Shown here: piece by piece, positions 1 to 32,000 of the stretch | Position numbering within the stretch: the first letter of the stretch is position 1 | Layout: each line of letters opens with the position of its first letter | Origin: Candidatus Hermodarchaeota archaeon | GTDB taxonomy: Archaea > Asgardarchaeota > Heimdallarchaeia > Hodarchaeales > Hodarchaeaceae | NCBI GenBank assembly: GCA_048886185.1 | Contig: JBHLKY010000018.1 | Location: 67,992 to 99,991 of the forward strand | Length of the DNA: 32,000 nucleotides | Direction: 5' to 3' | Program-made: the position numbers and the translations under genes | The notes under the pieces: model-generated | Told to the model about the DNA's origin: nothing | Seen by the model: only the letters and a program-made list of their open reading frames with translations | Databases searched by the model: none

Positions 1-1
1 A

Positions 2-1381
2 TGGGAGGGACTCGGATCAGGAAATTTATTTCAAAATATGATTATTGGAGGGACAGATAAAAATGGAAGAAGAGGTGATAACGAAATATCAATGTTAATT
101 TTACAAGCAGCTATAAATTGCCAAACAATACAACCAACTTTATCAATATGGTATGATGATTCTCTTAGTGAGGAATTTCTTTTAAAAGCTGTCGAATGTG
201 TGAAAACTGGATGTGGTTTCCCCGCTTGGTTTAATCTCAAAATCTATATCCAACATGAATTACAAAAATCTGGATTACCAGTTCCTGTTATTAGGAAATA
301 TGCTGCTATGGGAGGCTGTACCGAACCAACCATAGAAGGGATGAGTTATGGAATTGTTCAACCAGGATTTATTAATCATGGGAAATTACTTGAATTAGCA
401 ATGTATGGGGGAAAAGATTTACGTACAGGATTGCAATTCACTGAAACAAAGATCCCTCAAAACTATAAAGAAGTGATTGAAGCTTATAAAACTCATTTAA
501 AAGTATCTATTCAGAATTGGCAATCTTACTGGAACATCGTTATGGCCGCTCATCGACAGACCTGTAATCTAATTTACTCTTCTGTTTTAATCCAAGATTG
601 TGTAGAAAGAGGTTTATCTCTTGATGATGGTGGTGCAATTTGCAATGAAGTACCGACTACTCTTTCAACAGGCATGGTAAATGTTGCAAATTCTCTTGCT
701 GCAGTAAAAAAGCTTGTAGAAGATCAAAGACTGTATACAATGGCAGATGTTATAGAAGCTTGTAAAAGTAATTTTAGCAACAATGATGAAATGAGAAGAA
801 AGGCCCTTGATGCTCCTAAATGGGGTAATGATGATGATTATGTGGATGAGATTTTTATCGATCTTTTTAATACCTACTGTGATTTTGTAAAGAATGGGAT
901 AAATTACCTAGGTAAACCATACGATCCATCAATGTTGGCAATTAGTACCCATACACCATTTGGGAAAGTAACAGGAGCAACACCTGATGGTAGACTATCA
1001 GGAGTATCATTATGTGATGGAGTAACTTCACCATTCCCTGGAACTGACACCAATGGACCAGTTGCTACAATCTTATCAGCAGCGAAAGTTGACCATACTA
1101 AAATACGAGGTGGACTTCACAATATGAAATTCCATCCTAGTGCTCTAAAAGGAATTTCAGGTTCACAAAAATTAATTTCCTTGATTAAAACATATTTTGA
1201 TTACCTTGGTTTTCAATTGCAATTCAATGTAGTTGATACCAAGATGTTAAGGGATGCTCAAAAGAATCCAGATAAATATCGTGATTTAATAGTCAGAGTT
1301 GCTGGATTTAGTGCTTTCTTTGTTGAATTAAGTAAGTCTATTCAAGACCAAGTTATCGAAAGAACAGAGTTAATGCTTTGA
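2..1381 (+). CDS. Glycyl radical enzyme (PFL/GRE superfamily), C-terminal part, 5'-truncated by the window edge; resembles the hydroxyphenylacetate/indoleacetate decarboxylase clade
   Basis: The frame is open from base 2 (WEGLGSGNLFQNMIIGG...), so the ORF-track ATG at 38 is internal. Cys loop GGCTEP (TGT 317-319) and C-terminal glycyl radical motif RVAGFSAFF (Gly codon 1304-1306). The segments QPTLSIWYD, FPAWFN and MKFHPSALKG resemble HpdB as I recall it. Confidence 0.93.
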   Translation, partial: WEGLGSGNLFQNMIIGGTDKNGRRGDNEISMLILQAAINCQTIQPTLSIWYDDSLSEEFLLKAVECVKTGCGFPAWFNLKIYIQHELQKSGLPVPVIRKYAAMGGCTEPTIEGMSYGIVQPGFINHGKLLELAMYGGKDLRTGLQFTETKIPQNYKEVIEAYKTHLKVSIQNWQSYWNIVMAAHRQTCNLIYSSVLIQDCVERGLSLDDGGAICNEVPTTLSTGMVNVANSLAAVKKLVEDQRLYTMADVIEACKSNFSNNDEMRRKALDAPKWGNDDDYVDEIFIDLFNTYCDFVKNGINYLGKPYDPSMLAISTHTPFGKVTGATPDGRLSGVSLCDGVTSPFPGTDTNGPVATILSAAKVDHTKIRGGLHNMKFHPSALKGISGSQKLISLIKTYFDYLGFQLQFNVVDTKMLRDAQKNPDKYRDLIVRVAGFSAFFVELSKSIQDQVIERTELML

Positions 1382-2334
1382 TGACATTGATACCAGATAA
1401 TAAAAGTCCATTATCCTTCAAAAATGAAGAAACAATAATTTTTAATATACAAGATTATTGTGTGGATGATGGGCCAGGAATAAGGACAGTGATCTTTTTT
1501 AAAGGCTGTTATCTTCGATGTCATTGGTGTTCAAACCCAGAAAGTCAATTATTTGAGCCAGAAATTTTTTACTCGGGACTAAAGTGCAAAAAATGTAGAA
1601 AATGTGAAAAAACATGTCCAAATTCCAGTATTGATTTTTCTAATATAGAATTCCCACTTTTTAACAGAAATATTTGTTCAATCTGTGAATCAAAGATTTG
1701 TACTAAGGTGTGTCCTGAAAATGCTTTAAGAACTGTTGGTTACCCTATTACAGTTTTAGATTTACTTAAGAGAGTAAAAAAGAATTCATTATTATTCAGG
1801 AATTCCGGAGGTGGGATTACTCTCTCAGGTGGTGAACCACTGGCTCATATAGCCTTTATTAGGGAATTCTTAAAGAAAACTACGGCATTAGGATTTTCTG
1901 TTGGGATAGAGACTTGTGGTTTTTTTAATTGGCAAAGGGTGATCGATATTATACCAAATATTGATTTTTTCTTTTTTGACTTGAAGATTATGGATTCAAA
2001 ATTTCATAAAGCATTAACAGGGGTAAATAATGATAAGATTCACTTAAATCTTAAAAAATTAAGTCAAACTGAGGCCAAAAAAATTACTATTTCTATCCCA
2101 ATTGTTCCAGGTATTAATGATTATCTAGAAAACATTAAAAAAACCGTTAATTTATGTACAGAATTTGGAATCAAAAAAATTCGGTTTCTAAAGTATCATG
2201 AATGGGGAAGAGGTAAATATGAAGAATTGGGTCGTCAATATTTGCTAAATGAAAGAATGAAACTACAAGAAAATGATCTTAAAACCTTTGAAAAATTGGC
2301 TAAAGAAGCTGGTCTACAAGTTACTATTATTTAG
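1381..2334 (+). CDS. Glycyl-radical enzyme activating enzyme (radical SAM) with a ferredoxin-like insertion
   Basis: DGPGIRT, CxxxCxxC (CYLRCHWC), NPESQ, two extra Cys clusters (CKKCRKCEKTCP; CSICESKICTKVCP) and GGGITLSGGEP. The ATG overlaps the GRE stop (TGATG); alternative TTG start at 1378. Confidence 0.95.
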   Translation: MTLIPDNKSPLSFKNEETIIFNIQDYCVDDGPGIRTVIFFKGCYLRCHWCSNPESQLFEPEIFYSGLKCKKCRKCEKTCPNSSIDFSNIEFPLFNRNICSICESKICTKVCPENALRTVGYPITVLDLLKRVKKNSLLFRNSGGGITLSGGEPLAHIAFIREFLKKTTALGFSVGIETCGFFNWQRVIDIIPNIDFFFFDLKIMDSKFHKALTGVNNDKIHLNLKKLSQTEAKKITISIPIVPGINDYLENIKKTVNLCTEFGIKKIRFLKYHEWGRGKYEELGRQYLLNERMKLQENDLKTFEKLAKEAGLQVTII

Positions 2335-2338
2335 CATA

Positions 2339-2370
2339 TACCAACCTTTTTTTTGAAGAATGTGTTGGTA
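2339..2370 (+). terminator. Possible terminator after the GRE/activase pair
   Basis: TACCAAC (2339-2345) and GTTGGTA (2364-2370) form an inverted repeat enclosing a T8 run, directly after the activase stop. Oligo-T is the usual archaeal terminator signal. Confidence 0.3.
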
Positions 2371-2590
2371 GTACAAAGAAAGGGAAATATTCTGGTATAA
2401 ATAAACAAAAAACTGAAAAATCGCAACACAGGATATTTATGGGTTAAATGCTTGTGACCATTACATTAAGTTAAAATCCTTTTAAAACTATGAGAATTCT
2501 TAAATTCCATTAATTATCACTTAAACAGCAATTTCATCTTCTTTCTAATCCTTACAAACCATTATGAGAAATGTTTGAACAATTCTTCTT

Positions 2591-5500
2591 TTACTTTAGA
2601 AGATCACTAGTGCCATAAATTTTTTCATAAGCTAAGATAATTTTTGAGATTAATTTCCTGATATCAATAATCTTTACTATGATTGTACCTTTCTCTGAAT
2701 TTTCATTATTCATGAGCTTGTGAACAACATCTACTTTTTCACGAATCTCGTCAAGAAATTGAACAATTAATGGAAATACATCTTGATATATCAAAATATT
2801 TAATGTTAAGTCCTCTTTACCTCCCCTTGCTTGAGGCCGCTGTAGAGTAAAACCAAAACAGAGGGATTTTAGAAGAAGGTTTTTTGATAATAGAAAGTCA
2901 AAATTTGAAGTCATTTCTCCCTCAAAGTCTTGAATATCACCTATTACACCAAAAGATCTGTCAGACAATTCGATTAATTTGGAAAGATTATCCTTTAATA
3001 TTTCGGGGATTATGATAATTGGAATTGGGCCACGTCGCTGATCAAAAAAAGCTATAACTACCCCGATTGTATGAATATCTAGAAATTCAAATGCTTCCGT
3101 TTCGCTAACTTCAGAGATTTGATTAAGTACTAATTCTTTATCCAAACCAATCAATTCTGGTTTCCTAAAGATCCTGAGGTAGATAAGTGATCCAAAAATC
3201 GTTGAGGCAATTGAGATCCCAAAAATCATCACAATAATTATCGGATCAAATAGCCTTGTCTCTTTTTCAAAATGAAATTCTTTTATTCTATCTGGATCAT
3301 TAAGTATATTATAAGTAATCCCCGTATTTCCACTGCTATCAGTTGTTTCAATATAGAATATTATTGCTTTAGATGTATTATTATGCTCAAATGGAATAGT
3401 TACTGAATAACTATGAATATCATTAGTCATATTGACCGAGAGGAGTGACATCTTTGCAGCTTGCCAATTAGGATTGCCATTTTGCTGAAAACTAGCTTTA
3501 ATACCTAATAATGTTATTTTAGTTTCTGTTATTTCTCTAAAATAATAGTAAAGAAATACTTCTTCAATTTCAGATCCATAATCGATAATATTTGAAAGAA
3601 ATGTTATATTAGTAGGATTAATGTAATCATTAAAGCCAATAGTTGGATTCCCTACAACACGGGGCGGACTTTTGTCTTCTACATGAAATGAAAAGGTAAA
3701 ATCAACATATATCATATATTCCTTATCGTTATAATCTAGAAAACAAGCCGCTTTTACTTTGGTTATGAGAGTTTTCCCTAGATAATTATCATAAAACTCG
3801 TTTAAGGGTAGATTATAATCTAAAATCCATATTGAATCGTTAATTGGACTTCTTTGAGCATAATAAATTATTCCTGAGGAATCATTAATCAAGAATTCTA
3901 CTGTAACAATTGGATTGAGACTGTAAGTAACCACTTGAAATTCATATCTTCCTTCATCAAGGTAAATACCATTATCATCGATTATTACAGGTTGCACATT
4001 GCAACTCAGAATGTATGGACGACTTTCGACATAAATCACTTTCAGATTCACACTTTTTCCTAGATCTGTGCCATCAAAAGGAGTTATTTTACATTTCCAG
4101 TACTCTCCTGGTGATGTTTCAGATGATGGTATGAATGTTTTATTTTGAGAAGCGAAAACTTCCTCCCATTCACTAGTTTCTAATCGGCAGAACCATTGAA
4201 TCTTTGATTGGTCAGTATCTATTGGTTGATCGCTATCCTCAAACTCATAAAAAAGTGAAATAATTTCATCTTCAATAAAAAAAACTTGTCCCACCAACGT
4301 AGATCTTATTTCTGGGATAATATGACTACAACTTGAATTAAAGATATATGAATAATTGTACACCCTAGGGGGAACATTAAGGATGAGGATAGCTCTTGAA
4401 GTTTGCTCAATTCCATAATTTAGTCCATCCTTTGGTTTAACTGTAACAAACCAACGATCATTTTTTACCAAATAAGTGGCTGGTACTTGGTGAGAATCAT
4501 TATGGAGGGGTTGTAAAACGTCGTTTTTATACCAGCGTATTTCAGTCCCTCCTTCACTATCACCATCACGATCATAAAAACTATATTGGACATAAAGAGT
4601 ATCATTACTACGAATAAGAGCTTCAAAACGATCTTTATTACTTGAAAGTTGTAGCTCTGTAATTTCAGGGTAATGATTTGGTACACTTGAAATTATTTCA
4701 TTAGATGTTCCTATATTCTCTTCTGTATCATTAGCAATTATAACATAGTGAAAAATGCCTTGACTTATCATCAAAGCATTAGTCATATATCCATTACTGG
4801 AATTTTCCATCACACACCATAATTTATTTTGTGGAACACCAGCAGCAAAAGTAATATTGACAATGACAGTATCTACTTCCCCCCAAGGGTCGCTTACATT
4901 TACTTTGAAGGTTCCGTTTTCCCCAAGTGTTGGATAATAGACTGGAGTACATATAACAGGAGTAATAAAGTCCTTGTCAAATGAATAATACTTGATATTT
5001 GAAGGAGAGTCAATATAATTCCCATTGGAATCTGAAGAATTTGTAATTTGAAATTGATAACATCTCTTATACAAAACTAGGGTTTTGTATAACCAATATG
5101 ATCCGTTATTCATCATTGAAAATTCTGTGCCATTAATTGAGATGTGTACTGTATCCACACTAGATAAGACATCTCTAATATCAGCCCAAAATATGCCTGT
5201 ACCATTCCCCAAATCATCTACTCCATGGTCAATAATTAATGGAGGATCTGTATCATATATTTGGGTAAAATTAACTTCAGCCCAGACTTCAGAACACCAA
5301 CATTCTCTATCTTGTTGTGGTAACGCTCGTAACATTACCCCTATCTCCATTGTATTCACTTCATCCCACGTCCATTTTGATGAAGTATTGGGATTAGTCG
5401 GGTAATTCGTAGAATGATTATTCCAGTTGTCTGAAGGTTCATTCAACGATCCAAGGAATTTTTTATCGTATGTACGTAATACTGTGCAGGCTCGAGCATT

Positions 5501-5992
5501 AGTAAATGATATACTAGTTCGAACGCGAATATTTAATGTTACAGAGTTGATAATACCTGAAATACCAGTAATATTTTGAGATTGATATGTATCTGTGTAC
5601 GAAGTGGCTGTAGAATAATCCTCAATAATAAAAGAACTGTCATTATTATCTGAGACAACTTGCCAATGAATAACTCCTAAAGGAATTTCAGAAGGAATTT
5701 CTGTTATAGTGCCATTACTAATAGGTTTTAATACTGTTAAATTGAAGTTACTAGCTAATTTATAACTAGGTTTCTTTCTAGCGGACGAATTTAGACAATT
5801 ATTTCTCAATTTGGGTATAAATTGATAAAATTCTTGTTTATATCCATTCAAAATAGCTTTACAGCAATTATATCCAGAATTGACATTCAAAGATTCAAAT
5901 GTTTCAGTGCAAAGTGGAAAGAAGAAGAATGTTATGTTTGTCATAGTACCAATAATTAGAAGAGATATGACAATTTTTTTGAGATCCTCCAC
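2591..5992 (-). CDS. Large single-pass membrane protein: beta-rich/Ig-like ectodomain, TM helix, cytoplasmic longin/uDENN-like domain
   Basis: 1133-aa ORF with a GTG start and an N-terminal hydrophobic segment. Paired internal repeats (Y.F.D.D....I.W....W...V.P.DG...G twice). Many N-x-S/T sequons. TM PIIIVMIFGISIASTIFGSLIYL at about 3176-3245. Cytoplasmic IGVVIAFFDQRRGPIP motif at about 3026-3050. Confidence 0.85.
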   Translation of the reverse strand: MEDLKKIVISLLIIGTMTNITFFFFPLCTETFESLNVNSGYNCCKAILNGYKQEFYQFIPKLRNNCLNSSARKKPSYKLASNFNLTVLKPISNGTITEIPSEIPLGVIHWQVVSDNNDSSFIIEDYSTATSYTDTYQSQNITGISGIINSVTLNIRVRTSISFTNARACTVLRTYDKKFLGSLNEPSDNWNNHSTNYPTNPNTSSKWTWDEVNTMEIGVMLRALPQQDRECWCSEVWAEVNFTQIYDTDPPLIIDHGVDDLGNGTGIFWADIRDVLSSVDTVHISINGTEFSMMNNGSYWLYKTLVLYKRCYQFQITNSSDSNGNYIDSPSNIKYYSFDKDFITPVICTPVYYPTLGENGTFKVNVSDPWGEVDTVIVNITFAAGVPQNKLWCVMENSSNGYMTNALMISQGIFHYVIIANDTEENIGTSNEIISSVPNHYPEITELQLSSNKDRFEALIRSNDTLYVQYSFYDRDGDSEGGTEIRWYKNDVLQPLHNDSHQVPATYLVKNDRWFVTVKPKDGLNYGIEQTSRAILILNVPPRVYNYSYIFNSSCSHIIPEIRSTLVGQVFFIEDEIISLFYEFEDSDQPIDTDQSKIQWFCRLETSEWEEVFASQNKTFIPSSETSPGEYWKCKITPFDGTDLGKSVNLKVIYVESRPYILSCNVQPVIIDDNGIYLDEGRYEFQVVTYSLNPIVTVEFLINDSSGIIYYAQRSPINDSIWILDYNLPLNEFYDNYLGKTLITKVKAACFLDYNDKEYMIYVDFTFSFHVEDKSPPRVVGNPTIGFNDYINPTNITFLSNIIDYGSEIEEVFLYYYFREITETKITLLGIKASFQQNGNPNWQAAKMSLLSVNMTNDIHSYSVTIPFEHNNTSKAIIFYIETTDSSGNTGITYNILNDPDRIKEFHFEKETRLFDPIIIVMIFGISIASTIFGSLIYLRIFRKPELIGLDKELVLNQISEVSETEAFEFLDIHTIGVVIAFFDQRRGPIPIIIIPEILKDNLSKLIELSDRSFGVIGDIQDFEGEMTSNFDFLLSKNLLLKSLCFGFTLQRPQARGGKEDLTLNILIYQDVFPLIVQFLDEIREKVDVVHKLMNNENSEKGTIIVKIIDIRKLISKIILAYEKIYGTSDLLK

Positions 5993-6291
5993 TTATTAAG
6001 ACTCCAACTTCTCTCATTTTAAGAATGAATTTTTCTGACCTTATTATCAATCACACAATTGATATAATACTCAGATATTCAAAAGTGAAATAAAAAGACA
6101 GGAAGTGTCACTTTATGTGAGAGATTTTTTATTATAAAAGATAATATATTAAAGCACATTAGTATCATAAAATAATAATGTATGTTAGTAATAATTTAAT
6201 TTAAATATAAACTAGACTGGTTTGATAAAATATCTATTTTCTTATCCATCAATCTTAGGTTAATGATCCATAATGTCTCAGAAAATATCTA

Positions 6292-6930
6292 ATGAATTAT
6301 TTAGATAACTTCAAAAGTTTAAGTAAGAAGAAAAAATTGAGTAAGATGGGTATCATTGAAGAACCAAGAACTTTTTTGTATTACCAAAATCAATTTCCTG
6401 ATCGCGAACCCCTTATAATGTTTGGGGGATGTATTTTTCAAAATAATGCTGATTCAACCAGTGAGGCAATTCATGACTTAAAAAAACTTTTCAAAAGCCT
6501 ACTAGATTCTATAGAACAAGCCTATTTAATTCGTTTCAAGATATCCGAGGTATTAAGGGGAATAACAGGTGAACTGAATACTGAACTCACAGATCTTCAA
6601 CAAAGACATCTGGAACATGCCCAAGATTATCACACTCATTTTGGGAAAAACCGTCAGCTTCGATTACTCATGATGCGGCAATTATATAAATTGGGACTTA
6701 GAAATGCTGTATGGTTTACTTCTAATAAGATCCCTCCTTTCCAGCTTTTCTTCTTGCACTGGTTAGAAACTATTTTAAATGAATTTTTCTTGGCAGATCT
6801 ATTAAACAGTCTTGCTCTTAATTTAATACCTAGATTAGGATTAAGTGCTCAAGCTCATACGCTTTTAACAAAGTTATCAGCTGAGCTTTCGATCTACGTT
6901 CGTGACACTCAAATTCGATATACCATTTGA
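6292..6930 (+). CDS. Hypothetical protein, predicted helical
   Basis: 212-aa ATG ORF filling the gap with no competing long ORF. No motif recognised. Confidence 0.65.
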   Translation: MNYLDNFKSLSKKKKLSKMGIIEEPRTFLYYQNQFPDREPLIMFGGCIFQNNADSTSEAIHDLKKLFKSLLDSIEQAYLIRFKISEVLRGITGELNTELTDLQQRHLEHAQDYHTHFGKNRQLRLLMMRQLYKLGLRNAVWFTSNKIPPFQLFFLHWLETILNEFFLADLLNSLALNLIPRLGLSAQAHTLLTKLSAELSIYVRDTQIRYTI

Positions 6931-7109
6931 CCTTATGATTATTGGATTAAGATAAAACTCATTCAAGTAACAACGAATTTATATGCTTTCATTCGGTTCT
7001 TGTTTTGTAATAATACTATCTATTCCTTCAAGACACCAAGAGTTTTCTAATTACAAGGTAGATTTTAAACCAAATTCAAGTTTTCCATGCATCTTCAATC
7101 GATGGAATT

Positions 7110-7808
7110 TTATAGTTTTACCTTCTTCAGATCATTAGAGGTGCCTTTATGTATTGATTCAAGCTTTTTATTAGTTTCTAAGAGGATTTGTATACTCTTT
7201 TCAATTTTTTTAAGCCTATTCTCAACTTCTTTAAATTTCGATTCAAACTTCTTAGCCTGAGATTCAGATTTTTTTTGATAAGAATTTACTTTCATGAAGT
7301 GAGATTCTACTTGCTTGAATTGTTTATTAATATCATCAACCTTAACAGTTATTCCGGAGTCATCTTTTGAGACTGGAATAGTAAGCTTGGGAGGAGCTGG
7401 TGGAGGAACTTCTAGCGATTCCTGTTCGATAATAGGAGGAGGAGGAGGTTGAGATGATGCTTTTAGGGGGGAATATTCAGAAGGTAATGGTTTGGGAGTT
7501 GTAATTGGCGGGATAGAATAGGATGGACTGGGTGGGGGAGGTGTTACTGGAGGAGGTGGAGTATGGGGACTTTGTGTATGGATAGAAGGAGATTTTGGAG
7601 GAGAGTCGGAAGGGGGAAAAGGAGGAACAGATGAACGTTCAGGTGCCCTTATTGGGGGGGGAGGTTCCTTAAAAGATTCTTGAAGATCTAATGGAATAAT
7701 TGGTTTTATTTCATCAGCTTCACGATCTGTAAGTGCTTCTTCAGCCCCACAATGAGGGCATGGAAAACTCATTACATAATTCCTACATTTTTTGCAAACT
7801 GGACTCAT
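7110..7808 (-). CDS. Zn-ribbon + proline-rich linker + coiled-coil protein
   Basis: N-terminal CKKC-x7-CPHC. Central P/S-rich tract (PPPPVTPPPPSP, QPPPPPII, VPPPAPPK). C-terminal heptad-like K/E/L-rich segment. Confidence 0.85.
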   Translation of the reverse strand: MSPVCKKCRNYVMSFPCPHCGAEEALTDREADEIKPIIPLDLQESFKEPPPPIRAPERSSVPPFPPSDSPPKSPSIHTQSPHTPPPPVTPPPPSPSYSIPPITTPKPLPSEYSPLKASSQPPPPPIIEQESLEVPPPAPPKLTIPVSKDDSGITVKVDDINKQFKQVESHFMKVNSYQKKSESQAKKFESKFKEVENRLKKIEKSIQILLETNKKLESIHKGTSNDLKKVKL

Positions 7809-8384
7809 AATGAGTCAACTCAATTTCTGAATTCTTAATTCAAATTTTCTTGATTTATTATATATGCTAGCTTTTTCACTTGGGAAAAACAATTGAATTT
7901 TGCTTTAAGTTTTCTAGCGATTTTGTCGGTTTTAATTAGTTCCCTGACAATCTTCATGCTTTTGTTATCTGGGTTAATCTTTTCAATGAATGTTACAGTT
8001 GTTAAGGTATTTAAATTTTTCAATTCTCTCTAAATTGAGTACAAGGAGGGGATCCTTTTTTCGTTCATAAATTCCATCATTCATGTAGACTTATTATGAT
8101 GATCATTCAAAGATTAAACTCTTTTCCTCTATTTTTCATATATAAATTGGATTTATAACCTTTGGTTTCTCTTTTACTGATTTCAAAGGCATTTGAAATG
8201 GTAATAAAATAGTATAAAGACAGTTAATAAAAAACTAGATATATTTTCATGTGATAATAATAGCCTCAGCTCTACTTTCACTAACTTTTTAAAAACTAAA
8301 CCAAACCTTAAAGTTTAGTATTGTACTAAGAATTCAACATCATTCCCTTGGTTAAGTAGGTAAAAAGAGTCCTAGGTCACAAAG

Positions 8385-8392
8385 TTTATAAG
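8385..8392 (+). promoter_or_regulatory. Archaeal TATA box candidate for the fak-plsY cluster
   Basis: TTTATAAG preceded by purine-rich CAAAG, about 20-26 nt before the ATG at 8411. A downstream ATG at 8452 is an alternative start. Confidence 0.45.
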
Positions 8393-8410
8393 TATTGAAT
8401 TGCGAAATTT

Positions 8411-9460
8411 ATGCAAGTAATACACGAAAAAAAAAATGAGTTGATTTTTGAGATGGTATTTCAAGAATTCGCTCAAGAAATATATCCAGAAGTGATTACT
8501 GGAAAAGATCTTTATTATATGCTAAAACTAGCTTCCCAAAAGCTAGAAAAATATATTGAGATACTTAATGACATAAATGTATTTCCTGTACCAGATGGAG
8601 ATACAGGAATTAACATGCACCAAACTTTTCAATCTATTATCAGGGAATTGAATAATTTAGAATTTTATGATCATTGTGGAAAAATTATTTGTTCTGCAGC
8701 AAAAGGAGCTTTTTTTGGCAGTATTGGTAACTCTGGTATAATTCTAGCTGAATATTTTCGTGGACTAGAACAAGAATGGAAAAATTCATGTACTATTGAC
8801 GGAAAACTATTTTCTAGAGGCTTATTTGCAGCAGCAAAATATGCTTACCAAGCTGTTGAAAAACCTAGAGAGGGAACTATTCTTACAGTTGGAAGAATTA
8901 TAGCAGAGACAGCAGATGAATGGATTAAGACAGTAACAAATCCTTTTGAATTATTGTTTATTGTTTTTGAGGAAGCTAAAGCAGCTTTATTAAATACACA
9001 TAGAATTTTACCGGAAGCAAATGTTGCAGGGGTTGTTGATGCTGGAGCAATTGGCCTAGTGCTAATGTTTGATGGATTTATCGAAGCTATGGTTAATAAA
9101 TATCCATCTAGTGCTCTCCCATTATATACAATTGATGATGACCTAGCTCCTTTTTTGAAGCTAAAAATTGATTTCTCACTAATTAAGCATGAGTTTGAAG
9201 TAATCTTTAAAATCTCTGGTTTAAAGAAACCTATGGATAATCTTAAAGTTGAACTAAAAAAAGAAGGATCTTGTCTTCTAATTATTAGTAATGATTCAGT
9301 TTCTGAAATTAAAGTTCATATCCACTGTACAGATCCTGATAGAGTTATATCGAAAGTAAAAGATTTTGTAAGCCATATAGAAGTAGATTCAATTAAATCA
9401 CTAAATGAACAAAATTACCAACTGTCAAAGCGTATCAAAATGAAAAATGGGAGTGAATGA
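8411..9460 (+). CDS. fakA: DAK2-domain protein, fatty acid kinase catalytic subunit FakA-like (short form)
   Basis: Signature INVFPVPDGDTGINM, GNSGIILAEYFRG, AYQAVEKPREGTILTV and VVDAGAIG, plus middle-domain KVHIH. At 349 aa it lacks the C-terminal domain of the roughly 550-aa Firmicute FakA. Confidence 0.85.
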   Translation: MQVIHEKKNELIFEMVFQEFAQEIYPEVITGKDLYYMLKLASQKLEKYIEILNDINVFPVPDGDTGINMHQTFQSIIRELNNLEFYDHCGKIICSAAKGAFFGSIGNSGIILAEYFRGLEQEWKNSCTIDGKLFSRGLFAAAKYAYQAVEKPREGTILTVGRIIAETADEWIKTVTNPFELLFIVFEEAKAALLNTHRILPEANVAGVVDAGAIGLVLMFDGFIEAMVNKYPSSALPLYTIDDDLAPFLKLKIDFSLIKHEFEVIFKISGLKKPMDNLKVELKKEGSCLLIISNDSVSEIKVHIHCTDPDRVISKVKDFVSHIEVDSIKSLNEQNYQLSKRIKMKNGSE

Positions 9461-10353
9461 ACACGAAAATAGGCGTTGTAACTGACAGTATGTGTGATTT
9501 ACCATCAAGCACTTCTGAAAAATATGGAATTATAGTTGTCCCAGGTATTGTATATGTTAATGGAAATCCCTTCCATAGTGGTGTGGATATTCATCCTGAA
9601 GATATCCAAACCATAATAGAAGACAAAGAGAAAAAAATTCAAACAGGAGCACCATCTCCTGCTGCTTATTATATGGCCTACGAGAATCTATATGATAAGG
9701 TAGATATTATATTAAGTTTACATTGCCCTATCAAACATTCAGGAGTGTTGAACGCAGCCAAAGCAGGTGCAAGACGTTTAGAAGACTCATCTCGGGTTGT
9801 TCACTTTGAGTGTGGAGTCGCGACTATTGGTTTAGGAATTACAGCTGTAGCAACAGCAATCAAATCACAACAAATCGAAACTAAACAGGAATTAATACGT
9901 CTAGTTCAAGAGTATTGTACAAAGATCCAGATAATAGGAACCCTAGAGTCCTTTAAATATCTTCAAAGAAGTGGTAGATTAGGCCTAAAAGTTGCGGGTT
10001 GGATTGCTAGTACTTTATCTATAAAACCTGTTCTTTTGATGAGAAATTCTGATATATTTCTGTTAAAAAAACCCCGAGATAGAAAGGTGGCTCTTAATCA
10101 GCTTATTTATAATCTATCTAAGAAGATCGATAAAGAAATTAATCCAAAAATTATTGGAATTAGTCACTTCGGATGTGAGGGAGAATTAAATGAAATAGAA
10201 AAGAAAATAAAAGGAATACTGCCAAATCATATGATTATTAGAGGTTATGCAGATCCAATGGTTGCTGCTAATACTGGACCAGGATTAGTATTAATAGCCT
10301 ACTTCGCTAATTTTATGGATAATTTAGATAATGGAATAAAAATAAATGCTTGA
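9457..10353 (+). CDS. fakB: DegV-family fatty-acid-binding protein (FakB-like)
   Basis: IGVVTDSMCDLP, QTGAPSP, HSGVLNAA, LQRSGRLG, LSIKPVL and NTGPG. ATGA overlap with the fakA stop. Confidence 0.9.
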   Translation: MNTKIGVVTDSMCDLPSSTSEKYGIIVVPGIVYVNGNPFHSGVDIHPEDIQTIIEDKEKKIQTGAPSPAAYYMAYENLYDKVDIILSLHCPIKHSGVLNAAKAGARRLEDSSRVVHFECGVATIGLGITAVATAIKSQQIETKQELIRLVQEYCTKIQIIGTLESFKYLQRSGRLGLKVAGWIASTLSIKPVLLMRNSDIFLLKKPRDRKVALNQLIYNLSKKIDKEINPKIIGISHFGCEGELNEIEKKIKGILPNHMIIRGYADPMVAANTGPGLVLIAYFANFMDNLDNGIKINA

Positions 10354-11011
10354 AATCATATTTTCAGGAATATTTGGCTACTTAACAGGATCAATTTTCA
10401 TTTCTTATTATTGGGGAAAAATAAATGGTATTGATTTAACAAAAGAGGGGACAGGGCAATTAGGCGCATCGAATACAGGTCGAAACTTGGGATGGCCTGC
10501 TATGGTAGTAGTTGGGTTATTTGATATATTAAAAGCCACAATTACTCTTACAATCTTGCATTTCTTTTTCAATCATATGGTTCCTTCTCCCCATTATGAA
10601 GTTTTATTAATAACTGGCAGTTTAGGGATTGTTTTAGGCCATATAAAATCCTTATGGATTTGGTTAGAAAAACATGATTGGTATGGAGGAAAAGGAGGTG
10701 CACCCTTTGGAGGAATTCTTTTGTTTCTATCATTGGAAAGCTTCATTATTTTATATGTTGTATTAATGGTTTTTCTGCAACTACTAAAGCTGTTTATATT
10801 GAAAGGAGGATCATATGATAACTTCTCAACAAATGTTATTGTTGTTTTATTGTCTCCTTTTGTCATTCTTTGGTTTACAGGAAAAATTTTATACTTCATT
10901 TTAGTACTCCTAATAATTGGTACAATCATTTTCTTTGAAAGGGAGAAAATCGCTAGTGTACTCACGATTACATTATTAAAGGGATCTAGAGAAGCAATAG
11001 ACGAATCATAA
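10346..11011 (+). CDS. plsY: Acyl-phosphate:glycerol-phosphate acyltransferase PlsY-like membrane protein
   Basis: GYLTGSI, GTGQLGASNTGRNLG (motif 1), FDILKA, LGH and GGKGGA (motif 2), in a multi-TM protein. Overlaps the fakB stop by 8 nt. Motif 3 is divergent. Confidence 0.85.
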   Translation: MLEIIFSGIFGYLTGSIFISYYWGKINGIDLTKEGTGQLGASNTGRNLGWPAMVVVGLFDILKATITLTILHFFFNHMVPSPHYEVLLITGSLGIVLGHIKSLWIWLEKHDWYGGKGGAPFGGILLFLSLESFIILYVVLMVFLQLLKLFILKGGSYDNFSTNVIVVLLSPFVILWFTGKILYFILVLLIIGTIIFFEREKIASVLTITLLKGSREAIDES

Positions 11012-11062
11012 TAAGCTGAACGTATCTAAAAATTTTTTAAGAAAATTCCCCTTTGTAAGAAT

Positions 11063-11866
11063 ATGAGTATTGAGCGAGCAATTTATGAAATAAAAACAAA
11101 GCACGGAACAGCCCGTCTAATAAATAAAACTGTGGATCGAAGGGGTCTTCCAGTTCTTTTTGTTCATGGATTTGGTAGTTCACCTGAAATTTGGTTTAAA
11201 TATCCTGATAGCCTTGGAAAATTCTTTTTACAAAAAAAAGAGATTGATGTATGGAGTTTAGGATTGTCAAACGCTATTAGTGGTGATATTGAGGTTCTCG
11301 CACAGGAAGATCTCTACACTTCATTGAGCTTTATATTCGAGAGGAGTGAAACACTGATTCATATCATTGCTCATAGTGTCGGGGGAATCATAGTGAGATT
11401 TCTTTTATGTCCCCATTTTCAGCATTCTGATTTAAAACCTGAAGAACTTGTTCAAGGAGTTTCCCTTCTATCTGTACCAAATCATGGAACTAATAAATTT
11501 AAGAGTGATAGAATTTGGAACACAATGAGTCTTATTACTAATTATATTAGGTTTAATCAATTATTTGTTCAAGTACTTCGATCAAGTGAACTTATTAATG
11601 CATTGAATAACCAGAAACCATGCTTGAATCCCAAAGTAAAGTGGCAAAATGCGGTCAGTTCTTTCGATAACTTAATTGAACCGGAAAGTATGAGATTTAT
11701 GGAAGAAGAATTGTTAGATATAGATCTTATACAAAAAGAGTTTCCCTGTGATCATATTGTTTACCCTTTAAAATGGCTTTTTAATGACAATTATCCACCC
11801 ATCCATAGATACTCACCTGTTGCTGAGTGGATATATAAGAATGCCTTCACCAAAATCAGTCAATAG
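11063..11866 (+). CDS. Alpha/beta-hydrolase, lipase/esterase-like
   Basis: Oxyanion VHGF, nucleophile elbow AHSVG (11369-11383), PNHGT, and candidate catalytic Asp (FDNLI) and His (CDHIV). No evident signal peptide. Confidence 0.85.
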   Translation: MSIERAIYEIKTKHGTARLINKTVDRRGLPVLFVHGFGSSPEIWFKYPDSLGKFFLQKKEIDVWSLGLSNAISGDIEVLAQEDLYTSLSFIFERSETLIHIIAHSVGGIIVRFLLCPHFQHSDLKPEELVQGVSLLSVPNHGTNKFKSDRIWNTMSLITNYIRFNQLFVQVLRSSELINALNNQKPCLNPKVKWQNAVSSFDNLIEPESMRFMEEELLDIDLIQKEFPCDHIVYPLKWLFNDNYPPIHRYSPVAEWIYKNAFTKISQ

Positions 11867-12136
11867 CAAAACTTGTGTTTATAATATTGAGTTTTTAAGA
11901 TAGTGTCTTCGAATTGAACCTCCTTGACCTTGAATTAAAGAGAAAATTAAATGGCATGTAAATATTGTTTGCTACAAATTTATTATGACCGGGAAATCAA
12001 TAAGAAATCTTTCATTGATGTTGTAATGGATGAATTTTCAAACGAATTTTCCAGTTATGTGTACTTAATCATAGCAAAAGATAGTTGTTAATACATAATC
12101 GTCGTAAGCATCTCTAAATATGTTTTTCTTGTTGTA

Positions 12137-12676
12137 TCATTTATATATCTGTAGAAACTCATATTTTTCGGGATTATCTTCTTTAATTGCTTCAGCAGCA
12201 AGTTTAACATCAATTTGGATAATTGGTTCTAATTGTTTCCTCAATTCTTTCGGATCCTGTGATTTTCTTGTGAACAAAAATAGAGCTTTCCACAGGTGGC
12301 CTTCAACAAGATTGATTGCTTCTTTTGTATTTATCTTGAATACTGGATCAAAATTTTCTCTAAAAGTATTCTCATCATTAGTTTCACTCACAGAGAAAAT
12401 TAATAATTTCCAGATGTGTTCTCTGACTTTACCTGTGTCAATTTTGACTATTGGTTCTAGTTGTTTCCTCAATTCATCTGGATCCTGCAATTCTCTTGTT
12501 AAAGAGTATAATGTTGACCAAAAAGAGTCTTCAACTAGTTCAAATGCTTCATTTGAATTTATTTTAAATATTGGCTCATATTTTTCCCTAAAAGCCCCCT
12601 CATCACCGATTGTACTGGTTAAGGAACAAACTAACATCCAGAAATGCTTTTTGATCTTTTCTTGGTATTCTCCCAT
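12137..12676 (-). CDS. Helical repeat protein (2 x 76 aa, each with 2 sub-repeats)
   Basis: QDPDELRKQLEPIVKID and QDPKELRKQLEPIIQID, plus FREKYEPIFKIN and FRENFDPVFKIN. The DNA repeat has a 228-nt period (12223 vs 12451). Confidence 0.85.
   Translation of the reverse strand: MGEYQEKIKKHFWMLVCSLTSTIGDEGAFREKYEPIFKINSNEAFELVEDSFWSTLYSLTRELQDPDELRKQLEPIVKIDTGKVREHIWKLLIFSVSETNDENTFRENFDPVFKINTKEAINLVEGHLWKALFLFTRKSQDPKELRKQLEPIIQIDVKLAAEAIKEDNPEKYEFLQIYK
12223..12487. repeat. Intragenic direct repeat, 228-nt period
   Basis: ttggttctaattgtttcctcaattctttcggatcctg (12223) vs ttggttctagttgtttcctcaattcatctggatcctg (12451). Confidence 0.9.
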
Positions 12677-12990
12677 ATCATCACCGATTTGAGTCTATGG
12701 ATACTAAAGTTCTTTCTTCTTGTTTTATTAAAAAAGATAATTTAAACATATTATATTTTGTCCATCATGTTAAATCTTTTCTGTCAGTAAAAATATATTT
12801 TTCGATAATATGTCTTTAAAGTATTCTAAATTAGTGTAAGCTAGTAAAAATAGTGATAAATGCGTCACAGGTATATATCACAATTGGCTTTTTTTCCGTA
12901 TTTGTTTCAAGAGATACGAAAAAAAATCAAGAACTTTTATGGATACTGGTAATCCAACAAATGGTAATACTTCAGTTCAAATTTATCCTA

Positions 12991-13386
12991 TTATTGATCA
13001 TTCTCCTTTGGGTCTGATTTTTTTATTACAATAATTTGATCTGTTCCATCAGGACAACAAGAGTCGACGAATCCGATTACTTTTTGCATCCGAGCGATGA
13101 CCTTTGTAACAATAGTTTTTCCCTCTGAGGTTATTGCGTAGGTTTTTATCCTCTGATCGCGGTCCTCTTCGCCCGTGTTCGTTGTTTCGAGAATAAAGCC
13201 TTTTTCCAATAATTTCTGTAGTATTTTGTAGGTGGCCCCAGGTGTAGGTGACCAATCCTCGCCTAAATCTTCTTTGACTTGATTAACAATCTCTGTCCCT
13301 GAAACATCGTTATGATTATGGAGTACTAGTAAAAATAATGCTTCTGTAGGGGTGACATCGAGGTTTTTGCCAAACATGAGATCCAC
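12991..13386 (-). CDS. PadR-family transcriptional regulator with a C-terminal Cys-Cys pair
   Basis: ALFLLVL...SGTEIV...PTPGATYKILQKLLEKGFI...KTYAITSEGK winged helix, ending in FVDSCCPD. GTG start, or ATG at 13377. Confidence 0.88.
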   Translation of the reverse strand: MDLMFGKNLDVTPTEALFLLVLHNHNDVSGTEIVNQVKEDLGEDWSPTPGATYKILQKLLEKGFILETTNTGEEDRDQRIKTYAITSEGKTIVTKVIARMQKVIGFVDSCCPDGTDQIIVIKKSDPKENDQ

Positions 13387-13435
13387 TTATTCATAATATA
13401 CCTAATTCGATATATTTAAAAATGTTTGTTATAGG

Positions 13436-13456
13436 GAATATTCCTGTGGAATATTC
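13436..13456. promoter_or_regulatory. Perfect inverted repeat in the padR/arsM divergent promoter (candidate operator)
   Basis: GAATATTCC-TGT-GGAATATTC. Each arm also contains the palindrome GAATATTC. Confidence 0.6.
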
Positions 13457-13500
13457 TACTAAATTATTCCTGATCTCTACTATATATGGATTGAAGCAGA

Positions 13501-14451
13501 ATGACAGAACAGAAAATCAAAAAATTGGATGAAAAACAGCCCAGCAGTTATTCCTGCTGCGAATCAGGTTCAAATGAAACAGAAAGCACTGTTCGTGAAT
13601 CTAAAACAGCCCAGGCAGATGAAATTCGTAAAAAAGTTCGTAATCAATACGCTACAATTGCTTCAGGTAACTTTGATCCTGAAAATCCCATTACGGTGGA
13701 AGAATCGTCCAGAGAAGCAAGTGGCTATACCGAGTATTCACAAGATGAACTTTCAAGTCTCCCTAAAGGTGCAAATCTCGGTCTAGGATCTGGTAACCCA
13801 GTTGCATTAGCAAATATCCAAGAAGGGGAAACAGTTGTAGACTTGGGTTCTGGAGCAGGTATAGATTGTTTCTTAGCTGCCAAAAAGGTTGGTGAGTCGG
13901 GAAAAGTTATCGGAATTGACATGACACCTGAAATGATTGATAAGGCCCGAAATAACGCAAGACAAAATAAGTATCACACAGTTGAGTTCCGACTTGGCGA
14001 AATTGAACATCTACCTCTTGCAGACAATTCTGTTGATGTTATTGTCTCTAATTGCGTCATCAATTTGTCTCCTGATAAATCACAGGTGTTTAGAGATGCC
14101 TATCGTGTTTTAAAACCAGGAGGCCGATTGGTTGTTTCTGATATAGTTCTTAATCATGAATTCCCCGAAGTTGTGAAAAAAGCTCTAGATATGCCCGGGT
14201 GTGTATCGAGAGCGTGGATTAAAGAAGACTATCTAGGTGTAATTGAGGCAGCTGGTTTTGAAAGAGCGGAACTTCTCGAAGCGGAGCTTATCAAACCTCA
14301 AAAACAGCCTATTGAAGTAGGTGATGGTTTGAGAATACGAAAGCTTCGAACATACGACAAAGAGGTTGAAATCGAACTTACTCCAGAAGAGGATGAACGA
14401 TTACTCAATACAATTATGAAGGGCCACATTCGAGCTTATAAACCATTTTAG
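13501..14451 (+). CDS. arsM: Arsenite methyltransferase ArsM-like
   Basis: LGLGSGNP, VDLGSGAGIDCFLAA (SAM motif), VIGIDMTPEMI, FRLGEIEHLP, SNCVINLSPDK, VLKPGGR and PGCV. N-terminal SCC. Confidence 0.88.
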   Translation: MTEQKIKKLDEKQPSSYSCCESGSNETESTVRESKTAQADEIRKKVRNQYATIASGNFDPENPITVEESSREASGYTEYSQDELSSLPKGANLGLGSGNPVALANIQEGETVVDLGSGAGIDCFLAAKKVGESGKVIGIDMTPEMIDKARNNARQNKYHTVEFRLGEIEHLPLADNSVDVIVSNCVINLSPDKSQVFRDAYRVLKPGGRLVVSDIVLNHEFPEVVKKALDMPGCVSRAWIKEDYLGVIEAAGFERAELLEAELIKPQKQPIEVGDGLRIRKLRTYDKEVEIELTPEEDERLLNTIMKGHIRAYKPF

Positions 14452-14607
14452 ACCTTTAGATCTGAAATTATCACTAGGTTTTTAGAGAAATTGTCTTTGA
14501 TCTTCGGATTATCTCATCCTTTTTTTCTCTTTTAAACTAAGTCAATTATTAAAGTTTGAGGCATAAATGGTTGAAATAAAATCACATAATTGAACTGAAA
14601 GAAGAAA

Positions 14608-15261
14608 TCATTGAAATAGCAGAGTTTCAGAGTTTATAGAACCAAAAATATGAATTAAAATTCCAAGAATCTCGTTTAAATGAGCAATGATAAGCTCTTC
14701 ATCAATTTTATAAGGACACCAAGCAAGGTAAAGAACATTATTCGTTTTTAGTGTTATAGATGTCCTTCTTGCTGGTCCATACAGAATAGAGGCAAGTAAG
14801 CCTTCATGATCTTTAAGAACCACATCATTCGCTTTCAATATTTGCTTTTGGCCATTTATCTTGAGGTAACTCTCTCCTCCTCGTGAGATGTCGAAAAATA
14901 AATCACCTTGAATCGAATCCAGATCATGCCCAGAAGTCAAAATTCTATTATTCAACTCTGATATAAACATACTATCCACTAGCACAGAAACTTGAGGAAA
15001 TCTCCCACCTCTTTTTATCGTGTTAATCTGGTACTCTATGGGATAAGTTTTATTCCAGATCTTGAAATATGCATTGTAATTCTGTATCATGCTGTCTAGA
15101 TCCACATTATCATAATCTTCTCTTATTTCTCTTTCTAAGTCTCGTTTACGTTCTTCTAATGCATTATAACTCTTCTCATTCAACACATTCTTTACTGTAA
15201 GACTTCCGAATATCGATTCAGGATATGCCTTTTTCAAATCAGGCGTGACTTGTATGTCCAT
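14608..15261 (-). CDS. B3/B4-domain protein (standalone PheRS-beta editing-domain-like)
   Basis: FPQVSVLVD....EL....TSGHDLDSIQG, GESYLKING, DVVLKD and RRTSIT match the standalone B3/4 pattern. Confidence 0.8.
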   Translation of the reverse strand: MDIQVTPDLKKAYPESIFGSLTVKNVLNEKSYNALEERKRDLEREIREDYDNVDLDSMIQNYNAYFKIWNKTYPIEYQINTIKRGGRFPQVSVLVDSMFISELNNRILTSGHDLDSIQGDLFFDISRGGESYLKINGQKQILKANDVVLKDHEGLLASILYGPARRTSITLKTNNVLYLAWCPYKIDEELIIAHLNEILGILIHIFGSINSETLLFQ

Positions 15262-15602
15262 CTCCTAAAAACATCCAAGAATAAATAGATTACATAATTA
15301 GGGGTACTATAAATACTTTCATTATATAATTATTCTCTCCTGAAAAACACATCCTCTAAATATCACATATTCAATTCAAAATAAAAACTAATTTAGTATG
15401 CTATAAGGGATACAGGAAAAAACAACTATAGAGAGGGTAAACAAATGGTCAAAAGCATCCAAAGATAAATATTCTAAACTTAGTTAAATAATGAGAAAAC
15501 TGGATGAAGAAGAGATTTTAACCTCATGAATACATTGATGAAACTTCCAATAGACATATAGGGACTCGTAGTGAAATTTATTTAATGGACAAAAGTGAGA
15601 CC

Positions 15603-16430
15603 TTATCTTTCCATCCGTGTTCTAAGAAGTATCTCTTTAATTCTAGTATAAAATCCATTAAATCGATCAATACTTCTAGAGTCAATCATTAATATTAATC
15701 CAAAAGTGATTAATATATTAGTAACCAAGAAAAATAAAAATTCTTCAATAGGTAACATTCCTGCTAGGAGAATCCCTGTTGATGTATTTATATTAATAGT
15801 CCAGACCCCCTCTCCAATGGCAATCGCATCTACAACAGCTAGATAAATTGTAGAAACAGATATGACTGAGATTAGGTCTCGTCTTGACAACCAGAGAATG
15901 TCAGCTCCATAGATCAACTGAATTATTATTGGAGGTATCCCCCACAAAAGTATTAAATTTAGATAAGTTAAAGATTCTATTTTGTTGATAAATATAATAA
16001 AGGAAACCAACCAAATAATAAAAAAACTCAATGACGAAATCAACCGTAAATTTTGTTTCAGATCATAATGATTGTCCTTATTTGTTTTCTGAAGCTGGAT
16101 CCATCCAAATATTAATCCTATTAAGAGAGTTTGGAATACAAAAAAGGCATATTCTTCAATTGGCACAAAACCAATTAAAATACCTATAATTTTCGAATTC
16201 TCATAATACCAAATAGCATTTTCAACGAGAAAATTATCCCATGGAGTAGTATAAGTAATGGCTACAACTATTAAAATCGTTAAAGCAATTAAGATTCTTT
16301 TTATCATCGTTTTCTGATTTTCTTCCCCTTCCTGATATTTTCTACGGTAAAGAATAGTGACAACCGCTAAAGGTAACCCAATAAAGATAAGGAGGAAAGT
16401 AAAATATGATAACACTATTTTCTCTTCCAT
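15603..16430 (-). CDS. crtY: Lycopene cyclase, heterodimeric CrtYc/d type fused as two domains
   Basis: TTPWDNFLV...IW.Y, GFVPIEEYAFF and a second copy VDAIAIGEGVW...LPIEEFLFF. Multi-TM. TAATG overlap with crtI. Confidence 0.88.
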   Translation of the reverse strand: MEEKIVLSYFTFLLIFIGLPLAVVTILYRRKYQEGEENQKTMIKRILIALTILIVVAITYTTPWDNFLVENAIWYYENSKIIGILIGFVPIEEYAFFVFQTLLIGLIFGWIQLQKTNKDNHYDLKQNLRLISSLSFFIIWLVSFIIFINKIESLTYLNLILLWGIPPIIIQLIYGADILWLSRRDLISVISVSTIYLAVVDAIAIGEGVWTININTSTGILLAGMLPIEEFLFFLVTNILITFGLILMIDSRSIDRFNGFYTRIKEILLRTRMER

Positions 16431-18013
16431 TAATTGAAATCGCTATTGCTAGAGTTTTTCTTCGAAGAAATATTTTTATATCTGATAATTAAATCTGTGG
16501 TTACTTTTGCACTGGAAACAACACCAGGTAATCCTGCTCCTGGATGAGTTCCAGCACCCACTAAATAGAGACCATCAATGTCTTCAGATTTGTTATGTGG
16601 ACGGAACCACGCTGATTGAGTAAAAATTGGTTCAACAGAAAAGCCAGAACCTTTAAAGCTATTATAATCTCGTTCAAAATCGAGTGGAGTTAAAATTCGC
16701 TCTGTAACTAAGTTCTCTTTTAGTCCAGGGAGATAATTCTCTTCAAGAAAATCAAAAATTCGTTGTTTAAATGGTTCAGCCATTTTTTCCCAATTAATAC
16801 CAGAATCTAGATGAGGGACTGGAATCAGAATGTAAAAAGTTTCATGTCCTTCAGGTGCTAAACTTGGATCAGTTCGAGTGGGGAGATGTAAATAGCTGGA
16901 AAAATCTTCCGCTAAAATCTTTTTCTTGAAAATATCTTCCAATAATCCTTTGTAGCGGGGACCCAAAATAATTGTGTGATGTTTCATCTCTGGATATTGC
17001 TTTTTCGTACCAAAATAAATTACTACTAATCCCATAGAATATTTTGCTTTTTTATAACGTTTATCACTATTTTTCTTACGCCACTTGGCATCAATCATTT
17101 TTGTGTATGTAAAAGCTGGATCAGCATTACTAATTATAATTTTAGATGGATAAAAATCATTTGAAGTAGTGAAAACGCCTACAGCTTGATTTTTTCTGAT
17201 CTCAATCTTTTTTACCTCAGTATTCAATACAATTTTACCCCCAAGCTCCTCAAATAGGTCTGCTAACGCATTTACTAACACAGTTGTACCACCACGAGCA
17301 AACCAAACTCCAAATTCTTTTTCGAGGTATTGAATAAGGCTATAAATTGAAGGAACCGAGAATGGATTCCCACCAATAAGTAAAGGATGAAAACTAAATA
17401 CCATTCTGAGATTTTCATGTCTTATATACTTAGAGACAAAATTATAATTTGATCGATATGATTGCAGCTTGATAAGAGAGGGAGCTACTTTAAGCATAGA
17501 AGTGAACTTGTGAAATGGTTTAAATGATAAGTCTTTGAATCCTTTCTCGTAGATCGGTTTAACTGCTTTAAGCATACGTTTATATCCTTCTACATCTTCA
17601 GGACTTATTTTTTCAATTTGAGGAATGTTTTTATCTGGAGTGGAATAGTCAAAAAAACTTCCATCGTTGAAATGAATCCGGTAAAAGGGCTCCACAGGGA
17701 CTAACTTAACATAATCCTCCAATTTTCGATCAGCTAAGCTAAATAAATCCCTAAAGATGTCAGGTACTGTTATCACAGTTGGTCCTCCGTCAAAAATGAA
17801 ACCTTGATCTTTGAAGACTCTAGCTCGACCACCAACCTGATCTAATTTTTCTAACATGATAACATTATATCTACCCGTGGCTTGGAGTCGAATTCCAGCC
17901 GCCAATCCCCCAATCCCTGACCCAACGATAACTACGGGTTCGAGATTCGTTTCAAATTGTTTATGTTGAAACATCTGAGACTGTTTATCATGGTTATTAC
18001 TCATTTCTCGCAC
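16430..18013 (-). CDS. crtI: Phytoene desaturase (CrtI family)
   Basis: FAD-binding VIVGSGIGGLAAG, EK.DQVGGRA and FDGGPTVIT, with C-terminal LYLVGAGTHPGAGLPGVVSSA. Confidence 0.95.
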   Translation of the reverse strand: MREMSNNHDKQSQMFQHKQFETNLEPVVIVGSGIGGLAAGIRLQATGRYNVIMLEKLDQVGGRARVFKDQGFIFDGGPTVITVPDIFRDLFSLADRKLEDYVKLVPVEPFYRIHFNDGSFFDYSTPDKNIPQIEKISPEDVEGYKRMLKAVKPIYEKGFKDLSFKPFHKFTSMLKVAPSLIKLQSYRSNYNFVSKYIRHENLRMVFSFHPLLIGGNPFSVPSIYSLIQYLEKEFGVWFARGGTTVLVNALADLFEELGGKIVLNTEVKKIEIRKNQAVGVFTTSNDFYPSKIIISNADPAFTYTKMIDAKWRKKNSDKRYKKAKYSMGLVVIYFGTKKQYPEMKHHTIILGPRYKGLLEDIFKKKILAEDFSSYLHLPTRTDPSLAPEGHETFYILIPVPHLDSGINWEKMAEPFKQRIFDFLEENYLPGLKENLVTERILTPLDFERDYNSFKGSGFSVEPIFTQSAWFRPHNKSEDIDGLYLVGAGTHPGAGLPGVVSSAKVTTDLIIRYKNISSKKNSSNSDFN

Positions 18014-18100
18014 GTCTATTCCCTTAACAAATCAATGTGGCATTCATAATAAAGACTTTTTCAACTAAAAACCTATTTTCGAAAGGTATTTAAGTATTTA

Positions 18101-18129
18101 TTCATGAAGTTGATTTGATTCATGAACTG
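18101..18129. promoter_or_regulatory. Candidate operator in the crtI/crtB divergent promoter
   Basis: TTCAT(18101-18105)-N16-ATGAA(18122-18126), which is also two ATTCATGAA copies 18 nt apart. It lies just downstream of the TATA-like TTTAAGTA relative to crtB. Confidence 0.6.
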
Positions 18130-18146
18130 TTAATGGGTAATTTAAA

Positions 18147-19091
18147 ATGTATTCAACTCAAAACACAATCGATTGGGGACTTTATCCAAAAAATATGATA
18201 ACTAAATACAGTTTATTGGATAAAACACTTGAAGAAAGCTATCAAGTCTGTTTAGAGTGGATGGCAGAGCATAGTAAATCATTCTATTTTGCTAGCCGAT
18301 TTTTACCTGAAGATCAACGTAAAAGTGTTGCTGCTCTCTATGCTATTTGTCGATTAAGCGATGATATAGTTGATGAAGCTCCAGAGGGAGTCACCATTGA
18401 GCAGATTAATTATGAACTTGATCAACTGAAAAATACTATTACACAATTGGCCAATGGATATAGTTCTACTAATCCAATTCTTCATGCATTTGGAGATACC
18501 TTGCGTCAACATCAAATTCCAGTTCATTACATGCATGAGCTTATAGAGGGTGTGAGAATGGACCTTATAAAAACCGAGTACTATTCAGAGGTTGAACTCG
18601 ATTTATACATGTATCGGGTTGCAAGTACTGTTGGTCAAATGATGACTCACATCTTTATTAGAAATCCAGCGAAACAAACACTAGCAAGAGCTGCAGATCT
18701 AGGTAAAGCAATGCAATTAACCAATATATTAAGAGATATTAAAGAAGATTTCCTAAAGGGGCGAATATACCTTCCACAAGAAACTCGGAATGACTATCAA
18801 GTTACCGTTGAGGATTTAAGATCTGATAAAGTTAATGAGAACCTCAAATCACTAATTCGTTATGAATCTAGAAGAGCAAAAGCTTTCTATAACATAGCTG
18901 AACTTGGTATTGAGGAATTACCCCCTGCAGGAGCTTATACGGTAAAAGTTGCCTCAAGAGTATATGGGGAGATTCTTAATGAGATAAAGCGACGCAAATA
19001 TCAAGTTTTAAGTCAACGAGCGGTTGTTTCTAAACTAAGAAAAATCATTCTAGCTACTAAAGTACGTTTAGAATATGTACAAAAACTTTAA
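18147..19091 (+). CDS. crtB: Phytoene synthase
   Basis: HSKSFYFASRFLP, LYAICRLSDDIVDE, YRVASTVG and AMQLTNILRDIKED..GRIYLP. Confidence 0.95.
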   Translation: MYSTQNTIDWGLYPKNMITKYSLLDKTLEESYQVCLEWMAEHSKSFYFASRFLPEDQRKSVAALYAICRLSDDIVDEAPEGVTIEQINYELDQLKNTITQLANGYSSTNPILHAFGDTLRQHQIPVHYMHELIEGVRMDLIKTEYYSEVELDLYMYRVASTVGQMMTHIFIRNPAKQTLARAADLGKAMQLTNILRDIKEDFLKGRIYLPQETRNDYQVTVEDLRSDKVNENLKSLIRYESRRAKAFYNIAELGIEELPPAGAYTVKVASRVYGEILNEIKRRKYQVLSQRAVVSKLRKIILATKVRLEYVQKL

Positions 19092-19125
19092 GCAGTTCAT
19101 AAAATAACAATACGTCATGAACAGC
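19092..19125. promoter_or_regulatory. Second copy of the candidate operator, upstream of the B12 regulator
   Basis: GCAGTTCAT-N16-ATGAACAGC (8/9 arm match), with the same TTCAT-N16-ATGAA geometry as the site at 18101-18126. Confidence 0.55.
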
Positions 19126-19157
19126 TTCAAGAAATCCTAGAATGGACGCACCGCCCT

Positions 19158-20099
19158 ATGGAAAATACTCAATTACCAGCAAGAGATCGCATATTTCGAT
19201 ACTTAAGAAAAAATCGCGGAAGAGAAGTGCCTGCTTCTGAGCTCGCATCTCGCCTAGATCTCAAACGTTCAACAATTTCTAACGCCATAAAGGAACTTAA
19301 TCTACTTGGATTAATCGAAATCGAACGACGTCCACTTAAGCGAGGGCGATATACAGTAATATACTTGACTGAAGACCTAATAAAAGAACCGTACATACAT
19401 AAGAATGAGATATTGAAGAGAAAAAAGGAGTCTAAAGAGCGAAGAAATGAGGAAATATCCCCTTTCTTTGAATCAGCTACCATGGCTGATACAATTAAAT
19501 ACCTTAAATCCCCTAATTATAACACTGAGGAGTTTTTTATAAAAATTGATTCAATATTTACTGATAGGATCTCTCTTATCACTGATTTTATAACCCCACT
19601 AATGCATGAGGTCGGTGAACAATGGGCTCGAACAGATCTTTCAACAGCTGAAGAACATGTTATTTCTAATCGAATTATCCAGCTTATCGATGCAAGAATG
19701 CCAACAAATGATAATATAGAAAAAAAAGGCCTCGTAATATTAGTACCTGTAGAAGGGGAAAGACATGTCATAAGTTTATTGGCCTTAGAATATATTCTCC
19801 GAGATTTAAAATATAATACCATTAATCTAGGTCGCGCATTACCCGTTGGATCATTAATTCAATACATCAAAACCCTTCCAATGTTACCTGATTGGATTTT
19901 TATGTCCGTTACCCTTCCCACATATCTTGGAACAATTAGACGAAATTTGGAATATTTATATGATAATTTTAATGATCAAATTCGTTTTGCTGTCGGTGGG
20001 CAGGGAATTTCAGAGAATGAACGCAATTTATTTCCTGAAGCGGATGTTGTGGCCATTAATAAAGAGGATTTAATGAATTTTATTAAAATACTTAGATAA
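19158..20099 (+). CDS. CarH/LitR-type cobalamin-binding transcriptional regulator with an N-terminal winged-helix domain
   Basis: N-terminal HTH (ASELASRLDLKRSTISNAIKEL...GLI). W-x9-E-H motif (19623-19658). E-x-H-x-x-S at 19758-19775 (canonical ExHxxG). LGRALP, MSVT and GGQG of the B12 Rossmann domain. Adjacent to crtB. Confidence 0.88.
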   Translation: MENTQLPARDRIFRYLRKNRGREVPASELASRLDLKRSTISNAIKELNLLGLIEIERRPLKRGRYTVIYLTEDLIKEPYIHKNEILKRKKESKERRNEEISPFFESATMADTIKYLKSPNYNTEEFFIKIDSIFTDRISLITDFITPLMHEVGEQWARTDLSTAEEHVISNRIIQLIDARMPTNDNIEKKGLVILVPVEGERHVISLLALEYILRDLKYNTINLGRALPVGSLIQYIKTLPMLPDWIFMSVTLPTYLGTIRRNLEYLYDNFNDQIRFAVGGQGISENERNLFPEADVVAINKEDLMNFIKILR

Positions 20100-20157
20100 A
20101 CGATTGACTAAGAGTTTTTTTGATGTTTCACTGAATTATAATTAGAATTACTTGGTT

Positions 20158-20448
20158 TTAAGGAATAAATTTGGTCATCTCAATTAAATGCCTCTTTAAT
20201 CTCTCCAAATCAATAACCATCAGATCCAACATGGCTAATCTGGCTATAATAGCATAAAGATCTGGCTTTCGAGGATCGTCATTTGTTTTGAGTTTAACTT
20301 CCCAGAGATTACGTTTTTCTTTGTATTTTGCAACTAAATCTACTAATTCGTCAATTATTTTAGGAATTTTCTGCTCAGTTGCATAAATACTAACTGACTC
20401 ACTACTTTCTTTTAGTTCTTTACTTTTAGACATCAAATTTCTACTCAT
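20158..20448 (-). CDS. Small hypothetical helical-hairpin protein
   Basis: 96-aa ATG ORF with amphipathic helices and no competing ORF. Confidence 0.6.
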   Translation of the reverse strand: MSRNLMSKSKELKESSESVSIYATEQKIPKIIDELVDLVAKYKEKRNLWEVKLKTNDDPRKPDLYAIIARLAMLDLMVIDLERLKRHLIEMTKFIP

Positions 20449-20982
20449 GATTTTTGAAACCGATCAGGATTTCCTTGAAAACCTAATAGATGACTTATGA
20501 TCTAATATATTATCCTAAATCATCTTTAGGTTTATGATTCCAATTATTTCTTACTCTAAGTGTAATACTGTTCTTTTACCTTAAAAATACATCTGTAACG
20601 AAAATCAGCAAGAAGTTATGCTTTCAGTTTAAATAATAAAACATGATTGTTTAATGGGCTTTAATCCATAAACTCTAGTTTGTGAGTTTAAATCCTCTCA
20701 ATTGACTTTGTTTTTATAGACTTGCTCATCAGATTGGTTCTTTCAAGACTTCTAGATGTACCATTTATCTATAGTTGAATTGAAGTTGGAATTTTTAACA
20801 ATGACTTTATCCTTAGGATTATTCTATGCCTTTTGGAAATATTCTCCAATTAAAGTTGCTTTTCAAGGACTAGGTCCAATTAAATTATTTTTAGTAGAAC
20901 TAGAAAAAAAGAAGGAAAAGAAAAAAATTCTCACTAATATTTGAATTCCTCATATTTCAACCTAATGGAAATTATGCTCGAT

Positions 20983-21753
20983 TTAAATCGATCCTACCAG
21001 GATTGCATAGACTATTGGACCTACCATCGTTCCCCCAATGTTCGTTGTTATATGCAGGCCAATGGCAGGGAGTACACTTTGATATTTCTCTCTTAAAGAG
21101 GCTGTAAAGAACCCTAGAGTTATCGTCATTGAAAAGATAATACTAACTGTCATAAAATCAGCTCCTAAAAGTATCAAAGGTAAGTGTATTAAACCAAAGA
21201 ATATTGTACTAAAGAGAATGGGATATGAGATATTATAGCTTCTAATTTTCATTTTCAGACCTTCTAGAGGACTCAGATAACCTTGTAATAAACCTCTAAC
21301 GAAAATTTCTTCTGCAATACTGGCTAGAAACCAAATAAGGACTATTTTTTCTCTAATCCCTAGATCTTTTAGAAGTGGATTTCCACTTGCTCCTGTTACG
21401 ATAATGATAATGGTAGCAATTGAACCGATTAATAATCCTAATCCTATGATATAGCCCCATTTAAGTTCTCCGATAGGTTTACGCAATCCATAATCAGTTA
21501 ATTTTCCTTTTCTCAAAAAAATAGCAACACTAAAGGAGAGGGAAAGAAACATTAAGTCAGTTATTAGCAATTTTGAACTATTTCCTCCTTCTATAATCGG
21601 ACCATATGTTTCAGCAGTTAGAAATATAGCAAGAAGCTGAGACACCAAATAAATACTGAAACCTACTAGAAAAGCTGCAATTAATAGATTTACAGAGTTA
21701 TCACCCATAACTTCATCTTCCAAAGATTTATTCGCACTTTTTTTAATATACAT
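20983..21753 (-). CDS. CPBP-family (Abi/Rce1-like) intramembrane glutamic protease
   Basis: EEIFVRG, FGLIH and LHITTN motifs in a multi-TM protein. Confidence 0.92.
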   Translation of the reverse strand: MYIKKSANKSLEDEVMGDNSVNLLIAAFLVGFSIYLVSQLLAIFLTAETYGPIIEGGNSSKLLITDLMFLSLSFSVAIFLRKGKLTDYGLRKPIGELKWGYIIGLGLLIGSIATIIIIVTGASGNPLLKDLGIREKIVLIWFLASIAEEIFVRGLLQGYLSPLEGLKMKIRSYNISYPILFSTIFFGLIHLPLILLGADFMTVSIIFSMTITLGFFTASLREKYQSVLPAIGLHITTNIGGTMVGPIVYAILVGSI

Positions 21754-21811
21754 CGGACTATTTCCTAATATTTATTATAAGATAGAAATTATTCACCGAA
21801 TAACCCATTCT

Positions 21812-21848
21812 TATTCGTTTTGTTTTTTTCGCAAAACGAATATATAAA
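21812..21848 (-). promoter_or_regulatory. 11-bp perfect inverted repeat abutting a minus-strand TATA box upstream of the CPBP gene
   Basis: TATTCGTTTTG(21812-21822)-N9-CAAAACGAATA(21832-21842). The minus strand reads TTTATATA at 21848-21841. Confidence 0.55.
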
Positions 21849-22051
21849 GTTAATGCTTTTTGCAATTAGAACAAAACCAATAGAAATCTATTAAAATATA
21901 GATATATCTATTAAAGGAGAAGTACGAAATAAATAATCATTCGACATATCTAAAATTAAAAACCAAAATGTAATCTAAACATAATTAGCAAAAAGCTTTT
22001 TATTAAGAACAGAGGCTGAGTTTACCAATCAATACTAACTTTAACAATAAA

Positions 22052-22909
22052 ATGGTAATAAAAATGCTAGACGAGTCTGTGACTGATATAAAAATCGCAA
22101 TTAAAGTTTATTTGGAATACAAGAAAGAGTATATCAAGACATTTCTACTATTCTTGACTGGAATTGTTGTATTAGTGTTTAGTGGCTTTATTATCCTACG
22201 ATTTGTCATATTGGAGAACTATTTTCAATTCGATGAAATCATCAGATTATTTATCATATTGATTATCCTATTAATTCTTTCCTTAATATTTTTCTTACTT
22301 CTATCATATGCAAGGACTACTTTTGGTTTAACATATGATATTATGACATCTGGGGAATTATATACAGAGTTCAGAAGATCTCTCACATATTTTAAGAAAT
22401 TTTGGTTGTATTTCATTCTATTATCATTACCTTATGCTTTAATCATTGGACTGGATCAACTATTTGGTTTATTCTCTTTATTAGAATTAATTCAATCACA
22501 TGACGGGAATCGTAATCTCCTAGTAATAATTAAGATTGTTGTCTATTTATTCGATTTTCTGCTATATATTTCCTTAATTGAAATATTCCCAAGTATTATA
22601 GTAGTTAAAAATCTAAGACAATCTATAACTGAGAATTTTACAATTGCTAGTCAAAATTTTAATCGCCTCTTTTACTCAATAGGAACCTATTATATAGCCT
22701 TTCGAGGACCGATGTTTCTTGTTGATATAACTCGGATTTTAATAGTTGCTAATGAGACAACATTCTTATTTTTCAATATTATTTTTGCCATAGTTGCTTT
22801 TATAAATGCCCTAATTGGCCTTCCCATTCTTAGTTTAATCTCAACACGAATTTATAACACCATTATATTGACAACAGCAACTGATGGTATAGAATCTCAT
22901 GATAAATAA
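22052..22909 (+). CDS. Hypothetical integral membrane protein (about 5-6 TM)
   Basis: 285-aa hydrophobic ORF. No catalytic motif recognised. Confidence 0.8.
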   Translation: MVIKMLDESVTDIKIAIKVYLEYKKEYIKTFLLFLTGIVVLVFSGFIILRFVILENYFQFDEIIRLFIILIILLILSLIFFLLLSYARTTFGLTYDIMTSGELYTEFRRSLTYFKKFWLYFILLSLPYALIIGLDQLFGLFSLLELIQSHDGNRNLLVIIKIVVYLFDFLLYISLIEIFPSIIVVKNLRQSITENFTIASQNFNRLFYSIGTYYIAFRGPMFLVDITRILIVANETTFLFFNIIFAIVAFINALIGLPILSLISTRIYNTIILTTATDGIESHDK

Positions 22910-22929
22910 GTCACTAGGGTCACATTAAT

Positions 22930-23265
22930 ATGTTCCATGACAACTCTGAATCAGATGCTAGTTCTGATATTCCTGAATCAAAAATTATCAGTGATCCGTC
23001 CACTGTTCCAGTTTTATTCCATGAAAAAAAGCAGATGATACTCAATTTATTGCTTGAAAAGGAGTTAAACATAATGGAATTGAAACAAGAAACAAATTTA
23101 AACCCTGGAACTATCAAAAGATATCTTGATGACCTTGTTTCGAATGATTTAGCTTTTCTTTCTCGAAAGGTACAAAATGAATATGGTTTTTTTCTTAAAT
23201 ACTACCGTGCGACAGCAAAATCCTTTATTATTCATATCGAGTGGCCATCAGACGTTCCGATTTGA
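22930..23265 (+). CDS. ArsR-like winged-helix transcriptional regulator
   Basis: KKQMILNLLLEKELNIMELK...NPGTIKRYLDDLV...KYYRATAKSF. Starts 20 nt after the upstream membrane gene. Confidence 0.85.
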   Translation: MFHDNSESDASSDIPESKIISDPSTVPVLFHEKKQMILNLLLEKELNIMELKQETNLNPGTIKRYLDDLVSNDLAFLSRKVQNEYGFFLKYYRATAKSFIIHIEWPSDVPI

Positions 23266-23339
23266 TTCTATGAGCTGCAATCATGGCTTCAATGATCCCA
23301 TTTACATAAAGATCTGGCTTTAAAAAATTGTGTTGAAAA

Positions 23340-25142
23340 TTATTTGTTATCATTTTCATCGAAATTCGATATAGCTCTTCCCTTCAATAGCCTGATCTCG
23401 TGGAACATGTATCCAAATGCACATAAGCCAAGAATAGGAACCACAGTTACTTTTATTAACAAAGGAATCTCTGCAGTCAACTGATTATAAGTGAATATTC
23501 CGATTATGTTCCGTTCTTGGTAATAAATTAGGGGAAGAATGAATATAAGTATTACATTTACAATGCCATATATTTTAAAGAGAGTAACGCCTCTTTCATT
23601 GAACTCTTGAGGAAGGCTGCGAGAAGCAAGATATAAGAGTAGTCCACCCACAACGAATGTTAAGATAATTATCAACGGGGGGGAATCAAATCCATAGTAA
23701 TCTTCTAATGGAAAACTCAGATCGTAATAGTTTTCATAGAATCCACGATAAACTAAATAGAATGCAAAAGTTTGGTAGTTAAGTGGTTCATCATATTCAT
23801 GAAGTACAATTCCAAAAGGAATGATATATTGAATAATTATCCGGCAAACCACCCATCCCAGTAAAAACGCTCCTACTTGGATATACTGTGCTTTTGTATC
23901 ATTTTGTAAAGATGAATAGAATAAATATCCAATTCCTAAAAACGTGAAACCAAATAGATCTAAATGGAATATACTAACAGAAATAAGTCCCATTTCATCG
24001 AAAGTCTCCATTCCCCTAAAATTAAGTACAAAAACCAGTATAAGTGCATTTTGTATTAACAAAATCCCTAATCCACTTTTTATAATCATAATATAGATTT
24101 GAGTTAAAGTTGAATCATTAGTGATAACTTGAGGTAAGGCTTTAGCAGTCACTATTCCTCCAACTACTCCAAATACGAAAATCACGGTCATTAATAAGGA
24201 TAATTCAATAATGTACACCTTTTTTGGAATATAATTATGAGGGGATTCCAATAAAGGATTTATATCAAAAACTCTCAAAGGATATTCTCCCTGAGAAAGC
24301 CATTCCCAAACAGTATAATTTCCTGTCCCTTTATAATCAGACCAATAGTTTCCTCCAAATGTTTCAGTCAAGAGCTTTCGATCATCCCTATTTATGAAAT
24401 AAGCGAACTCAAAAACGAAATAGTAATCTAGCCCAGCATTTTTCTTGTTTTGAATAAAAGAATTTGAGGAAATTCGATTGAAACTCCCTAGTGCATAATA
24501 GAGTCCCCACTTCTTGTTATCAGCAATTAGGTTTCCACTGATTGAGGAATTTTCAACACCTGATAAATAAATCCCAATATTAAAGTTCTGGGTACATGTG
24601 TTATTTTCAATAGTTACATAATTAGCATTTTTCTTTACATAATGTTCATCATAATAGCCATAATAGGCAATTCCATATGCCCCATTGAACCGAATAGTGT
24701 TATTAATGATTTTGGTTGAATTTACACCTTGAACCACGATTCCTTTCCAACAACGCTCTACAGTGTTATTTACGACTGTGACTGTTCCTGGAGTTACATC
24801 TTCGATAAAGATTCCAGAATCCTCATGTGAGCTGCTTGCTTCTATCCAGCAATTTCTGATGATTACATACTTACTAGTTTTATGAATGTAGATTCCATAA
24901 TTATGATCTTTTGCGTTGATTTTCCACCCTTCCAATATAAATGGATCTGTTTCATTTCCTGAACCTTTAACAGCATTAGCGGCTAGCGCAGTGTCACTTG
25001 AAATCTTAATTGGCTCATGTATTGTATAGGAGGAATCTTTTGATTCTGTTATATAAAAAGATGTTCCAAATGTAATGAGAATCGGGGCCACAACCAACAC
25101 ACACGTAACTACTAGTAGAAATCCCTTCTTCCCTCTTAACAT
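23340..25142 (-). CDS. Right-handed beta-helix (NosD/CASH-like) ectodomain fused to a multi-TM domain
   Basis: Signal/TM segment, HEPIKI...GSGNETDPFILEG..I...GIYI..T...IIRNCWI and N-rich GI repeats, then about 7 hydrophobic helices. Confidence 0.85.
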   Translation of the reverse strand: MLRGKKGFLLVVTCVLVVAPILITFGTSFYITESKDSSYTIHEPIKISSDTALAANAVKGSGNETDPFILEGWKINAKDHNYGIYIHKTSKYVIIRNCWIEASSSHEDSGIFIEDVTPGTVTVVNNTVERCWKGIVVQGVNSTKIINNTIRFNGAYGIAYYGYYDEHYVKKNANYVTIENNTCTQNFNIGIYLSGVENSSISGNLIADNKKWGLYYALGSFNRISSNSFIQNKKNAGLDYYFVFEFAYFINRDDRKLLTETFGGNYWSDYKGTGNYTVWEWLSQGEYPLRVFDINPLLESPHNYIPKKVYIIELSLLMTVIFVFGVVGGIVTAKALPQVITNDSTLTQIYIMIIKSGLGILLIQNALILVFVLNFRGMETFDEMGLISVSIFHLDLFGFTFLGIGYLFYSSLQNDTKAQYIQVGAFLLGWVVCRIIIQYIIPFGIVLHEYDEPLNYQTFAFYLVYRGFYENYYDLSFPLEDYYGFDSPPLIIILTFVVGGLLLYLASRSLPQEFNERGVTLFKIYGIVNVILIFILPLIYYQERNIIGIFTYNQLTAEIPLLIKVTVVPILGLCAFGYMFHEIRLLKGRAISNFDENDNK

Positions 25143-25302
25143 TTCTAATTTACCATCCTTAGTACTCTATAACATAGAAATTAACTGAAATTTATCATAT
25201 CATGGACTCGAATACTACTAAAATATTTCTATTATTTAAGCTAAAATATTGTCATCATTCTTTCTAAATTTATCCATTATCTCTCAATAAAATTAAGTCT
25301 GA

Positions 25303-26004
25303 TCATAGAATATGATGTGATTTATGATTATTCATTGCCCACGCTAGATACCCGCCAAAGAAACCGTGTATCAACATCCAAGGTAAACCAAAATAAGCAA
25401 CACCTAGAAATGACCCAGGCCCAGAAAGACCAGTCCCTGATGCATAAAAAGTTTCAATCGCGAAATAAACTAATAGAAAGTATACTAAATTCATGAAAAC
25501 ACCAGTTAATCCTGCAACATATTCTTCACGCATTCTTACCCTCTCTTTTAGCACCTTAAAAGAGACATCAGCAGAAAATCCAACCATTAATCCAATCAAA
25601 CACCAACCAACAACGGCCCAGGCTCCTTTTAGGACATCAATCTCGTAGTAATATTCAACAAAAAAGCCAATGACTGAATAAGGGATAAATACCAAAACTC
25701 CCATTCCAAACGTTTGGTTAGTTTTGTAAATAGCTGAGATTACTATCAAGCTTAACAAGAGAGAAATCACATAGATATAAAACATCCCGATACCCATATA
25801 TGTTTCTCCTTCAATTCCAAAACCTAATGTTGCTTGACCCGCATAATAATCCCAAAAGAAGATACAGAGAAAAAATACGACTTGTAGAATTAAACTAAAG
25901 GTGATAGCCCATTTGGATATCTGTTTAAATTTCTTTTTTGGATGAGTCATGGATTCTAAATGCATTGGAAATCGAAATCCATCTGTTTTTGTTGTTCCTG
26001 ACAT
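25303..26004 (-). CDS. Integral membrane protein, possibly ECF S-component-like
   Basis: About 6 TM. The Gly-rich pattern (GMGVL..PY..IG; GL.VGFSAD; HGFFGGYLA) is reminiscent of ECF S components. The family call is weak. Confidence 0.6.
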   Translation of the reverse strand: MSGTTKTDGFRFPMHLESMTHPKKKFKQISKWAITFSLILQVVFFLCIFFWDYYAGQATLGFGIEGETYMGIGMFYIYVISLLLSLIVISAIYKTNQTFGMGVLVFIPYSVIGFFVEYYYEIDVLKGAWAVVGWCLIGLMVGFSADVSFKVLKERVRMREEYVAGLTGVFMNLVYFLLVYFAIETFYASGTGLSGPGSFLGVAYFGLPWMLIHGFFGGYLAWAMNNHKSHHIL

Positions 26005-26029
26005 CTTTTTCCCTCAAACTCTATTCTTC

Positions 26030-26296
26030 TCATGAATGATAACTTGAATCTCCATTAGAAACTTGGTTATCATATAATTTATTCACTTGCCAACAACCAC
26101 GATTGTTATCCGAACCAAATGCGCATAATTTTGCAGGGTTACCAGCTATGAAAGCTTTTTTACCGAAGTGCCAGCAGAAATGGCATTGCATTTTTCCAAT
26201 GCTAAAAAGCAACCGCTTCTGTTGATTTTTTAATCGAATTTCCTCACATAATTCTAAAGCAATTTTCTGGGGAATAAATTCCGTTTTATGATTCAT
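26030..26296 (-). CDS. Small Cys-rich putative metal-binding protein
   Basis: 88 aa with five Cys: LCEEIR, QCHFCW, KLC and RGCWQVN. Ends 25 nt before the co-oriented membrane gene. Confidence 0.75.
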   Translation of the reverse strand: MNHKTEFIPQKIALELCEEIRLKNQQKRLLFSIGKMQCHFCWHFGKKAFIAGNPAKLCAFGSDNNRGCWQVNKLYDNQVSNGDSSYHS

Positions 26297-26502
26297 ATTT
26301 CACATCTCTCAAATTTTTTTTAATTCATATTACAAAAAATTAGTAATTAATACATTTTGACATGTTTTGGTTCAACAAAGCTCACATAAATCGGTAACTT
26401 TCTCCCTGATTGTGCACCTCCATGTGCAAAAATTAGAAGGGGATCTATACAAATTATCAATAGATATAACCTTTTTATCATAAACTCACATAGGCGTTCT
26501 AG

Positions 26503-27423
26503 ATGGACTCCAAGGATCTTGAAATTATAAAATTACTCAATTCTAATGGCCGAATGCCTTTTTCGACTATTTCAAAAAAGATAAAATTAAGTCTTAATGG
26601 CACGAAAAAACGCATTAATAAATTGGAACAGGAAGGAGTTATCAAAGGGTACTCATGTGAATTGAGCTTTGGAATCTTGGGAGAAGAGACTGGACTCGTG
26701 CGCATCAATGTTTCTAGTAAACTTGAAAGTGTACAAGAAATTGTTGACACTATTGGTAATCATGATCTCATTTTCACAGTTGGAGTGGGGATTGATAATA
26801 AAATTATTGCTGTTTTTACGTATAGAACAAGCTCAGAAGTTGTAGAGCTGGAAAATTGGTTAAAATCAGTTTCCTCTATAGAAACGGTTGAACTTTTTCT
26901 ATTACTCTCAAAACCAATTAAAGATCCCTCTTTAATAGCGCCTGCAGATTATAAAATAATTTCTGAACTAAGAGGAAATGGAAGATTGCCGCTACAGACT
27001 CTTTCGGAACGAACCCAAATTTCTACAAGGACATTAAAGAAAAGACTGGATAGATTGTTGAATAATGGGCTTATTTACTTTTCCACAATGTTATCACCAG
27101 GTTCATCAGAGGAACTTATAATCTTCACGATTTTTTGTACCTTGAGACTAGAAGTCAATAAGATAAATTTCTTCCAAAAAGTAATGAAAATTTTCGCAGA
27201 GAATTTTTGGGTTGGATGGATAGTTGTTGAAAAACCTGTTATTATCTTAAGTTTCTTTGCTCCTAACATCAAAACGATTAGAAATGTTGAAGAAGGACTT
27301 AAACAGACATTTCTTGAGATTGTTTCCACAGATACGATTACTGGTGGTGAAGGGTTTCACTTTCACGATTGGCGTACCAACCACATAATAAAAATGGCAA
27401 AGAAGTATAAACAGCAAACCTAA
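26503..27423 (+). CDS. Lrp/AsnC-family regulator with two tandem HTH-RAM units
   Basis: MDSKDLEIIKLLNSNGRMPFSTISKKI..S....KRINKLEQEGVIKGY, and a second unit DYKIISELRGNGRLPLQTLSERT.IS..TLKKRLDRL. Confidence 0.9.
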   Translation: MDSKDLEIIKLLNSNGRMPFSTISKKIKLSLNGTKKRINKLEQEGVIKGYSCELSFGILGEETGLVRINVSSKLESVQEIVDTIGNHDLIFTVGVGIDNKIIAVFTYRTSSEVVELENWLKSVSSIETVELFLLLSKPIKDPSLIAPADYKIISELRGNGRLPLQTLSERTQISTRTLKKRLDRLLNNGLIYFSTMLSPGSSEELIIFTIFCTLRLEVNKINFFQKVMKIFAENFWVGWIVVEKPVIILSFFAPNIKTIRNVEEGLKQTFLEIVSTDTITGGEGFHFHDWRTNHIIKMAKKYKQQT

Positions 27424-27498
27424 ATTTGCCTAATATTTAATATTTCTCCTAGCATAAAAGGGAAGATCCTAGCATAAGAGGAAAAAAGAGAGAGAAGA

Positions 27499-29199
27499 TT
27501 ATTGAACCAATCTATCTCTCGCAGATACAACTTTCTTTAGTACAACAATATAGAAGACAATGGCTATGCATGTACAAATCAAAGCATTAGGTAGAACATC
27601 TATCAAAGCTTTTTCGCCTAAAAATACCCCCATATAGTCAAAATAGCTAAATGGAGTTAAGGCAAGTAGTAAGAAGTTATCAGCTATAAATCCAGCTAAA
27701 AGGAGAAGAATACTGATAGTAAATCCAAGTAATAACGTTTTTTGAGCATGTCTATAAGGAACCAGAAGTGCTAAAGCGAGAAAGACGATGAAAAACACGC
27801 AATATCCCCACATAAAGATCAAATAGCTTGCAGCTGCATTAACGAGATCACCATTATTTTCAAGCCCAAAATCCACGAGGATAAAGGTTAGAAAACTACC
27901 AAAGAATAAGGTCATAAGACCTATTAGTGCGGCCATAGTTCTATTGAATATTATTTTTGTTTCACTTTGTGGAAGTACCCATGTGATTTCTGCAATTCGC
28001 TCTTTTTTGTCCCTGAAAATAATATTATTTATAACAATCAGAATGAAAGGCCCAAAAGGTATCATCCAAGCCCAGGCAAAAAACTCAAGGGTAAACCAAC
28101 CTTCAAAAGTTGGTTTTAGTTCATAATTAAATAAAGCTGCGTCTATAAATGGGATATCAATGCTAGCAAAAGTGGCAGCTGTTTTTACCTCTCCTTCGTA
28201 TGTGCCTCCTTGCATAATTGTAAGACCGATTGTAACGATTAAAAAGACAGTCATAATTCCAACCATTGAATGTAATTGATCACGTAAGGCAGGAAATCTC
28301 CATCCGAGACTTCCAATTAGTTTGTCGAGAGGTAATTTTATTATTGAAAGTTTTTTAGTGATCTTTTGGCTTTCTATTTCCGGTTCATCAATTATTGATT
28401 TCTTATAACCTCCTTCTATGAAATCCTTTCGATGGATTAATAAAATAGACAGAATAATTAAGATAATTGATAAAAGGAGTGTTAAAAGAAGGAATTCTTC
28501 ATTCCAAGTTCCCATGATCGCATTTTGGGTATTTTGAGCTCTAGAAAATAGGTTTAAATCCAATAGGGCTTCAAAATCTTTATTATTTCTAAAAGCCATA
28601 TCTGAGAAAAAGCCAATTACAGTATAACCTCCCCCAATAAGATAACCTATTTTTTTGGAGAAGGATATTGAACATCCAAATGCTGTTAGAAAAGCAATAA
28701 AGATGGTAAGAAATCCTCCAATAACAAAGCTAATTGTCAAATTTACAACTGAATCAGCATTATTATTAATGAGAAGAAAAAATATCGATAATAAGTAACT
28801 TGGAGTACATATAAGCCAAATTAAGCCAGTTAATAGAATTGAATTCTCTAAAAATTCCCTTGTAAGTGATTTTGGTGTTGAAAATAAGAGTTCTTTTCCA
28901 TCCTTTTCAGCAATTGGTAAAATATTAACTCCAAGAAGGATTGCTGATAGAGGTAGATAAATACTAATTACCATCCCCGCTGCAATTATTGTCCATATAT
29001 GAAATCCAGGATTATCATATTCAAGTTCTCCAACAAATCTCTCATAATAGATTACAATATTTTGCATTGACTCTTCGCCAGGATAGATTAATGGGAAAAA
29101 CAGAGTTATAGCAGAAAAAAGTATGATAGAAAGCCCAAAAACAGTTTTATGTCTTAAAAAGCGAAGATAAAGGAGTTCAATGGATTTTGGAACGTACAT
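27499..29199 (-). CDS. ABC-2-type permease, two fused permease halves (about 12 TM)
   Basis: Duplicated EKDGKELLFSTPKS and DKKERIAEITWVLPQS loops. Directly downstream of the ABC ATPase. Confidence 0.85.
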   Translation of the reverse strand: MYVPKSIELLYLRFLRHKTVFGLSIILFSAITLFFPLIYPGEESMQNIVIYYERFVGELEYDNPGFHIWTIIAAGMVISIYLPLSAILLGVNILPIAEKDGKELLFSTPKSLTREFLENSILLTGLIWLICTPSYLLSIFFLLINNNADSVVNLTISFVIGGFLTIFIAFLTAFGCSISFSKKIGYLIGGGYTVIGFFSDMAFRNNKDFEALLDLNLFSRAQNTQNAIMGTWNEEFLLLTLLLSIILIILSILLIHRKDFIEGGYKKSIIDEPEIESQKITKKLSIIKLPLDKLIGSLGWRFPALRDQLHSMVGIMTVFLIVTIGLTIMQGGTYEGEVKTAATFASIDIPFIDAALFNYELKPTFEGWFTLEFFAWAWMIPFGPFILIVINNIIFRDKKERIAEITWVLPQSETKIIFNRTMAALIGLMTLFFGSFLTFILVDFGLENNGDLVNAAASYLIFMWGYCVFFIVFLALALLVPYRHAQKTLLLGFTISILLLLAGFIADNFLLLALTPFSYFDYMGVFLGEKALIDVLPNALICTCIAIVFYIVVLKKVVSARDRLVQ

Positions 29200-29210
29200 T
29201 CTACTGTCTC

Positions 29211-30101
29211 CTATTTTTTACTCTTATAAAACTGCATAAAATAGTCTTCAAGACTTGCAGGAGGATAAGAAAGTTCTTCAGGCTCCATTAAGAGAAGATT
29301 TTCAAGAAAAGGTTTGATAGAAGCTGATTGCGGAATTAATATCCGTACTCTATCTTTTTGCATTTCAAGAAGATTGGCACCAAGAGATTTTAGTTGTTCC
29401 TCATTGGGATTGTTAAGTTGTGCCTCTAATACCCTTGATACGTTTTTATTAAGAGTATGAATCTCTTCAACTGTAACTAAAAAGCCTTCTTTGATGATTG
29501 CTACTCTATCACAAATTCTTTGCACCTCAGAGAGATTGTGACTACTAAAGAAAATTGTTTTACCTTGGTTTTTTGATTCTAAAAGGAGCTCATAAAGTTC
29601 CTGCTGAAGAAGTGGATCAAGGCCTGATGTTGGCTCATCTAGAATTAACACATCTGGATCATGCATAAGCGCAGCCACAATGCCAACTTTTTGCTTATTT
29701 CCTTTAGAGAGCTCTCCTATCTTCTTTTTAACAGGTAATGCAAATCGCTCAACTAGCTCATTTCGTCTCTTACTGGATTTTTTACGCATGTTTTGAATGT
29801 AGGAGAGAAATTCGTTTACAGTATAATTTTCTGGGAGGATAAATTCCCCAGGAATGTACCCAATATTTTCCCGCATTTCAGGATTCTTTCTAGTGACCTT
29901 GTTTCCATTGATCCAGATATTTCCTGATGTAGGTAGAAGAATATTTATCATACAACGAATCGTTGTTGTTTTACCTGCTCCATTCGGACCAAGAAATCCA
30001 AATATTTCACCTTCATTGATTTCAAGGGATAAATTTTCTATCCCACGTGATTTCCCATAGTATTTTGTTAGATCTTGAATTTTTATTTTTGGTTTATTCA
30101 T
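29211..30101 (-). CDS. ABC transporter ATP-binding protein (export type)
   Basis: Walker A GPNGAGKTT, signature LSKGNKQK, Walker B ILDEP and H-loop SSH. Confidence 0.96.
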   Translation of the reverse strand: MNKPKIKIQDLTKYYGKSRGIENLSLEINEGEIFGFLGPNGAGKTTTIRCMINILLPTSGNIWINGNKVTRKNPEMRENIGYIPGEFILPENYTVNEFLSYIQNMRKKSSKRRNELVERFALPVKKKIGELSKGNKQKVGIVAALMHDPDVLILDEPTSGLDPLLQQELYELLLESKNQGKTIFFSSHNLSEVQRICDRVAIIKEGFLVTVEEIHTLNKNVSRVLEAQLNNPNEEQLKSLGANLLEMQKDRVRILIPQSASIKPFLENLLLMEPEELSYPPASLEDYFMQFYKSKK

Positions 30102-30124
30102 TTTTAAGACCTAATGACTATTTT

Positions 30125-30208
30125 TTGCGTGAATATCGCAATTGACAGAATTTACGCAATAGTTTTTATATTTATCGAAAATGCTAGAAATTTCATAAAT
30201 GCTAGAAA
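30125..30208. promoter_or_regulatory. Candidate operators in the ABC/GbsR divergent promoter
   Basis: Inverted repeat TTGCGTGAAT(30125-30134)-N15-ATTTACGCAA(30150-30159), 9/10 match. Direct repeat AAATGCTAGAAA at 30179 and 30197. Confidence 0.55.
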
Positions 30209-30260
30209 AAAATAAAACATTTAAATTTATCTATTTATTATCTCCTTGGACATGAATTGA

Positions 30261-31376
30261 ATGAAAACAATCGTTAATCAATCCCCCTTCATTGATATAA
30301 AAAGAAATTACCTTATTTTTATGGAACACACATTAACTTGGTTTGATTCAAATTTAGTAAGGGTTTTATTTGCTTTACTTATGGAAGGGGATGCTCTTGA
30401 CCAAACTCAGATAATTGAATTGACTGAACTCAACAGGGCAACTGTTTCAGAGACGCTTTCAAGACTTACCGATGTAACAAGTAAATTCTTAGTTCTTCAA
30501 ACACGAAAAAAAGGAGAAAGGAAAAAGTATCAGTGTCCTCAAAAGCTAGCAGTGTATTTTCGAACTCTTTTAATTGAAGGTTTGGAAGTAACTAAATTCA
30601 GTTTAGAACAAGTTCCTCTATTGATTCACAGGTTAGACGCGCTCCCTTCTCAAAATTCTGAAATTTTGCGTGTGAGGAGATTTCTAAACGAATATTGGGA
30701 ATTATCAAACTATTTTCATTTCACAGTTACATATTTCCAAAATAATGTAGACAAGTTTGTTAAGAATCCAGATGTAATTTCTCAATTAATTGACAATATG
30801 ACACCGAATGATGCCAAAAGCTTTAACTTTCCTGCTCTTAAATATGATCTAATTAGCAGAGATAGTCTTGAAAGAATCAAAAAGGATTTTCTTGAAGATC
30901 AAGTGGCAAGTCAAGCGGCAGCTGTTGGTAAGAAGAAAGAACTTGTAATGATAGGTTTACTTTTTTATATGGAAGAAAAACCACTTACACAGGATTACAT
31001 AATAAAAATCACTGGTTATAGCCGTTCAACTGTTTCAGTAACATTAAAAACTCTCATTCAACTTAATATTCTTCAAGTAATTAAAAAACGTAAAGATAGA
31101 AGAAAATTTTACCAAATAAAATTTACTTTAACAGAAAATCTGTTCAACACTATTAAGCAGTTCCGCTATATATTCTCTCACGCTAAAGAAATCATTCAAG
31201 TTCAATTTCAATCACGTCTTGAAAAAATTGAAGAGAATGGAGAAAAAGAAAAATTCTTGACATTTTTAGAGGAGAATATTCGTTTTTTTGAGTTATTTGA
31301 AGATTATACCAATGCTTGTACCCATATTCTACAGGAATTTTTATCAAAACATAAACCAAAAAACTTAGATTTGTAG
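30261..31376 (+). CDS. GbsR/MarR-like regulator with two tandem winged-helix units
   Basis: LFALLMEGDALDQTQIIELTELNRATVSETLSRL and LLFYMEEKPLTQDYIIKITGYSRSTVSVTLKTL, each followed by an RK-rich wing. Confidence 0.85.
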   Translation: MKTIVNQSPFIDIKRNYLIFMEHTLTWFDSNLVRVLFALLMEGDALDQTQIIELTELNRATVSETLSRLTDVTSKFLVLQTRKKGERKKYQCPQKLAVYFRTLLIEGLEVTKFSLEQVPLLIHRLDALPSQNSEILRVRRFLNEYWELSNYFHFTVTYFQNNVDKFVKNPDVISQLIDNMTPNDAKSFNFPALKYDLISRDSLERIKKDFLEDQVASQAAAVGKKKELVMIGLLFYMEEKPLTQDYIIKITGYSRSTVSVTLKTLIQLNILQVIKKRKDRRKFYQIKFTLTENLFNTIKQFRYIFSHAKEIIQVQFQSRLEKIEENGEKEKFLTFLEENIRFFELFEDYTNACTHILQEFLSKHKPKNLDL

Positions 31377-31410
31377 TTTACGGATAATGAACCTTTTAGG
31401 ATGTGTGTTG

Positions 31411-32000
31411 ATGTCTTCAGTAAAAGGTTTTAAACTCTTAAAAGAGAAGGTTCCAGAATTTAGGAACCCTTTAATAGGAGGAGTCATTGTTATAATCTCA
31501 ATAGCCGTTTTTTTAATGATTATGGGGATTTTCTGGTGGTTTGATAATTTAGCTTGGTATGGGGCCATTATTAGCCAATTGATTTTTGTAATTATCACTA
31601 GTTTCTTTTTTTATGGCTTTACAACAAAAGGTAATGCTTATCGACAGAAACACGGAGAATTAGCATATCGACACTTCTTTTTTCATTATGTAATTCCAGT
31701 TCTTGTCACAGGGAATGCCTGTATATTCCATACTCTTTTAATAAACGGCCCGCTTTTACTACATTTTTGGTTTGCTTTTATTGCAGCCATATTCTTTATT
31801 TCAATGCGTTTCTTATTAGAGTGGCATTTACGGAAAGCAGGTTTTGATGAAATTGCGCATGGATTAGGAATCTATATAGTATTCCCAGAGGAGGGAAATA
31901 CTGTCACTTCTGAAATCTATTCCTATATTCGTCATCCAATGTATACTGGTGATTTGTTTCTCGCCATAGGTTTGGCTCTATTGAAAAATAATCTATTAGC
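31411..32000 (+). CDS. Isoprenylcysteine carboxyl methyltransferase / PEMT-family membrane methyltransferase, 3'-truncated (absent from the ORF track)
   Basis: Translated by hand in frame 1: MSSVKGFKLLKEKVPEFRNP...several TM...SEIYSYIRHPMYTGDLFLAIG. YIRHPMY is the family motif. Open to the window end; alternative ATG at 31387. Confidence 0.85.
   Translation, partial: MSSVKGFKLLKEKVPEFRNPLIGGVIVIISIAVFLMIMGIFWWFDNLAWYGAIISQLIFVIITSFFFYGFTTKGNAYRQKHGELAYRHFFFHYVIPVLVTGNACIFHTLLINGPLLLHFWFAFIAAIFFISMRFLLEWHLRKAGFDEIAHGLGIYIVFPEEGNTVTSEIYSYIRHPMYTGDLFLAIGLALLKNNLL

Follow-up and report, generated by a model that had tools for sequence, protein, structure and literature searches.

A predicted folliculin-type longin domain as the cytoplasmic tail of a putative Hodarchaeales surface glycoprotein

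Could an archaeal surface protein act directly on a small GTPase inside the cell? The question is raised by a gene of Candidatus Hermodarchaeota archaeon, located within a 32,000-nucleotide stretch of contig JBHLKY010000018.1 (positions 67,992 to 99,991 of the forward strand; assembly GCA_048886185.1) that is hereafter called the window. The original prediction for this gene described a beta-rich ectodomain of about 900 aa, a single transmembrane (TM) helix, and a tail of about 190 aa with a longin/uDENN-like fold. Longin domains of this kind matter in eukaryotes, where nutrient signalling and membrane traffic are controlled by longin GAP complexes (folliculin, GATOR1 and C9orf72-SMCR8).

Architecture of the surface protein

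The gene is a single intact open reading frame on the minus strand of the window, which opens with a GTG start codon, closes with a stop codon at 2591-2593, and encodes 1133 aa (Table 1). It is a real gene, with orthologs of 54-79% identity in Hodarchaeales and Heimdall MAGs. In agreement with the original proposal, some 890 aa of ectodomain lead through a single TM helix (residues 917-938) into a tail of 195 aa; a hydrophobic signal or anchor precedes them at the N-terminus. Two hydrophobic segments were identified by hydropathy, at residues 6-29 (signal or anchor) and ~914-941, with the N-terminal feature also being present in the other full-length paralogs of the genome.

The distribution of NxS/T sequons is strongly asymmetric: there are 30 in the whole protein, against 13.3 ± 3.2 in shuffled sequences, and 29 of the 30 precede the TM helix. 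This pattern extends to all nine paralogs, with a twofold enrichment (z ~5) in the ectodomains that is absent from the tails. Judging from these sequons, the ectodomain is probably heavily N-glycosylated. The evidence also puts the tail in the cytoplasm, as had been predicted: the sequons are enriched on the N-terminal side only, basic residues follow the TM helix, and the domains most closely related to the tail in other Asgard lineages form the N-termini of soluble proteins that lack TM helices. A topology that would place the tail outside the cell was not seen. Having an N-terminal signal, beta-sandwich repeats, one TM helix and sequon enrichment confined to the outside, the protein shows the features of a type I single-pass surface glycoprotein.

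AlphaFold2, run on residues 25-916 with a 47-row alignment, gave an all-beta model (mean pLDDT 75) with seven predicted beta-sandwich domains at approximately residues 131-246, 250-340, 348-440, 441-540, 541-658, 659-772 and 776-898. These are preceded by residues 25-131, which gave no usable model (pLDDT in the 20s). A search with residues 30-250 found the orthologs alone, and residues 30-130 were seen in no other protein. The first sandwich had been described as a jelly-roll-like N-terminal unit; the beta-sandwich itself was recovered, with moderate confidence (pLDDT 60-80), but neither Pfam nor an ESM Atlas feature search, which returned weak leads only, provided a named relative. The two pairs of Ig-like repeats that were also proposed are likewise borne out in part: the domains are Ig-like, and a module spanning residues 460-650 recurs as many as 8 times in paralogs, but within the 1133-aa protein no pair of domains was significantly similar, with every pair at z <3 in local alignments with shuffles.

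The domains at residues 441-658 are marked by an acidic Asp-rich motif, a conserved Trp and a P-x-DG motif, with invariant W and D columns, and the ESM Atlas feature search gave generic Ig_2, Big_9 and PKD leads for them. Residues 659-898 are part of a conserved C-terminal module that extends from residue ~460 to 1133. Foldseek matched the ectodomain only to generic multi-Ig/FN3 chains, such as contactin, gp130, titin and GhpA, and Pfam returned no matches for the whole protein, the tail or the N-terminus.

Table 1. Features of the gene and its predicted product, in window coordinates.
Feature	Residues	Position	Strand	Basis
Whole gene, encoding a putative type I membrane glycoprotein	1-1133	2591..5992	-	ORF list, translation; full-length orthologs 54-79% identical
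Basic N-terminus and hydrophobic stretch, signal peptide or N-terminal anchor	1-29	5906..5992	-	Kyte-Doolittle window scores <=2.1 at residues 6-29
Head region, with Cys28/43/44/66	30-130	5603..5905	-	AlphaFold2 pLDDT in 20s; 63-79% identity among orthologs
First beta-sandwich domain	131-246	5255..5602	-	AlphaFold2 strands 131-244, pLDDT 60-80
Two Ig-like beta-sandwich domains	250-440	4673..5245	-	AlphaFold2 pLDDT 80-90; common to few paralogs only
Two Ig-like domains, family repeat type	441-658	4019..4672	-	AlphaFold2 pLDDT ~90
Two membrane-proximal beta-sandwich domains	659-898	3299..4018	-	AlphaFold2; conserved in all paralogs
Transmembrane helix	917-938	3179..3244	-	Hydropathy up to 2.36, translation checked; followed by basic LRIFRK
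Juxtamembrane segment, with nearly invariant G949 and D951 and short helices	939-974	3071..3178	-	Alignment; AlphaFold2 helices at tail positions 15-24, 27-32, 34-37
Predicted longin core, beta1-beta2-alpha1-beta3-beta4-beta5-alpha2-alpha3	975-1126	2615..3070	-	AlphaFold2 pLDDT 91.3, pTM 0.87
GP motif, start of beta2 (tail positions 51-52)	G988-P989	3026..3031	-	Gly invariant, Pro >=90% (74 tails)
Candidate arginine finger, beta4-beta5 loop	A1055-R1056-G1057	2822..2830	-	Arg >=90% conserved (74 tails; joint alignment)

The predicted longin tail

The longin fold anticipated for the tail was recovered by AlphaFold2 (pLDDT 91.3) as a five-stranded antiparallel sheet in the order bb-a-bbb-a-a, with strands (E) and helices (H) at tail positions E38-47, E51-58, H60-80, E90-99, E102-114, E122-132, H143-158 and H164-189. 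The motif FFDQRRGPIP, highlighted in the original prediction, is present as described, at residues 982-991. The protein ends only 7 residues past alpha3; no DENN core or dDENN lies downstream of the longin, and Pfam found no DENN family match.

The best structural matches of the tail belong to the longin class of FLCN, SMCR8-C9orf72, Lst4-FNIP, NPRL and DENND1A. Scored with VIA-align, the closest were 8yqg (Z 13.7; rmsd 3.1 Å, 141 residues) and the FLCN longin 6nzd_H (Z 12.1; rmsd 2.6 Å over 135 residues), followed by 7o2w_A (11.7), Lst4 (11.1), 8fw5_B (10.2), 6lt0_B (10.0), 8adl_S (9.7) and DENND1A (9.3). We take 7o2w_A and 6lt0_B to be C9orf72-SMCR8 entries, 8fw5_B to be a GATOR1 chain, probably NPRL2, and 8adl_S to be a chain of the SEA complex. 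The longins of SNAREs, TRAPP and adaptors (AP) scored Z 7-8, and Mon1-Ccz1 and TRAPP longins were also among the matches. The top Foldseek match was the FLCN-FNIP2 complex, and the ESM Atlas neighbours came from the Folliculin, C9orf72, Avl9/DENN and NPR2 families. The tail is thus strongly predicted, from its modelled structure, to be a stand-alone longin domain of the GAP-type FLCN/SMCR8/NPRL2 class. This narrows the longin/uDENN-like reading, of which the longin part stands, whereas a generic uDENN gives way to a GAP-type domain with a GP motif and a loop arginine, and no DENN core.

Other identities were considered and rejected. Longin SNAREs (VAMP7, Sec22 and Ykt6) likewise place a cytoplasm-facing longin on a single-pass membrane protein, but in them the longin is N-terminal and the TM helix C-terminal, a SNARE motif is present, and there is neither an ectodomain nor a GP or ARG motif; the tail, by contrast, follows the TM helix with nothing after it, has no SNARE motif, and scores only Z 7-8 against VAMP7, Sec22 and SYBL1. 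A DENN GEF was rejected for want of a DENN domain, a LOV/PAS sensor because its Foldseek matches were at rmsd 10-13 Å, and a GAF sensor because VIA scores rose no higher than Z 6.4.

The conserved residues of the tail point in the same direction as its fold. In GAP-type longins, a GP motif marks the end of the beta1-beta2 loop or the start of beta2, and non-GAP longins have been reported without it (PMC12290439); both of its residues become invariant once soluble Asgard longins join the alignment of the tails. The arginines R164 of FLCN and R147 of SMCR8 have been placed in the longin beta4-beta5 loop (bioRxiv 10.1101/2020.04.16.045708). R1056 (tail position 119), which falls between the modelled strands 102-114 and 122-132, is a candidate equivalent of both, by position and motif rather than by residue-level superposition, and the strand order would bring it spatially close to the GP motif. 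In an hhalign comparison with the soluble PF11704 protein of the genome, R1056 falls on the ARG of that protein, and GP and xRG are nearly the sole residues kept across the tethered and soluble longin forms.

Family-level sequence signals are fainter. The tail of the 1133-aa protein itself had no Pfam match at E up to 1; across 74 tails, the Folliculin family PF11704 was matched weakly by 23 (best E 2e-4), and any other family by two at most. A whole-genome scan with PF11704 picked out two paralog tails, at 18.7-19.2 bits against a cut-off of 23.3. The tail therefore has the GP motif and the beta4-beta5 loop arginine of GAP-type longins, but, as the PF11704 gathering score is missed, it is filed as a structural and motif-level relative, rather than as a PF11704 member or folliculin ortholog. 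The tail profile also found the soluble N-terminal longins of other Asgard lineages (E 1e-9 to 1e-13), and matched the genome's own PF11704 protein by hhalign (E 3.5e-5). Against the PDB sequences, a joint profile of tethered and soluble longins reached the solved Lokiarchaeota longin 8yqg (E 1e-7); the tail-only profile returned only coiled-coil noise, and the genome's soluble FLCN-like protein gave no match. As 8yqg has the GP motif but no arginine, a good fold match does not imply GAP chemistry.

Human FLCN with FNIP2 is the GAP for RagC/D, with Lst7-Lst4 as the yeast counterpart (PDB 6nzd, 6ulg and 8dhb). The tail resembles the FLCN longin in its predicted fold, in the GP before beta2 and in the A-R-G arginine of the beta4-beta5 loop; relatives of the 1133-aa protein add a weak but specific PF11704 signal, and Rag-type GTPase genes adjoin some paralogs. 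However, the identity to the FLCN longin is only 12-14%; the tail is joined through a TM helix to a probably glycosylated ectodomain of ~890 aa; it has no DENN domain, and no FNIP-like partner is known for this gene; and the tail would lie at the plasma membrane, whereas FLCN is at the lysosome. Being a longin-only unit is a feature shared with Lst7 (bioRxiv 10.1101/2020.04.16.045708). SMCR8-C9orf72 and NPRL2-NPRL3 (GATOR1) have the same fold class (Z 9.7-11.7) and an arginine finger in the equivalent loop, but they form soluble heterodimeric complexes of several subunits, carry DENN or other domains C-terminally, and have Arf/Rab or RagA as clients.

The closest archaeal comparators are soluble. 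The Lokiarchaeota Roadblock-Longin protein 8yqg, besides being the best structural match, has the GP motif and is the only solved chain reached by sequence profile, with the whole domain covered; it differs in its roadblock fusion, and in having neither the loop arginine nor a membrane tether. Soluble Asgard proteins with FLCN/SMCR8-type longins have been described (Traffic 2025, PMC12290439; Liu et al. 2020 preprint), and such longins with GP and arginine motifs have recently been noted. They are homologous to the tail by profile, and both motifs are found in both groups, but they are proteins of 250-500 aa without TM helices, in which the longin is N-terminal and often followed by a C-terminal extension, whereas here it is the C-terminal tail. 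No published description of a membrane-tethered Asgard longin was found in the literature searched, which does not prove that the form is unpublished.

The tethered family and its Rag-type neighbours

The tail family has nine copies in this genome, is expanded in Hodarchaeales, and extends to several further families within their class. In every case the longin is the last domain of the protein and follows a single TM helix; the surface proteins concerned span 200 to >5,000 aa (145 clusters at 50% identity), such that very different ectodomains share one conserved tail. Among the paralogs, the tails are 50-55% identical, as against ~35-45% for the shared ectodomain module. The third gene of a trio on contig 13, a paralog, has been kept although GP and ARG are both gone from its tail; this degenerate tail is a lead for a second, non-catalytic longin subunit. 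The 1133-aa protein is the smallest complete family member of its genome, and therefore a convenient construct, although no GTPase gene adjoins it.

Operon context is, according to the literature, seldom informative (PMC10933270). Around this gene and two of its orthologs, nothing is conserved, and there is no adjacent gene for a Rag or other GTPase; Ras-family genes are too common in the genome (63 matches) for their nearness to carry information. Strong Gtr1/RagA matches number 11 in the genome. The contig 9 paralog begins 24 bp after the gene for a 300-aa Gtr1/RagA-type GTPase on the same strand, with a second Rag-like gene upstream on the opposite strand, and in four genomes of the same genus 7 further tail loci have a strong Rag-type gene no more than 10 kb away. 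Overall, ~9 of 32 tail loci, including two in this genome, are near Rag-type genes, where ~1.3 would be expected, although these represent only 3-4 independent paralog lineages. The tails of the Rag-linked paralogs are 41-55% identical to that of this gene, for which a Rag link would be borrowed, by analogy, from those paralogs.

A possible surface-to-GTPase switch

The best explanation of these data, to which we assign a probability of about one half, is a glycosylated Ig-type surface protein with a folliculin-class longin tail that acts on a membrane GTPase. The tail would keep a GTPase-regulating longin on the cytoplasmic side of the plasma membrane, where it would engage a small GTPase, most likely of Rag type, and R1056, beside the GP motif, would be supplied as an arginine finger to accelerate GTP hydrolysis. 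The place and time at which the GTPase is switched off would be set by the ectodomain, through ligand binding, adhesion or clustering. The tail would probably act as a longin-longin dimer, formed with a second tail or with a soluble longin or roadblock protein; a two-copy co-fold of the tail scored 0.00, in a run without controls that carries no weight for or against dimerisation. Eukaryotic longin GAPs function as heterodimers that have, besides extra subunits, a DENN domain or another domain at the C-terminus; the 1133-aa protein has no DENN domain, and no partner was identified for it. On this model, which shares with the original prediction a coupling of surface contact to small-GTPase regulation, the surface of the archaeal cell may be linked straight to a GTPase switch of eukaryotic style, although no neighbouring GTPase gene supports such a coupling for this gene.

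It is conceivable, if rather unlikely, that the tail is instead a non-catalytic platform, which docks a GTPase, a roadblock or longin partner, or cytoskeletal or trafficking machinery onto giant surface proteins without stimulating GTP hydrolysis; such docking could serve, for instance, to position these proteins on protrusions or to cluster them there. Most longin and roadblock domains are platforms, not enzymes (Tran et al., PMC10933270), and the presence of one tail beneath such different ectodomains, across so wide a range of protein sizes, fits generic anchoring or coupling; the best structural match, 8yqg, has no arginine, and the contig 13 paralog has been retained despite the loss of both motifs. 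However, the GP motif and loop arginine are the residues most conserved across the tethered and soluble forms, which a pure scaffold would not readily account for, and the reported lack of the GP motif in non-GAP longins (PMC12290439) also argues against this reading.

A GEF-type activity is improbable. The tail would then, like a DENN, Mon1-Ccz1 or TRAPP longin, promote nucleotide exchange by a small GTPase at the membrane; these longins are among its structural matches (DENND1A at Z 9.3), and GEF roles have been proposed for Asgard FLCN-like modules (Liu et al. 2020 preprint). Against this, there is no DENN or d-DENN domain, and both the best matches and the two conserved motifs belong to the GAP subclass. 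Just as improbable is a biogenesis, sorting or quality-control tag with no signalling role, recognised while very large surface proteins are secreted, glycosylated or turned over, for although the tail invariably forms the very end of giant secreted proteins, behind their single TM helix, C-terminal sorting domains operate in other prokaryotes, and no signalling genes are conserved around this gene, the archaeal C-terminal sorting signals known to us are short rather than folded domains of 190 aa, homologs exist as N-terminal domains of soluble proteins, and several paralogs are linked to Rag genes.

The tethered family gives a FLCN-type longin a defined location, on the cytoplasmic side of the plasma membrane beneath large adhesin-like ectodomains, and the Rag-adjacent paralogs are concrete, clonable pairs for GAP assays. 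A broader proposal can be held only tentatively: the folliculin-Rag switch might predate eukaryotes, having operated first at the plasma membrane as a receptor system, with the Hodarchaeales proteins being ligand- or contact-regulated transmembrane GAPs whose tails, dimerised by engagement of the ectodomains, would switch off Rag-like GTPases. If true, this would be a prokaryotic class of single-pass receptors with a small-GTPase output, rather than a kinase or nucleotide cyclase. The tethered family also suggests that, in the archaea most closely related to eukaryotes, events at the cell surface are linked to the switching of small GTPases, a connection that bears on models of the origin of endomembrane signalling.

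Topology and ectodomain of P0001

P0001 is a single open frame with a GTG start, lying in an AT-rich window (30-35% GC) on contig 18 of a 4.84-Mb genome that is 96% complete. Its closest proteins carry Hodarchaeales, Heimdallarchaeota or Promethearchaeota MAG labels, and the gene is real and conserved, since full-length orthologs are found at 54-79% identity. The hydropathy profile contains a hydrophobic N-terminal stretch (residues 6-29) and one strong transmembrane (TM) segment at approximately 914-941, followed by a basic stretch. There are 30 NxS/T sequons, where composition predicts 13.3 +/- 3.2, and 29 of these 30 precede the TM segment; a twofold enrichment (z ~5) recurs in the ectodomains of nine of nine genome paralogs, with the tails unenriched. 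Hence the sequon bias and the post-TM basic residues place an N-terminal part of about 890 aa outside the cell and a 195-aa tail inside, bearing out the original prediction of one TM segment between a large ectodomain and a cytoplasmic tail. That the relatives of the tail elsewhere are soluble proteins is an additional argument for its cytoplasmic location. The reading of P0001 as a surface glycoprotein of type I topology whose stalk is Ig-like is therefore firmly supported.

The AlphaFold2 model of residues 25-916, built on a 47-row alignment, is all beta (mean pLDDT 75) and comprises seven beta-sandwich domains, with residues 25-131 unmodelled. The ectodomain had been proposed to be beta-rich, with an N-terminal sandwich and Ig-like repeats, which was right in kind, but the count of two pairs of repeats gives way to the seven modelled domains. 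Foldseek returned only generic Ig/FN3 domain strings (contactins, gp130, titin, mastigoneme and GhpA), Pfam gave no match to the ectodomain, and no pair of domains within P0001 showed significant sequence likeness. A feature search with the region 460-650 suggested Ig_2, Big_9 or PKD-like domains, and this module is present in up to eight copies in paralogs. The head region may be a ligand-binding tip; a search for its relatives found none outside the orthologs.

Coordinates of features of P0001, neighbouring genes and related loci of the source genome
Feature	Position	Strand	Remarks
PFL-like glycyl radical enzyme (3' part) and radical-SAM activase	window 2-2334	+	convergent with the P0001 gene
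P0001	window 2591-5992	-	1133 codons
Head region	window 5603-5905, residues 30-130	-	four cysteines; 63-79% identical among orthologs; unmodelled by AlphaFold2, pLDDT in the 20s
Seven beta-sandwich domains	residues about 131-246, 250-340, 348-440, 441-540, 541-658, 659-772, 776-898		
Juxtamembrane segment	window 3071-3178, residues 939-974	-	G949 and D951 nearly invariant, in R-K-P-E-x-x-G-x-D-K context; short helices ahead of the longin core
ORF, 212 aa	window 6292-6930		no Pfam family
Protein, 232 aa	window 7110-7808	-	
DAK2/FakA-like, DegV (FakB-like) and PlsY-like glycerol-3-phosphate acyltransferase genes	window 8411-11011	+	three adjoining genes
Soluble Folliculin-type protein, 437 aa	L001:625-1938, contig 6	-	N-terminal longin above PF11704 gathering score, 27.8 bits; FDxxHGP and PEARG motifs
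Roadblock/LC7-like gene	L001:2508-2984, contig 6	-	~570 bp from the soluble 437-aa longin gene
Contig 9 paralog, 2131 aa	L027:3650-10972, contig 9		
Tandem trio of tail-bearing genes	contig 13, about 1-14398		>2227, 1565 and 1008 aa; third tail degenerate

The PFL-like enzyme and its activase have no functional link to P0001. Elsewhere in the window, the three adjoining genes resemble a fatty-acid pathway of bacterial type, notable for an archaeon, and the 232-aa protein has a weak match to the plant NET2A coiled coil (E 1e-3, below the cut-off).

The tail as a longin domain

When residues 938-1133 were searched exhaustively with phmmer, the matches formed 145 clusters at 50% identity; almost without exception they sit at the very C-terminal end of the protein, whose length ranges from 200 to >5,000 residues. 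Across an alignment of 74 tails, G40, F46, G51, P54 and R175 (tail numbering) are invariant, and G12, D14, Q48, P52, P116, R119, E123 and N124, among others, nearly so. From this alignment AlphaFold2 predicted the tail with pLDDT 91.3 and pTM 0.87, the elements running beta-beta-alpha-beta-beta-beta-alpha-alpha, which is longin topology. When the model was compared with 48,161 PDB representatives by VIA-align, the top match was the Lokiarchaeota longin 8yqg (Z 13.7), followed by 6nzd_H, presumably the FLCN chain (12.1), 7o2w_A of the C9orf72-SMCR8 complex (11.7), the Lst4 longin 4zy8 (11.1), 8fw5_B of GATOR1, probably its NPRL2 chain (10.2), 6ulg_N of the FLCN-FNIP2 complex (10.1), 6lt0_B of C9orf72-SMCR8-WDR41 (10.0) and 6ekk_A, which we take to be DENND1A (9.3); various TRAPP, SNARE and adaptor longins and roadblocks scored 6-8. 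Beyond 8yqg and 4zy8 the subunit names are presumptive, the search giving entry titles only. Foldseek and ESM-Atlas shape searches concur (FLCN-FNIP2 complex, GATOR1, Folliculin, C9orf72-like, Avl9/uDENN and NPR2 clusters), and their matches also include an Asgard GTPase fusion. The longin fold originally predicted for the tail is thus supported by VIA-align, Foldseek and ESM-Atlas.

At the sequence level, P0001's own tail matches no Pfam family, and Folliculin (PF11704) is matched by 23 of the 74 tails (E up to 0.1), every other family by at most two. A six-frame scan of the source genome with PF11704 hit three places, namely two paralog tails and the soluble 437-aa protein, whose D-D-P-E-A-R-G is paired by hhalign with the tail's R-P-x-A-R-G-G. 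Run against the other Asgard lineages, the tail profile matches soluble proteins of 250-500 aa that have no TM segment, the match falling in their N-terminal domain (E 1e-9 to 1e-13). When tails and soluble Asgard longins are aligned jointly, G-P alone is invariant, with F, F, and the R and G of x-R-G at >=90%, and the joint profile matches the solved Lokiarchaeota longin over its full domain (E 1e-7).

A GP motif has been reported in FLCN, NPRL2, SMCR8 and C9orf72, but not in non-GAP longins; it adjoins an arginine finger, and both are present in soluble Asgard FLCN/SMCR8-type longins (PMC12290439, Traffic 2025). According to a cryo-EM preprint on C9orf72-SMCR8-WDR41, SMCR8 R147, the equivalent of FLCN R164, lies in the betaL4-betaL5 longin loop, and yeast Lst7 is longin-only (bioRxiv 10.1101/2020.04.16.045708). 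In the P0001 model, beta2 opens with G988-P989 and R1056 (within A1055-R1056-G1057) lies in the beta4-beta5 loop, so both marks stand at their expected positions and would be positionally equivalent to the published GP and arginine finger. Human FLCN presumably reads A-R-G at R164. The identification of the tail as a cytoplasmic longin domain of the FLCN/SMCR8/NPRL2 class, predicted to keep the GP and loop-arginine marks, is firmly supported.

Paralogs and Rag-type GTPase genes

The source genome has nine copies of the tail, in open frames of 542 to 4,204 aa that share a common plan, several being cut by contig ends. Paralogs are 50-55% identical in the tail, against ~35-45% in the shared ectodomain module. 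GP and x-R-G are kept in eight of the nine copies and both lost in the third gene of the contig 13 trio, whose degenerate tail recalls the non-catalytic partners FNIP and NPRL3. The phylum was sampled with 301 genomes: tail copies occur in 19 of the 20 others from the same genus (1-10 each, in frames up to 10,431 aa) and in several further families of its class (E ~1e-33); the remainder gave weak, soluble-type matches only.

On contig 9, a Gtr1/RagA-type GTPase gene of 300 aa is followed after 24 bp, on the same strand, by the start of the 2131-aa paralog, and a 564-aa Rag-like gene lies just upstream on the opposite strand. This is the best candidate receptor-GTPase pair of this genome. A Rag-like gene lies 8.6 kb from a second paralog, and in four genomes of the same genus strong Rag-type genes occur within 10 kb of seven more tail loci, at 0.1-3 kb in several cases. 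In total about 9 of 32 tail loci lie near Rag-type genes, against ~1.3 expected, although these represent just 3-4 independent cases, because the loci are orthologous. P0001 and its orthologs, whose neighbourhoods vary from genome to genome, have no adjacent GTPase gene and are not among the Rag-linked loci.

Proposed function

Our inference is that the role of the tail is small-GTPase regulation: it would probably work as a GAP, probably on a Rag-type GTPase and probably in the form of a longin dimer, with the state of the ectodomain controlling this regulation. Rival readings would make the tail a non-catalytic platform, give it a GEF-like role, or see in it a tag for biogenesis or sorting. 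Published work already covers FLCN-like and NPRL2-like longins of Asgard archaea, together with their GP and arginine motifs; no description of a membrane-tethered longin on surface proteins was found in the literature searched. P0001 lacks the neighbouring Rag-type genes that some paralogs have, but as a small and complete member of this family it is convenient to work with.

What the first reader, a model, noticed from the sequence alone, without database searches (positions are those of the whole stretch)
8411..11866. Coupled lipase - FakA - FakB - PlsY module: a bacterial-type fatty-acyl lipid route in a probable archaeon
Seen: four co-oriented genes. The first three overlap (ATGA at 9457-9460; 8 nt at 10346-10353) and the hydrolase follows 51 nt later. 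Established: FakA/FakB convert free fatty acids to acyl-phosphate, and PlsY transfers acyl-phosphate to glycerol-3-phosphate to make lysophosphatidic acid. Archaeal membranes are normally isoprenoid ethers on glycerol-1-phosphate. Inference: the four genes form a self-contained salvage pathway that releases fatty acid, phosphorylates it and esterifies it. It needs no ACP or PlsX and could yield ester or chimeric lipids. That would bear on the lipid divide if the host is Asgard. Scattered archaeal plsY homologs have been discussed before, so the novelty lies in the full operon.
Basis: partly seen in the sequence, partly recalled or inferred. Interest (0 to 1): 0.85.

Follow-up and report, generated by a model that had tools for sequence, protein, structure and literature searches.

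The report
Asgard fatty-acid kinase–PlsY gene cassette
An archaeon from the group closest to eukaryotes (Hodarchaeales) carries a conserved gene cassette that should activate free fatty acids and hand them to a membrane acyltransferase, which gives a cloneable test of whether such archaea make bacterial-style ester lipids.

Summary
They encode a short FakA-like kinase (Dak2 plus middle domain, no C-domain), a DegV/FakB-type fatty-acid binder, a divergent PlsY-family acyltransferase and an alpha/beta hydrolase.

The host is an Asgard archaeon of the Hodarchaeales, not a bacterium. The kinase-DegV-PlsY trio keeps this order in 10 of 22 genomes of the genus and in a second family of the class. 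In a sister family PlsY and the kinase are one fused protein on a contig that also carries archaeal ribosomal protein genes. The genome has no PlsX, no FakA C-domain and no DhaK. It does have glycerol kinase, two G1P-dehydrogenase-like genes and five PlsC-family genes.

The most likely function is fatty acid to acyl-phosphate to acyl transfer onto a glycerol phosphate. The window's clade departs from the bacterial enzymes. The glycerol-3-phosphate pocket of PlsY is altered (His177 to Glu, Asn180 to Lys), the FakA zinc-site Cys is Glu, and DegV His270 is Asn. The acceptor and the final lipid are therefore open.

The hydrolase is an add-on in one subclade, and a lipase role is unproven. This scan had already noted the same module on other DNA. 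I found no paper describing it.

The parts
8411..9460 (+). Short FakA-like kinase (FakA_NL architecture): Dak2/DhaL ATP-binding domain plus FakA middle domain, no C-terminal FakB-binding domain. A likely alternative start is 8453 (Met15).
   Evidence: PF02734 scores 104 bits and PF21645 36.5 bits. TIGR03599 scores 221.6 bits, below its 396 cut-off, and matches profile positions 2-302 of 530. The nucleotide/Mg ligand equivalents N32, D38, D40, T41, N82 and D185 are conserved. Zinc-site His282 and His284 are kept and Cys240 is Glu. Database versions are 335 aa.
9457..10353 (+). DegV/FakB-type fatty-acid-binding protein. It overlaps the kinase gene by 4 nt.
   Evidence: PF02645 scores 155 bits over its full length, and TIGR00762 scores 183 bits against a 99.7 cut-off. 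Equivalents of Thr62, Ser95, Ser171 and Arg173 are kept, and His270 is Asn. It is the only DegV gene in the genome.
10346..11011 (+). Divergent PlsY-family acyl-phosphate-dependent membrane acyltransferase. It overlaps DegV by 8 nt.
   Evidence: PF02660 scores 81 bits against a 24.1 cut-off. TIGR00023 scores 67.9 bits, below its 137 cut-off. The acyl-phosphate side is kept (Thr41 as Ser, His92, Lys104, GGKG). The G3P pocket is changed: Ser35 to Thr, Asn37 to Gln, His177 to Glu, Asn180 to Lys. It is the only PlsY hit in the genome.
11012..11062 (.). 51-nt spacer with a T6 run at 11033-11038. This may be a terminator or a re-initiation point, so the hydrolase may be transcribed separately (inference).
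11063..11866 (+). Cytoplasmic alpha/beta hydrolase (esterase/lipase-like) with a Ser105-Asp202-His231 triad and an AHSVG nucleophile elbow. It is an accessory member of the cassette in one subclade.
   Evidence: All Pfam hits fall below their cut-offs. The triad is invariant across 27 family members. The AF2 model has pLDDT 88.6. Foldseek returns generic alpha/beta hydrolases, with small lipases and esterases at lowest rmsd.

Best explanation
The cassette is a native, accessory lipid-salvage module of Hodarchaeales. DegV binds a free fatty acid. The short FakA (kinase plus zinc/dimerisation domain) phosphorylates the bound carboxylate with ATP to give acyl-phosphate. The co-translated PlsY-family membrane protein transfers that acyl group to a glycerol phosphate (G3P from glycerol kinase, or G1P from EgsA), giving a lyso-phosphatidic-acid-type ester lipid. 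PlsC-family enzymes elsewhere in the genome could acylate this further. In the window's subclade a cytoplasmic serine hydrolase next door probably frees the fatty acid from an intracellular ester. The route needs neither PlsX nor acyl-ACP.

Shown: gene identities, conserved order, the fusion, the archaeal host, and the absence of PlsX, FakA_C and Dak1. Inferred: every chemical step, the acceptor, and the fate of the product.
For: (1) Domain calls: Dak2 + FakA_M, DegV and PlsY.
(2) The kinase-DegV-PlsY order with overlapping stop and start codons is conserved in 11 loci of 10 genomes of the genus. It is also conserved in family f4, verified in L038-L041 and seen by coordinates in 4 more genomes.
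(3) Fusion evidence for a functional link (Rosetta-stone): in sister family f2, PlsY + Dak2 + FakA_M form one 571-598-aa protein followed by DegV. FakA_NL-DegV fusions also exist. PlsY-DegV fusions in Chloroflexi are in print (PMC5700162).
(4) The three genes co-occur in the same 10 of 22 genus genomes and are jointly missing from the rest, including a closed 4.9-Mb genome.
(5) S. aureus FakA_NL, the same two-domain architecture, is catalytically active, with about 11-fold weaker FakB affinity (PMC9136124).
(6) ATP/Mg ligands of FakA, the fatty-acid carboxylate network of DegV (4 of 5 residues) and the acyl-phosphate site of PlsY are conserved.
(7) No PlsX, no FakA_C and no Dak1 were found.
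(8) Glycerol kinase scores 701 bits, over its cut-off. There are two G1P-dehydrogenase-like genes (283 and 325 bits) and five PlsC-family genes.
(9) Bacterial PlsY accepts both G1P and G3P in vitro (PMC13400652).
(10) dN/dS is 0.07-0.27.
Against: In the window's clade and the fused f2 forms, PlsY has Glu/Asp in place of His177 and no Asn180, and the window's clade also has Thr for Ser35. In Aquifex PlsY these residues clamp the phosphate and the 2-OH of G3P, and His177 tolerated no substitution (PMC5700162).

The FakA zinc-site Cys240, reported as 100% conserved and needed for activity, is Glu here (PMC11617999). DegV His270 is Asn. All three proteins score below NCBIfam equivalog cut-offs.

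The cassette is patchy and non-syntenic, so it cannot be the main membrane pathway. Cultured Asgard archaea have so far shown only archaeal lipids (cited in PMC13400652). There is no expression data and no biochemistry.
Confidence: 0.5

Rival explanations
1. The kinase chemistry is the same, but the acceptor is different. The PlsY-like protein of Hodarchaeales uses acyl-phosphate to acylate something other than G3P or G1P. Candidates are an archaeal ether-lipid intermediate (GGGP or a lyso-archaetidic acid, giving a chimeric ether/ester lipid), a lipid head group or another phospho-alcohol.
For: The acyl-phosphate side of PlsY is conserved, while the residues contacting the G3P phosphate and 2-OH are replaced (Ser35 to Thr, His177 to Glu/Asp, Asn180 to Lys/Ser/Thr). 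A 5-residue insert before the GGKG motif is shared by f1 and f2 (residue roles from PMC5700162). The operon PlsY of family f4 keeps the canonical HRENI motif, so the Hodarchaeales form is derived. The genome encodes GGGPS and G1P-dehydrogenase-like genes.
Against: No acceptor-specific evidence exists. The protein keeps Arg45 and Lys104 of the phosphate clamp, which fits a phosphorylated small acceptor such as glycerol phosphate. No ether-lipid gene lies in or next to the cassette.
Confidence: 0.22
2. The DegV ligand is not an ordinary fatty acid. It could be an isoprenoid or other carboxylic acid, so the module activates and transfers a non-fatty acyl group.
For: DegV is very divergent from characterised FakBs (FakB1 model 82.7 bits against a 350 cut-off) and has Asn at the His270 position. 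The class shows a large DegV expansion, with up to 24 copies per genome, which suggests many ligand specificities. The host makes isoprenoids.
Against: The full-length DegV fold is present, and the Thr62/Ser95/Ser171/Arg173 equivalents that hold a carboxylate are conserved. All characterised family members bind fatty acids (PMC8892158, PMC5700162). Five PlsC-family genes and a lipase-like hydrolase fit acyl-lipid metabolism.
Confidence: 0.1
3. The module serves fatty-acid detoxification or sensing rather than lipid building. Free fatty acids are bound and phosphorylated to remove or signal them, as Fak influences regulation in S. aureus.
For: The cassette is accessory and patchy within the genus. 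Fak has regulatory effects in S. aureus (PMC5539427, listed).
Against: Tight coupling, and in f2 a physical fusion, of the kinase to a membrane acyltransferase argues that acyl-phosphate is consumed in an acyl transfer and is not an end product. Detoxification by incorporation would still run through the best explanation's chemistry.
Confidence: 0.08
4. The Dak2 protein is a dihydroxyacetone kinase subunit (DhaL), or the contig is bacterial contamination, so there is no archaeal fatty-acid route.
For: The Dak2 domain is shared with DhaL (weak DhaL hit, 19 bits). The genome is a 75-contig assembly with 4.96% estimated contamination. No rRNA or other Rfam family was found on the contig.
Against: No Dak1/DhaK is present in five genomes. 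The FakA-specific middle domain is present, and the YloV/FakA models score 160-220 bits against 19 bits for DhaL. All close homologues (41-99% identity) come from Asgard bins, while the best bacterial FakA is 33-37% identical. A 1133-aa orphan gene 2.4 kb upstream has 72-79% orthologues in congeneric genomes, one of them closed. The fused form lies 5 kb from ribosomal proteins L19e, L32e and L5e/L18p on a 90.8-kb contig.
Confidence: 0.02

Closest known systems
Fatty acid kinase FakA/FakB of Bacillota (S. aureus, S. suis, B. subtilis YloV/DegV; PDB 7W7H, 7RM7, 4X9X) feeding PlsY
   Same: The system has two components: a Dak2-type ATP-binding domain plus a zinc middle domain, and a DegV-fold fatty-acid binder. 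All nucleotide/Mg ligands are conserved. The product would be acyl-phosphate, the donor used by PlsY.
   Different: The FakB-binding C-domain is absent from the protein and from the genome. The zinc-site Cys is Glu in this clade, and DegV His270 is Asn. The genes are translationally coupled to plsY, or fused to it in a sister family, whereas in Bacillota fakA, fakB and plsY are not described as one operon (my knowledge). The host is an archaeon.
Engineered S. aureus FakA_NL truncation (Subramanian et al. 2022, PMC9136124)
   Same: It has the same N + middle-domain architecture. It was shown to be an active kinase, with FakB Km 0.99 against 0.09 uM for the full-length enzyme.
   Different: That protein is a laboratory construct. 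Here the truncation is the natural form across a whole archaeal class (open frames of 305-365 aa).
Bacterial PlsY (Aquifex aeolicus 5XJ5; S. pneumoniae)
   Same: The Pfam family is the same. The alignment spans residues 4-187 of the 201-aa Aquifex chain. The acyl-phosphate 'phosphate hole' (His92, Lys104, GGKG, Thr41 as Ser) and Arg45 are kept.
   Different: His177 is Glu, Asn180 is Lys, Ser35 is Thr and Asn37 is Gln, and there is a 5-aa insert before GGKG. The protein scores below the TIGR00023 cut-off.
Previously reported 'orphan' PlsY/PlsC homologues of Asgard archaea (Villanueva 2017; Coleman 2019, PMC6431249; Manoharan 2019, PMC6737245)
   Same: These are PlsY-family genes in Asgard bins, and the same question of ester lipids in archaea applies.
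   Different: Those papers treat plsY alone, and Coleman et al. judged it unlikely to work in lipid synthesis because PlsX is missing. Here a kinase-binder pair that would supply acyl-phosphate is encoded in the same operon or polypeptide. I found no paper linking DegV/FakA with Asgard or Heimdall-group archaea.
PlsY-DegV fusion proteins of Bellilinea caldifistulae and Thermanaerothrix daxensis (noted in Li et al. 2017, PMC5700162)
   Same: This is a gene fusion tying PlsY to the Fak system, read as substrate channelling of labile acyl-phosphate.
   Different: In those bacteria the fusion partner is the binder (DegV). In the Hodarchaeales sister family the partner is the kinase (Dak2 + middle domain) at the PlsY C-terminus, and DegV is the next gene.

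Membership tests
FakA (fatty acid kinase catalytic subunit; NF038248 / TIGR03599 YloV) | Dak2/DhaL-fold ATP-binding domain with the ligands Asn32, Asp38, Asp40, Thr41, Asn82 and Asp185 (S. aureus numbering) | tested here: met
   The motifs NVFPVPDGDTG, GNSG and VVDAG align to 7RM7 and 7W7H and are invariant in A1 and A3.
FakA (fatty acid kinase catalytic subunit; NF038248 / TIGR03599 YloV) | Middle domain (PF21645) with the Cys240/His282/His284 zinc site, reported as 100% conserved (PMC11617999) | tested here: not met
   The domain is present (36.5 bits) and both His residues are invariant. Cys240 is Glu in the window's clade. It is Cys in f2, f4-f7 and bacteria, and Asp in a CPR short form. 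Glu could still bind a metal, but that is inference.
FakA (fatty acid kinase catalytic subunit; NF038248 / TIGR03599 YloV) | C-terminal DegV-like FakB-binding domain (PF13684) | tested here: not met
   The protein ends after the middle domain. There is no PF13684 hit in G000, G001, G008, G022 or G033.
FakA (fatty acid kinase catalytic subunit; NF038248 / TIGR03599 YloV) | Score over the curated NCBIfam cut-off | tested here: not met
   TIGR03599 scores 221.6 against 396.1, and NF038248 scores 159.5 against 975.
FakA (fatty acid kinase catalytic subunit; NF038248 / TIGR03599 YloV) | ATP-dependent phosphorylation of FakB-bound fatty acid | not testable with these tools
   This needs an enzyme assay.
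DegV / FakB fatty-acid-binding protein (PF02645, TIGR00762) | Full-length DegV domain over the curated cut-offs | tested here: met
   PF02645 scores 155 bits (cut-off 27) over profile positions 1-278 of 280. TIGR00762 scores 183.3 (cut-off 99.7).
DegV / FakB fatty-acid-binding protein (PF02645, TIGR00762) | Carboxylate hydrogen-bond network Thr62, Ser95, Ser171, Arg173 and His270 (PMC8892158) | tested here: inconclusive
   Four of the five residues are kept. His270 is Asn in the window's subclade and His in the other operon DegVs.
PlsY (acyl-phosphate:glycerol-3-phosphate acyltransferase; PF02660, TIGR00023) | Family membership by profile | tested here: inconclusive
   PF02660 scores 81.2 bits, over its 24.1 cut-off. 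The TIGR00023 equivalog scores 67.9, below its 137.2 cut-off.
PlsY (acyl-phosphate:glycerol-3-phosphate acyltransferase; PF02660, TIGR00023) | Acyl-phosphate site: Thr41 (Ser tolerated), His92, Lys104-Gly105 in the GGKG motif | tested here: met
   A2 shows GAS, GH and GGKG. Residue roles are from PMC5700162.
PlsY (acyl-phosphate:glycerol-3-phosphate acyltransferase; PF02660, TIGR00023) | G3P pocket: Ser35, Arg45, Lys104 and Asn180 (phosphate clamp) and His177 (2-OH) | tested here: not met
   Arg45 and Lys104 are kept. Ser35 is Thr, His177 is Glu and Asn180 is Lys. The Ser142 equivalent was not mapped.
PlsY (acyl-phosphate:glycerol-3-phosphate acyltransferase; PF02660, TIGR00023) | Formation of lysophosphatidic acid from acyl-phosphate and G3P | not testable with these tools
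   This needs an enzyme assay.
Alpha/beta-hydrolase esterase/lipase (DUF676 / PGAP1 / LCAT-like) | Alpha/beta-hydrolase fold with a nucleophile elbow and a Ser-Asp-His triad | tested here: met
   The AHSVG elbow is present, and Ser105, Asp202 and His231 are invariant in 27 sequences. The AF2 model has pLDDT 88.6. Foldseek matches hundreds of alpha/beta hydrolases at E around 1e-9.
Alpha/beta-hydrolase esterase/lipase (DUF676 / PGAP1 / LCAT-like) | Membership of a curated lipase/esterase family, or a lipid substrate | tested here: inconclusive
   All Pfam hits fall below their cut-offs (DUF7379 31.2 against 33; DUF676 19.9 against 20.3). Atlas neighbours are LCAT/PGAP1/DUF676 clusters. Fold hits mix lipases, esterases and epoxide hydrolases.

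The most novel reading that the evidence does not exclude
Hodarchaeales, the archaeal order placed closest to eukaryotes, natively run a PlsX- and ACP-independent route (minimal FakA + FakB + a remodelled PlsY, channelled to the point of gene fusion). This route esterifies fatty acids onto glycerol phosphate, possibly of either stereochemistry. These cells would then carry acyl-ester or chimeric glycerolipids alongside isoprenoid ethers. That would be a living example of the mixed membrane invoked for the archaeal-to-eukaryotic lipid transition.
Probability: 0.2. Interest if true: 0.9.

Novelty: new variant of a known kind. Interest (0 to 1): 0.68.

Why it matters
The main printed objection to archaeal PlsY working in lipid synthesis is that archaea lack PlsX and so lack an acyl-phosphate supply (Coleman 2019, PMC6431249). 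A kinase-binder pair encoded in the same operon as PlsY, or in the same polypeptide, removes that objection for the Heimdall-group class. The recent finding that bacterial PlsY and PlsC accept G1P (PMC13400652) adds to this. Together they turn 'do the closest archaeal relatives of eukaryotes make ester lipids?' into a three-gene cloning experiment with an established coupled assay. The altered acceptor pocket also makes this a natural experiment on what PlsY-family enzymes can acylate.

Tried and rejected
- Complex prediction of the short FakA (A3) with DegV (A4) gave no verdict (score 0.20, mark 0.32). It is not used as evidence either way.
- The look-up of sequencing runs listed no RNA holder, so there is no expression information.
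- Folding the hydrolase from a single sequence gave an unusable model (pLDDT 38). It was redone with alignment A5.
- No SSU rRNA was found in the assembly. No tRNA was found in the window and no Rfam family on contig C18. Taxonomy therefore rests on proteins.
- I looked for flank synteny between the window and relatives' loci and found none.
- The quick FakA tree (63 rows) gave an f1 clade (SH-aLRT 94), a very long f2 branch and long-branch joins. The bacterial sample was biased to the best hits. No donor or direction of transfer can be named. No trees were built for DegV, PlsY or the hydrolase.
- GpsA: the PF01210 hits match only the N-terminal Rossmann region (33 bits against a 257 cut-off), so I rejected them as GpsA.
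- CdsA: the PF01148 hits are weak, near 25 bits, so this is left open.
- Contexts of distant hydrolase homologues were on contigs too short to be informative.
- The DhaL and contamination readings were considered and rejected.

Full report
**Observation.** One search confirms four co-oriented ORFs at 8411-9460, 9457-10353, 10346-11011 and 11063-11866. The overlaps are 4 nt (ATGA) and 8 nt, and a 51-nt spacer precedes the fourth gene. Pfam and NCBIfam identify them as follows:
- A 349-aa protein with a Dak2 domain (104 bits) and the FakA middle domain (36.5 bits). It matches only positions 2-302 of the 530-position YloV model.
- A full-length DegV (155 bits; TIGR00762 183 bits, over its cut-off).
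- A PlsY-family protein (PF02660 81 bits, over its cut-off; TIGR00023 67.9 bits, under its cut-off).
- An alpha/beta hydrolase whose Pfam hits all fall just below their cut-offs.

Databases start the first gene at Met15 (335 aa). The spacer before the hydrolase holds a T6 run at 11033-11038.

**Host.** The window is C18:67992-99991 of a 4.84-Mb, 75-contig assembly with 96% completeness and 4.96% contamination. No SSU rRNA is assembled. The archaeal, Asgard, Hodarchaeales assignment rests on four points:
- Close homologues of the kinase and of PlsY (41-99% identity) come only from bins labelled Hodarchaeota, Candidatus Hodarchaeum mangrovi, Heimdallarchaeota or Promethearchaeota, or carrying other Asgard labels given by submitters. 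The best bacterial FakA is 33-37% identical.
- The genome has a GGGPS-family gene and two G1P-dehydrogenase-like genes.
- A 1133-aa orphan gene 2.4 kb upstream in the window has 72-79% full-length orthologues in congeneric genomes, one of them closed. It belongs to a family found in 20 of 21 other genomes of the genus and hardly anywhere outside it.
- The fused form of the module in a sister lineage lies 5 kb from the ribosomal protein genes L5e/L18p, L19e and L32e on a 90.8-kb NCBI contig, beside an Arf-like GTPase. Another relative's locus holds archaeal Nre.

Contamination is therefore not a tenable explanation.

**Conservation.**
- Within the genus, the kinase, DegV and PlsY co-occur in the same 10 of 22 genomes and are jointly missing from the others, including a closed 4.9-Mb genome.
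- All 11 loci keep the order kinase-DegV-PlsY. Six of them, the window's subclade, add the hydrolase. One genome holds one locus of each kind.
- Flanking genes are not shared between loci, so the unit behaves as a cassette.
- Family f4 of the same class has the same three-gene order. This was verified in four loci and seen by coordinates in four more genomes.
- In family f2, PlsY, Dak2 and the middle domain are one polypeptide of 585-598 aa, with DegV overlapping its stop codon.
- The 5.8-billion-protein collection holds four clusters with this fused architecture, and also Dak2 + middle-domain + DegV fusions.
- Across 400 Asgard genomes, the FakA middle domain occurs only in the window's class (61 of 83 genomes) and in none of the 317 genomes outside it.
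- PlsY-family genes are wider spread (158 of 400), including roughly 400-aa forms in family f20.
- DegV is greatly expanded in families f3 and f4, with 9-24 copies in most genomes. It is single-copy and cassette-bound in the window's genus.
- dN/dS against three relatives is 0.07-0.27 for every gene.

**Residue-level reading: the kinase.** The FakA N-domain keeps every nucleotide/Mg ligand defined in S. aureus: Asn32, Asp38, Asp40, Thr41, Asn82 and Asp185. The middle domain keeps His282 and His284. Cys240 is Glu in the window's clade, and it is Cys in f2, f4-f7 and bacteria. Two later studies show that these residues form a structural zinc site needed for dimer stability and activity (PMC10848957, PMC11617999). 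A carboxylate ligand could preserve the site, but that is inference. [quoted passage not shown] The same N + L truncation of S. aureus FakA is an active kinase, with FakB Km 0.99 against 0.09 uM (PMC9136124).

**Residue-level reading: DegV.** DegV keeps the equivalents of Thr62, Ser95, Ser171 and Arg173. His270 is Asn in the window's subclade.

**Residue-level reading: PlsY.** PlsY keeps the acyl-phosphate site (Thr41 as Ser, His92, Lys104, GGKG) and Arg45. Four other positions differ: Ser35 is Thr, Asn37 is Gln, His177 is Glu and Asn180 is Lys. The fused f2 forms have Asp at position 177. The f4 operon PlsY is fully canonical (HRENI). In Aquifex PlsY, Ser35 and Asn180 clamp the G3P phosphate, His177 contacts the 2-OH, and no substitution of His177 was tolerated (PMC5700162). 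The Hodarchaeales enzyme is therefore a derived PlsY whose acceptor cannot be read from sequence.

**Genome context.**
- No PlsX was found in four genomes that are at least 94% complete.
- No Dak1/DhaK was found, which removes the dihydroxyacetone-kinase reading.
- No convincing GpsA was found.
- A bona fide glycerol kinase (701 bits) could supply G3P, and two EgsA-like genes could supply G1P.
- Five PlsC-family acyltransferase genes score over the Pfam cut-off, and the four archaeal control genomes have none.
- Bacterial PlsY and PlsC use either glycerol-phosphate enantiomer in vitro (PMC13400652).

**Hydrolase.** The family is rare: 32 representatives at E up to 1e-3 among 1.84 billion proteins. 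Ser105, Asp202 and His231 are invariant, as is the HG oxyanion motif. The N-terminus is hydrophilic, so the protein is probably cytoplasmic (by inspection). With the family alignment AlphaFold2 gives pLDDT 88.6. Foldseek returns generic alpha/beta hydrolases. Small lipases and esterases are the lowest-rmsd matches, but epoxide hydrolases also appear. Atlas neighbours are LCAT/PGAP1/DUF676-type clusters. Every genome of the genus has at least a weak match to the family, and most carry a strongly scoring copy of about 290-350 aa away from the cassette. The cassette copy is a second paralogue limited to one subclade. Its role as the fatty-acid-releasing step is plausible but unproven.

**Literature.** PlsY and PlsC homologues in Asgard bins are known (PMC6431249, PMC6737245). 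Coleman et al. judged them unlikely to function because PlsX is missing. PlsY-DegV fusions in two Chloroflexi were noted in 2017. Full-text searches found no paper connecting DegV, FakA or fatty acid kinase with Asgard or Heimdall-group archaea. This scan's own notebook already holds follow-ups of the same module in Hodarchaeales, other Heimdall-group archaea, DPANN archaea and a CPR bacterium. My results agree with them. They add the PlsY-kinase fusion with its ribosomal-protein neighbours, the class-wide counts, the hydrolase analysis and the GlpK/EgsA/PlsC inventory.

**Verdict.** The most likely function is salvage of free fatty acids through acyl-phosphate into an acyl-glycerol-phosphate-type lipid (confidence about 0.5). 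An altered acceptor is the main rival (about 0.2). It is a new variant of a known bacterial pathway in an evolutionarily important archaeal lineage, and it can be tested directly at the bench.

Noticed in passing
window 15603-20099: There is a carotenoid gene cluster: a lycopene-cyclase-like gene, a phytoene-desaturase-type amine oxidase and phytoene synthase. Next to it is a 313-aa protein combining an HTH/MarR domain with B12-binding domains, an architecture like CarH/LitR light-responsive regulators.
   Followed up: no
window 2591-5992 (- strand): This 1133-aa protein has no Pfam hit. It belongs to a family greatly expanded in this genus, with 33 matches in the window's genome, and it is embedded in open frames of up to about 8800 aa in relatives. 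It is almost absent outside the genus.
   Followed up: partly
window 2-2334: A glycyl-radical enzyme (PFL-like, cut at the window start) lies with its radical-SAM activase.
   Followed up: no
families f3 and f4 of the class (e.g. G037, G054, G075): DegV genes are expanded to 9-24 copies per genome in most genomes of f3 and f4, and PlsY-family genes to 8 or more in f4. The window's genus has one of each.
   Followed up: partly
L044:4703-5023 (G028) and other f3 genomes: In family f3 the FakA middle domain occurs as a stand-alone protein of about 100 aa. In G028 it sits next to a PhoU_div/DUF47 gene and an ABC ATPase. No Dak2 domain is adjacent.
   Followed up: partly
L047 (G270:C6:55000-64000): Four tandem PlsY-family genes of about 400 aa lie in family f20 (a different class of the phylum). 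The PlsY domain covers only the first 190 residues, the GGKG motif reads GGQG, and motif 3 is absent.
   Followed up: no
P0250, P0288, P0309; L061:968-2806: Single proteins fuse Dak2 + FakA middle domain + a true DegV domain, which is a kinase-binder fusion. Their organisms are unidentified.
   Followed up: partly
L040:5139-5981 (G037): The cassette DegV is split into two ORFs of 97 and 175 aa in this genome. This may be a frameshift, a pseudogene or an assembly error.
   Followed up: no
G000:C3:104208-104393: A small 89-aa ORF has a PP-binding (acyl-carrier-like) domain just over the Pfam cut-off (25.6 bits). Counterparts occur in two congeners.
   Followed up: no
L024:3956-5152 and 2713-3897; L060:8655-11078: Downstream of the fused PlsY-kinase and DegV genes, a radical-SAM protein, a DUF1786 protein and an Arf-like GTPase are conserved in two genomes.
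   Followed up: no

Follow-up and report, generated by a model that had tools for sequence, protein, structure and literature searches.

The window, that is the whole stretch of 32,000 nucleotides that was analysed, carries a cassette of three genes of about 2.6 kb: a short FakA-like kinase, a FakB/DegV protein and a PlsY-like membrane protein (Table 1). These genes overlap, by 4 nt between the stop of the kinase gene and the start of that for FakB, and by 8 nt between the stop of the latter and the start of that for the PlsY-like protein. Three minus-strand reading frames lying inside this last gene (10408-10572, 10569-10733 and 10594-10965) are unsupported and were taken as chance frames of AT-rich DNA.

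Downstream of the cassette lies a gene for an alpha/beta-hydrolase, which shows only weak Pfam matches under the cut-off (DUF7379, Abhydrolase_6, DUF676, PGAP1) and no match among PDB sequences. The same arrangement is found in six of the ten loci of the family to which the window belongs (family f1; the window included) and on metagenome contigs L002-L004, so that the hydrolase is tied to the cassette in close relatives only.

Table 1. Genes of the region and active-site features of the PlsY-like protein. Residues in the first column follow the archaeal protein; substitutions in the last column follow the numbering of Aquifex aeolicus PlsY (aaPlsY).
Feature	Position	Strand	Remarks
Short FakA-like kinase, 349 aa	8411..9460	+	Dak2 kinase domain and FakA middle domain; PF02734 104 bits, PF21645 36.5 bits
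FakB/DegV fatty-acid-binding protein (predicted), 298 aa	9457..10353	+	PF02645 155 bits, TIGR00762 183 bits (cut-off 99.7)
PlsY-like acyl-phosphate acyltransferase, "E-type" (predicted), 221 aa	10346..11011	+	PF02660 81.2 bits
Motif 1, GTGQLGASNTGR (G35-R46)	10448..10483	+	Ser35->Thr, Asn37->Gln, Thr41->Ser; Asn42 and Arg45 kept
His99, equivalent of aaPlsY His92 (side-chain ligand of the phosphate of acyl-phosphate)	10640..10642	+	Invariant in the clade; role from PMC5700162
Motif 2, GGKGGAP (G114-P120)	10685..10705	+	Lys104 kept, Val106->Gly
Asn163, in the column of canonical Ser142 (G3P 2-OH ligand)	10832..10834	+	Invariant in the E-type and fused clades
E198-R-E-K201, instead of motif 3 H-x-x-N	10937..10948	+	phmmer and MAFFT alignments
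Alpha/beta-hydrolase, 267 aa, AHSVG nucleophile elbow, candidate lipase/esterase	11063..11866	+	Sub-cut-off Pfam matches only

Family and fold of the PlsY-like protein

The PlsY-like protein passes the PF02660 cut-off (24.1 bits) by a wide margin, over profile positions 1-161 of 164. With the equivalog model of PlsY, TIGR00023, it reaches 67.9 bits, under the cut-off of 137.2, and its scores with all NF0109xx PlsY models are far under theirs. Its homologues are publicly annotated as glycerol-3-phosphate acyltransferase. The AF2 model (pLDDT 94.3, pTM 0.90) displays the seven-transmembrane-helix PlsY fold: the best five Foldseek matches are all aaPlsY entries, with TM-scores of 0.68-0.73 on the query and 0.76-0.82 on the target (0.73/0.81 for 5xj5/5xj7/5xj6), and the first match after them has an E-value of 0.8. 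A search of the genome for PF02660 gave no second PlsY, canonical or other.

The kinase, the fatty-acid-binding protein and the genome

The kinase matches the FakA structures 7w7h and 7rm7, and keeps both DGDTG, for Mg-ATP, and KVHIHC, which holds the H-x-H pair. Its H-I-H aligns to VHVH of 7w7h, and NVFPVPDGDTG is invariant in a MAFFT alignment of five FakA-like kinases. The catalytic residues in the middle domain of Staphylococcus aureus FakA are Cys240, His282 and His284, Cys240 being needed for activity. In the five-sequence alignment, one column holds Cys in a sister clade where PlsY is fused to FakA and Glu in the E-type clade; we tentatively take this column to be that of Cys240, in a region that phmmer left unaligned to 7w7h. 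The C-terminal FakB-binding domain of FakA (PF13684) is absent from the short kinase and has no match anywhere in the genome. In S. aureus, FakA_N and FakA_L suffice for kinase activity (PMC9136124). As for FakB, it matches 1pzx, 4x9x (S. aureus FakB2) and 6dj6, and is the sole DegV protein of the genome.

PlsX was searched for in the genome and is absent, which leaves FakAB as the one recognisable supplier of acyl-phosphate. The genome encodes a true GlpK (756 bits) and two proteins resembling G1P dehydrogenase (349 and 283 bits), and a search for GpsA found none: both glycerol phosphates are plausibly available in the host, and genome content was rejected as a discriminator between G1P and G3P. 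The genome also contains five PlsC-like genes. Each of the 22 family genomes has such genes, with or without the cassette, thus their co-occurrence does not imply a pathway leading from PlsY to PlsC.

Residues of the active site

Residue roles were assigned by sequence alignment to aaPlsY (5xj5, phmmer; the index in the PDB chain is the number of the paper plus one) and from its published structure. The aligned pairs, archaeal residue first, are T36/Ser35, Q38/Asn37, S42/Thr41, R46/Arg45, H99/His92, K116/Lys104, E198/His177 and K201/Asn180. The original prediction described the reading frame, motifs 1 and 2, the retained phosphate-binding Arg (Arg46) and GGKG, and a Glu codon at 10937 in place of the motif 3 His; all are borne out by the alignments, the codon 10937-10939 being GAA (Glu198), and Glu198 and Lys201 occupy the places of the His and Asn of bacterial PlsY. 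In the MAFFT alignment, these two columns hold His and Asn in 98% of the canonical set each, Glu and Lys in 0%; HxxN is found near the C-terminus in 114 of the 122 full-length nearest representatives. This confirms the motif 3 substitution, which few members of the family share. Upstream, 96% of the canonical set has Asn where the clade has its invariant Q38. At the column of Ser142, occupied by Asn163, our canonical set has Ser in 54% of sequences, against 52.6% for Li et al. (PMC5700162), the loop being aligned here with less certainty (AF2 pLDDT of 69 for residues 151-160).

Judged from the alignment, the acyl-phosphate site is conserved at H99, S42, N43 and G114-G115-K116-G117 and deviates at two positions, Val106->Gly and Thr108->Pro. 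The clamp holding the phosphate of G3P, which in aaPlsY comprises Asn180 together with Ser35, Arg45 and Lys104 (PMC5700162), is present for three residues out of four (Arg46 and Lys116, both invariant, and Thr36, a conservative change), Asn180 becoming Lys201, and may still bind a phosphate; both side-chain ligands of the G3P 2-OH are replaced, Ser142 by Asn163 and His177 by Glu198. The proposal that the acceptor site was remodelled around a preserved phosphate site hence stands only in part: the acceptor side is indeed changed, and Arg46 and GGKG are kept, but the phosphate site is also altered, because Asn180 belongs to the clamp and is now Lys.

It had further been put forward that the motif 3 His is the established general base, and that Glu might serve as the base in its place. 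The work of Li et al. 2017 on aaPlsY does not agree with this: the distance between His177 and the G3P 1-OH is 5.4 A, the calculated pKa of this residue is 4.4, and H177A retains 6.5% activity; together with Ser142, His177 positions the G3P 2-OH, catalysis being substrate-assisted (PMC5700162), so that Glu is not needed as a base. Nor does another histidine appear to substitute in the active site: the sole invariant His of the clade is H99 (His92), while H110 and position 113 vary.

The activity left in single mutants of aaPlsY is 45% for T41S, 17% for S35T, 9.5% for N37Q (with a Km raised 10 times), 4.4% for V106G and 1.1% for H177E, the latter with a Km raised 30 times and a kcat/Km lowered 2,700-fold (PMC5700162). 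The Km for G3P increases in S35T, N37Q, T41S and H177E, not in V106G; few mutants harm G3P use as much as H177E and H177D; and all tested replacements of Asn180, which did not comprise N180K, leave less than 5% activity (PMC5700162). As each of the five substitutions carried here lowers the activity of aaPlsY, very poor binding of G3P is expected by canonical rules unless the changes compensate one another, and compensatory epistasis among the five is conceivable.

Conservation and relatives

About 21 sequences from Heimdall-group Asgard archaea, at 49-99% identity, form a clade in which E198, K201, Q38 and N163 do not vary, nor do H99, N43, R46, D60, K63 and G114-G115-K116-G117. The conservation of the His-to-Glu change among orthologues, a check which the original prediction had called for, is thereby established. 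The gene is under purifying selection, with dN/dS of about 0.15-0.36 for the pairs with dS below 1. In family f1, FakA and FakB lie directly upstream of PlsY in all ten loci, the window included, and DegV is present in exactly the nine genomes that have this PlsY and in none of the other 12. One-off decay, or a pseudogene, is ruled out by the invariance in the clade, the dN/dS and the conservation of the operon.

A sister clade, from the same taxonomic order, has PlsY fused to FakA(N+M) with DegV next, and has Asp at the His177 position; the E-type and fused clades group together (SH-aLRT 97). In the Heimdallarchaeia families f3, f4 and f6, PlsY keeps GSGNVGGAN..R, GGKGGATT and HRxNIxRL, has no FakA/FakB within 1.5 kb and forms a separate, well-supported clade.

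Proposed function of the cassette and possible acceptor of the PlsY-like enzyme

The explanation that we prefer, held with about as much belief as doubt, is that the PlsY-like protein is a working acyl-phosphate acyltransferase, a clade-specific variant of PlsY fed by FakAB and using an acceptor of the glycerol-phosphate type. The cassette would constitute a self-contained system of fatty-acid scavenging with this enzyme as last step: FakB would bind the free fatty acid, and the short FakA, reduced to the kinase and middle domains, which in S. aureus are the least that catalysis requires, would phosphorylate it to acyl-phosphate. A small phosphorylated alcohol, held by the clamp of Thr36, Arg46 and Lys116 with Lys201 standing for Asn180, would then be acylated by the membrane enzyme. 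The chemistry would be the substrate-assisted one of the family, requiring no base from the protein, and Asn163/Glu198 would have taken the place of Ser/His as the pair reading the C2 hydroxyl of glycerol. An ester-linked lyso-phosphatidic acid would result, which the PlsC-like acyltransferases of the genome could extend. The activity, the acyl-phosphate donor and the acceptor of the enzyme are inferred; the acceptor is most likely glycerol phosphate, and G1P, the archaeal isomer, is plausible, at least as likely as G3P.

A different acceptor, other than glycerol phosphate, with an unchanged donor (the acyl-phosphate of FakAB), is possible and deserves tentative consideration. Candidates are dihydroxyacetone phosphate, with its C2 keto group, the archaeal lyso-ether lipid GGGP, which would yield a mixed ether/ester lipid, another phospho-alcohol, or an amine-bearing head group that could pair with the new carboxylate. 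Both side chains that hold the G3P 2-OH are replaced, by Asn163 and by Glu198 (Asp in the fused clade), and the Asn180->Lys change in the clamp is a change of charge; H177E and H177D are precisely among the worst for G3P use in aaPlsY; the acidic residue common to both FakA-linked clades points to selection; and the other Heimdallarchaeia families have kept the canonical motifs. Moreover, for the PlsY proteins of Bacillus subtilis and Escherichia coli, G1P is about as good a substrate as G3P (PMC13400652), which weakens the argument that accepting G1P needs a remodelled site, so that G1P use alone leaves the remodelling unexplained. Nevertheless Arg46, Lys116 and Thr36 are kept and a Lys is gained, which argues for a small phosphate-bearing acceptor; the pocket of PlsY is compact and the primary hydroxyl beside the phosphate clamp is the one acylated (PMC5700162); no neighbour gene conserved in the clade suggests another substrate; and the five substitutions may have compensated one another.

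The reading of the protein as an ordinary G3P acyltransferase, whose motifs drifted, neutrally or with compensation, after an ancient transfer from bacteria while substrate and product stayed the same, overlaps with our preferred explanation, from which only its denial of a functional shift sets it apart. It accords with the family match, the fold, the acyl-phosphate site and the part of the clamp retained, with the true GlpK of the genome and with the annotation of the homologues; we nevertheless find it unlikely, the substituted positions being 88-98% conserved over thousands of PlsY sequences, every tested change harming G3P use, and the new residues being themselves invariant in the clade. 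Less probable still is a protein that would have lost acceptor binding and acyltransferase activity, and would instead dock FakA/FakB at the membrane, as anchor or receptor, or act as a hydrolase or sink of acyl-phosphate. His177, Asn180, Arg183 and Glu189 of motif 3 are lost, one member (P0034) has also lost the lysine of GGKG (GGVG), and the sister clade, with its fusion to FakA, could point to a tethering role. However, the invariance of H99, N43, R46, D60, K63, GGKG, E198, K201 and N163 fits an active site and not a scaffold, and the low dN/dS likewise speaks against such a loss.

Significance

How the lineage of eukaryotes shifted from archaeal G1P ether lipids to bacterial-type G3P fatty-acid ester lipids is a long-standing question. 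Earlier reports place PlsY in Loki-, Thor- and Heimdallarchaeota (Villanueva 2017, cited by Coleman 2019, PMC6431249; Manoharan 2019, PMC6737245). The genomic case for an archaeal host already capable of making ester lipids rests mainly on the PlsY and PlsC homologues of Asgard archaea. In this group at least, PlsY does not look like a stray gene, being part of a cassette under selection and apparently self-sufficient for the activation and transfer of fatty acids, in one case fused into a single protein. On the other hand, as the residues reading the stereocentre of glycerol are replaced, a bacterial-type sn-1-acyl-G3P cannot simply be assumed as the product.

The FakA-linked, His-less clade may, with rather modest probability, have acquired a new acyl-phosphate-dependent specificity, either strictly for G1P or for something else than glycerol phosphate (DHAP, lyso-ether lipid). 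If so, the archaea nearest to eukaryotes (Hodarchaeales-type Asgard) would have a dedicated route that loads scavenged fatty acids on a backbone of archaeal type and yields ester or mixed ether/ester lipids. The published FakA/B-PlsY coupled assay is directly applicable to such a small cassette (PMC13400652). Among the papers searched for DegV in Asgard archaea and for PlsY in Hodarchaeales, we found no description of the cassette.

Comparison with known systems

With bacterial PlsY, such as aaPlsY (structures 5xj5-5xj9) and that of Streptococcus pneumoniae, the protein shares the seven-helix fold, a similar size, His92, Thr41 (as Ser), the GGKG loop, Arg45, Lys104, Asn42, Asp59 and Lys62, and also the genetic link to a system producing acyl-phosphate. 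It departs from them in motif 3 (His177->Glu, Asn180->Lys, Arg183->Ser, Glu189 lost) and elsewhere (Ser142->Asn, Ser35->Thr, Asn37->Gln, Val106->Gly), by a clade-specific insert of 5 residues (WLEKHDW) ahead of motif 2 and another of about 10 (YDNFSTN) before the sixth helix, by its score under the equivalog cut-off, and by its host, an archaeon devoid of PlsX. With the canonical PlsY of the other Heimdallarchaeia it has in common the Asgard host, PF02660 and the relevance to the "lipid divide", whereas motifs and gene context differ.

The FakA and FakB of Firmicutes (S. aureus, S. suis; 7rm7, 7w7h, 4x9x), known to supply acyl-phosphate to PlsY, resemble those of the cassette by the Dak2 domain with DGDTG, the H-x-H of the middle domain and the DegV-fold partner, but the archaeal FakA, of 349 aa against about 550 in Firmicutes, is without the FakB-binding C-terminal domain. 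We know of no bacterial fakA, fakB and plsY in one operon. Li et al. 2017 (PMC5700162) mention bacterial PlsY-DegV fusions (A0A0P6X7I7, A0A0P6XUK7). Like the fused clade of Asgard archaea, they join the C-terminus of PlsY to a component of the Fak system, which implies a direct hand-over of acyl-phosphate; the partner differs, being the kinase FakA(N+M) in the Asgard sister clade and the binding protein in the bacterial fusions.

Family, fold and motif residues

The PlsY-like protein (221 aa) matches Pfam PF02660 with 81.2 bits in the profile search, and falls under the cut-off of the PlsY equivalog TIGR00023 (67.9 bits; cut-off 137.2). By a genome profile search its gene is the sole PF02660 gene of the genome (4.84 Mb, 96% complete), in which the window (GC ~33%) lies on contig 18. 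The AlphaFold2 model, built from a 124-sequence alignment, has a mean pLDDT of 94.3, and its sole structural matches are those of Aquifex aeolicus PlsY (aaPlsY, 5xj5-5xj8; TM 0.73/0.81), the next match having E=0.8.

The phmmer alignment to 5xj5, by which we transferred residue roles from aaPlsY, reproduces every motif quoted in the original prediction. The nearest canonical representatives carry His (98%) and Asn (98%) in the two motif 3 columns where this protein has Glu198 and Lys201—the "E-type"—and none of them has Glu or Lys. When the E-type clade is contrasted with canonical PlsY, few columns stand out: Q38, W112, G118, N163, E198, K201 and two inserts. N163 occupies the column of Ser142 (Ser in 54% of canonical sequences), so that both 2-OH ligands, Ser142 and His177, appear replaced together; the N163 loop is the least confident region of the alignment and of the model (pLDDT 69, residues 151-160).

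Residues aligned by phmmer to aaPlsY (5xj5), with aaPlsY mutants at these positions (PMC5700162)
Residue	aaPlsY	Mutant	Activity	G3P Km
T36	Ser35	S35T	17%	x3.6
Q38	Asn37	N37Q	9.5%	x10
S42	Thr41	T41S	45%	x1.4
N43	Asn42
R46	Arg45
H99	His92
K116	Lys104
G118	Val106	V106G	4.4%	x0.7
E198	His177	H177E	1.1% (kcat/Km down 2,700-fold)	x30
K201	Asn180	four of four tested replacements	<5%
S204	Arg183

In a word-indexed search some 22 close relatives came first, each labelled Asgard and 50-99% identical, and then bacterial PlsY with no more than 56 bits; when a profile was run exhaustively against 1.84 billion representatives, just five reached E <1e-30. The nearest homologues come from MAGs labelled Hod-, Heimdall-, Hermod- and 'Thor'-archaeota, labels taken from the MAG names. 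In the 21-sequence clade alignment E198, K201, Q38, T36, R46, H99, N159, N163 and G114/G115/G117 are invariant and K116 is kept in at least 90%, so that the conservation of the His-to-Glu change in archaeal orthologs, raised as a question by the original prediction, is confirmed for this clade. Pairwise dN/dS is 0.15-0.36 for pairs with dS <1. The invariant residues and this low ratio rule out a decay of the gene.

A cassette with FakA and FakB

The gene is the third in a run of three overlapping genes. The genome search found no Dak2 and no DegV genes besides those of this cassette, and neither PlsX nor a FakA C-domain. In relatives with identities as low as 55%, metagenomic contigs carry the same trio, and it is complete in all ten loci of the family of this genome (f1), window counted. 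Nine of the 21 other f1 genomes have an E-type PlsY; the same nine carry DegV and the other 12 lack both, thus the cassette is gained or lost as a unit.

Coordinates of the features (G000, this genome; L, loci of relatives)
Feature	Position	Strand	Remarks
FakA-like gene	8411-9460	+	349 aa; Dak2 and FakA middle domains, without C-terminal domain; overlaps next gene by 4 nt; Glu in alignment column
DegV/FakB	9457-10353	+	overlaps PlsY-like gene by 8 nt
PlsY-like gene	10346-11011	+
E198 codon	10937-10939	+	GAA
Alpha/beta-hydrolase	11063-11866	+	lipase-like AHSVG elbow; directly downstream of cassette
Overlapping ORF pair	12120-12692	+/-	190 aa (+), 179 aa (-)
Short FakAs of relatives	L002:4108-5112; L005:4102-5115		Glu in alignment column
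GlpK and CDP-archaeol synthase (CarS) genes	G000:C1:130906-131661 and G000:C1:137057-137650		~5 kb apart
PlsC-like acyltransferase (342 aa) and FGGY-family sugar kinase	G000:C27:24935-25327 and 27827-28567	+ and -	~2.5 kb apart
f20-type PlsY loci	L034, L038, L040, L041 (e.g. L040:862-2067; strand given for this locus)	-

The H-x-H of the short FakA is intact, and kept at the same site in all five sequences of a MAFFT alignment. There, the Glu of the short FakAs (FEV/FEL) shares a column with the Cys of PlsY-FakA fusions (FYCIQF, TFCLQF), a column we take to be that of the catalytically important Cys240 of Staphylococcus aureus FakA; the phmmer alignment to 7w7h omits this region. The hydrolase accompanies the cassette in closer relatives only (six of ten f1 loci, window counted); no PDB entry matches its sequence. 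Possibly it liberates the fatty acids which FakB then takes up. Further on, the two long ORFs of the overlapping pair lie on opposite strands and cover each other almost entirely; the pair has only a weak, sub-threshold Pfam match, and the minus-strand product is internally duplicated, with two copies of …QDP.ELRKQLEPI..ID….

The next-best matches of the representative search are single chains of 585-587 aa joining PlsY-like, Dak2 and FakA middle domains, with a DegV gene next downstream in every case. Such fusions occur in a second family of the taxonomic order to which f1 belongs, in both of its genomes. In the maximum-likelihood tree E-type and fused forms cluster (SH-aLRT 97), and the canonical PlsY of other Heimdallarchaeia families form a separate clade (support 99). 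Fused forms share with the E-type the motif 1 Thr, the insert before GGKG and N163, and display Asp at the His177 position and Ser/Thr at that of Asn180. Given Asp in one form, Glu in the other and their common grouping, the acidic residue replacing His is, on these alignments, a derived character common to the FakA-linked lineage. By contrast, canonical PlsY of f3, f4 and f6 keep GSGNVGGAN..R, GGKGGATT and HRxNIxRL, and no FakA or FakB lies within 1.5 kb of them.

In a class-wide scan DegV/FakB is very strongly expanded in the Heimdallarchaeia families f4 (9-19 copies per genome, three in one 76%-complete genome) and f7 (6-24); f1 genomes have one copy or zero. Another Asgard family, f20, has PlsY-domain proteins of ~402-411 aa in 77 of 135 genomes, often two to four in tandem, with GT(R/K/G)NPGTSN, GGQG (Gln at the Lys104 position), a motif 3 that is not alignable and a C-terminal half of ~200 aa without Pfam match.

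Which acceptor?

The original prediction held the motif 3 His to be the general base. This is contradicted by aaPlsY, whose structures were solved with both substrates: His177 lies 5.4 A from the G3P 1-OH with a calculated pKa of 4.4, H177A retains 6.5% activity, and a substrate-assisted catalysis without protein base was proposed (Li et al. 2017, PMC5700162). The same authors assigned 2-OH binding to His177 and Ser142 and the phosphate clamp to Asn180 with Ser35, Arg45 and Lys104, and reassigned motifs 1 and 3 mainly to G3P binding and motif 2 to acyl-phosphate. Following them, we read the acyl-phosphate site of the PlsY-like protein as retained and the G3P pocket as altered at five positions, besides Val106 in the acyl-phosphate loop; five of its substitutions are present in their mutant table.

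What we say of function beyond sequence, fold and linkage, we infer. That Arg46, Lys116 and Thr36 are kept and Lys201 is added speaks for continued binding of a small phosphorylated acceptor, and the coordinated change of the pair reading the C2-OH speaks for a shift in recognition of the remainder of the acceptor. A glycerol-phosphate acyltransferase using G1P and/or G3P in a compensated pocket has, in our view, an even chance of being right. The genome has two G1P-dehydrogenase-like genes (best profile NF002022; 349 and 283 bits, under the equivalog cut-off of 413) and a bona fide GlpK (756 bits; cut-off 498), and the genome search found no GpsA; either glycerol phosphate could thus be at hand, and the gene content does not favour G1P over G3P or the reverse. 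The PlsY enzymes of Bacillus subtilis and Escherichia coli use G1P nearly as much as G3P (PMC13400652), so that G1P use alone demands no new pocket. An acceptor genuinely different from glycerol phosphate, to which the shifted recognition could also point, is less probable given the kept phosphate ligands. A fully ordinary G3P enzyme would fit GlpK and the conserved fold, and is improbable with both 2-OH ligands replaced; least probable of all is the loss of transferase function, which the lost motif 3 residues would fit and against which the clade-wide invariance speaks.

CarS and five PlsC-like acyltransferases are also present. NCBIfam does not identify the FGGY kinase as GlpK; the highest-scoring model for it is autoinducer-2 kinase, below cut-off. 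PlsC-like genes occur in 22 of 22 f1 genomes (1-6 each), including 12 without any PlsY, where a lyso-lipid acceptor must have another source.

Comparison with known systems

Asgard PlsY homologues were already known (PMC6431249, PMC6737245, PMC13400652); the literature searched describes neither a cassette of FakA, FakB and PlsY, nor the fusion of PlsY with FakA, nor the motif 3 replacement. In S. aureus, kinase activity needs only FakA_N and FakA_L, FakA_C just adding FakB binding (PMC9136124), and the short FakA resembles this minimal catalytic unit. Bacterial PlsY-DegV fusions (Li et al. 2017, PMC5700162) are an earlier instance of PlsY being coupled with the Fak system.

Follow-up and report, generated by a model that had tools for sequence, protein, structure and literature searches.

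The 32-kb window (32,000 nucleotides, the whole stretch of DNA that was analysed) carries a carotenoid gene cluster in which crtI and crtB diverge from a shared intergenic region, with a gene for a winged-helix (wHTH)/B12 regulator following crtB. The features of this locus, including two candidate operators designated O1 and O2, were as follows.

15603–16430, complementary strand: lycopene-cyclase-like gene, downstream of crtI and in the same direction (weak Pfam Lycopene_cyc match, E = 8e-4, below the curated cut-off)
16430–18013, complementary strand: crtI, phytoene desaturase, divergent from crtB (Pfam Amino_oxidase / NAD_binding_8)
18080–18084, forward strand: BRE-like purine run cGAAA, just upstream of the crtB TATA box (c(c/a)gAAA or cAAAA in 12 close species)
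18087–18096, forward strand: predicted crtB TATA box, TATTTAAGTA, core at 18089–18096 (orthologues TATTTAAATA)
18101–18126, no strand assigned: candidate operator O1 as a whole, TTCATGAA-N10-TTCATGAA
18101–18108, no strand assigned: O1 box A, TTCATGAA
18119–18126, no strand assigned: O1 box B, TTCATGAA, overlapping the predicted crtB transcription start (about 18117–18121)
18147–19091, forward strand: crtB, phytoene synthase, directly downstream of O1 (Pfam SQS_PSY, E = 1.5e-75)
19096–19103, forward strand: O2 box A', TTCATAAA, overlapping a TATA-like run
19114–19121, forward strand: O2 box B', GTCATGAA
19158–20099, forward strand: regulator of 313 aa (Pfam, family alignment and AlphaFold model)

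The orthologous loci annotate the lycopene-cyclase-like gene as Lycopene_cyc as well, and the gene order crtI <- -> crtB -> regulator was found in every locus examined. O1 lies 88 bp from the start of crtI and begins 4 bp past the predicted crtB TATA box.

At site 1 (O1), between crtI and crtB, TTCAT (18101–18105) and ATGAA (18122–18126) were exactly 16 nt apart; at site 2 (O2), between crtB and the regulator gene, the same elements occupied 19096–19100 and 19117–19121 with the identical separation. The right flanks were alike, TCATGAACTG (18120–18129) at site 1 and TCATGAACAG (19115–19124) at site 2. The original prediction, made from the letters of the window, had described exactly this shared geometry with matching flanks, and its coordinates could be verified in the sequence. 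It had also checked a few other intergenic ATGAA occurrences and seen the geometry at none of them, which agreed with a search of the full 32 kb: TTCAT-N16-ATGAA had two matches, both at these sites, against 0.09 expected from shuffles. A look-elsewhere null was further constructed by accepting any 5+5 inverted repeat with a spacing of 0–30 in two regions of matching lengths. A repeat of the same spacing was shared by both regions in 2 of 5000 shuffles, and by 41 of 5000 random pairs of AT-rich genomic regions.

Site 1 can be written as ATTCATGAA, nine bases, ATTCATGAA, which contains two full palindromic octamers TTCATGAA at a period of 18 bp; TTCAT and ATGAA are the outer halves of these two boxes. 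The outer halves had been proposed as the unit of the site, but it was the whole 8-bp box TTCATGAA that was conserved, the inner halves being equally invariant at site 1. Each box is palindromic and the two together repeat in tandem, while their outer halves make up a long inverted repeat with half-site centres 21–22 bp apart (two helical turns). A palindrome had been set against the tandem repeats read by CarH; this opposition could not be established, since the site combines palindromy with a tandem arrangement of boxes, three to four of them in some lineages, and the palindromic and tandem readings both fit the sequence data. With a period of 18–19 bp, neighbouring boxes face different sides of the helix, and a flexible protein would be needed to read them.

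The specificity of the pattern was evaluated in the complete 4.84-Mb genome (35% GC). The bare TTCAT-N16-ATGAA pattern had 34 matches, and a spacing of N16 was no commoner than those from N8 to N25. In contrast, the perfect TTCATGAA-N10-TTCATGAA form occurred a single time, at the crtB promoter. A scan against background had been proposed as a check; the bare 5+5 pattern remained at background, while the two-box form did not. Two-box pairs with N10 were not enriched genome-wide at up to one or two mismatches. With up to two mismatches allowed, 32 matches were found, four of them intergenic, and two of these four were O1 and O2; the informative criteria are only the perfect two-box form and the intergenic subset. 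The remaining two intergenic candidates each had two mismatches and no light-related context, and were attributed to chance. One (C16:43268) lies by a class-III aminotransferase and a giant NosD/lectin protein, and the other (C21:31468) by an unannotated 468-aa gene and an MMPL gene.

A pattern search over 22 genomes of the genus returned 12 perfect two-box sites, 11 of which were located just upstream of crtB (within about 20–90 bp). The seven genomes of this set that had neither crtB nor the regulator contained zero perfect two-box sites, and a control with the reversed pattern gave 0 matches over all 22. The twelfth site (G058) was rejected as an operator; it lies inside an ORF, and about one chance match is expected over roughly 88 Mb. 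The exact O2 form, TTCATAAA-N10-GTCATGAA, was found four times in the same 22 genomes, always in the crtB–regulator spacer and always in the orientation of the genes. Within 155 kb of orthologous loci, strict box pairs were confined to the crtI/crtB promoter and were absent from the second crtB/crtI copies that some genomes possess. A box-like TTCATAAT at 18045–18052, near the crtI side, was dropped because orthologues do not keep it. The heliorhodopsin and photolyase promoters of this genome had no box pair; the regulon therefore appears local, and for the same reason no wider light regulon backs a light-related reading.

Conservation was assessed on orthologous loci collected from genomes and metagenomes, two of the loci being contributed by metagenomes. 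For the footprint, 12 close species whose regulators were 60–74% identical were aligned, and the region upstream of crtB was gap-free. Conservation reached 100% in box A and 99% in box B, compared with 80% in the 10-nt spacer, 66–71% in the outer flanks and 84% in the BRE/TATA stretch upstream of crtB. A box pair at a period of 18 or 19 bp was present in all 25 loci having DNA upstream of crtB, so the proposed conservation upstream of orthologous crtB genes could be confirmed, and box pairs extended to a second family whose regulators were only 30–35% identical. The period was 18 bp in the close clade and 19 bp elsewhere; the spacing of N16, thought to be fixed, thus became N17 in the distant clades. 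Loci L003 and L006 contained three boxes with a period of 19, and L038 and L042 up to four, interleaved at 0, 11, 19 and 30.

Among 54 boxes taken from all lineages, the counts at positions 1–8 were T52, T49, C53, A53, T54, G53, A54 and A53. Variants fell mostly at positions 1–2 (TACATGAA, GTCATGAA), CATGAA was kept, and the 3' flank was often C, which hints at a directional CATGAA(C) core. At O2, box A' was invariant in 13 close-clade sequences and box B' was exact in 10 of these 13; L031 has GTCATGAC in place of box B', and the box was decayed in L036 and L037. In the distant clades, the regulator gene starts within about 20 bp of the crtB end or overlaps crtB; there it would therefore be co-transcribed with crtB and controlled from site 1. 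Across the 83 genomes of the class, crtB was found in 17 and the regulator in 16, the sole mismatch being a contig end. None of these 83 genomes had a crtB without the regulator, hence they provide no true negative control.

The crtB promoter was interpreted by archaeal (TATA/BRE) logic because all relatives of the regulator came from Asgard archaea, labelled Hodarchaeales, Heimdall-, Thor-, Odin- or Hermodarchaeota. The cGAAA run at 18080–18084 is what we take to be the BRE, judged from the archaeal promoter consensus. A TTTAWATA-like octamer (at most one mismatch) occurred close upstream of box A in 21 of the 25 loci, and in 17 of the 25 the gap between its end and box A was exactly 4 bp. 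In archaea, the TATA box usually has its centre about 26 bp ahead of the transcription start; box A is therefore predicted to cover about -18 to -11 and box B the start site near 18117–18121, so that O1 would span roughly -18 to +8 of the predicted promoter. The crtB leader would be about 28 nt long, with a Shine-Dalgarno-like GGGT. Upstream of 2310 gene starts in this genome, TTTAWATA and related 6-mers showed no positional peak, and a Shine-Dalgarno peak at -13 to -8 was general. The regions upstream of 11 tRNAs predicted by aragorn in this genome gave no clear pattern for the position of the TATA element. At site 2, a TATA-like run (CATAAAATAA) arises from the A in TTCATAAA, and from this we infer a possible internal promoter with its TATA element overlapping box A'.

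Pfam analysis of the regulator revealed an N-terminal winged helix (HTH_11, MarR_2 and HTH_20) and both B12-binding domains, and no MerR domain was detected. The AlphaFold model (pLDDT 83.6) consisted of the winged helix (residues 8–70), a disordered linker (87–105), a four-helix bundle (109–180) and a Rossmann domain (192–312). When the DNA-binding domain was compared alone, its fold was closest to MarR, ArsR and AbfR2 (TM 0.6–0.7), while CodY was nearest by sequence (E = 1.6e-4), the nearest solved proteins being CodY, MarR and ArsR. The view that the regulator carries a swapped DNA-binding domain, not of the MerR type, was thus supported by both Pfam and fold. Relatives of about 380 aa carry two winged helices in tandem. 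The best fold matches of the whole model were light-sensing cobalamin domains, namely photocobilins, CarH in its dark, light and DNA-bound states, CtMerR and AerR, with E-values of about 1e-9, and a sequence comparison pointed to the same kind of domain.

The photoreceptors of the CarH type are defined, in passages of PMC8156234 and PMC9304148, by a Wx9EH motif together with the classic B12 motif D/ExHx2G/P-x41-SxT/V-x22-27-GG; the former covers the adenosyl group as a cap and tells photoreceptor CarH apart from the B12-independent CarA. The regulator has W156-x9-E166-H167 in its four-helix bundle, and E201-x-H203, S250-x-T252 and G280-G281, in the Rossmann B12 domain, were invariant in 24 of 24 relatives. 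Two departures from the CarH consensus were observed in the B12 motif, namely a Ser after Hx2 (Gly or Pro in 9 of the 24 relatives) and a first spacer of 43 residues, not 41. The residue after Trp156 is Ala.

A homodimer prediction for the regulator scored 0.70, compared with 0.00 for the best of three controls; at least 47% of contacts agreed between runs, and the partner pLDDT was at least 75. Of the proteins solved as pairs of one chain, 20 of 30 attained the mark applied, as did 1 of 23 solved as single chains, and a pass here may reflect memory of, or likeness to, solved CarH assemblies, not independent support. The predicted interface is head-to-tail, from bundle residues 162–185 to Rossmann residues 220–242, and leaves the DNA-binding domains outside.

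The sites are present, unique, conserved and co-occurring with the regulator, and the regulator carries the Wx9EH motif of CarH, a B12 motif that departs slightly from the CarH consensus, and a CarH-like fold. O1 and O2 are very probably sites for a regulatory protein, and their binder is probably the neighbouring B12 regulator, which is favoured by adjacency, co-occurrence and co-conservation. The original prediction had named the site as the operator of this adjacent regulator. That proposal was supported in its substance by a site unique in the genome, present at crtB in every regulator-bearing relative, absent where the gene pair is absent and marked by a conserved footprint, although its geometry had to be revised. 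The full light-switch model, in which O1 and O2 would be operators of the winged-helix/B12 regulator, acting as a repressor in the dark and released by light, was assigned a probability of roughly 0.65–0.7 (0.68).

The most serious alternative accepts the operator of the adjacent regulator as real but has the B12 module sense how much cobalamin is available, or the redox state, as B12-binding regulators that are not photoreceptors do. It would be in line with the matches of the sensor to corrinoid proteins and methionine synthase domains, obtained at E-values similar to those of the photoreceptors, with the Ser in place of Gly/Pro in the B12 motif, with the lack of a His beside the Trp, and with the absence of the boxes from other light-related genes. 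However, Wx9EH was intact in all 24 aligned relatives, and it is this motif that marks photoreceptor CarH against CarA in the passages of PMC8156234 and PMC9304148. Moreover, the sole target is a carotenoid cluster, a classic light-induced regulon, and the top fold matches were photoreceptor domains. A signal other than light is thus considered unlikely.

A second alternative would have the boxes bound by another transcription factor encoded elsewhere, leaving the B12 regulator with a different target. The link between protein and site comes from sequence comparison, and winged-helix proteins are numerous in these genomes, which leaves some room for such a factor. Yet the box pair adjoins the regulator in every locus and the two follow one phyletic pattern. 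The box is invariant over the same span as the recognition helix (I40, S41, N42, A43 and K45) and the wing (R57, R58, L60, K61, G63 and Y65) of the regulator, and the site occurs only once per genome, which fits a regulator that acts locally. A foreign factor appears quite improbable on this evidence. That the boxes are instead core-promoter elements of the crt promoters (an initiator or a promoter-proximal element) would explain the nearly fixed distance to the TATA box in most lineages. This is very improbable; the two-box form was found at no other promoter in 4.84 Mb, in some lineages it abuts or overlaps TATA-like elements or forms arrays of three to four boxes, and O2 has the same boxes in other surroundings. 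Finally, boxes A and B are mutually reverse complementary and could on paper fold into an 8-bp stem closing a 10-nt loop, but an RNA hairpin or DNA cruciform acting after initiation is hardly credible, since the partner box was never compensated in the 10 of 27 box pairs with a variant, an Rfam scan of 17800–19400 at E ≤ 1 gave no match, box A would probably lie outside the transcript on the present TATA assignment, and only the outer 5 bp could pair at O2.

The light-switch model that we infer, from the identity and oligomeric state of the binder to the transcription start, the sign of regulation and the response to light, would operate as follows. In the dark, an oligomer of the adenosylcobalamin-bound regulator, no smaller than a head-to-tail dimer linked by the B12 modules, would put one winged helix on each box. 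TBP and TFB may still bind, while the recruitment of RNA polymerase would be blocked, as with archaeal LrpA and MDR1. Light would break the Co-C bond, the oligomer would fall apart or change its shape, and the boxes would be vacated. Transcription of crtB could then proceed, together with the downstream regulator and perhaps the divergent crtI operon, for which control is suggested only by the shared intergenic region. O2 may represent a weaker, clade-specific copy, and the position of box A' over the TATA-like run before the regulator gene could provide separate autoregulation.

The control of transcription by B12 and light has so far been known only in bacteria, where MerR-type CarH/LitR proteins exert it. 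Here, the same sensor is found on an archaeal DNA-binding domain, with a sharply defined and unique putative target. This target sits at a TATA-box promoter, and the host belongs to the archaea most closely related to eukaryotes. With odds judged slightly better than even, O1 would be the first cis-element to be defined for light-responsive switching of transcription in the Asgard archaea. Such a switch would join a B12-photoreceptor module to an archaeal winged helix that reads tandem 8-bp boxes after the TATA element, with light gating the recruitment of RNA polymerase on a basal machinery that resembles the eukaryotic one. Along with the oligomer, the boxes would have co-evolved in number (two, three or four) and in spacing (a period of 18 or 19, or an interleaved 11+8), as would the number of winged helices in each chain (one or two). 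If the model is true, it would provide direct evidence of light sensing by these sediment archaea, with pigment synthesis switched on by light. It would further supply a DNA-binding domain/operator pair orthogonal to the optogenetic CarH pair and acting on a TBP/TFB-type promoter. The 26-bp operator and the 313-residue protein form a testable pair for which no cultivation is needed.

A literature search found no report on an archaeal winged-helix/B12 regulator or its operator, and the CarH/LitR proteins reported were all bacterial with MerR domains. Several known systems share parts of the arrangement. The predicted position of O1, a few bp beyond the putative TATA box and extending over the presumed transcription start, would resemble that of the sites of Pyrococcus LrpA and Archaeoglobus MDR1, which border the TATA element downstream and exclude RNA polymerase while TBP and TFB stay bound, according to passages of PMC2995911. 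The protein families and signals (amino acids, metals) are unrelated. Corynebacterium glutamicum CrtR likewise combines a MarR-like winged helix with a carotenoid operon, a divergent promoter and a light-inducible pigment. It differs, as described in passages of PMC6739363 and PMC5401885, in sensing isoprenoid pyrophosphates, in having no B12 domain and in being a canonical bacterial MarR dimer. The regulator itself lacks the N- and C-terminal dimerisation helices of the MarR family, its winged helix (8–70) running straight into the disordered linker and the B12 module, and its dimer interface is predicted in the B12 module, unlike that of the triangular MarR dimer. CtMerR, the photocobilins and the other cobalamin photoreceptors of the SignatureFinder set also place light-responsive cobalamin domains on varied outputs, including HTH domains (PMC11796333, in part); archaea, a winged-helix/MarR fusion and a defined operator are all absent from these passages of PMC11796333.

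The closest comparison is provided by CarH, or class I LitR, of Thermus thermophilus, Bacillus megaterium and Myxococcus xanthus (PDB 5C8D, 5C8E). Both proteins have an N-terminal DNA-binding domain, a flexible linker, a four-helix bundle with Wx9EH and a Rossmann B12 domain, and both are encoded within a carotenoid cluster. Both operators consist of repeated units, two to four boxes here, and overlap the core promoter, an overlap that is predicted in the present case, as is the head-to-tail dimer formed via the B12 module. In contrast, the DNA-binding domain here is a MarR/ArsR/CodY-like winged helix, not MerR, and the repeated unit is an 8-bp palindrome at a period of 18–19 bp, whereas the CarH operator consists of three or four tandem 11-bp direct repeats, nAnnTnnACAn, in passages of PMC8156234. 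The B12 motif of the regulator has Ser for Gly/Pro and a 43-residue spacer, and Ala follows Trp156 where Thermus CarH has the His that forms the bis-His photoproduct (passages of PMC9304148). The promoter is archaeal (TATA/BRE, TBP/TFB), so the step that would be blocked is the recruitment of RNA polymerase, not the binding of sigma-A, and the host is an Asgard archaeon, whereas CarH homologues have been described as bacterial. The best explanation for these observations is that the regulator would be the functional counterpart, in an Asgard (Hodarchaeales-type) archaeon, of the CarH found in bacteria; the sensor logic would be of the CarH type, whereas the DNA-binding domain, the operator, the type of promoter and the domain of life all differ.

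The 8-bp palindromic box, a candidate operator unit, was found as three- and four-box arrays in the following orthologous loci.

L042:856-893, four-box array, boxes at 100, 89, 81 and 70 nt upstream of crtB
L006:4895-4940, three-box array, tandem, period 19 bp
L003:4914-4940, three-box array, box 1 of 3 with two mismatches

The boxes of L042 were interleaved at offsets 0, 11, 19 and 30 (TTCATGAA, TACATGAA, GTCATGAA and TTCCTGAA), and the array of L038 was likewise interleaved, with up to four boxes in these loci. In both, the array consisted of two 19-bp pairs offset from each other by one helical turn, as if the interleaved boxes were suited to four DNA-binding domains.

The TATA element of crtB (window 18087-18096) was a perfect palindrome in the orthologues, TATTTAAATA. 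It could be shared by the divergent crtI and crtB, in which case box A (18101-18108) could lie on the BRE side of a putative crtI core promoter. Upstream regions of 2310 well-separated genes in the source genome G000 revealed a clear G-rich Shine-Dalgarno peak (-13 to -8) and no positional TATA peak, which implies that leader length varies in this Hodarchaeales-type genome.

Several relatives carried a second crtB (with crtI) a few kb from the regulator; the promoters of these second crtB copies lacked the strict box pair.

Second crtB copies: G058:C1:1544966-1545895; G059:C186; G063:C287; L004, L007 and L032

The box pair was also absent from the promoters of two light-related G000 genes located about 5 kb from each other, and a single TTCATGAA occurred within the ORF upstream of the photolyase.

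G000:C2:211939-213321, +, photolyase
G000:C2:217701-218513, -, heliorhodopsin

Two ORFs adjoining the regulator had no Pfam match, and the genes downstream of the regulator formed a different set in each orthologous locus.

Window 20158-20448, -, ORF of 96 aa
Window 22052-22909, +, ORF of 285 aa

The regulator relatives P0024, P0025 and P0030 (~380-420 aa) contained two tandem winged-helix domains N-terminal to the B12 module; regulators with two such domains were encoded at L004, L005, L007, L008, L009 and L026-L030. Their sensor-proximal winged helix was 64% identical to the domain of the window regulator. The closest solved sequence relative of the regulator DNA-binding domain (P0001:1-85) was the CodY winged helix. 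The CodY box likewise has a TTC..GAA core, and this resemblance to the 8-bp box is taken as a lead only.

Follow-up and report, generated by a model that had tools for sequence, protein, structure and literature searches.

A winged-helix protein with a CarH-type cobalamin-binding domain in an Asgard carotenoid cluster: a probable archaeal light switch

A 313-residue protein encoded beside the phytoene synthase gene of an Asgard archaeon is probably a light switch for pigment synthesis, of a kind that has not been described in archaea. We find it rather likely that it would act as an adenosylcobalamin (AdoCbl)-dependent repressor, silencing crtB and its own gene in the dark and being released by light. 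Comparative evidence supports well the view that it is a new variant of the B12 photoreceptors. To our knowledge, experimental demonstration of B12-based photoreception comes from bacteria only, and a literature search found no paper on an archaeal or Asgard B12 photoreceptor, on this winged-helix fusion or on a TTCATGAA operator.

The window – the whole stretch of 32,000 nucleotides that was analysed – had been the subject of an earlier note, which saw in this open reading frame a neighbour of crtB within a carotenoid cluster, in a probable Asgard archaeon. The gene does adjoin crtB, with crtI and a two-domain lycopene cyclase nearby, and the source names of its homologues agree with the proposed origin. 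Genes and protein domains are as follows.

15603..16430, minus strand: lycopene cyclase made up of two CarR/CrtYc-d type domains; overlaps the stop of crtI (TIGR03462, two stretches)
16430..18013, minus strand: crtI (phytoene desaturase), divergent from crtB (TIGR02734, 596 bits)
18147..19091, plus strand: crtB (phytoene synthase), which opens the inferred crtB-regulator operon (SQS_PSY, 1.5e-75; synteny)
19158..20099, plus strand: regulator gene, 313 aa, winged helix, linker and CarH-type cobalamin-binding domain (ORF, Pfam and NCBIfam domains, AlphaFold2 model)
19176..19373, plus strand: N-terminal winged helix-turn-helix, residues 7-72 (Pfam, nearest solved sequences, model, conservation)
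19374..19481, plus strand: charged linker, residues 73-108 (pLDDT <50 at 88-106; H81 invariant)
19482..19697, plus strand: helical-bundle subdomain, residues 109-180, with G153-x-x-W156 and E166-H167 (Pfam B12-binding_2, motif alignment, invariant in the family)
19725..20096, plus strand: Rossmann B12-binding subdomain, residues 190-313 (Pfam B12-binding, invariant columns, Foldseek)

The sensor and the DNA-binding domain

The motifs that the earlier note had ascribed to a CarH-like sensor can be located precisely. W156-x9-E166-H167, within WARTDLSTAEEH, is encoded at 19623-19658, and ERHVIS corresponds to E201-x-H203-x-x-S206 of the Rossmann subdomain, the motifs of which are G200-E-R-H203, G225-x-x-x-P229, S250-x-T252 and G280-G281. 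H203 (codon 19764-19766) is the candidate lower axial histidine. Light-responsive cobalamin-binding domains are defined by four elements, GxxW, EH, GxxH and GxxxP (Yu et al. 2024, PMC11796333), and all four are found here, in this order, as G153-E-Q-W156, E166-H167, G200-E-R-H203 and G225-R-A-L-P229. Of the classic lower-ligand motif, D/ExHxxG/P-x41-SxT/V-x22-27-GG, the parts E201-x-H203, S250-x-T252 and G280-G281 are recognisable and conserved, with x27 before the GG, but the G/P position is serine and the first spacing is x43 instead of x41. An alignment of 31 members of the family, which are 34-73% identical to the window's protein and share its start methionine, keeps W156, E166, H167, E199, E201, H203, S250 and T252 invariant, and P229, G280 and G281 nearly so. 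All 49 regulator family sequences contain W-x9-(E/D)H. Beyond the family, an exhaustive HMM search of 1.84 billion representatives gave 132 nearest proteins, of which 128 have W-x9-EH.

A profile search covering sensor and helix-turn-helix families gave B12-binding_2 above its cut-off (residues 139-178, 24.7 bits vs 23), together with HTH_11, MarR_2 and HTH_20, while the Rossmann B12 domain that had been recognized by eye scored below threshold with Pfam B12-binding (residues 192-304, 27.4 bits, cut-off 32.1). NCBIfam returned weak partial matches only, to corrinoid proteins and to CarH; NF052513 (TransRegCarH) reached 30.6 bits against a cut-off of 400, over residues 140-240 only. When the family profile was compared with PDB sequences, CarH scored about 25 bits, and methyltransferase corrinoid proteins and MetH about 35-39 bits, so that this search alone did not separate photoreceptor domains from the corrinoid domains of methyl transfer. 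Because methyl-transfer corrinoid proteins and MetH score as well, generic similarity does not decide the matter; the W-x9-EH motif does. The best PDB sequence matches are the photocobilins 8j2y and 8j2w, CtMerR (8jbs) and TtCarH. W-x9-EH aligns with that of 8j2y, 8j2w and 8jbs, and it is absent from MttC and 4jgi at the aligned positions.

Structure prediction points the same way. The AlphaFold2 model of the 313-residue protein (pLDDT 85.6, pTM 0.76) begins with a three-helix winged helix, followed by a disordered segment (88-106); a helical bundle (109-180) then packs on a Rossmann domain (192-312) in a CarH-like fold. Foldseek ranks photocobilins, AerR, CtMerR and the cobalamin-binding domain of TtCarH as its best matches (E about 1e-8 to 1e-9); for the cobalamin-binding domains of TtCarH and CtMerR, the target TM-score is about 0.7 and the probability 1.00. 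The assignment of the sensor rests on motifs, fold ranking, sequence neighbours and genomic context rather than on overall profile score: by motif, by predicted fold and by nearest sequence neighbours, it is a domain of the CarH or photocobilin type.

The sensor is also predicted to pair with itself. Two copies of residues 105-313 gave a homodimer score of 0.69, against 0.15 for the best control, a mark reached by 20 of 30 proteins solved as one-chain pairs and, among 23 single-chain structures, by 1. Contacts agreed by at least 90% between runs, and partner pLDDT was at least 87. The EH helix (162-184) of one copy faces the GxxxP loop region (220-242) of the other, and the interface thus predicted is the head-to-tail geometry of CarH and CtMerR; as complexes of these proteins have already been solved, the pass may reflect memory of, or likeness to, known complexes.

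Two deviations from CarH that had been pointed out previously are real: serine occupies the glycine position of ExHxxG, and alanine follows the tryptophan. Within the family, the former position holds Ser, Asn, Ala, Pro, Val, Thr or Gly, and the latter never holds His. Sequence alignments place Ser at the glycine position of photocobilin 8j2y and Ala at that of CtMerR 8jbs, and Tyr, Arg or Gln after the tryptophan in such validated photoreceptors (see also PMC11796333). Because light-responsive photoreceptors vary likewise, the Ser and Ala deviations are evidence against a bis-His light state rather than against light sensing. A bis-His light state in the style of CarH is indeed unlikely, as the residue after the tryptophan is never His. 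The H132A variant of TtCarH stays un-monomerised after light (PMC11796333), and this behaviour, together with the missing histidine, means that the disassembly step cannot be transferred from CarH.

At the other end of the protein, the reading of the N-terminus as a winged helix outside the MerR class is borne out. Residues 7-59 match HTH_11 (34.4 bits, cut-off 25), MarR_2 (30.6, cut-off 27) and HTH_20 (29.0, cut-off 27), whereas, at E<=0.01, neither Pfam nor NCBIfam yields a MerR model; across these two collections, the DNA-binding-domain matches are HTH_11, MarR_2, HTH_20 and ArsR/Lrs14/Sta1. The nearest solved sequences are the C-terminal wHTH of CodY and MarR and ArsR/SmtB proteins, none of them MerR. 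Helices are predicted at 8-18, 26-33 and 37-49, and strands at 53-60 and 63-70, which would form a beta-hairpin wing. Among the 31 members, hardly any change is seen in the recognition helix (TISNAIKEL, about 37-49) or in the basic wing (RRPLKRGRYTV), which predicts an invariant DNA target. A charged linker had been noticed as well; it spans residues 73-108, with 88-106 predicted to be disordered by AlphaFold2. It contains, just past the wing, a YxHxxE motif of which His81 is invariant in the 31 members. Some homologues (about 366-420 aa) have an extra N-terminal winged helix.

A conserved locus and its promoter boxes

The regulator family comprises 17 representatives at E<=1e-30 (exhaustive HMM search, 1.84 billion proteins). 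All named homologues belong to Asgard MAGs (Hodarchaeales, Heimdallarchaeota etc.), except one labelled Methanobacteriota/Euryarchaeota. Within the phylum, 17 of 400 genomes have a match, the matches falling in two genus-level groups, g1 (14 of 21, G000 left out) and g16 (2 of 4). The DNA runs containing the locus are sediment and estuary metagenomes.

Homologues unlinked to carotenoid genes would have spoken against a role in their control; this is contradicted by the loci, as crtB lies directly upstream in 18 of 18. All 15 genomes whose contigs could be used keep the gene order crtY<crtI< | >crtB>regulator, even where the regulators are as little as 30% identical; in three of three further metagenome contigs, crtB is likewise the immediate upstream neighbour, on the same strand. 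Related genomes are non-independent samples. Within g1, the crtI orthologue and the regulator co-occur almost completely, the two exceptions being cuts at contig ends: genomes of this group without the regulator are also without the crtI orthologue, and vice versa. Many other Asgard lineages have crtB-crtI clusters (CrtI 50-55% identical) without the regulator. The Kariarchaeum crtB-crtI operon (PMC12137139) was considered as a further place for it, which is unlikely, as nine crtB-crtI clusters of other Asgard archaea contain no homologue.

The non-coding DNA on either side of crtB contains the following elements.

18089..18094, plus strand: TATA-like element TTTAAG within TATTTAAGTATTT (position conserved in most orthologous promoters)
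18101..18126, no strand assigned: candidate operator O1, two palindromic 8-bp TTCATGAA boxes at 18101-18108 and 18119-18126 (conservation, genome uniqueness)
19096..19121, no strand assigned: candidate auxiliary operator O2, TTCATAAA-N10-GTCATGAA, between the crtB stop and the regulator start (position, conservation)

TTTAAG within TATTTAAGTATTT is, we infer, an element of the crtB promoter. The first box of O1 starts 12 nt downstream of it (TTTAAG at 18089), and the two boxes, 18 bp apart start to start, lie 21-46 bp upstream of the crtB ATG, with 20 nt left between the second box and the ATG. A pair of this type, with at most one mismatch and a spacing of 18 or 19 bp, is found in 15 of 15 orthologous promoters, and the TATA-like element has the same offset in most of them, in surroundings that have diverged. 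The box as such is common, with 299 occurrences in the 4.84-Mb genome, where the crt pair is nonetheless the sole perfect pair at 18/19-bp spacing. Its flanks (aTTCATGAAsT) are non-palindromic, so that the two O1 boxes resemble a directly repeated unit whose core is palindromic. In three divergent metagenome contigs, the corresponding promoter contains 3-6 variably spaced boxes. The exact box is absent from the crtB promoter of nine Asgard crt clusters without the regulator, in genomes of higher G+C, and on the crtI side no conserved box is found nearby in the window's clade. A near-invariant recognition helix and wing would meet a matching invariant DNA box.

The boxes of O2 are kept, with a varying spacer, in the four closest genomes only; since pairs this good occur at chance frequency genome-wide, the case for O2 is made by position and conservation alone. 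The segment 18014-18146, put forward earlier as an EMSA target, narrows to candidate sites at the paired boxes 18101-18126, with a second, clade-specific pair at 19096-19121. A wider scan for 18/19-bp pairs with at most one mismatch per box found 22 pairs for about 18 expected. With this total near expectation and only the crt pair perfect, we claim no regulon beyond crt. A solitary perfect box follows TTTAAAG about 105 bp ahead of the photolyase start; as it is unpaired and falls within the 3' coding sequence of uvdE, it is probably a chance occurrence. The region upstream of heliorhodopsin has no box.

Archaeal repressors typically bind between the TATA box and the start site, and activators usually upstream of BRE/TATA. 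As the boxes sit between the TATA-like box and the expected crtB start site, we call the regulator a repressor, its position being deduced from the TATA-like box alone.

A proposed dark repressor and its rivals

We infer for this protein AdoCbl binding and light sensitivity, photolysis followed by an oligomeric switch, binding to the boxes with release from DNA in the light, and the sign of a repressor. It would be the dedicated transcription factor of the crtY-crtI / crtB-regulator cluster, with adenosylcobalamin as its chromophore. In the dark, AdoCbl-loaded sensor domains would pair head to tail, as in CarH, and this pairing would bring the winged helices to the two TTCATGAA boxes, which are situated downstream of the TATA box and ahead of the expected crtB start. 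The bound regulator might then block recruitment of RNA polymerase, so that crtB and its own gene would be repressed. Green or near-UV light would break the Co-C bond, the oligomer would loosen or rearrange, and the regulator would leave the DNA, turning on carotenoid synthesis for photoprotection or for retinal supply.

The genome, which is 96% complete, speaks to the supply of the cofactor. A CobA-type cob(I)alamin adenosyltransferase gene adjoins those of the large and small subunits of methylmalonyl-CoA mutase, an AdoCbl-dependent enzyme, which indicates that AdoCbl is made and used; a PduO-type adenosyltransferase was not found in the genome, CobA being there instead. Neither CbiB nor CobS was found in it, which suggests dependence on imported cobalamin, and dark repression would then also need external B12. 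Dark repression by Myxococcus CarH has the same need. As to light, a UvdE-photolyase operon and a heliorhodopsin gene lie at most 7 kb apart on another contig, and this gene content goes to show that the organism meets light. Profiles for Bac_rhodopsin (PF01036) and beta-carotene dioxygenase (PF15461) gave no match, in a search where the controls were silent too.

Other explanations of the same data have to be weighed. The regulator might sense the availability or the chemical state of cobalamin in the dark and couple crt to B12 status, light having no physiological role. An organism that apparently depends on imported cobalamin, CbiB and CobS being among the genes that were not found, would suit this reading, as would the lack of the bis-His light-state residue and an overall similarity to non-photoreceptor corrinoid proteins as high as that to CarH. 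Yet AdoCbl in such a pocket is intrinsically photolabile, and the linked genes are carotenoid only, a classic light-protection output, with no gene of B12 transport or metabolism among them. W-x9-EH, moreover, which marks photoreceptors and caps the adenosyl group (PMC9304148), is invariant, and we judge a pure B12-status sensor improbable. Conversely, light might be perceived and the sign be the opposite, the light-state or monomeric form binding the boxes and recruiting the basal machinery. Some archaeal winged-helix regulators do activate, and box number and spacing vary in divergent loci. Such an activator would have its boxes downstream of the TATA-like element, over the expected start, as seen in 15 genomes (at the same offset in most), while activators of archaea usually bind upstream of BRE/TATA and it is repressors that bind at an O1-like position; in addition, every characterised CarH homologue is a dark repressor (PMC9304148). 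We give activation by light little chance.

It might also be that cobalamin is not the ligand that matters. CarA of Myxococcus is a precedent for a B12-independent regulator (PMC9304148), in which case the cobalamin domain would serve dimerisation or another ligand, any light signal arriving by another route. That the ExHxxG glycine is not conserved in the family and that Pfam B12-binding stays under its threshold would agree with this. Validated photoreceptors are likewise without the glycine, however, and CarA no longer has the Trp of W-x9-EH, while in the present family W, E and H, as well as the lower-ligand His, are invariant down to 34% identity, which makes a protein of this sort very improbable. 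We attach next to no credence to the chance fusion of a methyl-transfer corrinoid protein, similar to MtbC or MttC, to a helix-turn-helix domain. Several homologues are indeed labelled 'methanogenic corrinoid protein MtbC1' by JGI, and TIGR02370 is the top NCBIfam match, but its 33.6 bits are far under the cut-off of 215.3. No methyltransferase partner lies nearby, the neighbours being crt genes; MttC is without W-x9-EH at the aligned positions, and a conserved DNA-binding domain with matching promoter boxes indicates a regulator.

Within the preferred reading, that of a dark repressor released by light, we entertain a further proposal, possible though on the doubtful side. The regulator would be a green-light switch native to the archaeal, eukaryote-like apparatus of TBP, TFB and RNA polymerase, made of a B12 photosensor joined to an archaeal winged helix, with a light chemistry unlike that of CarH: His81 of the linker (YxHxxE) may replace His132 of CarH as the light-state cobalt ligand. 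If so, photolysis would be coupled directly to the DNA-binding domain.

The repressor, if light-responsive, would be direct genetic evidence that sediment archaea of the Hodarchaeales type meet light and respond to it, a response that would fit the photolyase and heliorhodopsin genes. Asgard archaea of this type, which are among the closest known relatives of eukaryotes, would then actively sense light and regulate their pigments, using a natural cobalamin photoswitch that acts on a TATA/TFB-type promoter. The system is compact: it needs a single protein of 313 aa and an 8-bp box that recurs after 18-19 bp. As its DNA-binding module is orthogonal to that of CarH, it is a candidate for a green-light part in optogenetics. 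We know of no genetic tools for the Asgard group that has the regulator, for which it offers a concrete, testable operator-regulator pair.

Relation to known cobalamin photoreceptors and pigment regulators

By analogy, the regulator looks functionally like CarH. It shares with CarH/LitR of Thermus thermophilus, Myxococcus xanthus and Bacillus megaterium a cobalamin sensor in two subdomains (a W-x9-EH bundle and a Rossmann domain with His as lower ligand), a head-to-tail sensor dimer, here predicted, the location of its gene inside a carotenoid cluster that it presumably controls, repeated boxes overlapping the promoter and a probable autoregulation. It is nevertheless not a member of the CarH/LitR family, since it is without the defining MerR domain and its score falls short of that of the TransRegCarH equivalog. 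Its DNA-binding domain is a winged helix similar to those of MarR, ArsR and CodY, its host is an Asgard archaeon, and its predicted target is an archaeal TATA-dependent promoter. The operator of TtCarH is made of tandem 11-bp direct repeats, whereas the boxes of the regulator are 8-bp palindromic cores 18-19 bp apart. Finally, without a His after the Trp, the bis-His light adduct of CarH is unlikely here.

CtMerR (8JBS) and the photocobilins SasPcob and AbDPcob (8J2W/8J2Y), which bear the signature and have been shown by experiment to respond to light (PMC11796333, PMC10979010), are its best PDB matches in sequence and fold. All have the four signature elements, a residue other than His after the Trp, and Ser or Ala at the glycine position. 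They come from bacteria, not from archaea, and combine the sensor either with MerR or with domains for biliverdin binding and diguanylate cyclase activity; none has the winged helix of the regulator and none is linked to TTCATGAA boxes. That the light-responsive cobalamin-binding domain is reused as a module with 'HTH' outputs has been described in a general way (PMC11796333). The main text and supplement of Yu et al. 2024 (PMC11796333) make no mention of archaea, MarR or winged helix, and their network of 1561 signature-bearing sequences may include proteins of the regulator type under 'HTH'.

Two further proteins of bacterial pigment control resemble the regulator in part. AerR of Rhodobacter capsulatus (7TE2), a cobalamin-binding antirepressor, has a similar fold (Foldseek E 1.2e-8) and exerts on pigment genes a light-dependent control such as we propose here; unlike the regulator, it is without a DNA-binding domain and acts through CrtJ. 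It binds photolysed hydroxocobalamin by means of an upper-ligand His outside the canonical motifs. CrtR of Corynebacterium glutamicum also has a MarR-like winged helix and is encoded at a carotenoid cluster, which it represses; in contrast to the regulator, it is a sensor of isoprenoid pyrophosphates, without a cobalamin domain (PMC5401885).

Variation within the regulator family and its closest neighbours

Some members of the Asgard cobalamin-binding regulator family are longer (~366-420 aa) and carry an additional N-terminal winged helix (proteins P0024-P0026, P0029 and P0030). They are encoded at the following loci:

Loci L032-L036 (genomes G065, G067, G068, G075 and G076): regulators with a doubled winged helix

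The extra domain, 46-57% identical to the first winged helix, is a tandem duplication. Wherever the promoter was recovered, two boxes at 19 bp are still present.

Immediately past the wing, where the linker begins, His81 (window 19398-19400) is invariant in the alignment of regulator homologs, within a conserved YxHxxE motif. It is the sole invariant histidine of this alignment outside the EH and lower-ligand motifs, and it could serve as cobalt ligand in the light state.

The closest sequence neighbours of the Asgard regulators form a second non-MerR family of ~280-300 aa (P0054-P0056, P0064 and P0065), in which a small N-terminal domain with a KGxxYxYLV...KYLG motif is joined to a cobalamin-binding domain where W-x9-EH is intact. 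On the JGI metagenome contigs that encode them (loci L054-L057), these genes adjoin argininosuccinate-lyase-like and succinate dehydrogenase genes, and crt genes are not found beside them.

Boxes elsewhere in the genome

Three tandem boxes (TTCATGAA TTCATGAA TGCATGAA) are located on contig C40 of the window's own genome (20249-20272; ~3250-3273 of locus L061). They stand after a TATA-like TTATATA, ~45 bp 5' of a gene for an ArsR-HTH plus GyrI-like/Cass2 regulator, which is followed by a GNAT acetyltransferase gene. This layout is similar to that of the tandem boxes in the divergent crtB promoter of locus L060. The triple box could be a second target of the crt regulator, or the own site of an unrelated regulator.

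The same genome contains a light/UV island (contig C2:211046-218514; locus L062), where the uvdE and DNA photolyase genes abut, the start of the latter coming directly after the uvdE stop, with a heliorhodopsin gene ~4.4 kb beyond the pair. One perfect TTCATGAA box, with TTTAAAG before it, lies within the 3' end of uvdE.

Cobalamin supply and other genes

Neither CbiB nor CobS was detected in the whole genome (96% complete), which encodes a CobA adenosyltransferase and an AdoCbl-dependent methylmalonyl-CoA mutase; this archaeon probably scavenges its cobalamin.

Contig C5 of this genome (195542-197029; locus L069) encodes a second CrtI paralog with 54% identity. It is similar to CrtI from Asgard lineages lacking the regulator, and neither crtB, nor the regulator, nor boxes were present within the 7.5 kb examined there.

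Within the window, an ORF of 111 aa (22930-23265), 2.8 kb downstream of the crt regulator, codes for a small ArsR/HTH_5-type regulator. The genes on either side of it encode membrane proteins, one multi-pass and the other large. As far as seen, this ORF is unrelated to the crt cluster.
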